Source: Octopus bimaculoides
Taxonomy: Eukaryota
NCBI RefSeq assembly: GCF_001194135.2
Contig: NC_068992.1
Span: forward strand, 3,121,287-3,185,286
Reading direction: 5' to 3'
Length of the DNA: 64,000 nt
Part shown: positions 1 to 64,000 of the stretch, in pieces
Position numbering within the stretch: position 1 is the first letter of the stretch
Layout of the letters: each line of letters opens with the position of its first letter
Position numbers and translations under genes: made by a program
Notes under the pieces: model-generated
Databases searched by the model: none
What the model saw: only the letters and a program-made list of their open reading frames with translations
What the model was told of the DNA's origin: nothing

Positions 1-12811: not shown

Positions 12812-14756
12812 CAGCAGCTTTCATAATATTAATAAGAAAAACACTGCTTTCTTGTTTCGACACAAGATTGCTACATTCAAAGATAAGGAAATTATATTGG
12901 ATAACATTGATCACTTGTCTCAGACAATGACAGCGTAAATGAAGGGAAATGATTGCAGCTAAGAATTGAAACTCTTTCCCCAGACGCCGTACACGAAAAT
13001 CTTCTCTTTTACTCGCTAGAAATAATATTCACGCTGTTACCACCGATCATTGCACACACGCTCACACAAATACATGCTAATTTCCGAAAAACATTGGTAC
13101 ATGTTTCTTTGTTTTCGATCTAGCTCGAAGCCATGAATATCTATTAAAATCTCAGAGCTATCTTTGCTAATAAAATAAATAACTCAATAAATATTTAACA
13201 GTCTATAAATTTCAATTAAATACCAAATTACTAATGAGTGCTAAACTTAATTACTACGAATTATATGGAGAGCTTTTCTTTCTTAATTATTTTTCATTTC
13301 AATGACAAATTTGAATTAAACTTACAACACAGAGTTGTTTGTTTATTTATTTCTATTTTTATTTTCTTTACTTTTCCTCTGCAATAAAATAGACTAAACT
13401 GACACTTGGAGACGACTTTCAAACTTATTCTTTTGATAATGTACTGTAAAAATGAAGGCCGTGTGTACCAAATCATTGCTTGTTTGCAAGGATAGTGGTC
13501 AACAATTTTTTTCTATATTCTGTTTGACTCTCGCATCGACCCTCTTTAGTTTTTTCAATGCCTGTTGTCTACAATCTAATTACCAATGATGAACTGGAGT
13601 TAAACCCAATTACTACTCATCTATTTTACAGATATATGGCTTTGTGTCGATGTGACAAATGAATATTACAAATTTTTTTGTTTTGCAATCAACTCTACCC
13701 CAACAAAATGGAAATTGTTTAACAGCTGGTTGATTTTTCTTAGCTTCTTTAAATTAACAGAATCTTTTTTTTACTTTCAATTATTCTCACAGTTATTTCT
13801 TTTTCTCTTCCCGTATGAAAAGAAGTTTATTTCACTACGGTAGTTTACATTGAGTACATGGGTTGTGAGGTCTGTTCTAGCCACAGCTATTTTTTTTCCT
13901 TTTGGCGGCGGAATGCGTACATGTTCTCCACCAAGTTGTTAATTATGTGCCTGAGACATCTATGATATACTGTATTCTGTTTGCACGAGAGCACCATCAT
14001 TCTTCTGCAGAACATAATATTATCCGATATTCTGAGCTTTACATCGCATCGAAGTATTTAATATTCATTATTTAAGAGAACAAGAGATGCATCCGGTTTT
14101 GTCTTGCTAGAAGGAGAAAAGATTAATTTATCCGTTGTTGTGGAGATAACACTACTTGGATCTGAGATACTGGCATAGATAATCTAGTTCTGATTCCCAT
14201 GTTATTACAGCAAAGACAGGCAATAAAAAAAGAATGTATGTCGGAGAATCACTCCTTTAAGATTTTCTTAGTGCCTTATAATATTATTCCCCATCTTCGA
14301 ACACTCGGCTTTTATTAAATAGATTAATACATTTAGCGTCTTAGGGTTTCTTTCATCAACGTAGCTTCTGATAAAAATTTATTTCGTGATAACGAATGAC
14401 ATTTAGGCGAAAGAACCCCGCTACAATGGCCTGTTTACAATTTGATAGGGTTGAACAACAGAAGGGTTGACGTGGGTTTCGAGGTCTTGTATCAGACAGG
14501 TCAACAAATGTTTTGGGTGAGAGAATAATTGATTATAGTAATATTAATACGTGGCTTCTACTTGTTTTGTTGGCTCCTAAACGTCGATTACAGCAAGATT
14601 GGAACTTATTGTGAAAGAAGCTGGTACTGAAAATCAAAACAATTACTGTCCAAATACTACAGCAGTGTTTTAAAACTATGAACCCCTTTCTTTTACTTTC
14701 GTTTTTAATAATATTCTTATTATGATTCACAAAAGATAAATGCACTACATGTAGAT

Positions 14757-14787
<31 letters not shown>

Positions 14788-15890
14788 TGGATTTCCCTCG
14801 AAATTGCTGGTTTTGTGTCAGAATTTGAAACCAATATTTAAGTAGGAGACGAGAACTAAAAAACTGTACACGTGGATCTATCACTAGCTTCTATAACGCT
14901 TGCCCTCCAGAACCTGTGTTAGATTTTCCACTGTCCCTTATATTGGATGGTACCAAAAGTAGTACCAACCACTTTGAAAATCCCTGCTCTATCGATTCTA
15001 CCAATTCACAGCCCTTCAGTGTACAATGTGAACAATGCGCCGGTTTCTCACTTGTATGACCAATTTCACTTCCTAAACACTTTCTTTTGCTATTCCTTAT
15101 TTTGTTTCATTACCACTGCGCCCGCACACAAACACACACACACACACACACAATGTCAGCCACTGGAACTATTTCAAAAACTGATATTTCCATCATACCA
15201 TCACTTCAATCGCCGCCACTTTATCATACTCGAGTCTATTATTCAATCATAAACCTCACACACCTACCTTCATTCATCAACTTCATATTCTCATTATTCT
15301 CACTCAGAATTCTTCTCATCGAGATTAATTTGACTATTTAACACTACATTTATCGAAACTGCTATCGAGCAACACCTTGTTTCCATACGATTACCCAAGT
15401 ATAACTCTTCCGAGACATGTTGGGGCTTGTTTATAGCATTTGCTATACATAAAAAACATCAACAGATATTGAATTTTAATCAAAACTGTGCAGAAATCCT
15501 CTACAGATTTTCGTTCAAATGGTTATATCTGAACTTTACCAGGCGGAGCCATTCTCTCTATCACCCTCTTACTTCATTGTTCCCATTATACATTTCTTTA
15601 TCTATTTTATACTTTTTATGTGACTTGCAAATAATTAGAGATTTTTTTTTAATTTCCATTGCCGCTTTTTTGCTAATATTCGTTTTTTCATTATCGCTAT
15701 TACATTCTCATTATTAAGTTTCTCGTTGCATATGAGCTTCATTATTTAATATTCTAAGTTCTTATTATTGGACGTGTGGGAAAATTTCACCCCCTCACAC
15801 AGCATTAAATATTTGGGTGTTCAATATTCATCTCATAGTTCACTCGATCTAGCGTTAAATATTACTTCGATTACTTTCATTTTGTAAACC

Positions 15891-15948
<58 letters not shown>

Positions 15949-15950
<2 letters not shown>

Positions 15951-16072
15951 CGGGCTTCTTTCAGTTTCAGTCTACCAAATCCACTCACGAGGCTTTGGTC
16001 GGCCTGGGCCCGAAGTTATGGTAGAAGACACGCAGTGGGACCGAACACGGAACCATGTGGTTGGGAAACAAG
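15949..16072 (-). mobile_element. SINE family A 5' part with internal deletion, next to (TA)n 15893-15948
   Basis: gacgggcttctttcagtttcagtctaccaaatccactcac...gcagtgggaccgaac is the reverse complement of 11530-11665. Confidence 0.85.
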
Positions 16073-16118
16073 GCTGTCAATCAAGGGTTATATACTACTG
16101 TTAATATTTGAAATTTCC

Positions 16119-16305
16119 AAGGCTAAGCAGGCAAATTGCTTAGGAGTAATTCGCCCGTCTTCACGTTTTGAGTTCAAATTCCGTGAAGGTCGACTTTGCC
16201 TTTCATCCTTTCGGAATCGATAAGTACTAGTTAAATATTGGTGTCGATGTAATCGACTCATACTATCCCCCACACTTGCTGGCTTTGTGCCGAAATTTGA
16301 AATAT
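16119..16305 (+). mobile_element. SINE family B
   Basis: gagttcaaattcc B-box-like motif followed by gtcgactttgcctttcatcctttcgg core. Confidence 0.85.
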
Positions 16306-16509
16306 CTTTACCACATACCACACTTGGTCTCATCATGTATCGATACTTTTCCATATTGATACCTCCGAATATGCATTGCTTCTTCTCTTCTCATCTTTTT
16401 CTTTTTCCTTCCATCCTATCCTTCTTTGTCTAGTTTTATTTTTTTTGTTTTGAGTTTGTTTGTTTTTTTGTTAGCGCTTCCAATAAGTAACGTTTCCCGT
16501 TGGTTATTG

Positions 16510-16608
16510 CCACGAGTCTATAGTAGAAGACATTGCTCAAAATGCCAAGTAGTGAGACAGAACTCGGAACTATGTGGATGGGAAGCAAACTTCTTACCAC
16601 ACAGCCAC
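16510..16608 (-). mobile_element. SINE family A head fragment
   Basis: tagtagaagacattgctcaaaatgcc...cttcttaccacacagccac. Confidence 0.75.
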
Positions 16609-16649
16609 GAGGGTGTAAAATGATGAATATGATTGACAATTTATGAATG

Positions 16650-16900
16650 AATGAGGAAGTAAACGAAACAACGTTATAGAAACAGAAGCATTTTAGAAAC
16701 GCGCCGAGGACAGTCACAACGCGACTAGAATGATAATAATTAGGAAAAAGAGTTACCATTCTATAAATGAAGAACGGTACGATGCACTGATCTATTACAA
16801 AATGTGTTGATGTACACTTGTATGGAGAGTGGCAAGTAATTTTAGATGTTATTTCCAGTGTATTAAATTGGGTGCGTAAGCAATCATTAGGTATTTCTAA
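16650..16900 (+). pseudogene. Possible decayed R4/Dong-type LINE fragment (pre-zinc-knuckle region)
   Basis: IETEAF*KRAEDS resembles ETEG..AAQDQ; DVISSVLNW resembles HD.VA..IHW. Weak. Confidence 0.3.
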
Positions 16901-17254
16901 CTCTCATTCATCTGAATTACGAGGTATTTTGACGATGTTAATACTGGTGACAGAAATTAATAATTCCAAATTTATTCATTTTAAATGTATATTATTTGTA
17001 GAATACCTCGTATGAACGAGCGAAATGTGCACCGCGAATGTGTACGAAAATGAAAGAGGAAGAAAGATATAGAAAATGTGAGAAGAATAATTGGAAAAAA
17101 AAAATAAACAGAAAGAATACAAGATCTAAATAAAAGTATAGATAAATTAGTACAAAAAAAAATACGAGTGGAAATATAATTGACTAGAAAAAATAACTGA
17201 GAAAAACAGTTTGACAAAAGAAAGAATAAAAAGAAATATATATATATATATATT

Positions 17255-17393
17255 TTGTATACTTGTAATATATATATATATATATATATATATTGTATAC
17301 TTGTAATATATATATATATATATATATTGTATACTTGTAATATATATATATATATATTGTATACTTGTAATATATATATATATATATATATAT
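17255..17393. repeat. Compound minisatellite: ttgtatacttgtaa plus variable (TA)n, at least 4 units, running into a gap
   Basis: Direct read of the sequence. Confidence 0.85.
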
Positions 17394-17852
17394 NNNNNNN
17401 NNNNNNNNNNNNNNNNNNNNNNNNNNNNNNNNNNNNNNNNNNNNNNNNNNNNNNNNNNNNNNNNNNNNNNNNNNNNNNNNNNNNNNNNNNNNNNNNNNNN
17501 NNNNNNNNNNNNNNNNNNNNNNNNNNNNNNNNNNNNNNNNNNNNNNNNNNNNNNNNNNNNNNNNNNNNNNNNNNNNNNNNNNNNNNNNNNNNNNNNNNNN
17601 NNNNNNNNNNNNNNNNNNNNNNNNNNNNNNNNNNNNNNNNNNNNNNNNNNNNNNNNNNNNNNNNNNNNNNNNNNNNNNNNNNNNNNNNNNNNNNNNNNNN
17701 NNNNNNNNNNNNNNNNNNNNNNNNNNNNNNNNNNNNNNNNNNNNNNNNNNNNNNNNNNNNNNNNNNNNNNNNNNNNNNNNNNNNNNNNNNNNNNNNNNNN
17801 NNNNTATATATATACACGAGTATGTATGTATGTATGTATGTATGTATGTATG

Positions 17853-18960
17853 TACAAGGACCTACAGCATTACGGAAATAATTCGTTTCTGAAAACTTAT
17901 CGTAACGCAAATTCCCGTAACGGGAAATTAACTTCCCCCGATGATTTTCATGTTATAAAGCGATAATGCGTTCCGACTGATTTCTTTTTTTCCCTCATAA
18001 CAACAACAACAACAGCAAACAATGAGCACAACCACTTTCGTTCACGAAAATAACAATTTCTCAACATACACTGTGCAATATATATAAATATATAAAAAAA
18101 AAACATTTGAAAAGTAATTCGTCAGGGAATAAATAAGAAGTGTAATATCGTAACAGGGTACGTTCTTACCACAAAAGACTGTGACTACTATGTGAGAGTG
18201 GTGGTGAACTGAGAGTTACTGGGAAGATGAGGGATGCTATCTTCCATCTTATAGTTAGTTCATCATCATCAACAACTGCTTGAGGGGCAAAGAACTTCAA
18301 AATCGTTTGATGTTTAACGCGCATTATCAGTGTGTGCACCTCAGCATAAAAACCGAGCTCATCATAAACTTCTCTTGTAATTTTTATGATACACTCACGA
18401 TTAGCGTTGTTATTAGCATATAGGTGCCATCCCTTCAGCAATGTTTTTGTAGTAAACTTAGGTAGAATTGGTGTAATTTCCATATTCTTATCGGAATTCT
18501 AAGCTTGTTTTTTTTTCCAAGCTATATCAGCTTCTTGTCAGATAAACGTTCTCTGTGGAACACTAATAACTCAACTACATGAATTTATAGGACTTCTTAT
18601 ACCTATATCATTTGCAAGTGTCGTAATATCTTTCTGAATTCGATGTAGACGTTCTACTTCTGCAAAAGTTGTAAAGTCATGGACACAGTTTGGCCATATT
18701 TCTTCACACACCATTCACAGTTGGGGGTTTCACTTCGTCTTATGACTCACTTATGCTATGCGTAGCATCCATTATGTTGAACTTCTTACAGAAAACTCTA
18801 ACTGTATGTTCGTTCTTTTTGTCACTCGCTTTATAACAACTTTCTTCTTTTTCAAACTCTGCCCGTTTATTTCTTGACAATGTCATAACTAAATCAAAGC
18901 TTTTCTTTATACTGTTGATATATTTGTATATATTTCCAAGTTGTTCACAAAGAAACAATG
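17853..18960 (-). mobile_element. pogo/Tigger-family transposon 3' half (pseudogenised transposase C-terminus)
   Basis: Minus translation VRVFCKKFNIMDATHSISES*DEVKPPTVNGV / IWPNCVHDFTTF / VVELLVFHRERLSDKKLI / KHQTILKFF matches the Tigger C-terminal pattern (FWK.F.I.DAI..I..SW.EV...KQTSL..YF). Tigger-like end TA-caaggacctacagcattacggaaataattcgtttc at 17853. Confidence 0.7.
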
Positions 18961-19302
18961 TGTAAAGTAGATGTGTTTCTGCAAAAACGGACAGGGTAAG
19001 GTGTTAGTGAAAGTATAAGCGGCATTACAGAGAGATTCCCTCGTTGAAATACATCATTGTTTCCGATGTGTAAGAATAAAATCACCTCTTGTATTTAACT
19101 TCACAATGATAGCCCATGATAAAGTCGGGTTGACTTTGGCCTCGATGTATGCTTCTAGAACTGTACCAGGTCCAAGGGACTTTAACAACCATGTAACGCA
19201 TGTATATATATATATATATATATATATATCATGGAAGCCCCAGATGAACCAAACTCGGACATGAGTGGGTGCCGACGACATACATATAGAAACCCATCTT
19301 AT

Positions 19303-19335
<33 letters not shown>

Positions 19336-19338
<3 letters not shown>

Positions 19339-19520
19339 CTCACCACCGCTTGGCAACCGGTGTTAGTGTGTTTACCGACCCGTAACGTAGCAGTTCGGCA
19401 AAAGAGACCACTAGAATAAATATCAGACAAAAACCTACAAGGGTCGGTTCGTTCGTCTAAAATCCTTCAAGGCGGTGCTCCAGCATGGCCACATTCTAAT
19501 GAATGAAACAAGAAAAAGAT
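19336..19520 (+). mobile_element. SINE family A 3' half
   Basis: caccaccgcttggcaaccggtgttagtgtgttt...gttcggcaaaagagac...gctccagcatggcc...gaaacaag. Confidence 0.8.
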
Positions 19521-20132
19521 TTTTTAAAATTATTCTAGGTTCGAAAGAATACGTGCATAATGATATGCAGAAGAGGCGAATTTAAGACAGAGTGCTGTAG
19601 AATTTATGGATGTCGTAGCTAAGTCTCTTGACTGGCAACAACGGATTAATTAAACATTTTAAGAGATTCAATTAATTTGCACATCATGGACCATAAGTTG
19701 AGTTGAAAATGTAAACGCAGATAATTGTTTCGAAATGGTGCTCCGCCTACGTAGTTGAAAGTCAAAACGGATTAATTCGTTTAAAATAATATTTAAACTA
19801 ATAATTTAATTTAAATTAATACAACTTAATTATTCTATTAATTATAATTTCTCTTTGACTTTTGGTTATATAGGAGGTACTCACTGTGAAACTATTATCC
19901 ATATTGTCTGCCGGACTTTAACTGAGTGGAAATGTTTTTTAATAGTGTTTAACTAAATGCTGTTTCTTTAAATATAAAATTAACGATCCATATTCAAAGT
20001 TCTACGAACTCACTAACAAAATATTTCCTTCTCAACTGATTTCCCACTACATTTTCCCCTTATTCATCACGTTAGAGACGCACTCTGTCCAACTCAAATT
20101 TAATAGTATCTTTGCAATATAGCTTAAACATC

Positions 20133-20349
20133 AAGGCGGCGAACTACCAGAAACGTTAGCACGCTGGGCGAAATGCTTAGCGGTATTTCGTCTGTCTTTA
20201 TGTTCTGAGTTCAAATTCCGCCGAGGTTAACTTTGCCTTTCGCCCTTTCAGGGTTGATAAATTACGTACCAGTTGTGTACTGGATTAGATCTAATCGACT
20301 GGGGCCCTCCCCAAAAACTTCGGGCCTTGTGCCTAGAGTGGAAAAGAAT
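20133..20349 (+). mobile_element. SINE family B, full length
   Basis: aaggcggcgaactaccagaaacgttagcacg head, B-box-like gagttcaaattcc, tail gcctagagtggaaaagaat. Confidence 0.9.
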
Positions 20350-20355
20350 CTTTTA

Positions 20356-20574
20356 AACGCGACGAGCTGGCAGAATCGATAGCACGCCAGGCGAAAAGCT
20401 TAGCGGTATTTCGTTTGTCTTTACGCTCTGAGTTCAAATTCCGCCGAGGTCGACTTTGCCTTTCGTCCTTCCGGGGTCAATAAATTAAGTACCAGTTGCG
20501 TACTGGGTCGATCTAATCGACTGGCTCCCCTCCCCATAACATTTCGGGCTTTGTTCCCAGAGTAGAACAGAATA
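20356..20574 (+). mobile_element. SINE family B, full length, head-to-tail with the previous copy
   Basis: gcgacgagctggcagaatcg head through agagtagaacagaata tail. Confidence 0.9.
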
Positions 20575-20721
20575 TTTCTTAAGTATCTAAAATTTTCCTT
20601 GAAATGGCAATGAAAGACTATATTTTTTATAAACATATTTAGGAATGTATATGTATGTGTATATATGTATATTTATATCTATATATATATACATATATAC
20701 ATTTAAGCACGTATATGTGCA

Positions 20722-21274
20722 CATATACAGGGTGGAGCATGAAAGTAGCCCTGATTTCATAGCATGGTGTAAATAAAGAAATAAATTTACTTACACGACA
20801 AAGCGCCCAGCCTTTCATTTGCATGTGTCATTGTGTTATTTCAACTGCTTCTAACTGCTATTCAGAAGCTATGTCCATTAATTTATTTGTTTGCCTTTGT
20901 CATCCACTTTTAATTGTTAATATGACTTCAGCTTTAGACTTTTCAACATTCATAGGCATGACCTCCTGCTTATATGCGAGACTGCTGCGCCATTTTACGT
21001 GTTGATTTCTTTGGATTTCTTGTAATCCTTTGGCGAATATCCTAAATAACTTCGCCATTCGAACTACAGGGTCTCTTTGTTTTGAGGCATTGTGCACTGA
21101 CTTCATAGCGCGCCACTTCTTAACCAATATCTGTATCGTTCCTTTTGCCAATAAACCCTTAATCGGAAACTTGACATCAACAATTTTATGCGTTTGCTTA
21201 ACAGAATCCGTTCTCATATACACCCCCGCAATCTCCACTATTGCCACTATTGAGAATTTTATCTTCTCAGTCAC
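20722..21274 (-). mobile_element. Internally deleted IS630-Tc1-mariner element retaining a 124-aa N-terminal HTH (DUF4817-like) ORF at 20900-21274
   Basis: TIQILVKKWRAMKSVHNASKQRDPVVR resembles the TI..LV.KF..TGSV.D..RSGRP..R motif. C-terminal remnant TCK*KAGRFVV* and TIR-like TA-cagggtggagcatgaaag at 20722. Catalytic domain absent. Confidence 0.6.
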
Positions 21275-21320
21275 CTTGTCAACTTTTCAGCCCAACTTCG
21301 TATTTAAAAGCTACCTCTAG

Positions 21321-21491
21321 TTTCTTGCCATAGAGGCACAGAGATTTGACAGACTTATACAACGTGCCTTGTATCTCCAAACAGTCTTGAGGCTCAGCAC
21401 ACATAGTTAGGCCCTGAGCCTGAAGATTGCTTAGAGACACAAGGCACTTTATATAAACCTTGCCTAATCTCAGTGTTTCTATAGCCAGAAA
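21321..21491. repeat. 171-bp imperfect palindrome (foldback / MITE-like)
   Basis: Core gtgccttgtatctccaaacagtcttgaggctcag versus ctgagcctgaagattgcttagagacacaaggcac matches 29/34, with a 16-nt loop (21398-21413); outer arms also pair. Confidence 0.8.
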
Positions 21492-21577
21492 ATATAAGTA
21501 ACTCTTATTTTAAATATGGTGTATATTAAATTATATTTATCTCTCGCTGGATGAAGCTCTGTTTTTGATGATCACAT

Positions 21578-21608
21578 AGACAGACAGACAGACAGACAGA
21601 CAGAGAGG

Positions 21609-21670
<62 letters not shown>
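21578..21670. repeat. (AGAC)n-(AGAT)n tetranucleotide repeat
   Basis: Direct read of the sequence. Confidence 0.9.
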
Positions 21671-22174
21671 TGTCTTTATACACACATATTTACATACATG
21701 AATATTATTTTATTTCGTTAGTGATAATATATTAGCAACTTGCAAGTTACAATATTCAGTCTAAGTAAAGAGATCTTCAGACGACAGACTAAATCCGTTT
21801 CTAAATTATCTGCCTCATATATTGGAATTTGTTATGTAGAGTTTCCGGTATTGCCGTTTGGTTAAAAGGTTACTTCCTTTGGGTAGTCAGAAGTAACGAA
21901 ATAACACTGTCTTCCGGATGCTCATACAGACGACAACGAAATATAGAACTAGACGTTAAGAATAAATAACAAAGGAATACTAATTATTTCCTTCATTAAC
22001 TTACAGTTGTTTACAATAAGAGAATAAGCAACACTGCGTAAACAGTAACATATCATACTCCCTCAATATAGCACTGAACAAGCTGAGATGATAAGAACGC
22101 ATTACTTTTTACCTCGTTTTGCTCGCTCGCTTTGTGGAATTGATTTACTCTTGTTTCTTTGCTAAATATTGTTT

Positions 22175-22220
<46 letters not shown>

Positions 22221-23480
22221 TGTGTGTGTGTGTATGTGTGTGGTTCAAATGTACAAAAGCCAAAGACAGAGGTCACAGTCAATTTTATCAATTGGTACGC
22301 AAATACGTTGTCCTCTCCGTATATTTAATCTCAAAGTTATTTCCTTATCGCTACAACAGTATAAGCTCCTCCCACTGATTACGTGTGTATGTGTGTGTGT
22401 AGATGGATATTTATTGATTTGTTCATTCGGTATTGAGATGAAAGATGGGTTGCATGTAATATAGCTTAAGAATATATAATCATTGTTTGTATAAATGGTT
22501 ATGTATTCCACTACGCTAAATAGTTTATCTGAGCCATCTGTTTTTGAAACGGTCGTAACCAAAGAATAAATGTAATACCAATACCTCCATTATTTTACTT
22601 GTTGAATATACAATCAGTCAATAAACTAAATATACACTCATATATTCCATGTGTGGCGCTGCTTCCTAGGCAACGCATTAGCTGGCTAAGTGAGTCTGAA
22701 GATAACTGATGAGTCTTCAACTCTTAGTGAAATACATAAAGATTGTTTTACCGTAAGCGTATAAAGACTGAACTTCTGGAATATTATGCGATACGGATCC
22801 GAGCATTAGTGATTAAGCTTCAACTAGCAGAAAATCAATATGCAGCAACATTGCTCTGTGATGCATGCTTTAAAGCAATAAAAACAACACCATAGACTCG
22901 TTTGATCAGGCTACTGCATGCCTTGTTGCCTCGGAATTCCTTGCTAAAAATTAATGGAGGATCCGCTGTAGTCCTCCTCCACTATTATCTAAGTCATACA
23001 TAAGTCATGATTCGAAATTATACGAGCCAGAAATATTAGGTAAATTTTTGTTCGTGTTCTTTGGGCATCACGTTCGTCTGTGGCAGTCGGAACAACTACT
23101 TCCATAATTTTCCCACTCCTGAGACACGTGGAAGTCATAGATGGTATTTGTCCTGATTCCTTGCTAAGTGCGTGGGTGTGTTCTTTGTTGCTGATGCTCT
23201 GTAAGGATTGCTTTTGGTGTCTAGGATATGAAAGTCATGAAAGTCAGAAATATAAATGTGTGTGTGTGTATATAAGTTCAATTAAAGGTTGCAAACGTCA
23301 TTAAGGTCTAATAAAATCCAAAGAATATATTGGTTTATTACTTATTACATAAAGTACTGAATATTACATTTAATATTCAACTGCAATTGGATAAACCGGG
23401 ATTTATATATATTTTTAAGAAAATAAGAAAAGAGAGATAATTAAATTAATAATTATTTATTAATTACAAATTTGGACATC

Positions 23481-23567
23481 ATCTCTGACAGCTGTTTCGA
23501 TTCAAGTTTTAAGAAATTAATTATTATAATTAAAAACATTTAAAGGTTGAATCTCATCGGAGGTGGG
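23481..23567 (-). ncRNA. Type-I hammerhead-like motif (CAGCUG family), partly decayed
   Basis: cccacct CCGATGA gattcaa [41 nt] ttgaatc GAAA cagctg TC agagat. Perfect 7-bp stem II and GUC triplet; core position 4 is C and stem I is weak. Confidence 0.5.
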
Positions 23568-23681
23568 AAAAGATATACCGTTACCATTTCATGTTATTGT
23601 GTGTTGATTGTATAGGGAGTAAATCCACTAACTCCCTACACTGAACACACAATAATATGAAAATGTAAGGCTATATCTTTT

Positions 23682-23764
23682 CCCACCCTTGATGAGATCC
23701 AACTTTAAAATGCTTTTACTTATGCTAATTAATTTCTTAAGTCCTGAATAGAAACAGCTGTGAG
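23682..23764 (+). ncRNA. Decayed hammerhead-like motif, inverted partner of 23481-23567
   Basis: cccaccc TTGATGA gatccaac..tgaata GAAA cagctg TG ag, then an assembly gap. Confidence 0.35.
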
Positions 23765-24628
23765 NNNNNNNNNNNNNNNNNNNNNNNNNNNNNNNNNNNN
23801 NNNNNNNNNNNNNNNNNNNNNNNNNNNNNNNNNNNNNNNNNNNNNNNNNNNNNNNNNNNNNNNNNNNNNNNNNNNNNNNNNNNNNNNNNNNNNNNNNNNN
23901 NNNNNNNNNNNNNNNNNNNNNNNNNNNNNNNNNNNNNNNNNNNNNNNNNNNNNNNNNNNNNNNNNNNNNNNNNNNNNNNNNNNNNNNNNNNNNNNNNNNN
24001 NNNNNNNNNNNNNNNNNNNNNNNNNNNNNNNNNNNNNNNNNNNNNNNNNNNNNNNNNNNNNNNNNNNNNNNNNNNNNNNNNNNNNNNNNNNNNNNNNNNN
24101 NNNNNNNNNNNNNNNNNNNNNNNNNNNNNNNNNNNNNNNNNNNNNNNNNNNNNNNNNNNNNNNNNNNNNNNNNNNNNNNNNNNNNNNNNNNNNNNNNNNN
24201 NNNNNNNNNNNNNNNNNNNNNNNNNNNNNNNNNNNNNNNNNNNNNNNNNNNNNNNNNNNNNNNNNNNNNNNNNNNNNNNNNNNNNNNNNNNNNNNNNNNN
24301 NNNNNNNNNNNNNNNNNNNNNNNNNNNNNNNNNNNNNNNNNNNNNNNNNNNNNNNNNNNNNNNNNNNNNNNNNNNNNNNNNNNNNNNNNNNNNNNNNNNN
24401 NNNNNNNNNNNNNNNNNNNNNNNNNNNNNNNNNNNNNNNNNNNNNNNNNNNNNNNNNNNNNNNNNNNNNNNNNNNNNNNNNNNNNNNNNNNNNNNNNNNN
24501 NNNNNNNNNNNNNNNNNNNNNNNNNNNNNNNNNNNNNNNNNNNNNNNNNNNNNNNNNNNNNNNNNNNNNNNNNNNNNNNNNNNNNNNNNNNNNNNNNNNN
24601 NNNNNNNNNNNNNNNNNNNNNNNNNNNN

Positions 24629-24681
<53 letters not shown>

Positions 24682-25256
24682 TGCATGCACGCATGTCTGT
24701 ATGAGTATGTTTATTGATACGTGCATGTTTATATTTCTTTAAATTAATGTTTGCCTTATATCGAATCTTTGAATTTTTGTATTTTTCTCTAATTCACGGG
24801 ACTTCAAAACTAGAAATATTCCTGAAGGCTACTCTTCCAGGTCCATTGTTGTTGTAGTTATTGTTAAGTTTATTACTTTGTAAATTTAAATTTAAAAAGT
24901 TATTTCAATGCTTTTAAAGGCTTAGAATATCTTCAAGCATTTTTAAAGCTAATGGCTTCATAAATACGGAGAAATTTTTCTGCATAATGTACACATATAC
25001 ACACAGAATATATTGTGTGTAAGTGAGAGAAAGAGAGAGAGAGACAGAGTGAGAGAGAGAGAGAGCGAAAGAAAGCGTGTATGAAAGGTGTCTGTATGTA
25101 TCATATGTATGTATGTACTATATACATATGTATGTGTACATTATATATGTGCATGTGCGTATATACACATATATACATTGTGTGAGTACGCGCGCGGTGC
25201 GGGTGTTTGTCAATTATGTTTGATACTAAAAAAAGTTAAAATATACGTTTAAACAA

Positions 25257-25412
25257 TGTAGTAGTAGTAGTAGTAGTAGAAGTAGTAGTAATGATAATTA
25301 TATTATTATTATTGTTATTACTATTACTGTTATTGTTATTATGTTATTATTGTTATTATTGTTGTTATTATTATGATTATTACAATTGTAATTGTTGTTG
25401 TTGTTGTTGTTG
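25257..25412. repeat. Compound trinucleotide repeat (TAG)n-(TAA/TTA/TTG)n
   Basis: Direct read of the sequence. Confidence 0.9.
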
Positions 25413-26359
25413 CTACGCTAATAATGTAAATGAAGAAAATACAATTTTTCTTTTAGCGAAATATTTAGTTGAGAGATTTTCCGGAAGTTTAATTGTTTTA
25501 ATGAAAATTGTATCTTTAGATAAATTTGGTTTAAGTATTTTCTGAAATTCCACAACGAATGAAAAAAAAATAATTTTTACAAATATTAATAAAATATCGT
25601 CTAATTAATTAGTGATGTTCAATTAAATCAACATAATCGTTAATGAACCCATAATCGCATAAACACATGTTTAATATACATATATAGCTGCCTGCAGGGC
25701 GTTTACGAATAAATCTTTTTATATATGACAGTTTTTCGAGTGTATAAATATAAATGTGTGTGTGTTTGCATGTGTGTATGTGTTTATCTGTAGAAGGGCG
25801 TGCGTGTGTGTAATGAAGAGAGAGAGAGAAAGAGAAAGAAAGAGAGGAAGAGAGAGAAAGAGAGGGAGAGAGAGAAAGAGGAGGAGGAGGAGAGAGAGAG
25901 AGTAATGTAGCGAGATTATTAAACTAGATAACTTTGGAAAAGATTCTAGATCATCATTTTTCAAATGAGAACAGATACTACAATTAATATTAAGTGATTA
26001 ATCTTACTGTAATGAATTCTTTGTTTGTTTGTTTTGTTGTTGTTGTTTTTTTGCTTGTTTGTTTTTAACATACATATCTAATAATCTACAGATGTATCCA
26101 TGGAAACTTGAATATAAAACAATTTTCTTTTATACGGTGAAATATATATATATGTGAGAGAGAGAGAGAGAGACAGACAGAGAGAGACAGACAGACAGAC
26201 AGACAGAGACAGAGAGAAAGAATGTGCGTGTATACATAGATAGATAGATATATATATACATACATACATACATACATACATAGAGAGATAGGCTCAGGTG
26301 GTACGTATAATTCATCAGACAGTTTATTAAGCTCATAATTCTAGTATATATTGTGGACG

Positions 26360-26700
26360 TTTTGAGAGAGATCAGGAAGAGATTTCGTCTCAAAAGCCTG
26401 AGCAGCGACACCAAGACAATGTTCCGGTCCACAATTCCATCCACTTAACCAACTTCTTCACACAAATGGGCACCAAAGCTGTCTTTCACGTTCCCTCTCA
26501 GCCCAGACCTTGTTCCATGTAACTTGTAGTAGCCCCCCCACACACACACACACCAAGCTGAAAGAAGAGATGAAGGAGGATATGACAAGAGTCGTTAATA
26601 GTTAGACCTCCATGGGGCCTTTACGAAGTGATTGGAGTGATACAACAAGTGCATTGACGTTAGAGGATCCCACATTGAAAGAGAATAGATCACTGTACTC
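26360..26700 (-). pseudogene. Decayed CR1-like LINE 3' fragment
   Basis: Minus: EYSD..VNAL; YKLHGTRSGL..KDSF; WNCGPEH..AFETK, resembling YKL...R....R..FF..WN.LP..VV....FK. Weak. Confidence 0.35.
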
Positions 26701-27042
26701 CTTTAAAATTGATATCTGTCTCTCCTAAAAAAAAGTTTCAAAACTTCTGGAATGCACATTACTCTATATATCGTGTACATACATATATATATATATATAT
26801 ATATGTGTGTGTAACAATTAGAAAATGGAGGATAATATGCTGAACCCAACTACTTGCAGACGGTGTATCCCGTTGAATTCATTAATTTAATTCATAGCAA
26901 AAGTGACAAAAAGGAAGAAAAGAGAAAGAAAGAAAGAAAGAACCAAAGCACAGGTGTCCATGGTAGACTATGTTATTTTGCCAACATGGTTTACATATAG
27001 AAGTACAAAGTACATAAGGAATTAGAGGATGAACAGAAGTTT

Positions 27043-27171
27043 AATCTTACAGCTGTTTCGGCCTAGTTTTAGCAAGCCCCATTCTATCCGAATATTCCTT
27101 TCCGGAATGATTATCGGATGACATTTTGAAATGGGGTTACATGCCCGAACCTCTAGGCCTCTTCAGAGATT
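27043..27171 (-). ncRNA. Type-I hammerhead ribozyme motif with fully canonical core and an 86-nt extension of stem II
   Basis: Minus: aatct CTGAAGA ggcctag [86 nt] ctaggcc GAAA cagctg TA agatt. 5/5 stem I, 7/7 stem II, palindromic stem III, GUA triplet; predicted cut between 27048 and 27047. Confidence 0.75.
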
Positions 27172-29000
27172 CACAAAGGGTTACATACAAATGTAGAGCA
27201 AGAGGTAAAAACAGAGGTGTGGTAGAGACCAGAAGAAAAACAACAGCAAAAATAAGATAGAAATAAAAATAAAAAATAAAATTGAAATCAAAATATAAAT
27301 AAAAATAAAAATACATATATANNNNNNNNNNNNNNNNNNNNNNNNNNNNNNNNNNNNNNNNNNNNNNNNNNNNNNNNNNNNNNNNNNNNNNNNNNNNNNN
27401 NNNNNNNNNNNNNNNNNNNNNNNNNNNNNNNNNNNNNNNNNNNNNNNNNNNNNNNNNNNNNNNNNNNNNNNNNNNNNNNNNNNNNNNNATATATATATAT
27501 ATACTCTTTTACAAATTTCAGTCATATATATATATCCTGGGCAAGATAGGGGTTCCAGACCAGTGATGCAAATTCTAGGTGAAGCCGCACCATAGCTTTA
27601 TATATATCAAGAAGTGATGCAGTACGACCGTTTCAAGCGGCTCCATTTAATTGAACAATGCAGTCATTACATCAATTTAAATGCAGAGCTATTATCAGCT
27701 GCACAAATAAATAGAATTTTAATCAGTTGGACACATTAATATAATTTTTCTCAAACGCTTTAACAGAGCCAGAAGATGAAAGAAATTCATGTTGTCACTA
27801 TTATATCTAAGAATAGACTACACTTCCAAGACAGGGATGAAGCCGACTGGAGTCATACCTTGTAAACGATTGTGGATCATTTCTAATTTATTTGTCTTTT
27901 TATCAACTGCCAAATCTAAGGCTAGAGGACTGTGTCTGTTTGGAATGAAACACACACATAAATATGTACATAAATATATGTAAAGTCAAGAATGTTCGTT
28001 ATATACGTATATGTACATATATGCATATAAGTATATATATATATGTACATATATGTATATAAGTATATGTATGTACATATATCTTGACATATATATCTCG
28101 ATACACCAATATACAAATCACAAAATATGACGCTTAAAGTGCAATAACCACATGCACACTCGTGCGATGCACACTCGTGCGATGCGTACCCGTACACACA
28201 TCTGTGTCCCTTACATCCGTCTAATATTTCACTAATGTTTAAGTATTTCAGCTCAGCATCTTGATACATGGTATGTGTGTGTATACGCATATATACATGC
28301 ACATATATATATATATATGTGTATATACATGCATAGATATGTAGATATATGCATGTATATATACATAAATATATACATATATATATATGTACATATATAA
28401 TACATATGTATAAATATGTGTGTATGTATGTACGTATGTATACAATCATCTATATATATATATATATATGCAAATATATGTATACTGATGAGTTTGTAAT
28501 TGTTGGTCTTCCTTTTCTTCTCAAATACAGCAGCAATTGATAAATCGATGACAGCGAGTGTTTTTCTCTTCAGTCATATTATTTTCCTTTTGTTTTCATA
28601 ATAATGTGTATTATATTCTTTTCTCACGGAAATTGCGTGCATAAGAGAAAAACAACTTGTATTTCTTGACTGAAGAAGCTATTAGTGACAAAGAGGATAA
28701 CGTTATGGTTTCCACTTGAAATGGAAGACAGTTGCACGAAACTTAACGAAATATATGACCTACTTAATATACATAACATTTGTGATTGGATAAAATAATA
28801 TGGCACAGTTATGCTCGTTTCATATTTGGTGTGTGTATTCGTATGAACGAGGGTATTCATATGTGTGCATATGCGTGTGTGTATGTGTGTTTGTGTGTGT
28901 GTGTTAGGTAGATTTGGGGATTGCGTAAAGATATACACACAAATACTCACACACATATATATATGTACATACACTTATGTATGTCAATACAAATATATAT

Positions 29001-29037
<37 letters not shown>

Positions 29038-29919
29038 NNNNNNNNNNNNNNNNNNNNNNNNNNNNNNNNNNNNNNNNNNNNNNNNNNNNNNNNNNNNNNN
29101 NNNNNNNNNNNNNNNNNNNNNNNNNNNNNNNNNNNNNNNNNNNNNNNNNNNNNNNNNNNNNNNNNNNNNNNNNNNNNNNNNNNNNNNNNNNNNNNNNNNN
29201 NNNNNNNNNNNNNNNNNNNNNNNNNNNNNNNNNNNNNNNNNNNNNNNNNNNNNNNNNNNNNNNNNNNNNNNNNNNNNNNNNNNNNNNNNNNNNNNNNNNN
29301 NNNNNNNNNNNNNNNNNNNNNNNNNNNNNNNNNNNNNNNNNNNNNNNNNNNNNNNNNNNNNNNNNNNNNNNNNNNNNNNNNNNNNNNNNNNNNNNNNNNN
29401 NNNNNNNNNNNNNNNNNNNNNNNNNNNNNNNNNNNNNNNNNNNNNNNNNNNNNNNNNNNNNNNNNNNNNNNNNNNNNNNNNNNNNNNNNNNNNNNNNNNN
29501 NNNNNNNNNNNNNNNNNNNNNNNNNNNNNNNNNNNNNNNNNNNNNNNNNNNNNNNNNNNNNNNNNNNNNNNNNNNNNNNNNNNNNNNNNNNNNNNNNNNN
29601 NNNNNNNNNNNNNNNNNNNNNNNNNNNNNNNNNNNNNNNNNNNNNNNNNNNNNNNNNNNNNNNNNNNNNNNNNNNNNNNNNNNNNNNNNNNNNNNNNNNN
29701 NNNNTATATATATATATATATATATATGTATACTTTACAAGGTTGTTCGTCGACAGGGTAACAATAACACTAACAACAGTGTAACAACAAATGATCCTTT
29801 CAATCGACCGACATGTGCAGGTGGCCTATTTTAGCTAAAGCTGACAATCTTCGTAAGGGTGGTATATTGATTAAGACACCGGTTGTAGTTAATCTTTAAA
29901 GCTACTATTCTCATATATA

Positions 29920-30660
29920 TGAATCGTGTTGATCGATTACCGAAGGGCATATGGCACACGTGGATAGAGCGATAACTAGAAATATCACGAAGAAGGTTAG
30001 ATGTCTGAAACAAAATACAATGAATCATTGGAGATAAGAGTTAGCATCTGGAGAGGAAACATTAACAGATTAGAAGAGAAATCTTCCAAGGGGCGCTCTC
30101 TCTCTCTCTCTCCCTTTGATATCGTGTTTGAAATAGAATCGGTTCCTTGTCACTTTTACTCATCAAAGATAAGAAGAGGTATTCTCTGATGAAGATTAGG
30201 GGAAAAGCGAACTCTCTATTTATAGACAATTTAAAGGTCTGTGGAAGAGGCACGAAACAACTGGACTACAATGGTGTTAACGGTTAGAATGGTGATTTAT
30301 GACATCGGGACGCCATTTGGAATCGAGAAATATATTCTCATGGAGATGAAATGGAAGGAAATCATGAAGCTGATGGCAAAAATATAGAACTTTTTAAATG
30401 CAGGAAAAGCAAATGAGGTTCTTGTGATACCGTAAAGGTAATAAAATCATAAGATAACGAATGTTCCTAGAAAACATTTTCGAAGAATGAAGATTTAAAA
30501 TCAAAACTAAGTACTGAAAACATCAAGCAAGAAGGCAACATGATAGCAGTATTGCTAACTAAGGTATGAAGCAGAAGTTACTGAGTGTGGGAAGAACAAA
30601 CTGGGGATATCGACAGGAAGACGTAGAAGCAGCTCACTGCTTCCACTCTCCCCATAAAGA
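29920..30660 (+). pseudogene. R4/Dong-clade non-LTR retrotransposon RT fragment
   Basis: IDYRRAY (29932); NTMNHW..LASGEETL; IRREIFQG; NSLFIDNLK (degenerate FMDDLK); IDRKT*KQLT. Confidence 0.7.
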
Positions 30661-30699
30661 TGAGCGCTACTCGGTCTTTCAATCTAAATTCTAGCACTC

Positions 30700-31170
30700 G
30701 CTATCACCGAGGATTCCTCCTAGCGAAAAGTGCATCCTTAATATAGCCATGACTATATCCTAAAGAATTAACTCTTCCTCTTGGGAACATTTTAGCCCCC
30801 AACAATTTTCTGACAATCTACAAAGCTCAGTGAGGCACGTATTGGAAAATTGGTTCCGCCATTTGTGACAATGCAGCTAAAACGTTTACAAACCTGCTGA
30901 GCCACTCGAACCACTGACATTAAATCACTATCAAACACGTTTCAGTTTCTAACTCACAAGCATGTTCTCTTCTTTTTCTATCGCTAATATACTGGTCCCT
31001 GATCCTCAGAGCTCGCTGGTTTCGTACCACCTCTACTTAGGCGCCCTGACTCACACGTCTTTCCACCTCTCATCACTTTGTTACGTCTGGCCCTTCCGAT
31101 CTTGAACTAACTATGATACCCAGTCCTTTGTTTTCATAAAATCTTTTTTCCGACGCATAAACGATTCTAT
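30700..31170 (+). pseudogene. CR1/L2-like LINE 3' RT fragment
   Basis: TIYKAQ; SLSNTFQFLTHKHV; LFFFYR*YTGP*SSELAGFVPP, resembling L.HRR.V..L.LFYRYY.G.CS.EL....P. Confidence 0.6.
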
Positions 31171-32663
31171 CACTTCGGCCCCTTAAAATCACAGAAAATC
31201 GCTTATAAAAGAATACACGTGCAAGTATTGCAAATTAACCATCAGTAGCGTGATGGTTATGAATATTTACGTATGGAAGGTTTCTGAAGTCTCCTTATAC
31301 ATGCTGGAATTTCAAAACTACTGCAGGCGTTTTGATGTGCTTTTCTTGATATCAGAATTGTCTATTTATCAGGAAATGTTTCTTGGAGTTGACCGGTATT
31401 CAATGCACAGAGATTACATTTACAACTGCTTCGAGCCAGGAATAAATACTGATCTATAAATCCCTTCGCATCTCAAGATAAGCATTTCTGATGCACAATT
31501 TCACCAATTATTCCTATCTATATACATGCATACATACATACATACAAAGATAGATAGATAGACAGACAGACAGATACATACATACATATGTATGTGTGTG
31601 TATACATATATCTGTGTATGTGGGGAGAGAAAGAGAGAGAGAGAGGGAAGAGATAGAGGAAAGTGAGGGGAAGTGAGTGGATGATAATTCCAATAACAGT
31701 TAATTGTAGTTTTGGGTAAATATTGATAATACAGATGGGAATGGACATGGTCCTTAAAGTGAGCTTGCGCAAGAAACTAGCGTAGTTCTATTAAACCTCC
31801 CCAGGGAAATATATTCCGTACAATTGGTAAAAGTAAGAGTGATTGACAAATACATTGTTACAGTTATTAACTTGACATAATTGTAGGATAGATACACTGA
31901 GGCAAAATTATTCTAATACATCTGATCATATATCTAGACACATTAAGTGTTTTCTATGTCGATAAAAGTATTCAGTGTTCCATTCTAGGTTCTAAATCAG
32001 TTATCTAAAGTCATTTTCAGTTTGGAATCTTCTGGTGAAAGGTATTCATGTGTCAAGTAAACTTAAACTGGAAATACTGACGGATAATTAACGTGTAGTG
32101 AACGACGTAACTGAGTCGAAAAGTCAATAGAACTTCTTCCCACAAAATGGCGTGTAACAGTCTGTAAAGAAGTAGCAATGTTTATATCATGATAGTCTAT
32201 CTTTATCTAGTGTGTATATACACAAATCTATAAGGTTAATGTGATAATTGTTCTATTCAAAGTGTAGCATATTGATTGTTGTGAGAACACCTGCAAGAGC
32301 AAAGAGAAAACATTGCGTTGCTGTTAACTTGGGACTAAACGTCTAGAATAAAAATAAGGAGGGAAACTGAAAAAGAAGACTGGTGCAGTTTATCAGGATC
32401 GTAAAAGATTTGAATTTAGATTACAACGCACGAAAATAAATTCAGCATAATGCTTCAAGGTGTTTTTGTTGGAATTTTTCAAATTGTGAACTCAGGAAAA
32501 ATTATTTGATGGTTCACGAAAAAAGCCTCAATTTTGCATTTGCTTTTCCCAACGTACCAAAAATAAGATTTTGAAAATAATCAGCGAAGCACTAAAATAT
32601 ACTGTTATATTTGGGGATGGCTATTTTTTTTAACCTTTTTTTATTATTTTTTTTTTTTTTGGA

Positions 32664-32756
32664 ATCGTGTGACCTCTTCAGTAACTCTCCCTCTCATGTG
32701 TCTCCTCCTGAACAGGAGACACGTGGGATAGAGAGCGACTGAAGATGTCCTAGGAT
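32664..32756 (+). ncRNA. Pre-miRNA-like hairpin (candidate)
   Basis: 36-bp stem 32671-32706 / 32714-32749 with 29 Watson-Crick pairs, 2 G-U and 5 symmetric mismatches, 7-nt loop, 3 extra basal pairs, U-rich 5' flank. Transcribed strand is not determinable. Confidence 0.4.
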
Positions 32757-33230
32757 GTGTGACGAAAGATTTCAGAGGAAGGACACTAAAACAAGGACAA
32801 TAATAAAAACTGAAGTGGAAAACGAGTACGTTTTGTGTGTGGTTATTTGTAAAGAAAAATTACCACCTGAAATATAACAATAACTGTTTCAACACACGAT
32901 TTCATATCAGGAATCTTGCAAAACAAATATATAGACNNNNNNNNNNNNNNNNNNNNNNNNNNNNNNGATCGAAAAATGTGCTTACAACATTAAATTAATT
33001 TTTTAAAATTGATTTATTAGCTTGTACATTAATCGTGAAACAAGTTTTGTATTGACCACAGGGACTAATAAAATAGACTTCATTTGTTTTGCCCGCCTTA
33101 CACCATTTACGTACCAAGAAGAAAAGTCCGTTTGTTTTTTATTTTACTTTTATTTAAAAAAAAAAAAAACAACGGCCATTCAACGCGTTGTAGTTCAGCT
33201 TTAACTGCTCTTTCTCCCTTTCTTTGTCTT

Positions 33231-33280
<50 letters not shown>

Positions 33281-33611
33281 TATCGTAACGACAAATATAA
33301 TATTCACATAAAACCATGTTGTACATAGGGGACTCTATAGAAATGACAGGTTTTATCCTAATAAATCTTCATTTTATTGTATTTTTAACACAATTCATCC
33401 AGCTTTCCTACTCTTATTATATAAACATATAGACTGTTAATCCGTGTTATCTGTTTGTAAAACAACAAGGAACTTAATAATTTGTCAAAATTGACAGATC
33501 CGGGAGACTTATTCAACTGAATCCAGACAACATGGCTTCGAAGTTCTGCATTTTCTTCTCACATCTCTTTTTCACACATGCACTCACGCGCTTACGCACG
33601 CACACGAACAA

Positions 33612-33643
<32 letters not shown>

Positions 33644-33888
33644 ACTCATTCTCTCTCTTTTTTGTGTCTCCATTTCTGCCCCCCTCTCTCTCTCTGTGTA
33701 CACACACACACATATATAAACAGATAGACAGACAGACACATTGAAGGATGGAAGGATAGAAAAATAGAGAGAGCGATAGAGACAGACAGACAAATTATAA
33801 TTGTTAATGCTGAAACAATGCGAAATGAAATATAAAAGTGAACAAAAAGTGAATACAGAACAAATGTCGAAGTTTCCACCAAGTATTT

Positions 33889-33926
33889 CTTCAATATTTC
33901 GGAGTTAGGACCCCTTCGTCAGGACA
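33889..33926 (-). ncRNA. Minimal hammerhead-like motif (CUGACGA-A family)
   Basis: Minus: tgtc CTGACGA a gggg tcctaa ctcc GAAA ta TT gaag. One extra A after A9, 4-bp stem II, AUAU palindrome, stem I 3/4. Confidence 0.4.
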
Positions 33927-35904
33927 TGTGGAGAAATGGGAGAGGGAATAAAGCTACTGCCGTTGCTCAGATATGTGAGAGAAGGTAGTAACATGCGCAG
34001 ATTGGTGTTGTTATGGTAGCCAGTCTGCTTCGAGTAGCTCTTGTTTTATGCTAGTTTTAACTTACTAATTAAGACATCTATAGAACTCATCAGAGCTGAC
34101 AAAATTAAGCATCTTTGAGCTTCTTGTTAAGCCACATTAATTGCTACTTTAATTATAGAGATAAAAGTGTTTCGCGTTTTCAAAGCATATGGAGTTTGCC
34201 ATCGTAAACTGGAGTTCCAAAATTTTATTCCAAGATTACAAAGGTACCATGTAGTCTATAATTACGCTGTTAAGTCATCAGCTGATAAAAATGTAATATA
34301 TGAAGCTATCTCCTCATGTATTTAAGCCGAAGTCATAAACAAGACAGTCGTATTTCGAAGAACTAATTTTTCCACAGCATCAAAACGCTACTATATTTTG
34401 CAGCTTGTTAATCCTGCGACACCAAATAAGAAACGAGTTGAAGCAACATTTGTTGAAGTAGTCAATGCTGTTTCTTTGCTATTAGCCATAATGGCACCAA
34501 CCAATACAAACGGTCACTAAATGAGTTGGCAAATCACTAGTTAAACCAATTAAAGCAAACCAGCTAACAATACCAAAAGTAGCTGAACAACTCAGGGCTA
34601 TCTCGTTTAATGAATGTTTAGACCTTAGCAAATGCAATAAAACATCAACAGTAAGTCTTTCCTTTTTTAGGTAAGCATAAACTGTTTGCTTCTTTGATGT
34701 TTTGGCACTTTGATGCTTTTCATTACAGAAACCAGCCACCGTTCGATTGCAATAATCACTAGCTTTCCGTTGGTGGCAAAATTAATTAGACTAGAAAAAT
34801 CTAATACAGCATCGGGTCAAATAATTTGAAAATCGCTTTTAAACTTTACGCCGTATTTCTGTGTCCTTTAGAAATATAGAACTCTTCCCACCGGTGCGTC
34901 AAAATGAAACAGATATAGTGCCAACTCTTCATTTGTTTGTTTTCGCTTGATAATCAGCTTTTATTTAATACTTTATGTTCAATTTGTTGGTATTTTTATT
35001 TTTAAAATGCTTTAGAAAAGTGAATCATATTGTTTGTAAAGGAAAGCGTATTGAATTTTATATTGCCAAATATGATTGTTTTGACGCAAACAAATATAAG
35101 ACAAAACGGAAATAATTCATTTGAGTGAATCTTCAACCAAGTAGATAGTCTCAGTTGGCTAAAATATGAACAATAGAATAAAGCGACTCTCCAACAGCAA
35201 CAGCAACAATAATGGTGTTTGAAATCTCAATATGTGAAATTACAATTAGTTACAAAAATAATAAAAGCAACAAAATTAATTTATTCTGAGTGTTCACAAA
35301 TGCTGAGGGAAGTGGTTTTGTTTCACGTGATCTAGTTTTTCCGGCGCCCTTACTAGACAATTCTCGTCTGCCAATGATATAAATATAAGTGCTTTTATGC
35401 TCCATTCTTCCATATGAGAGGCCCTTTCAATGTAAATAACTAAGTATTCGGTGTTTCAACAACATCCACGTTAAGTTAGACAGGAAGATGGTATTTCAGT
35501 AGTAATTCTACTGTATCACTTTGTACCAGCAAGAGCAGAGAACAAATATAAGCAGCCATCTCACTCATCAACAAAACTGTGTACACTGTGATTTTGTGGG
35601 CGATGCCCTTATAGTTCAGCCCAGGTGTCATAAGACTGCTCAAACATTCCTAACATAATTTATACCACAATAGCAACAATATATTAAAAAATATCTGAAC
35701 TATATCAGAATCCAAAATCACAACAGGTTCAGTGCCCGTACACCCACGCACATAATGACACACACCTACATGTATTGTACGTACGTGCATGTATAAGTGC
35801 ATACTCATGTATATATTTCTGCGTGTGTTATGGCATTTATGAAGAACAAATGACATTGGTAACACAAGGACCAAGAGTTTCATGCCAGAGAACTCCAGGA
35901 CAAC

Positions 35905-36060
35905 GGCAAAAGCCTGTGAGTGGATTTGGTAGACGGAAACTGAGCGGTTCGGCAAAAGATATAGATAGAATAAGTACCAAACTTTAAAAAAAATTTGTCC
36001 CAGGGTCGATTCGTTCGACGAAAATTCTTCCCCAGGGTGACCGCAATCTGAGGGGTGAAA
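35905..36060 (+). mobile_element. SINE family A with its central microsatellite region deleted
   Basis: gtgagtggatttggtagacggaaactga joins directly to gcggttcggcaaaaga. Confidence 0.75.
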
Positions 36061-36686
36061 TATCTAACAGATAGCAGATAGCAATGGCAAATGCCCAGAA
36101 AGGTTTCGTGAATCAGATGTTGACCAGCAGCAGACAAATCAATGCTTGGACAAATTGGAGTAAAGTCAGGGTCAGAGGGCTCTTTCAGCCCCACCCACGG
36201 TCAAAATCTTACCGCCATCACATCGTCAATGACAACAAAAACGCTATGTATAGGATATGTTAAATCTTCTCTGGGTCGTTCTAATTTTTCAGTATATGTA
36301 TTGTCGAAGCAATGCATAGCATATGTTAAATAATATACAAAAGATATTCTTTTATTGAAATTATCTTTGCTCGAGAAAAAGGGAGTCTAATTGTCTGGTG
36401 GCAACTGGTACCAACTCGAAATGAGAAGGGCGAAACAATCACAAGAATAAAGAAATTCTCCAAAATTGGTCATTTGAATGGCACATCCGCCACAAGGCGT
36501 CAGGTTTGGTATTACTGTGTGGCATTGTGAGCGAACATAATTTTCTGCTGTCTCGGGTCGACCCATACATTGAGTGGTATTGGCTGAATATATGAAAGCC
36601 TGTAAGGCAGATTATAATCAGAAGGTTCGGCCTTGTCACACACATTGACTCATGCCGATTCTGCCTGAGAGGGAATGAGAGGGAAT

Positions 36687-36687
<1 letters not shown>

Positions 36688-36777
<90 letters not shown>
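36688..36777. repeat. (GA)n microsatellite
   Basis: Direct read of the sequence. Confidence 0.95.
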
Positions 36778-36778
<1 letters not shown>

Positions 36779-37350
36779 TAAACAGTTGCAAATACAGCAA
36801 GAAAGGGAAATATTCAGAGAGCGCAACGTATTTAGAATATGGCAGATATTTTGATGGGCCTTAGACATAATCTCCACAATTCAGTTTATAATGTTGATGT
36901 AATTTTTCATTAATGTAAATAATACAAAAGTATATAACAAGCAAACTATAAAAAAAGACTAATATCAACATCAGTCCATTTTCCAAATATATTTTCCTGG
37001 CCCTTGGGTCATCTGGAAGAATAATATTCTCAATCAATATAGCTTTTCTTTGGCTTCGGTCTGTCATTCTTGTCTACTAAATCAGTGACTGATAATAAAA
37101 TGGTCTGCTATTATTCTAATTTCTGTTGGTGGAAACACCGAATAGCCTCACCACTAATCCTTTAATCGATAATTGAAGTTCACGTGAAATTAGAACAGAC
37201 TGTTTGAAACAAACGCTTCTATTTATGTACATATAAACGTACATATATGTATGTGTATGTATATACATACATAAATACATTATATACATACTTATGTGAA
37301 TATACAAGGACTTGTTCAAACATATCTAAGTTTATCTGACTTCATAAATA

Positions 37351-37399
<49 letters not shown>

Positions 37400-38019
37400 A
37401 GATAGTCTGGACTAATTACCATATGTCCAGTTGATTAGTTTAATGTTGAGATTTTCTAATTTTCGTATTCTCTTCGTACATAAATTTAGAAGAATACTGA
37501 AATCGCCAAAACCGCCAACATTTCGAATGATCATGTTTACTGAAAGATTCTGTGAAAGCATTTATCATATGTGAATTCATCGTTGCATTAAACTAAACAA
37601 CCGTCAAAGATGAACCATAATGCAGACATCTTCGAAGGAGGAAACTTTTGATTAAATCATTGAAAACGAATACACGACAATATTTGAAACTGTCGCCATA
37701 TAAAGTTAATATTGCTACAAAAATTTTTCACGCTCTCTCCCCCTCTCTCTCACTTCTCTTTCTCTCCCGCCCTTTCTTTGTCCTTCCTTCTTTCTCTCTC
37801 TCCCCTCTTTTTCTCTCAACACATGTATTGTACCTGTAATTGTCATACACCACTCCACACTGACTCTACTAAAGAATTTCGTTAAGGCTACATACTCACC
37901 GTCGCAGTTGACAGGGATCCGTTTTAGCTATGCACAAATACAGATACACGTATATACAACTAACTTATCCTATGAACACTTTCCAAAAAGGAACACACCT
38001 AAATATGCACACCTGCCTA

Positions 38020-38380
38020 TAATGTTGGACTACCTGTCTGATAAGGGCGCACCAAGCACATGCATCACAACCCTGTGTGCGTGACATAGTGATCTTATAT
38101 CAAGATAAACAGTACATGACCTTGTAGGTGGGACCCAGTTAAAGTTTTCTTCAGGTCGAGTAGCCCATCCTATTTAAAAGTCCCTGAATAAGCTTTGTTT
38201 CAGGATTATGAACTAAACACCCATGTTTCCAGAGGTGAATTATTCAAACCTCAAAGAATTCCTCTCAACACATGGTTATGATGCTCCCCCCCCCCACTAC
38301 TTCTGCTCGTGGTCAGAGATGCACATATCATCGTCTGCCACCAAAGGATAGACTCAAATGGTTATGGTCAAACAACTGAC
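38020..38380 (-). mobile_element. Interspersed repeat, probably an RTE-associated non-autonomous element
   Basis: ctacctgtctgataaggg..cacatgcatcacaacc..cacccatgtttccagaggtgaattattc..ccactacttctgctcgt recalled as a high-copy octopus repeat. Recall only; no second copy in this window. Confidence 0.35.
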
Positions 38381-38752
38381 AATACCAAGATAGAGACTTG
38401 AACTCACTATTTAGCATTTCAACAGCCGACATTTTTAGGCATGTCATGATGGCTTATTATCAACGAACGACATTTTGTCAGTTAAGATGGCTTCCTTTTG
38501 TAACAAAGTTGTGTTCAAGTCGCTTTTTCTTGTTCATGTGGCACGGCTAATGATTCAATGACTGAATGAATATTCTCCAAACAGTTCAGGTAAAACATTT
38601 TCATTCTCTTTCAGATTGTATTAAATTCTTTATTATTCTCATTCTTCTGCTCTTTTTCATTCTTTCTTCAGCTGTCTGTTTGCCTGTCTGTCCGTCTTTC
38701 TTTCTCAATACATGTGTGTGTAGGAAGTCATTTATATATATGTGTGTGTGTA

Positions 38753-38815
<63 letters not shown>

Positions 38816-52480: not shown

Positions 52481-53482
52481 TATTGGGTTAGCAACTAATT
52501 TCCCGCCGTTTTTTTTAAATTTTGGAATTTATTTTTTTCGAGAATTCTATTTTGGAATCATTTTGGAATCTATTTTGTTTTGGTTTTTTTCTAGTTAATT
52601 TTAGTTAATTTTTGTTTATTTTCAGATCATTATAATGGAATGTCAAACGAGCATTTTCGACACCTTCTTTTTGCTTTTAATCAAGGCTCTAAGGCCAAAA
52701 AAGCTGCTCGCCACATTTGTGCTGTGTATAGAGAGGGTGCCATAGCTGAAAGAACCGCTCGTGATTGGTATGCCAAGATCAAAAATGGAAATTTTGACCT
52801 CAAAGACGCACCGAGTTCTGGCCGTCGAGTTGAGTTCGATGAAGATCGATTAAACCAACTTTTGCACGAAAATTCTCGTCAAACGACAAAGGAACTGCCA
52901 GAGAAAAGGGAATGTTCTCACACTGCTGTAGAGAAACATCTTCACTCGATGGGAAAGGTTCAGACGTATGGAGCATGGGTTCCGTATGCTTTAAGTGACA
53001 ACAACAAAAATCAACGAGCCACAATCTCCGCTGGTTTGCTTGCTCGTCACCGCTCAACTCATGGACACAAGCAACGATTTCTTTACCGAATCGTTACTGG
53101 CGACGAAAAATGGTGCCTGTACATCAATATGAAGCAGCGTAAGGAATGGCTTAGCCCCGGTAAACAAGCGACACCGCGCGTGAAACAAGATCTTCATCCG
53201 CGTAAAACGATGTTGTGTGTATGGTGGGACTGGGAAAGGATTATCCAATACGAATTGCTTGAACGGAACCAGAGGGTCAATGTAGAACTATGTTCAACAG
53301 ATGAAATGACTCAACACGGCTATTCAAGAGAAAAGACCTAATCGCCAGCAAGGAGTTTTTCTGCTGCACGACAACGCCCGCTCTCATATCGCCAATATGA
53401 CCAAGGAAGCCATTCAAACGCATGGCTGGGAAGTACTGTCACCCCCCCCCCCGCCGTACTCTTCTGATTTGGCTCTTCTGAC
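52481..53482 (+). mobile_element. mariner (DD34D-type) transposon, 3' end missing
   Basis: TA-ttgggttagcaactaatttcccgccg left end. Motifs WVPYAL, IVTGDEKW, MLCVWWD, HDNAR, then PPYSSDLAL before an abrupt junction. Confidence 0.9.
52640..53341 (+). CDS. Truncated mariner transposase ORF, 233 aa (DNA-binding domain plus first catalytic Asp; frameshift after NVEL)
   Basis: ORF track. The second catalytic motif HDNAR lies downstream in another frame (~53370). Confidence 0.6.
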   Translation: MSNEHFRHLLFAFNQGSKAKKAARHICAVYREGAIAERTARDWYAKIKNGNFDLKDAPSSGRRVEFDEDRLNQLLHENSRQTTKELPEKRECSHTAVEKHLHSMGKVQTYGAWVPYALSDNNKNQRATISAGLLARHRSTHGHKQRFLYRIVTGDEKWCLYINMKQRKEWLSPGKQATPRVKQDLHPRKTMLCVWWDWERIIQYELLERNQRVNVELCSTDEMTQHGYSREKT

Positions 53483-53483
53483 T

Positions 53484-53665
53484 TAGAAAATACAGGGGTA
53501 CCAGTTATTTAGGGTTTTATTCAACATGTTTCCCTCTCAGACTCACTCACTTATTGCAGCGGTCCTCCAGTTTTTCTAAGCCCTGTAAAAGAATACAGAA
53601 GGTTGGGCCTCTACCGGGCCTTCCGCGATATCTTTAAAGCCAGGAACTTTTCAGCACCCCTGGTA
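53484..53665 (-). mobile_element. mariner-derived MITE, one TIR retained
   Basis: Minus: ta-ccaggggtgctgaaaagttcctggcttt TIR, then LLQGLEKLEDRCNK*VSLRGKHVE* (mariner C-terminus). Confidence 0.75.
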
Positions 53666-53714
53666 TATGGAGAGAGGGGGGAGAGAAAGAAATAGATAGT
53701 CTCCCTTATATGTA

Positions 53715-53789
<75 letters not shown>

Positions 53790-55201
53790 TCATATACGTA
53801 TATCAAAGTGTGGGTGAGTCTGCCTTTCTCTGGAAATAGATATATATTTGGCAATGAAAATTCTACTTGTATAGAAAATCATTAAAATTTTACTCCCACC
53901 TATAGTTTATGATCATCTTTATCAACAAATTTGTAAGTCTTTGAAAGTTCATATATGACCGATAAAAGAAAAGAAATCAGACAAGTGTATCAAATTTTCG
54001 CAACAACAATACAAAAATTTTATAGCCGCCTGATAATATCAATCCAATTTGGTCCGAATTTATGGTAAATCTTCTGTGTATTAGTTACGCTTTCCTCATT
54101 TGACAGAACTTCTAAGCAGAGATCTATTGAATACATTTCTACCTATTTCTTAGAACTAAACAAAACATTTACTTCTGATCTTTCCGTTTCTCCAATTAGC
54201 ATTTTTGTAGATCAAAGAAAACATTTTTTTAAACTTCTTATAAAGATAAAAGTTACGAGCTTGAAATTTGCAAAAATCAATTAAGAACATTCCAAGCATT
54301 TGGCAGTAATCTCCCAAAGTAAGAAAGTGGCTTCGTTTAACGCGTCTTTTGACATTTTTGCGCTGGTACATAGAAACGACATTGTCTTGTAACAAATTAT
54401 AACTGTCCCAGATATCGTGTTATATTAACGTTTCCCATTTCTATTTTAAACAGGTTTTGTTGTAAGTTTTAGTGATGGATATTTCGTCGGTCTCGACGAT
54501 GAGTATCTGGTTGTTTGACCGACTAAATTGCTACTCAAGAAATTAATCCATAACGAAATGAGTATTTTACAGACTTGGACAATTAAAGTAATTATCATTC
54601 CACGATCAGCACAATACCGGAATGAAAGTGAACCTTTGAATTATCGGTAAAACCCGGAGAAAACTTTTGCCCCTAATACTACAAGAACTAGGGAACAATT
54701 CTTCACGATCTCTTTCTTCCTGGATTGGACCTATGTCGTCAAAATTTCAACAATGTATTTCAAAATGATATGTTTCGAAATGATATGCATAGTTAGATTG
54801 TGGTAACACTTTAACTCAGAACGCAGCGAACAGAACGAGTATCGAAAGGCATTTTAGTCAATGATCTATCGATTCTACAAGTTTACTTCTTCGTAAACTC
54901 TTGGTTCGATAATGATACGAGTGAGTGGTCTAATGCGGGTCTTGTATTAGTATCATGCATATATATATTAGAATGAGATAACAAAAACAAGGCTGCGAGG
55001 AGTTTTCAGGACATTTATAATGAAATAGTAATACAGCTGAGACGGTGTGAGAAAATATTTGAGTTCGAATTATTGTGGAAAAGGAGGAGATATAGAATAT
55101 AGAGGGAAATAAGAGAATGAAATTAGAAATAAGATATATAAAGATATTGTAGTTGCAGTTATATATATATATACATACAAGTTAATCTTTAAGGAGAATA
55201 G

Positions 55202-55287
55202 TATTGACTTCGAAGTTTCGGCCAGCTTAGCCATCTTCGGACGGTCCGAAGATGGCTTAGCTGGCCGAAACTTCAGTTATCGTCAAT
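55202..55287. ncRNA. Palindromic double-hammerhead-like element (30-bp stem with one mismatch, 3-nt loop)
   Basis: 55212-55241 pairs with 55245-55274 at 29/30. Plus: gacggt CCGAAGA t ggc ttagctg gcc GAAA cttcag TT atcgtc. Minus: gaccgt CCGAAGA t ggc taagctg gcc GAAA cttcgaag TC aatac. Confidence 0.6.
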
Positions 55288-55502
55288 GTGTGTGTGTGTT
55301 TAAAAGCAGATATTTGCTAGTCATGGCGATTGGTAGAGACAGAGCATAAGAGTTATAAACAGTCGGCCTGGGTGAGGGGAGGTAATCTGCTGCATATTAA
55401 ATGTAACGATATGCTCAGCCAAATAATATCGTCTTTTTAATGTGAATGAACATTTCGTTGTATAAATTTTCTTGAATGTGCTAAAACGAATAAATGTGAT
55501 TC

Positions 55503-55534
<32 letters not shown>

Positions 55535-56334
55535 CGTACATCTTCAGTACATTCCCTTCTACCTAAATTACTGAAATAAATTTACTTCATTCAGTTCACA
55601 TGGTATATTTTGCTTGGATATGAGGAATACATTGCGATCTTAATGAAGTCTTTATTGTTGTAAATGTGTAAATGTAAGTCTCAAGTTTATGAAACACTTA
55701 TCGATATAAATTGAGTTTTTCTTTAAATTGATTAGTGAATAAGTAAAAAATAAAATGACACGATAATTTCATATCTTCTAACAGAATTATTTATTTTTTG
55801 AAACTGGGGTTGAATATCGATGATAGTTAGCATATGTCATTATCCTCAATGCTTGCATTCAAAGAACAAATGTTTTTTAGGGTTTTTTTTTCTATGTAGA
55901 TGCTTGAAAGCAGCGGATAATTAAACGTGTTAGTTACATGAAAAATAACTCTCTGTGTCTAAGTTAAACCAACGCGTCTATTTCAGATTCTTGTATATTT
56001 TATATATGAGTTAATAAGAGGAGGCGGTTGCATGACGTTTGATGTACTTGAAGTTCTTTTTGAACATTTGTAGGTCGAGAGATCCAGACGAATTTGGTCA
56101 GGAAATAATATCAAGTATTATTATTATTGGAAGGAGAAACGGTTAAACGTATAATTGAATACCGTCAGATATGTAATAGAATAAACTTGCTTTTCAAATG
56201 ATTTCAATGAATGACAAAGCGATATACTCTGGGTTAGGTGAATCCTCACAAAGTGGGAGATTAAGCCAAAATTTACCGGATAAAGTTATCATTGAGAACA
56301 TTATAAAGAGACACAATTAGAGTAATGATCATCA

Positions 56335-56463
56335 TTTCTATTATAGGCACAAGGTTTAAAATTTTGGGAGAGAGGTACTTATTTGATTGACACCGATAAG
56401 ATGAAGGCAGTGTTGACCCCGGGGGAAATCTGAACTCAGAATGTACTGCCAAGCATTTTAGCC
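56335..56463 (-). mobile_element. Decayed SINE family B
   Basis: ggcacaagg..aaattttggg..ggtacttattt..gatgaaggca..tgaactcagaa..aagcattt. Confidence 0.6.
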
Positions 56464-56509
56464 AAAGTACTAATGTTTCTGCCAGCTCGTCGTCTTGACG
56501 GCAACAAGT

Positions 56510-56540
<31 letters not shown>

Positions 56541-56541
56541 G

Positions 56542-56787
56542 GATTGGGATGTTAACCGAGAGTTTGGCTTCAAAACAACAGAAAAGTGACATGAGCACTA
56601 ACCAGAAAATGATAATTACAAGACTTTGTGGGATTTCCCCGTAAAAGCTGACCATATCGTTGAAGCAAGAAGACCAGATATGATCATAGAAGACAAAATA
56701 AACAAACAATGTAATATCATAGATTCTGCAATTCCCTATGATAGCAGAGTCAATACAAAGGAAATCGGAAAAAAATGAGCAACATAG

Positions 56788-56790
<3 letters not shown>
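56542..56790 (+). pseudogene. R4/Dong restriction-like endonuclease domain fragment
   Basis: LWDFPVKADHIVEARRPDMIIEDKINKQCNIIDSAIPYDSRVNTKEIGK matches the RLE pattern RPD..(D)..KE..K. Directly follows (GAT)n. Confidence 0.8.
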
Positions 56791-56830
<40 letters not shown>

Positions 56831-57715
56831 GTGATAATATCCTTGGTGTTCCCGATAAGTCAAGTTTACGAGGACCGAGTGTGCGTCTATTTCTTCTGGC
56901 GATTACATAAACACTTGAAAGTGTCAAACAATGGAGCATTCAACCAAATCCTCCACGATTCCGAGTGACAGCCATATTTTATGATTCTTAACAGTCATTT
57001 ATCACGTGGACGTTTCTCTCTAATCTCGATATTTAATTCAGCATCCAAGCAAAAGCAAGATTATAATTCATTATCGCGACATTTGGCGTATAATTCACTA
57101 CGTTCTTAATTTGAGAATTTAGCTGAATTCTTAATTCATTTTCTACGCTTCAATTTGCTTTGGTGCAGTTTTTCCAATCTGGATTTGACATCCTGTTTTC
57201 TAAATGGATCTGTGTAATGTCTATATGTATGTGTGTGTAATACTATATGTATGTGTGTGTGTATGAAGAAAAACCGTTGAGTTGACTACATCTGTTGACG
57301 TGCGATATTGTTAGCAACGGTAAGAAGGATAAAGAAAAAGATAAGACAGAGACTAAGACAGAGCGAGAGAGAAAGAGAGCGGAGAATGAAAAAGGCAAGA
57401 GAACAAGTGAGGTTGAGACAGAGTTGGATAGACGGAATGGATTAGCTGATTTTATGACATCAACGCTTGTTTGTTCATTATTCCTAGTTTACAACTTCAT
57501 GTCATCCTTATAAATAAGATGTTTGTATGTCCAGCAACAATATCTATAATTACTTCCAGTCTAGTTTAACTCGTTATTTAAAGGTGCTAACTTCAGGCAA
57601 ATAGGAAATAAATACAGCGCAATGTTTTAATAAAGACTGGGTTTGATTTAATAATTCTTTAGTTTGTTTGTATCAGTAGAATCGTTTAACATTATCTCAC
57701 AAGGCGTTTAATATT

Positions 57716-57913
57716 CTTTTCTACTCAAACCACAAGGCCCGAAATTTGTTGGGAGGGAGCTATTCGATTAAGCCGACCCCAGTATGCAACTGTTACTTAA
57801 TTTATCGACCCTGAAAGGATGAAAGGTAAAGTCGACCTCGACGGAATTTTAACTCAGAACGTAAAGACAGACGAAATACCGCTAAGCATTCCGCCCGTCG
57901 TGCTAACGTTTCT
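57716..57913 (-). mobile_element. SINE family B lacking ~16 nt of head
   Basis: Tail ttctactcaaaccacaagg; ends at gtgctaacgtttct. Confidence 0.85.
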
Positions 57914-58146
57914 TATTTCTTTATTGCCCACAAGGGGCTAAACATAGAGGGGACAAACAAGGACAGACAAAGGGATTAATTCGATTAGATCGACCTCAGT
58001 ACGTAACTGGTACTTATTTAATCGACCCTGAAAGGATGAAAGGCAAAGTAGACCTCGGCGGAATTTGAACTCAGAACGTAGCAGTAGACGAAATACCGCT
58101 AAGCATTTCGCCCGGCGTGCTAACGTTTCTGCCAGCTCGCCGCCTT
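57909..58146 (-). mobile_element. SINE family B, alternative tail (tttcttatttctttattgcccacaaggggc), full head
   Basis: Shares core and head with the other copies; ends gccagctcgccgcctt. Confidence 0.85.
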
Positions 58147-58913
58147 ACAAAGCATTTAATATTACCTTTATAATGCCACGTTTCCAGAGTTCACCTGAAG
58201 AGCTGAGCATCAAAATCTTTCTGGTCTTCAGCTTACGTCTTGGCACATTCTTCTTCGCCGCCTGCTCCATTAGCTATTACTTTGTCCTATTAAGCGATCT
58301 TTACAGTCATATGAACCGTTTGAAAATGTATATTTTAATAGTTTGCTTTAGCGTATATATCTCCACATATAATTCAACTTACGCAGTTTAACATTCTCAT
58401 TTAACTACATCACTAAATTCATTTACACGTACAGGTTCACATCTGACCGCTTCCTGACCTTTTTTCGTTTAATCTTGTATTTATTTTTTTAGTCATTCAT
58501 CGCTGTTTTACATTTCTTAATTTTCTATTTACTATTAATAAATGTATAATTAATTCTTGATCAGCTGTTAAGGAATGTTGCCAAATTCTAACAGCAGCAG
58601 CAGCAGAGGCCAGATTTACTCTTACTGAAGACGTTTACTGATGGCAATGAGACCATCTACATTGTTATTGTCACGCATCATCGCTATTAGCACTATTATA
58701 TAATATAATTAGTAGCAATAGTAATTGCTACTAATTATATCACTACCCTCACGTCCCCTATTTACAACACTGCCAACTCATCGTTACACTCACTCGTAAT
58801 CCCCACTTGCTTCCATATTTCTCTGCCCATCTGTGTCTATTTGCTTCCGGTATCAATGCAGTGGTCTCAGTAATAGAAGTCATGATGGTAATATTGGTGA
58901 GGATGGTAATAAT

Positions 58914-59128
58914 AGTTTCAAATTATAGCACAAGGCCAGCAATTTTCGGGGGAGGACGTAAATCGATTACATCGACCTTAGTGCTCTACTGGTACTTAAT
59001 TTATCGATCCCGAGAGGATGAAAGGCAACGTGGACCTTGGTAGTATTCGATCTCAGAACATAAAGACGGACAAAATTCCGCTAAGCATTTTGCCCGGCGT
59101 GCTAGTGATTCTGCCAGCTCACCGCCTT
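58914..59128 (-). mobile_element. SINE family B, full length
   Basis: agcacaaggccagcaatttt through gattctgccagctcaccgcctt. Confidence 0.9.
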
Positions 59129-59190
59129 CGGTGGGGAAAGGCAATAATAATGGTAATAATGATAGTAGCAGCAGCAGCAATAATAATAAT

Positions 59191-59760
59191 TGGAGTGAAT
59201 GAGATTCTCGTCGTGCAAGACAGTCGTAGCGAAGGCAATCAGTCAAGGAGTCGGGAAGCCTGATATAAAGTCACCACAGGGGAAACTTAGTAAAGTAGCA
59301 AATCTTCATTTGCTTAAAAGGTTAACCGACTGTTACGACATAATTAGGAAGAAAATACAAATGATCCCGGAGGGGCTGACCAATGGTAACACTTTCTCGT
59401 TCTACAAACATGATGAAACAAAAATCCCTAAAAACGACGGATCCATAACATGCCTTACAACAATGCACGATATTCTTACATCCGTCCTAATGAAACGCAC
59501 GTATACTTTGTTCATTAACTACACAATTTTCCCTGATGAACAAAGATAGTGGAAATGAGGTCATATAGATGTAGGGATCAACTGTTAATTAACATGAGGA
59601 TTCTTGATGATTGTCACAAAAGACAGCAAAATCTTTCAATGGCCTGGATAGACTTTAGTTTTTAACAGTCTTGCCCACAGCTTTATAGAGAAATGCGTAG
59701 AGATACTCAAAATTTCAATAACAATCAAGAACATTTTCAATTCTAGTCATGAAGAACGAC
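59191..59760 (+). pseudogene. R4/Dong-clade RT N-terminal fragment (different subfamily from 46.6 kb)
   Basis: IPEGLTNGNT; PKNDGSITCLTTMHDILT; IFPDEQ; NLSMAWIDF. Confidence 0.8.
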
Positions 59761-59905
59761 AGTAATTCTCAACACGGACACTACAGAAAGAGCCTTAAGA
59801 TTTGAGAAAACTTGTTGTTGGCAAGCCTCAAGAGAACACCTCAGCTTTCTAATGTTTCATGTGAAAATTTTAATTGAAAGTGTTATACATAGATAGATAG
59901 ATACA

Positions 59906-59939
<34 letters not shown>

Positions 59940-60078
59940 CACACACTGTTATTGATGTTGAAATTCCAATGAAGGAGCTTTGAATCTAGGTTAGAAACCG
60001 GTTCTTTCTCATTGGCAAGAAATCTTGAAATAAAACTGAATAATGACATACATACATACATGCATGCATACAAATACA

Positions 60079-60131
<53 letters not shown>

Positions 60132-60249
60132 ATATATGTATATAAATGTTTAACTTGTACATTTACAGAGAGAGACAAAGAAAGAAAGAAAGAATAAATG
60201 AATGAAAGCAGTTTGGTAAGTGTGTAATTTTTAACAATTCCAAATCTTG

Positions 60250-60900
60250 TAACACTTGAACTCTTTTACCATTCACTTTATAAATTTAGAATTCTATTCT
60301 TTTTAGAAATCACGATTTGTAGACAATTTTCCAAAAATATGCTGCAACATATTAAGTTTCTAATAAAATCCCCTCACAAATTTTTGAAAGAATTTTTTTT
60401 TACTTCAATAATATCAAAAGAGGAACAAAAGCCATGTGTAGAATGAGAAATAAAATGTTCAGCTCTTCGGGTAATTTCATGGATAAATGGGAATGTTAAA
60501 TATAATTACTTCTTATAATAAATGCATTATTTCTTTAAACATGAAACTCTGCGGGTCACCACTGCAAATACCAACACCATCTATACAAACACAGTTATAC
60601 CACACAGCATGTACACTGACTCGTTTTGTTTTATAATAGTGTCTCCATTTACAATTAATCGTAGATTTTTCTTGAGATTCATCAACTTGATTATATCTTA
60701 GTAAATATACATTCAGATCTTTGAATAATTTGTTAAAATGGTGTATTGTGTACAAAGGAAAGCTTTATGGAGGAAGGCTGCATTGCAAACATATCGTCTG
60801 CGAAGTAAATCTCTCCACTTTAACGCACAATCAGTTTGCAGAAGATTCATCACGTATCTCCACACCAGCTCACACTAAATAACAATTATATAAATTATTG
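60250..60900 (-). pseudogene. Decayed hAT/Charlie-type transposase fragment
   Basis: Minus: QVDES (resembles QLDEST); WYNCVCIDGVGICSG (resembles W.NCVGICTDGA..M.G); FIHE; FLENCLQIVISKKNRILN, in the expected order. Confidence 0.5.
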
Positions 60901-61157
60901 TCGAAAGGAGAGAGTATAAATATAATTTAACCAAATTATTTTTTAAATTATCCGCTATTGTTCTAATAGCAGTTTCTCAGCAGGAACCAGTAAAATATTG
61001 AGAAAATAAACACATCTCTATCTTATTTGAACGGCTTTGCTTAGTAACAACATCCATTCAACATTTAATGATTCCAGACATATATGGACATCGGTCAGTT
61101 AGCTGGGTGACCTTGTATGTTTTCTGAGCTTGTACATTAAGCGTTGTGTGTTTCAAT

Positions 61158-61379
61158 AACGTTTTGCTACAGGTTTTAGGACGCATTCGATTTTAACGTT
61201 TTGCTACAGGTTTTAGGACGAATTCGATTTTAACGTTTTGCTACAGGTTTTAGGACGCATTCGATTTTAACGTTTTGCTACAGGTTTTAGGACGCATTCG
61301 ATTTTAACGTTTTGCCACAGGTTTTAGGACGCATTCGATTTTAACGTTTTGCTACAGGTTTTAGGACGCATTCGATTTT
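61158..61379. repeat. Tandem array of six 37-bp units aacgttttgctacaggttttaggacgcattcgatttt
   Basis: Units start at 61158, 61195, 61232, 61269, 61306 and 61343; only 2 substitutions seen in total. Confidence 0.95.
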
Positions 61380-61492
61380 AAATTCATATAGTCGTCTCCA
61401 GGAATTATAACAAAGTTACGACTAGAAACATTACATCTAATTATACATCAGCATAGATTCTATATATTGCTTATAATAGTTAGTTGATGTTT

Positions 61493-61695
61493 AAGGCTGT
61501 GAACTCTCAGAATCGTTAGCGCATCGGGTAAAATACGTCCCTTTTTGAACGTTCAGAATTCAACTTCCACCGAGGTCGACTTTACCGTTCATCATATCGG
61601 CGTCGATAAAGTGAGTACCAGTTGAACACTGGAGTCGATGCAATCGTCTTACTCACTCCTCTGAAAGTGCTGGCCTTGTACTAAAATTTGAAATT
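61493..61695 (+). mobile_element. SINE family B, diverged
   Basis: aaggctgtgaactctcagaatcgttagc..cgaggtcgacttt..gtcgataaagtgagtaccagttg..ggccttgtactaaaatttgaaa. Confidence 0.8.
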
Positions 61696-61816
61696 AATAT
61701 TTCGTTGTTGTTACAAACGGAGAGGCTTTCAAAAATTATGGTAAATCTGACATTTCTAACATATTGCAAAATATTTTCTATCGATCTTCTGGAATTAGTA
61801 TCCTCTAATTAAACCA

Positions 61817-62015
61817 TTTTATTCTTTTATTCGTTTCTGTCATCTGACTACGGCTATGCTGGAGCACCGCCTTTTTGTCGAAGAAATCGACCCCGGGGCC
61901 AATTCTTTGTAAACTCGGTACTTATTCTATCGCTAAGTTACGGGGACATAAACACACCAACAGCGGTTGTCAAATGATAGTGAGGTGGGAAACGACAAAC
62001 ACAGACACAATGACA
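61817..62015 (-). mobile_element. SINE family A 3' half
   Basis: ggctatgctggagcaccgcc..ggtacttattctatc..ctaagttacggggacataaacacacc. Confidence 0.8.
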
Positions 62016-62999
62016 CGCGCATAAATATATAAGTTCATCCAGCTTACATCCAATACAACCTACAATTACTGACATGTATTTTCTCAAAAGGCGAGAATTC
62101 TTCTCTCGTTCTTGTGAGAATACGAAGCCCTAATCTCGCTTAAATTAACAAACTCTGAGCCTCTTCACTTTATTTGTCTCCCCTCCCTCCACTCGCGTTG
62201 ACTGTTACTAAAGTTCTAGACATTTACTCCGTTTACCAGAATCGTCTCCCTTGCGACCTGTGCATGCGCAGTATTCTCATAAAACAAAGAGCTAGTAAGA
62301 GTTATATGGACTGGCTTTCTTGCCCAAATTATATAAAAACGAAAGTATATATAAAGTATATAAACGAAAGTATAGAAGATACTAATTAAGTCTTGAATTA
62401 TGAAAAAGTGGTGAATTTCCTCTGTCTTAAGATACTGTAATTTAAAACTAATTACCTAATATAAATGTATGATGGCAGTTAATTTTCCTTATAAAAACCG
62501 GAAAGAGAGAAGATAGGAAAGGAAAATGTGTGCTGTCATTTATCATAATAAATGAAGTATTTAGGTATGTTGCTACTGAGTAGAAGTGCGTTGGGTAGGT
62601 GGTAGGAAAATGCTGGAAGTGCGCTCAAGTGAAGAGTAGACAACAGTGGAGTCGGTGTACGCATTGATTAGCATGAATGTAAGTGAATCCTACACAGCAA
62701 TGCGTGTGTGTGTGTTAGCGAAGAGGTCGGGCAGTGCGCATGTCCGAGCATCGGTATGCATGAGAGATGGTAAAAGGAGATGAGAAGCGAACAGAGGAAA
62801 TCTATAGCGTTGATAGGAAAAAGAAAGGAAGTGCTCAGTTTAAAAAGATCAGTACTCCTTTGCGAAGGAATCTAATGAAAGGAGCCTTATAGCGTTGGTG
62901 TAAACTAAACTCATGAAGAGAGTGGGTGGAGTAACCCACGAACTTCAAATGATGTACAAAGGATAACGGGTTTCGGAATTGTTGTGGCGTACTTAAAGT

Positions 63000-63585
63000 T
63001 GATGCTCTTTGAATAAAGTTGCCAAACAATGCCTCTTTTCATCTGCGTAAAGAATTGCAGAGTTGTTACTTGGGTAATAAATAACATTAATGACTGGTAA
63101 GTTTGAAGCTAAATTTAAGACCGTTCGAACATATGATGCTAAAGATTTAAGAGCCATTGTACCACGGGTTGCAAAGCAAGGGGTCGTACTCAGTTGCATA
63201 TGACACACTGTATAGTAACTGAAAGAAGGATCGCGTAGATTACAACCACGGCTAATAGACAGAATGGGGGATCAGGAATCACAGAGATTGTGTCATATCA
63301 ACATCTGTACACAGTAACATATTATTAAATGCGACGTGTATGCCTTAGCGACATGGGCAAGCTGGTGCGATCTCATACCAGCATGAGACATACATATTTT
63401 TGTGCATGATGAACATTTAAAGAAGGAATGAGAAACTCTCACAACGCTATTGGTATTCATCTCTTTGTTACGAAATTTTCTTTTCATTTCAGCGTGCTTA
63501 ACTTTGTCGAACTCAAAATCTTTAACACGTTCCAAATCGTAAATCTCCATGCTTCTCTGTCTGTCGCAAGTGAGTCAACAGTCAT
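63000..63585 (-). pseudogene. RTE-clade LINE ORF C-terminus with C2H2 zinc finger(s)
   Basis: DSLATDREAWR / ERVKDFEFDKVKHAEMKRKFRNKE / FKCSSCTKICMSHAGMRSHQLAH matches the RTE tail (WE..A.DR..WR..FE..R..KR..RK, then CxxC-x12-HxxxH). Degenerate finger-like traces near 63180-63080. Confidence 0.6.
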
Positions 63586-64000
63586 CTAGATGTGTGTATA
63601 CATGTGTGTGTATATGTGTATGGGTGTGTGTGTATGAATATACACACACATATATATTATATGTATATATATTATATATGATGTATATATGTATATATAT
63701 ATATATATGTAGATAATATATATACATATGTATATATATATACATAAATATATATACATATGTATATATATATATATATATAGATAATATATATACATAT
63801 GTATATATATATATATATACACGTGTATATATATTTATATATATATATAAGTATATGTATATATATATTTATATATATATATAAGTATATGTATATATAT
63901 AAACGTATATATATTTATTTATATATATATATATAAGTATATGTATATATATAAACGTATATATATTTATTTATATATATATATATAAGTATATGTATAT
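63586..64000. repeat. AT-rich compound (TA)n/(TG)n micro/minisatellite
   Basis: Direct read of the sequence. Confidence 0.9.

What the first reader, a model, noticed from the sequence alone, without database searches (positions are those of the whole stretch)
55202..55287. ~86-bp palindrome carrying a hammerhead-like motif on both strands
Seen: a 29/30-bp hairpin whose centre doubles as the 5' stem-I strand for each polarity. Plus strand: 6-bp stem I gacggt/atcgtc, core CCGAAGA plus an extra U, stem II ggc/gcc, then GAAA-C..G-UU. Minus strand: GAAA-CUUCGAAG-UC with a GUC triplet. The two copies imply the consensus gacggt CCGAAGA t ggc taagctg gcc GAAA cttcgaag TC accgtc. All four half-sites in the two copies have C at core position 4, so it looks like a family trait. 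Established: ribozymes in both polarities typify viroid-like RNAs, and one extra nucleotide after A9 is tolerated. Inference: a tiny non-coding ambisense-ribozyme repeat that can switch between an inert hairpin and a cleaving fold; I do not know of a description of it.
Basis: partly seen in the sequence, partly recalled or inferred. Interest (0 to 1): 0.85.

Follow-up and report, generated by a model that had tools for sequence, protein, structure and literature searches.

The report
Octopod repeat with mirrored hammerhead-like motif
The palindrome is real, but it is a truncated copy of a dispersed non-coding octopus repeat in which a degenerate Penelope-type hammerhead-like motif sits head-to-head with its own inverted copy, so it is an ordinary transposon relic, not a two-strand ribozyme switch.

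Summary
The palindrome is confirmed. Its arms are 55212-55242 and 55244-55274, with 30 of 31 bases matching. It is the only long complex palindrome in the window.

No half-site is complete:
- All four arms in the window have C at core position 4.
- The plus-strand site has a damaged helix III.
- The minus-strand site has no stem I.

The palindrome is not a tiny stand-alone element. It belongs to a repeat family of at least 240 bp, with copies at window 44053-44290 and in Octopus bimaculoides (L015:8309-8540). In those two copies the sequence runs on for about 170 nt on one side only. Copies are 65-76% alike and abut (TA)n/(TG)n microsatellites.

The motif has the hallmarks of Penelope-type minimal hammerheads: an extra U after A9, G10.1-C11.1, and a palindromic helix III. 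The third copy carries a canonical CUGACGA core. Five arms give no covariation support.

As RNA, the plus strand folds into a -59 kcal/mol hairpin, 42 kcal/mol more stable than the cleaving fold; the minus strand forms the same hairpin.

Best reading (about 0.5): a relic of a Penelope-like or retrozyme-type retroposon with an inverted duplication. The motif on the second strand is simply the mirror image. Interest is low.

The parts
55176..55242 (-). Copy 1, left arm. Read on the minus strand it is the hammerhead-like half-site plus about 30 nt of downstream sequence ending in ...CTTGTA.
   Evidence: The outer part is homologous to both arms of copy 2.
55243..55243 (.). The single unpaired base (G) at the centre of the palindrome.
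55244..55287 (+). Copy 1, right arm. It is the plus-strand half-site, cut off after GTCAAT by a (GT)6 run.
55234..55240 (-). Minus-strand core box CCGAAGA (C at position 4). The extra U is at 55233.
55220..55232 (-). Minus-strand stem II region GGCUAAGCUGGCC: 4 bp including one G-U, with a 5-nt loop.
55206..55219 (-). Minus-strand GAAA box (55216-55219), palindromic helix III/loop CUUCGAAG (55208-55215) and UC of the GUC triplet (55206-55207). No stem I 3' strand follows, because 6 nt are missing relative to copy 2.
55240..55253 (+). Plus-strand stem I 5' strand GACGGU (55240-55245, spanning the palindrome centre), core CCGAAGA (55246-55252) and extra U (55253).
55254..55284 (+). Plus-strand stem II GGCUUAGCUGGCC (55254-55266), GAAA (55267-55270), damaged helix III C-UUCA-G (55271-55276), UU (55277-55278) and stem I 3' strand AUCGUC (55279-55284).
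55160..55173 (.). (TA)7 run next to the left end of copy 1.
55288..55299 (.). (GT)6 run directly abutting the right end of copy 1.
44053..44119 (-). Copy 2, left arm. On the minus strand it reads CCGAUGU-U-...-GAAA-CUUCGAAG-UC-ACUGUC. Stem I pairs at 5 of 6 positions. Stem II does not pair.
44121..44199 (+). Copy 2, right arm. It reads CCGAUGA-U-...-GAAA-CUUCAAAG-UG. G17 makes it incompetent as a hammerhead.
44200..44290 (+). Copy 2, the body of the family unit. It continues on this side only, is homologous to L015:8412-8540, and ends in (TA)n(TG)n.

Best explanation
**What it is.** The palindrome at 55176-55287 is a truncated copy of a dispersed, non-coding octopod repeat family whose unit is at least 240 bp.

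**The motif.** One end of the unit carries a single Penelope-type minimal hammerhead-like motif. It reads C-Y-G-A-N-G-A, then an extra U, a 13-nt stem II region and GAAA. These are followed by a 1-bp helix III closed by the palindromic loop UUCGAA, and then GUC. This motif is joined head-to-head to an inverted copy of itself and of the roughly 40 nt that follow it.

**Why both strands.** The motif on the other strand is therefore a mirror image made by the inverted duplication. It is not a second ribozyme that has been independently maintained.

**Origin (inferred).**
- The family is a relic of a Penelope-like or retrozyme-type non-autonomous retroposon.
- It spread by target-primed reverse transcription into (TA)n/(TG)n microsatellites.
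- The inverted arm arose once in a master copy, or by fold-back or two-strand priming. It is eroded or truncated to different extents in each copy.

**Behaviour as RNA.** The plus strand folds into a hairpin of -59 kcal/mol that buries the whole motif, and the minus strand forms the same hairpin at about -60. No self-cleavage is expected from this locus. If transcribed, it would behave as long double-stranded RNA.
For: **Shown by the sequence and tools**
- The palindrome itself.
- Three family copies in about 130 kb of octopod DNA: two in the window, and one in O. bimaculoides CM046615.1 (L015).
- In copy 2 and L015, homology continues for about 170 nt on one side of the centre only. L015 has an asymmetric junction that lacks about 20 nt at the centre.
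- The arms within copy 2 (66%) and within L015 (74%) are no more alike than arms of different copies (65-76%). The palindrome is therefore an old family trait.

**Hammerhead-like register across the arms**
- The spacing from core to GAAA is 21 nt in all 5 arms that keep the core.
- C3, G5, A6 and G8 are present in 5 of 5 arms, and the extra U in 5 of 5.
- GAAAC is present in 6 of 6 arms.
- N7 is the most variable core position (A, A, T, T, C).
- Position 4 is C in four arms and T in one.

**Statistics**
- Descriptor hits expected per window: 0.003 with no core mismatch and 0.05 with one.
- With a helix-III palindrome of 6 nt or more there were 0 hits in 300 shuffles.

**Traits matching published Penelope-type minimal hammerheads** (PMC4209133)
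- The G10.1-C11.1 pair.
- A palindromic helix III or loop.
- Pairs of motifs on opposite strands.

**Context**
- Both ends of copy 1, and the ends of copy 2, abut dinucleotide runs. Only 7% of window positions lie within 12 nt of such a run.
- Penelope-like elements (PLEs) show strong microsatellite insertion bias, heavy 5' truncation and adjacent inverted copies, and they occur in Octopus (PMC8557442).
- A PLE protein cleaves and extends both DNA strands at AT-rich sites (PMC11167929).
- A canonical minimal hammerhead lies in the same window at 33887-33928 (-). It shares local similarity with the family.

**Energetics**
- For the plus strand, the hairpin is -59.4 kcal/mol and the hammerhead-competent fold -17.3 kcal/mol.
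- The full minus-strand RNA folds into the same hairpin at -60.0 kcal/mol.
Against: - No reverse transcriptase or GIY-YIG reading frame, pseudo-LTR or tandem arrangement lies next to any of the three copies.
- Core position 4 is C in 4 of 5 arms. U4C considerably lowers activity in vitro (PMC3088659).
- Stem II pairs only in copy 1.
- Pair counts on five arms do not exceed shuffled controls: 70.9% of cells paired, matched or beaten by 241 of 500 shuffles.
- CGAAG and CCGAAR recur within the arm. This may inflate a chance resemblance to the GA-rich hammerhead boxes.
- The ends of the unit vary on both sides, so orientation and mechanism (3'-anchored retroposition or something else) are not settled.
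- Only three copies could be examined.
Confidence: 0.5

Rival explanations
1. An ordinary interspersed repeat (SINE-like element or LINE 3' end) with a long terminal hairpin. Its resemblance to a hammerhead is coincidental and comes from a reiterated CGAAG / CCGAAR / TTCGAA motif.
For: - The core carries C4.
- Stem II is unpaired in copy 2 and only partly paired in L015.
- There is no covariation signal.
- Non-hammerhead blocks such as AATACTATTCT.GTTAAAGAATAA are conserved as well as the core.
- In the isolated half-site, the core GAAG simply pairs with CUUC of the supposed helix III.
- Rfam hammerhead models give no match.
- LINE reverse-transcriptase fragments and SINE-like repeats are abundant in the window.
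Against: - The full descriptor match is very unlikely by chance.
- The match carries traits that the descriptor did not require but Penelope-type hammerheads have: U after A9, present in 5 of 5 arms, and a 21-nt spacing kept in all arms.
- N7 is the one freely varying core position.
- One copy has the canonical CUGACGA core.
- The Rfam negative is uninformative, because a canonical minimal hammerhead in the window is missed too.
Confidence: 0.3
2. One reading: a functional ambisense ribozyme element, with competent hammerheads in both polarities, that toggles between an inert hairpin and a cleaving fold. This would resemble the hammerhead arm of avsunviroids.
For: - An idealised consensus palindrome would encode a full type I motif on each strand, with the centre supplying the 5' strand of stem I.
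- Stem I pairs at 6 of 6 positions in the copy-1 plus site and at 5 of 6 in the copy-2 minus site, with one change on both sides.
- U4C is tolerated in a viroid in vivo (PMC3088659).
- From my own knowledge: the plus and minus hammerhead domains of PLMVd and CChMVd lie opposite each other in one hairpin arm.
Against: - No real copy has a competent motif on both strands, or even a fully intact one on either strand.
- The hairpin is favoured by 42 kcal/mol for the plus strand. It would form co-transcriptionally, because the antisense arm is transcribed first.
- Plus and minus transcripts would anneal to each other rather than form hammerhead dimers.
- Copies are unit-length, dispersed and not permuted or tandem, as a circular RNA template would predict.
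- In copy 2 and L015 the element is asymmetric.
Confidence: 0.04
3. A palindromic miniature DNA transposon of the Tc1/mariner type (comparable to MADE1), made of two joined terminal inverted repeats with a TA target-site duplication.
For: - The outer ends of the arms read TA|CAAGT... in the copy-1 left arm and the copy-2 right arm.
- Mariner and Tc1-like remnants are present in the window.
- A near-perfect palindrome of about 110-150 bp fits this kind of element.
Against: - In copy 2 and L015 the homology continues about 130 nt past the CAAGT point on one side only. The unit is therefore not bounded by the palindrome.
- The far ends have no matching inverted repeat.
- The arm ends differ in all three copies.
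- The arms show no similarity to the mariner copy in the window.
Confidence: 0.06
4. A hairpin small-RNA locus (a microRNA-like or endogenous siRNA precursor) derived from the repeat.
For: - The hairpin has a stem of more than 31 bp and about -60 kcal/mol on both strands.
- The only Rfam matches are microRNA-precursor models.
- From my own knowledge: palindromic transposon relics have given rise to microRNA families, for example MADE1 and mir-548.
Against: - All matches are far below the gathering scores (28.5 bits against 67) and reflect the hairpin shape only.
- The older copies have decayed hairpins, so the structure has not been conserved.
- No expression data are available.
Confidence: 0.04

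Closest known systems
Minimal type I hammerhead motifs of Penelope-like elements (Cervera & de la Pena 2014, PMC4209133; reviewed in PMC6765202)
   Same: - Type I layout with the CUGANGA...GAAA boxes.
- An unpaired nucleotide between A9 and G10.1.
- The G10.1-C11.1 pair.
- A 1-bp helix III with a palindromic loop, which implies action as a dimer.
- Mostly solitary, highly variable genomic copies.
- Pairs on opposite strands have been reported.
- Animal (here mollusc) host, and microsatellite or AT-rich insertion sites.
   Different: - C instead of U at core position 4 in four of five arms.
- The two opposite-strand copies abut directly to form one palindrome, rather than lying 100-700 bp apart.
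- No reverse transcriptase/GIY-YIG reading frame or pseudo-LTR is nearby.
- Stem II is not maintained in the older copies.
Non-LTR retrozymes and hammerhead-bearing SINE-like elements (Schistosoma Sm-alpha and Sj-alpha; PMC7229834; bioRxiv 10.64898/2026.07.22.740005)
   Same: Short, non-coding, AT-rich, non-autonomous repeats that carry one type I hammerhead and are thought to be mobilised by Penelope-like or LINE machinery.
   Different: Retrozymes are tandem arrays of 150-400-bp units. Here the copies are single and dispersed, each with an inverted partial duplication, and no tandem unit was seen.
Complex tandem or inverted insertions of Penelope-like elements (Craig et al. 2021, PMC8557442; Frangieh et al. 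2024, PMC11167929)
   Same: - Head-to-head inverted copies.
- Strong 5' truncation and short tails.
- (TA)n or (CA)n target bias.
- An endonuclease that nicks and extends both DNA strands.
   Different: In Penelope-like elements the inverted copy keeps the 3' end of the element. Here the inverted arm covers only the 48-75 nt next to the junction, while the other side runs on for at least 170 nt.
Hammerhead arm of avsunviroids with ribozymes of both polarities (recalled from my own knowledge, not tested here)
   Same: A quasi-palindromic hairpin in which the plus and minus hammerhead sequences pair with each other and are inactive in the most stable fold.
   Different: Those are replicating circular RNAs in which both ribozymes are intact. 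Here the sequences are decayed genomic DNA copies with no competent pair.

Membership tests
Hammerhead ribozyme, Penelope-type minimal type I | Core box C3-U4-G5-A6-N7-G8-A9 | tested here: not met
   Copy 1 has CCGAAGA on both strands. Copy 2 has CCGAUGA and CCGAUGU. Only the L015 left arm has the canonical CUGACGA.
Hammerhead ribozyme, Penelope-type minimal type I | G12-A13-A14 plus A15.1 (the GAAA box) at the correct distance from the core | tested here: met
   GAAAC is present in 6 of 6 arms. The distance from core to GAAA is 21 nt in all 5 arms that keep the core.
Hammerhead ribozyme, Penelope-type minimal type I | Helix II closed by G10.1-C11.1, with an unpaired nucleotide after A9 | tested here: inconclusive
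   The extra U is present in 5 of 5 arms. Helix II forms with 4 bp in both copy-1 arms and with 3 of 4 pairs in L015, and does not form in copy 2.
Hammerhead ribozyme, Penelope-type minimal type I | Short helix III with a palindromic loop, followed by a cleavable N-U-H triplet | tested here: inconclusive
   - CUUCGAAG followed by GUC is found in the copy-1 minus and copy-2 minus sites.
- The copy-1 plus site has a 2-nt deletion and GUU.
- The copy-2 plus site has GUG, which is not cleavable.
Hammerhead ribozyme, Penelope-type minimal type I | Helix I flanking the core and the cleavage site | tested here: inconclusive
   It pairs at 6 of 6 positions in the copy-1 plus site and 5 of 6 in the copy-2 minus site. 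It is absent from the copy-1 minus and copy-2 plus sites. The 5' strand is supplied by the palindrome centre.
Hammerhead ribozyme, Penelope-type minimal type I | Covariation that supports the three helices | tested here: inconclusive
   With five arms, 70.9% of cells are paired (241 of 500 shuffles do as well). Two pairs change on both sides (60 of 500 shuffles).
Hammerhead ribozyme (Rfam models) | A match to an Rfam hammerhead covariance model | tested here: not met
   No hammerhead match at gathering score or at E<=10. A canonical minimal hammerhead at 33887-33928 is also missed, so the test is insensitive for this subtype.
Hammerhead ribozyme | Self-cleavage activity | not testable with these tools
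   This needs in vitro transcription and cleavage assays.
Penelope-like element or non-autonomous derivative | A reverse transcriptase + GIY-YIG reading frame, or pseudo-LTR/tandem structure, linked to the motif | tested here: not met
   There is no such reading frame or direct repeat next to copy 1, copy 2 or L015. A non-autonomous derivative is not excluded.
Penelope-like element or non-autonomous derivative | Insertion into microsatellite or AT-rich DNA, with inverted or truncated copies | tested here: met
   The ends of copies 1 and 2 abut (TA)n, (TG)n or (CA)n runs, against a 7% background. Head-to-head inverted arms and variable truncation are seen.
Non-LTR retrozyme | Tandem repeats of a 150-400-bp unit, each with a type I hammerhead | tested here: not met
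   Only single dispersed copies were found, with no direct repeat of the unit.
Miniature inverted-repeat DNA transposon | Terminal inverted repeats at both ends of the unit, plus a target-site duplication | tested here: not met
   The unit is asymmetric: the body lies on one side only in copy 2 and L015. Target-site duplications cannot be read inside microsatellites.
microRNA precursor families (Rfam) | A score at or above the family's gathering threshold | tested here: not met
   The best match is mir-232 at 28.5 bits against a threshold of 67.

The most novel reading that the evidence does not exclude
The family's master copy is a retroposon in which a Penelope-type hammerhead is deliberately built into a long hairpin with its own antisense copy. 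Both DNA strands then encode the motif, and the hairpin gates ribozyme activity or serves as the handle for the reverse transcriptase. This would be a genome-encoded counterpart of the avsunviroid hammerhead arm, with C4 as a lineage trait.
Probability: 0.07. Interest if true: 0.7.

Novelty: new member of a known kind. Interest (0 to 1): 0.25.

Why it matters
If the best reading holds, this adds an octopod example to the known link between minimal hammerhead motifs and Penelope-type retroposition. It also shows an extreme case of the inverted-copy arrangement, in which two motifs are fused into one palindrome inside a microsatellite.

The practical lesson concerns annotation. An inverted duplication of any strand-specific RNA motif will look "ambisense". 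Rfam's hammerhead models miss minimal Penelope-type motifs, so both positive and negative calls need family-level evidence.

It would matter more only if young copies prove to keep competent motifs on both strands, or if the hairpin proves to be required for mobilisation.

Tried and rejected
**Searches for more copies that found nothing useful**
- A pattern scan of viral contigs gave 14 hits, all chance matches inside phage coding sequence.
- Two metagenome pattern scans, each with 22-23 specified bases, gave 0 hits.
- I searched the protein database with the open reading frame that runs across the palindrome, hoping to reach spurious gene calls over other copies. No candidate was found.
- An exact look-up of the window's mariner ORF found nothing on record.

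**Partial success**
- Mariner homologues led to three O. bimaculoides loci (L015-L017). These yielded one further family copy.

**Dead ends**
- Two ENA loci (L018, L019) share only the mariner with the window and are not octopod.
- A look-up of an O. vulgaris protein failed.
- A search with a Penelope-like(?) N-terminal ORF from L016 returned a single short Logan contig.
- An nhmmer profile of the family found no further copies in 130 kb.
- tRNA scans found no tRNA-like head.
- No coding potential was found. The AUG formed by A9-U-G10.1 is present in 3 of 5 arms, and it opens no conserved frame.

**Considered and rejected**
- A MITE, because the unit is asymmetric.
- A tandem retrozyme, because there are no tandems.
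- A microRNA gene, because the scores are sub-threshold and the hairpin decays in older copies.

Full report

Yes, for the palindrome.
- Arms 55212-55242 and 55244-55274 are 31 nt long and 97% complementary, with one base between them.
- The 26-mer CCGAAGATGGCTTAGCTGGCCGAAAC is present on both strands, against 0 expected in shuffles.
- A scan for complex inverted repeats of 20 nt or more, with a spacer of at most 8 nt, finds this one and only one microsatellite-like other in 64 kb.

The pairing continues outward. ATTGAC and GTCAAT pair, and the left arm runs on to 55176. The feature is therefore larger than 55202-55287.

**2. It is one copy of a family, and the family is bigger than the palindrome.**

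A diverged second copy lies at about 44053-44290. It is 73% identical to copy 1 over 123 nt.

The window shares SINE-like and mariner repeats, at 75-90% identity, with Octopus bimaculoides GCA_001194135.2. The source is therefore an octopod.

In the three O. bimaculoides loci I could fetch (66 kb), there is a third copy at L015:8309-8540.

Copy 2 and L015 align at 77% mean column identity, gaps counted, across the 292-column alignment that covers the unit. Homology continues for about 170 nt beyond the palindrome centre on one side only.

The inverted arm covers only the 48-75 nt next to the junction. L015 has an asymmetric junction that lacks about 20 nt.

Copy 1 is cut short on both sides, by (TA)7 on the left and (GT)6 on the right.

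BLAST and an nhmmer profile find no other copy in the 130 kb available.

Arm-to-arm identity within copy 2 (66%) and within L015 (74%) is no higher than between copies (65-76%). Only copy 1's inner 31 nt are 97% identical. The inverted duplication is therefore an old family trait, and copy 1 is a young or recently homogenised member.

**3. How hammerhead-like is it?**

All five arms that keep the core align without gaps, with 21 nt from the first core base to GAAA:

| Arm | Upstream | Core | Extra nt | Stem II region | GAAA + C | Helix III | Triplet end | Next 6 nt |
|---|---|---|---|---|---|---|---|---|
| Copy 1, minus | GT | CCGAAGA | T | GGCTAAGCTGGCC | GAAAC | TTCGAAG | TC | AATACT |
| Copy 1, plus | GT | CCGAAGA | T | GGCTTAGCTGGCC | GAAAC | TTC--AG | TT | ATCGTC |
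| Copy 2, minus | CT | CCGATGT | T | GAGTCAACTGGCA | GAAAC | TTCGAAG | TC | ACTGTC |
| Copy 2, plus | GT | CCGATGA | T | CGGCTTGCCAGGG | GAAAC | TTCAAAG | TG | TTTGTT |
| L015, minus | GT | CTGACGA | T | GACTCAACAGGGC | GAAAC | CTTGAAG | TC | ACTATT |

Conservation across the arms:
- C3, G5, A6, G8 and the extra U are invariant.
- N7 is the most variable core position.
- GAAAC is present in 6 of 6 arms.
- Position 4 is C in four arms and T in one. C4-G5 is a CpG, so either state could be ancestral.

The extra nucleotide after A9, the G10.1-C11.1 pair and the palindromic helix III are exactly the traits reported for minimal hammerheads of Penelope-like elements. That study also reports pairs of motifs on opposite strands and very low activity in vitro (PMC4209133; PMC6765202).

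I wrote a descriptor with these traits and ran it on dinucleotide shuffles of the window. Expected hits per window:
- 0.003 with no core mismatch.
- 0.05 with one core mismatch.
- None in 300 shuffles with a helix-III palindrome of 6 nt or more.

A chance origin is therefore unlikely. One caution applies: CGAAG and CCGAAR recur inside the arm.

Evidence against a working ribozyme:
- No arm is intact. The defects are C4, the 2-nt deletion in helix III, the missing stem I strand, G17, and U at position 9 in the copy-2 minus arm.
- Stem II pairs only in copy 1.
- Pair counts on the five arms do not exceed shuffled controls.
- Perreault et al. note that U4C considerably lowers activity in vitro, although a viroid tolerates it (PMC3088659).

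Rfam gives no hammerhead match. It also misses a canonical minimal hammerhead that my descriptor found at 33887-33928 on the minus strand. That one reads CUGACGA-a-GGGGUccuaACUCC-GAAA-UA-UU. The Rfam negative is therefore uninformative.

That canonical motif also shares TGG..GAAACTTCGA with the family (equalled or beaten by 2-6 of 300 shuffles).

**4. Energetics.**
- The full-length RNA of either strand folds into the hairpin at about -60 kcal/mol.
- For the plus strand, forcing stems I and II and leaving the core unpaired gives -17.3 kcal/mol. The gap is 42 kcal/mol.
- Even an isolated or idealised half-site prefers to pair its core GAAG with CUUC of helix III.
- In any transcript that spans the palindrome, the antisense arm is made first, so the hairpin forms before the motif is complete.
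- Plus and minus transcripts are fully complementary to each other. They would anneal rather than form hammerhead dimers.

**5. Context.**
- Both ends of copy 1, and the ends of copy 2, abut (TA)n, (TG)n or (CA)n runs. Only 7% of window positions lie within 12 nt of such a run.
- No reverse transcriptase/GIY-YIG reading frame, pseudo-LTR or tandem unit lies next to any copy.
- There is no tRNA-like head.
- The AUG formed by A9-U-G10.1 recalls the anole Penelope-like element, whose reading frame starts at stem II (PMC11167929). Here it is present in only 3 of 5 arms and opens no conserved frame.

**6. What it most likely is.**

Shown:
- A palindrome formed by a head-to-head inverted duplication at one end of a dispersed non-coding repeat of at least 240 bp.
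- A Penelope-type hammerhead-like motif in each arm.
- An association with microsatellites.
- Variable truncation of the copies.

Inferred: the family is a relic of a Penelope-like or retrozyme-type non-autonomous retroposon. Published features of Penelope-like elements fit this:
- Hammerheads near the 3' end, heavy 5' truncation, adjacent inverted copies, short tails and (TA)n or (CA)n target bias. These elements are present in Octopus (PMC8557442).
- An endonuclease that nicks and extends both strands at AT-rich sites, with reverse transcription starting internally downstream of the hammerhead (PMC11167929).
- A 2026 preprint derives animal retrozymes from Penelope pseudo-LTRs.

I could not settle how the inverted arm arose. 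It may have formed once in a master copy, by fold-back of the cDNA end, or by priming on both strands. I also could not settle which way the unit is oriented.

One hint on orientation comes from the three arms on the minus strand of their sources, here called the "left" arms. They keep GUC in 3 of 3 cases and the perfect CUUCGAAG in 2 of 3. Their mirror arms have GUU, GUG and broken palindromes. This suggests that the left-arm strand is the sense strand and the other arm merely its complement.

**7. Comparison and membership.**

It works like, and probably derives from, a Penelope-type minimal hammerhead. I do not file copy 1 as a member, for four reasons:
- The canonical core is not met.
- Helices I and II are not maintained across copies.
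- Covariation is inconclusive.
- Activity is untestable here.

The features that define a Penelope-like element proper (coding region, pseudo-LTR) are not met. The features of retrozymes (tandems), MITEs (bounded terminal inverted repeats) and microRNA families (gathering score) are not met either.

**8. Verdict.**
- The interpretation as an ambisense ribozyme switch is not supported. The second-strand motif is a mirror image, and the hairpin wins by 42 kcal/mol.
- Novelty: a new member of a known kind.
- Interest is about 0.25.
- The most novel reading still open is a retroposon that deliberately pairs its hammerhead with an antisense copy, like a viroid hammerhead arm. I give it about 7%.

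Noticed in passing
window 33887-33928, minus strand: A canonical Penelope-type minimal hammerhead: catgtc-CUGACGA-a-GGGGUccuaACUCC-GAAA-UA-UU|gaagaa. It is expected 0.003 times per window by shuffles. Rfam hammerhead models do not report it even at E<=10. About 24 nt downstream it has TGGTGGAAACTTCGA, which resembles the palindrome family's TGGCCGAAACTTCGA. No inverted partner and no other copy were found in the 130 kb available.
   Followed up: partly
window 52462-53473 (+), ORF 52640-53341: A mariner Mos1-like transposon copy with a 233-aa open frame (Pfam HTH_48 and Transposase_1). It is 84-86% identical to copies in O. bimaculoides. It is also 82-86% identical at protein level to copies in a nematode, a mite and a bee, which suggests a horizontally spread lineage.
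   Followed up: partly
window 46666-46920, 47570-47812 and 59199-59546 (+): Fragments of a non-LTR (LINE) reverse transcriptase reading frame (weak RVT_1 match), in two separate copies.
   Followed up: no
window 11504-11898, 20130-20576, 46340-46556, 57711-58151: Copies of octopod SINE-like repeats, shared with the O. bimaculoides loci at 75-90% identity. These identify the source as an octopod.
   Followed up: partly
L016 (O. bimaculoides CM046611.1) 4894-5110 (-) and 5492-5713 (+): The same roughly 70-aa ORF fragment (..IVPADKTGNLYIGDNTLYNSLLRKEIL..) is encoded on both strands about 380 bp apart. This is an inverted duplication of what may be the N-terminal region of a Penelope-like ORF. The identity is unverified: there is no Pfam match and only one database homologue.
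   Followed up: partly
window 40965-41515 (+) and 44450-45155 (+): Decayed Tc1/mariner-type transposase remnants (for example ..WPPNIPDYNPFDYYVWG..). The second lies just beyond the microsatellite that flanks copy 2 and is repeated in L016.
   Followed up: no
window-wide, for example 6.2, 17.2-17.8, 23.8-24.6, 29.0-29.7 and 51.2-51.8 kb: Assembly gaps (3,219 N in total) sit almost always inside (TA)n/(TG)n arrays. Pure dinucleotide runs of 10 nt or more make up about 4% of the called bases. This is typical of a short-read cephalopod assembly and could hide further repeat copies.
   Followed up: no
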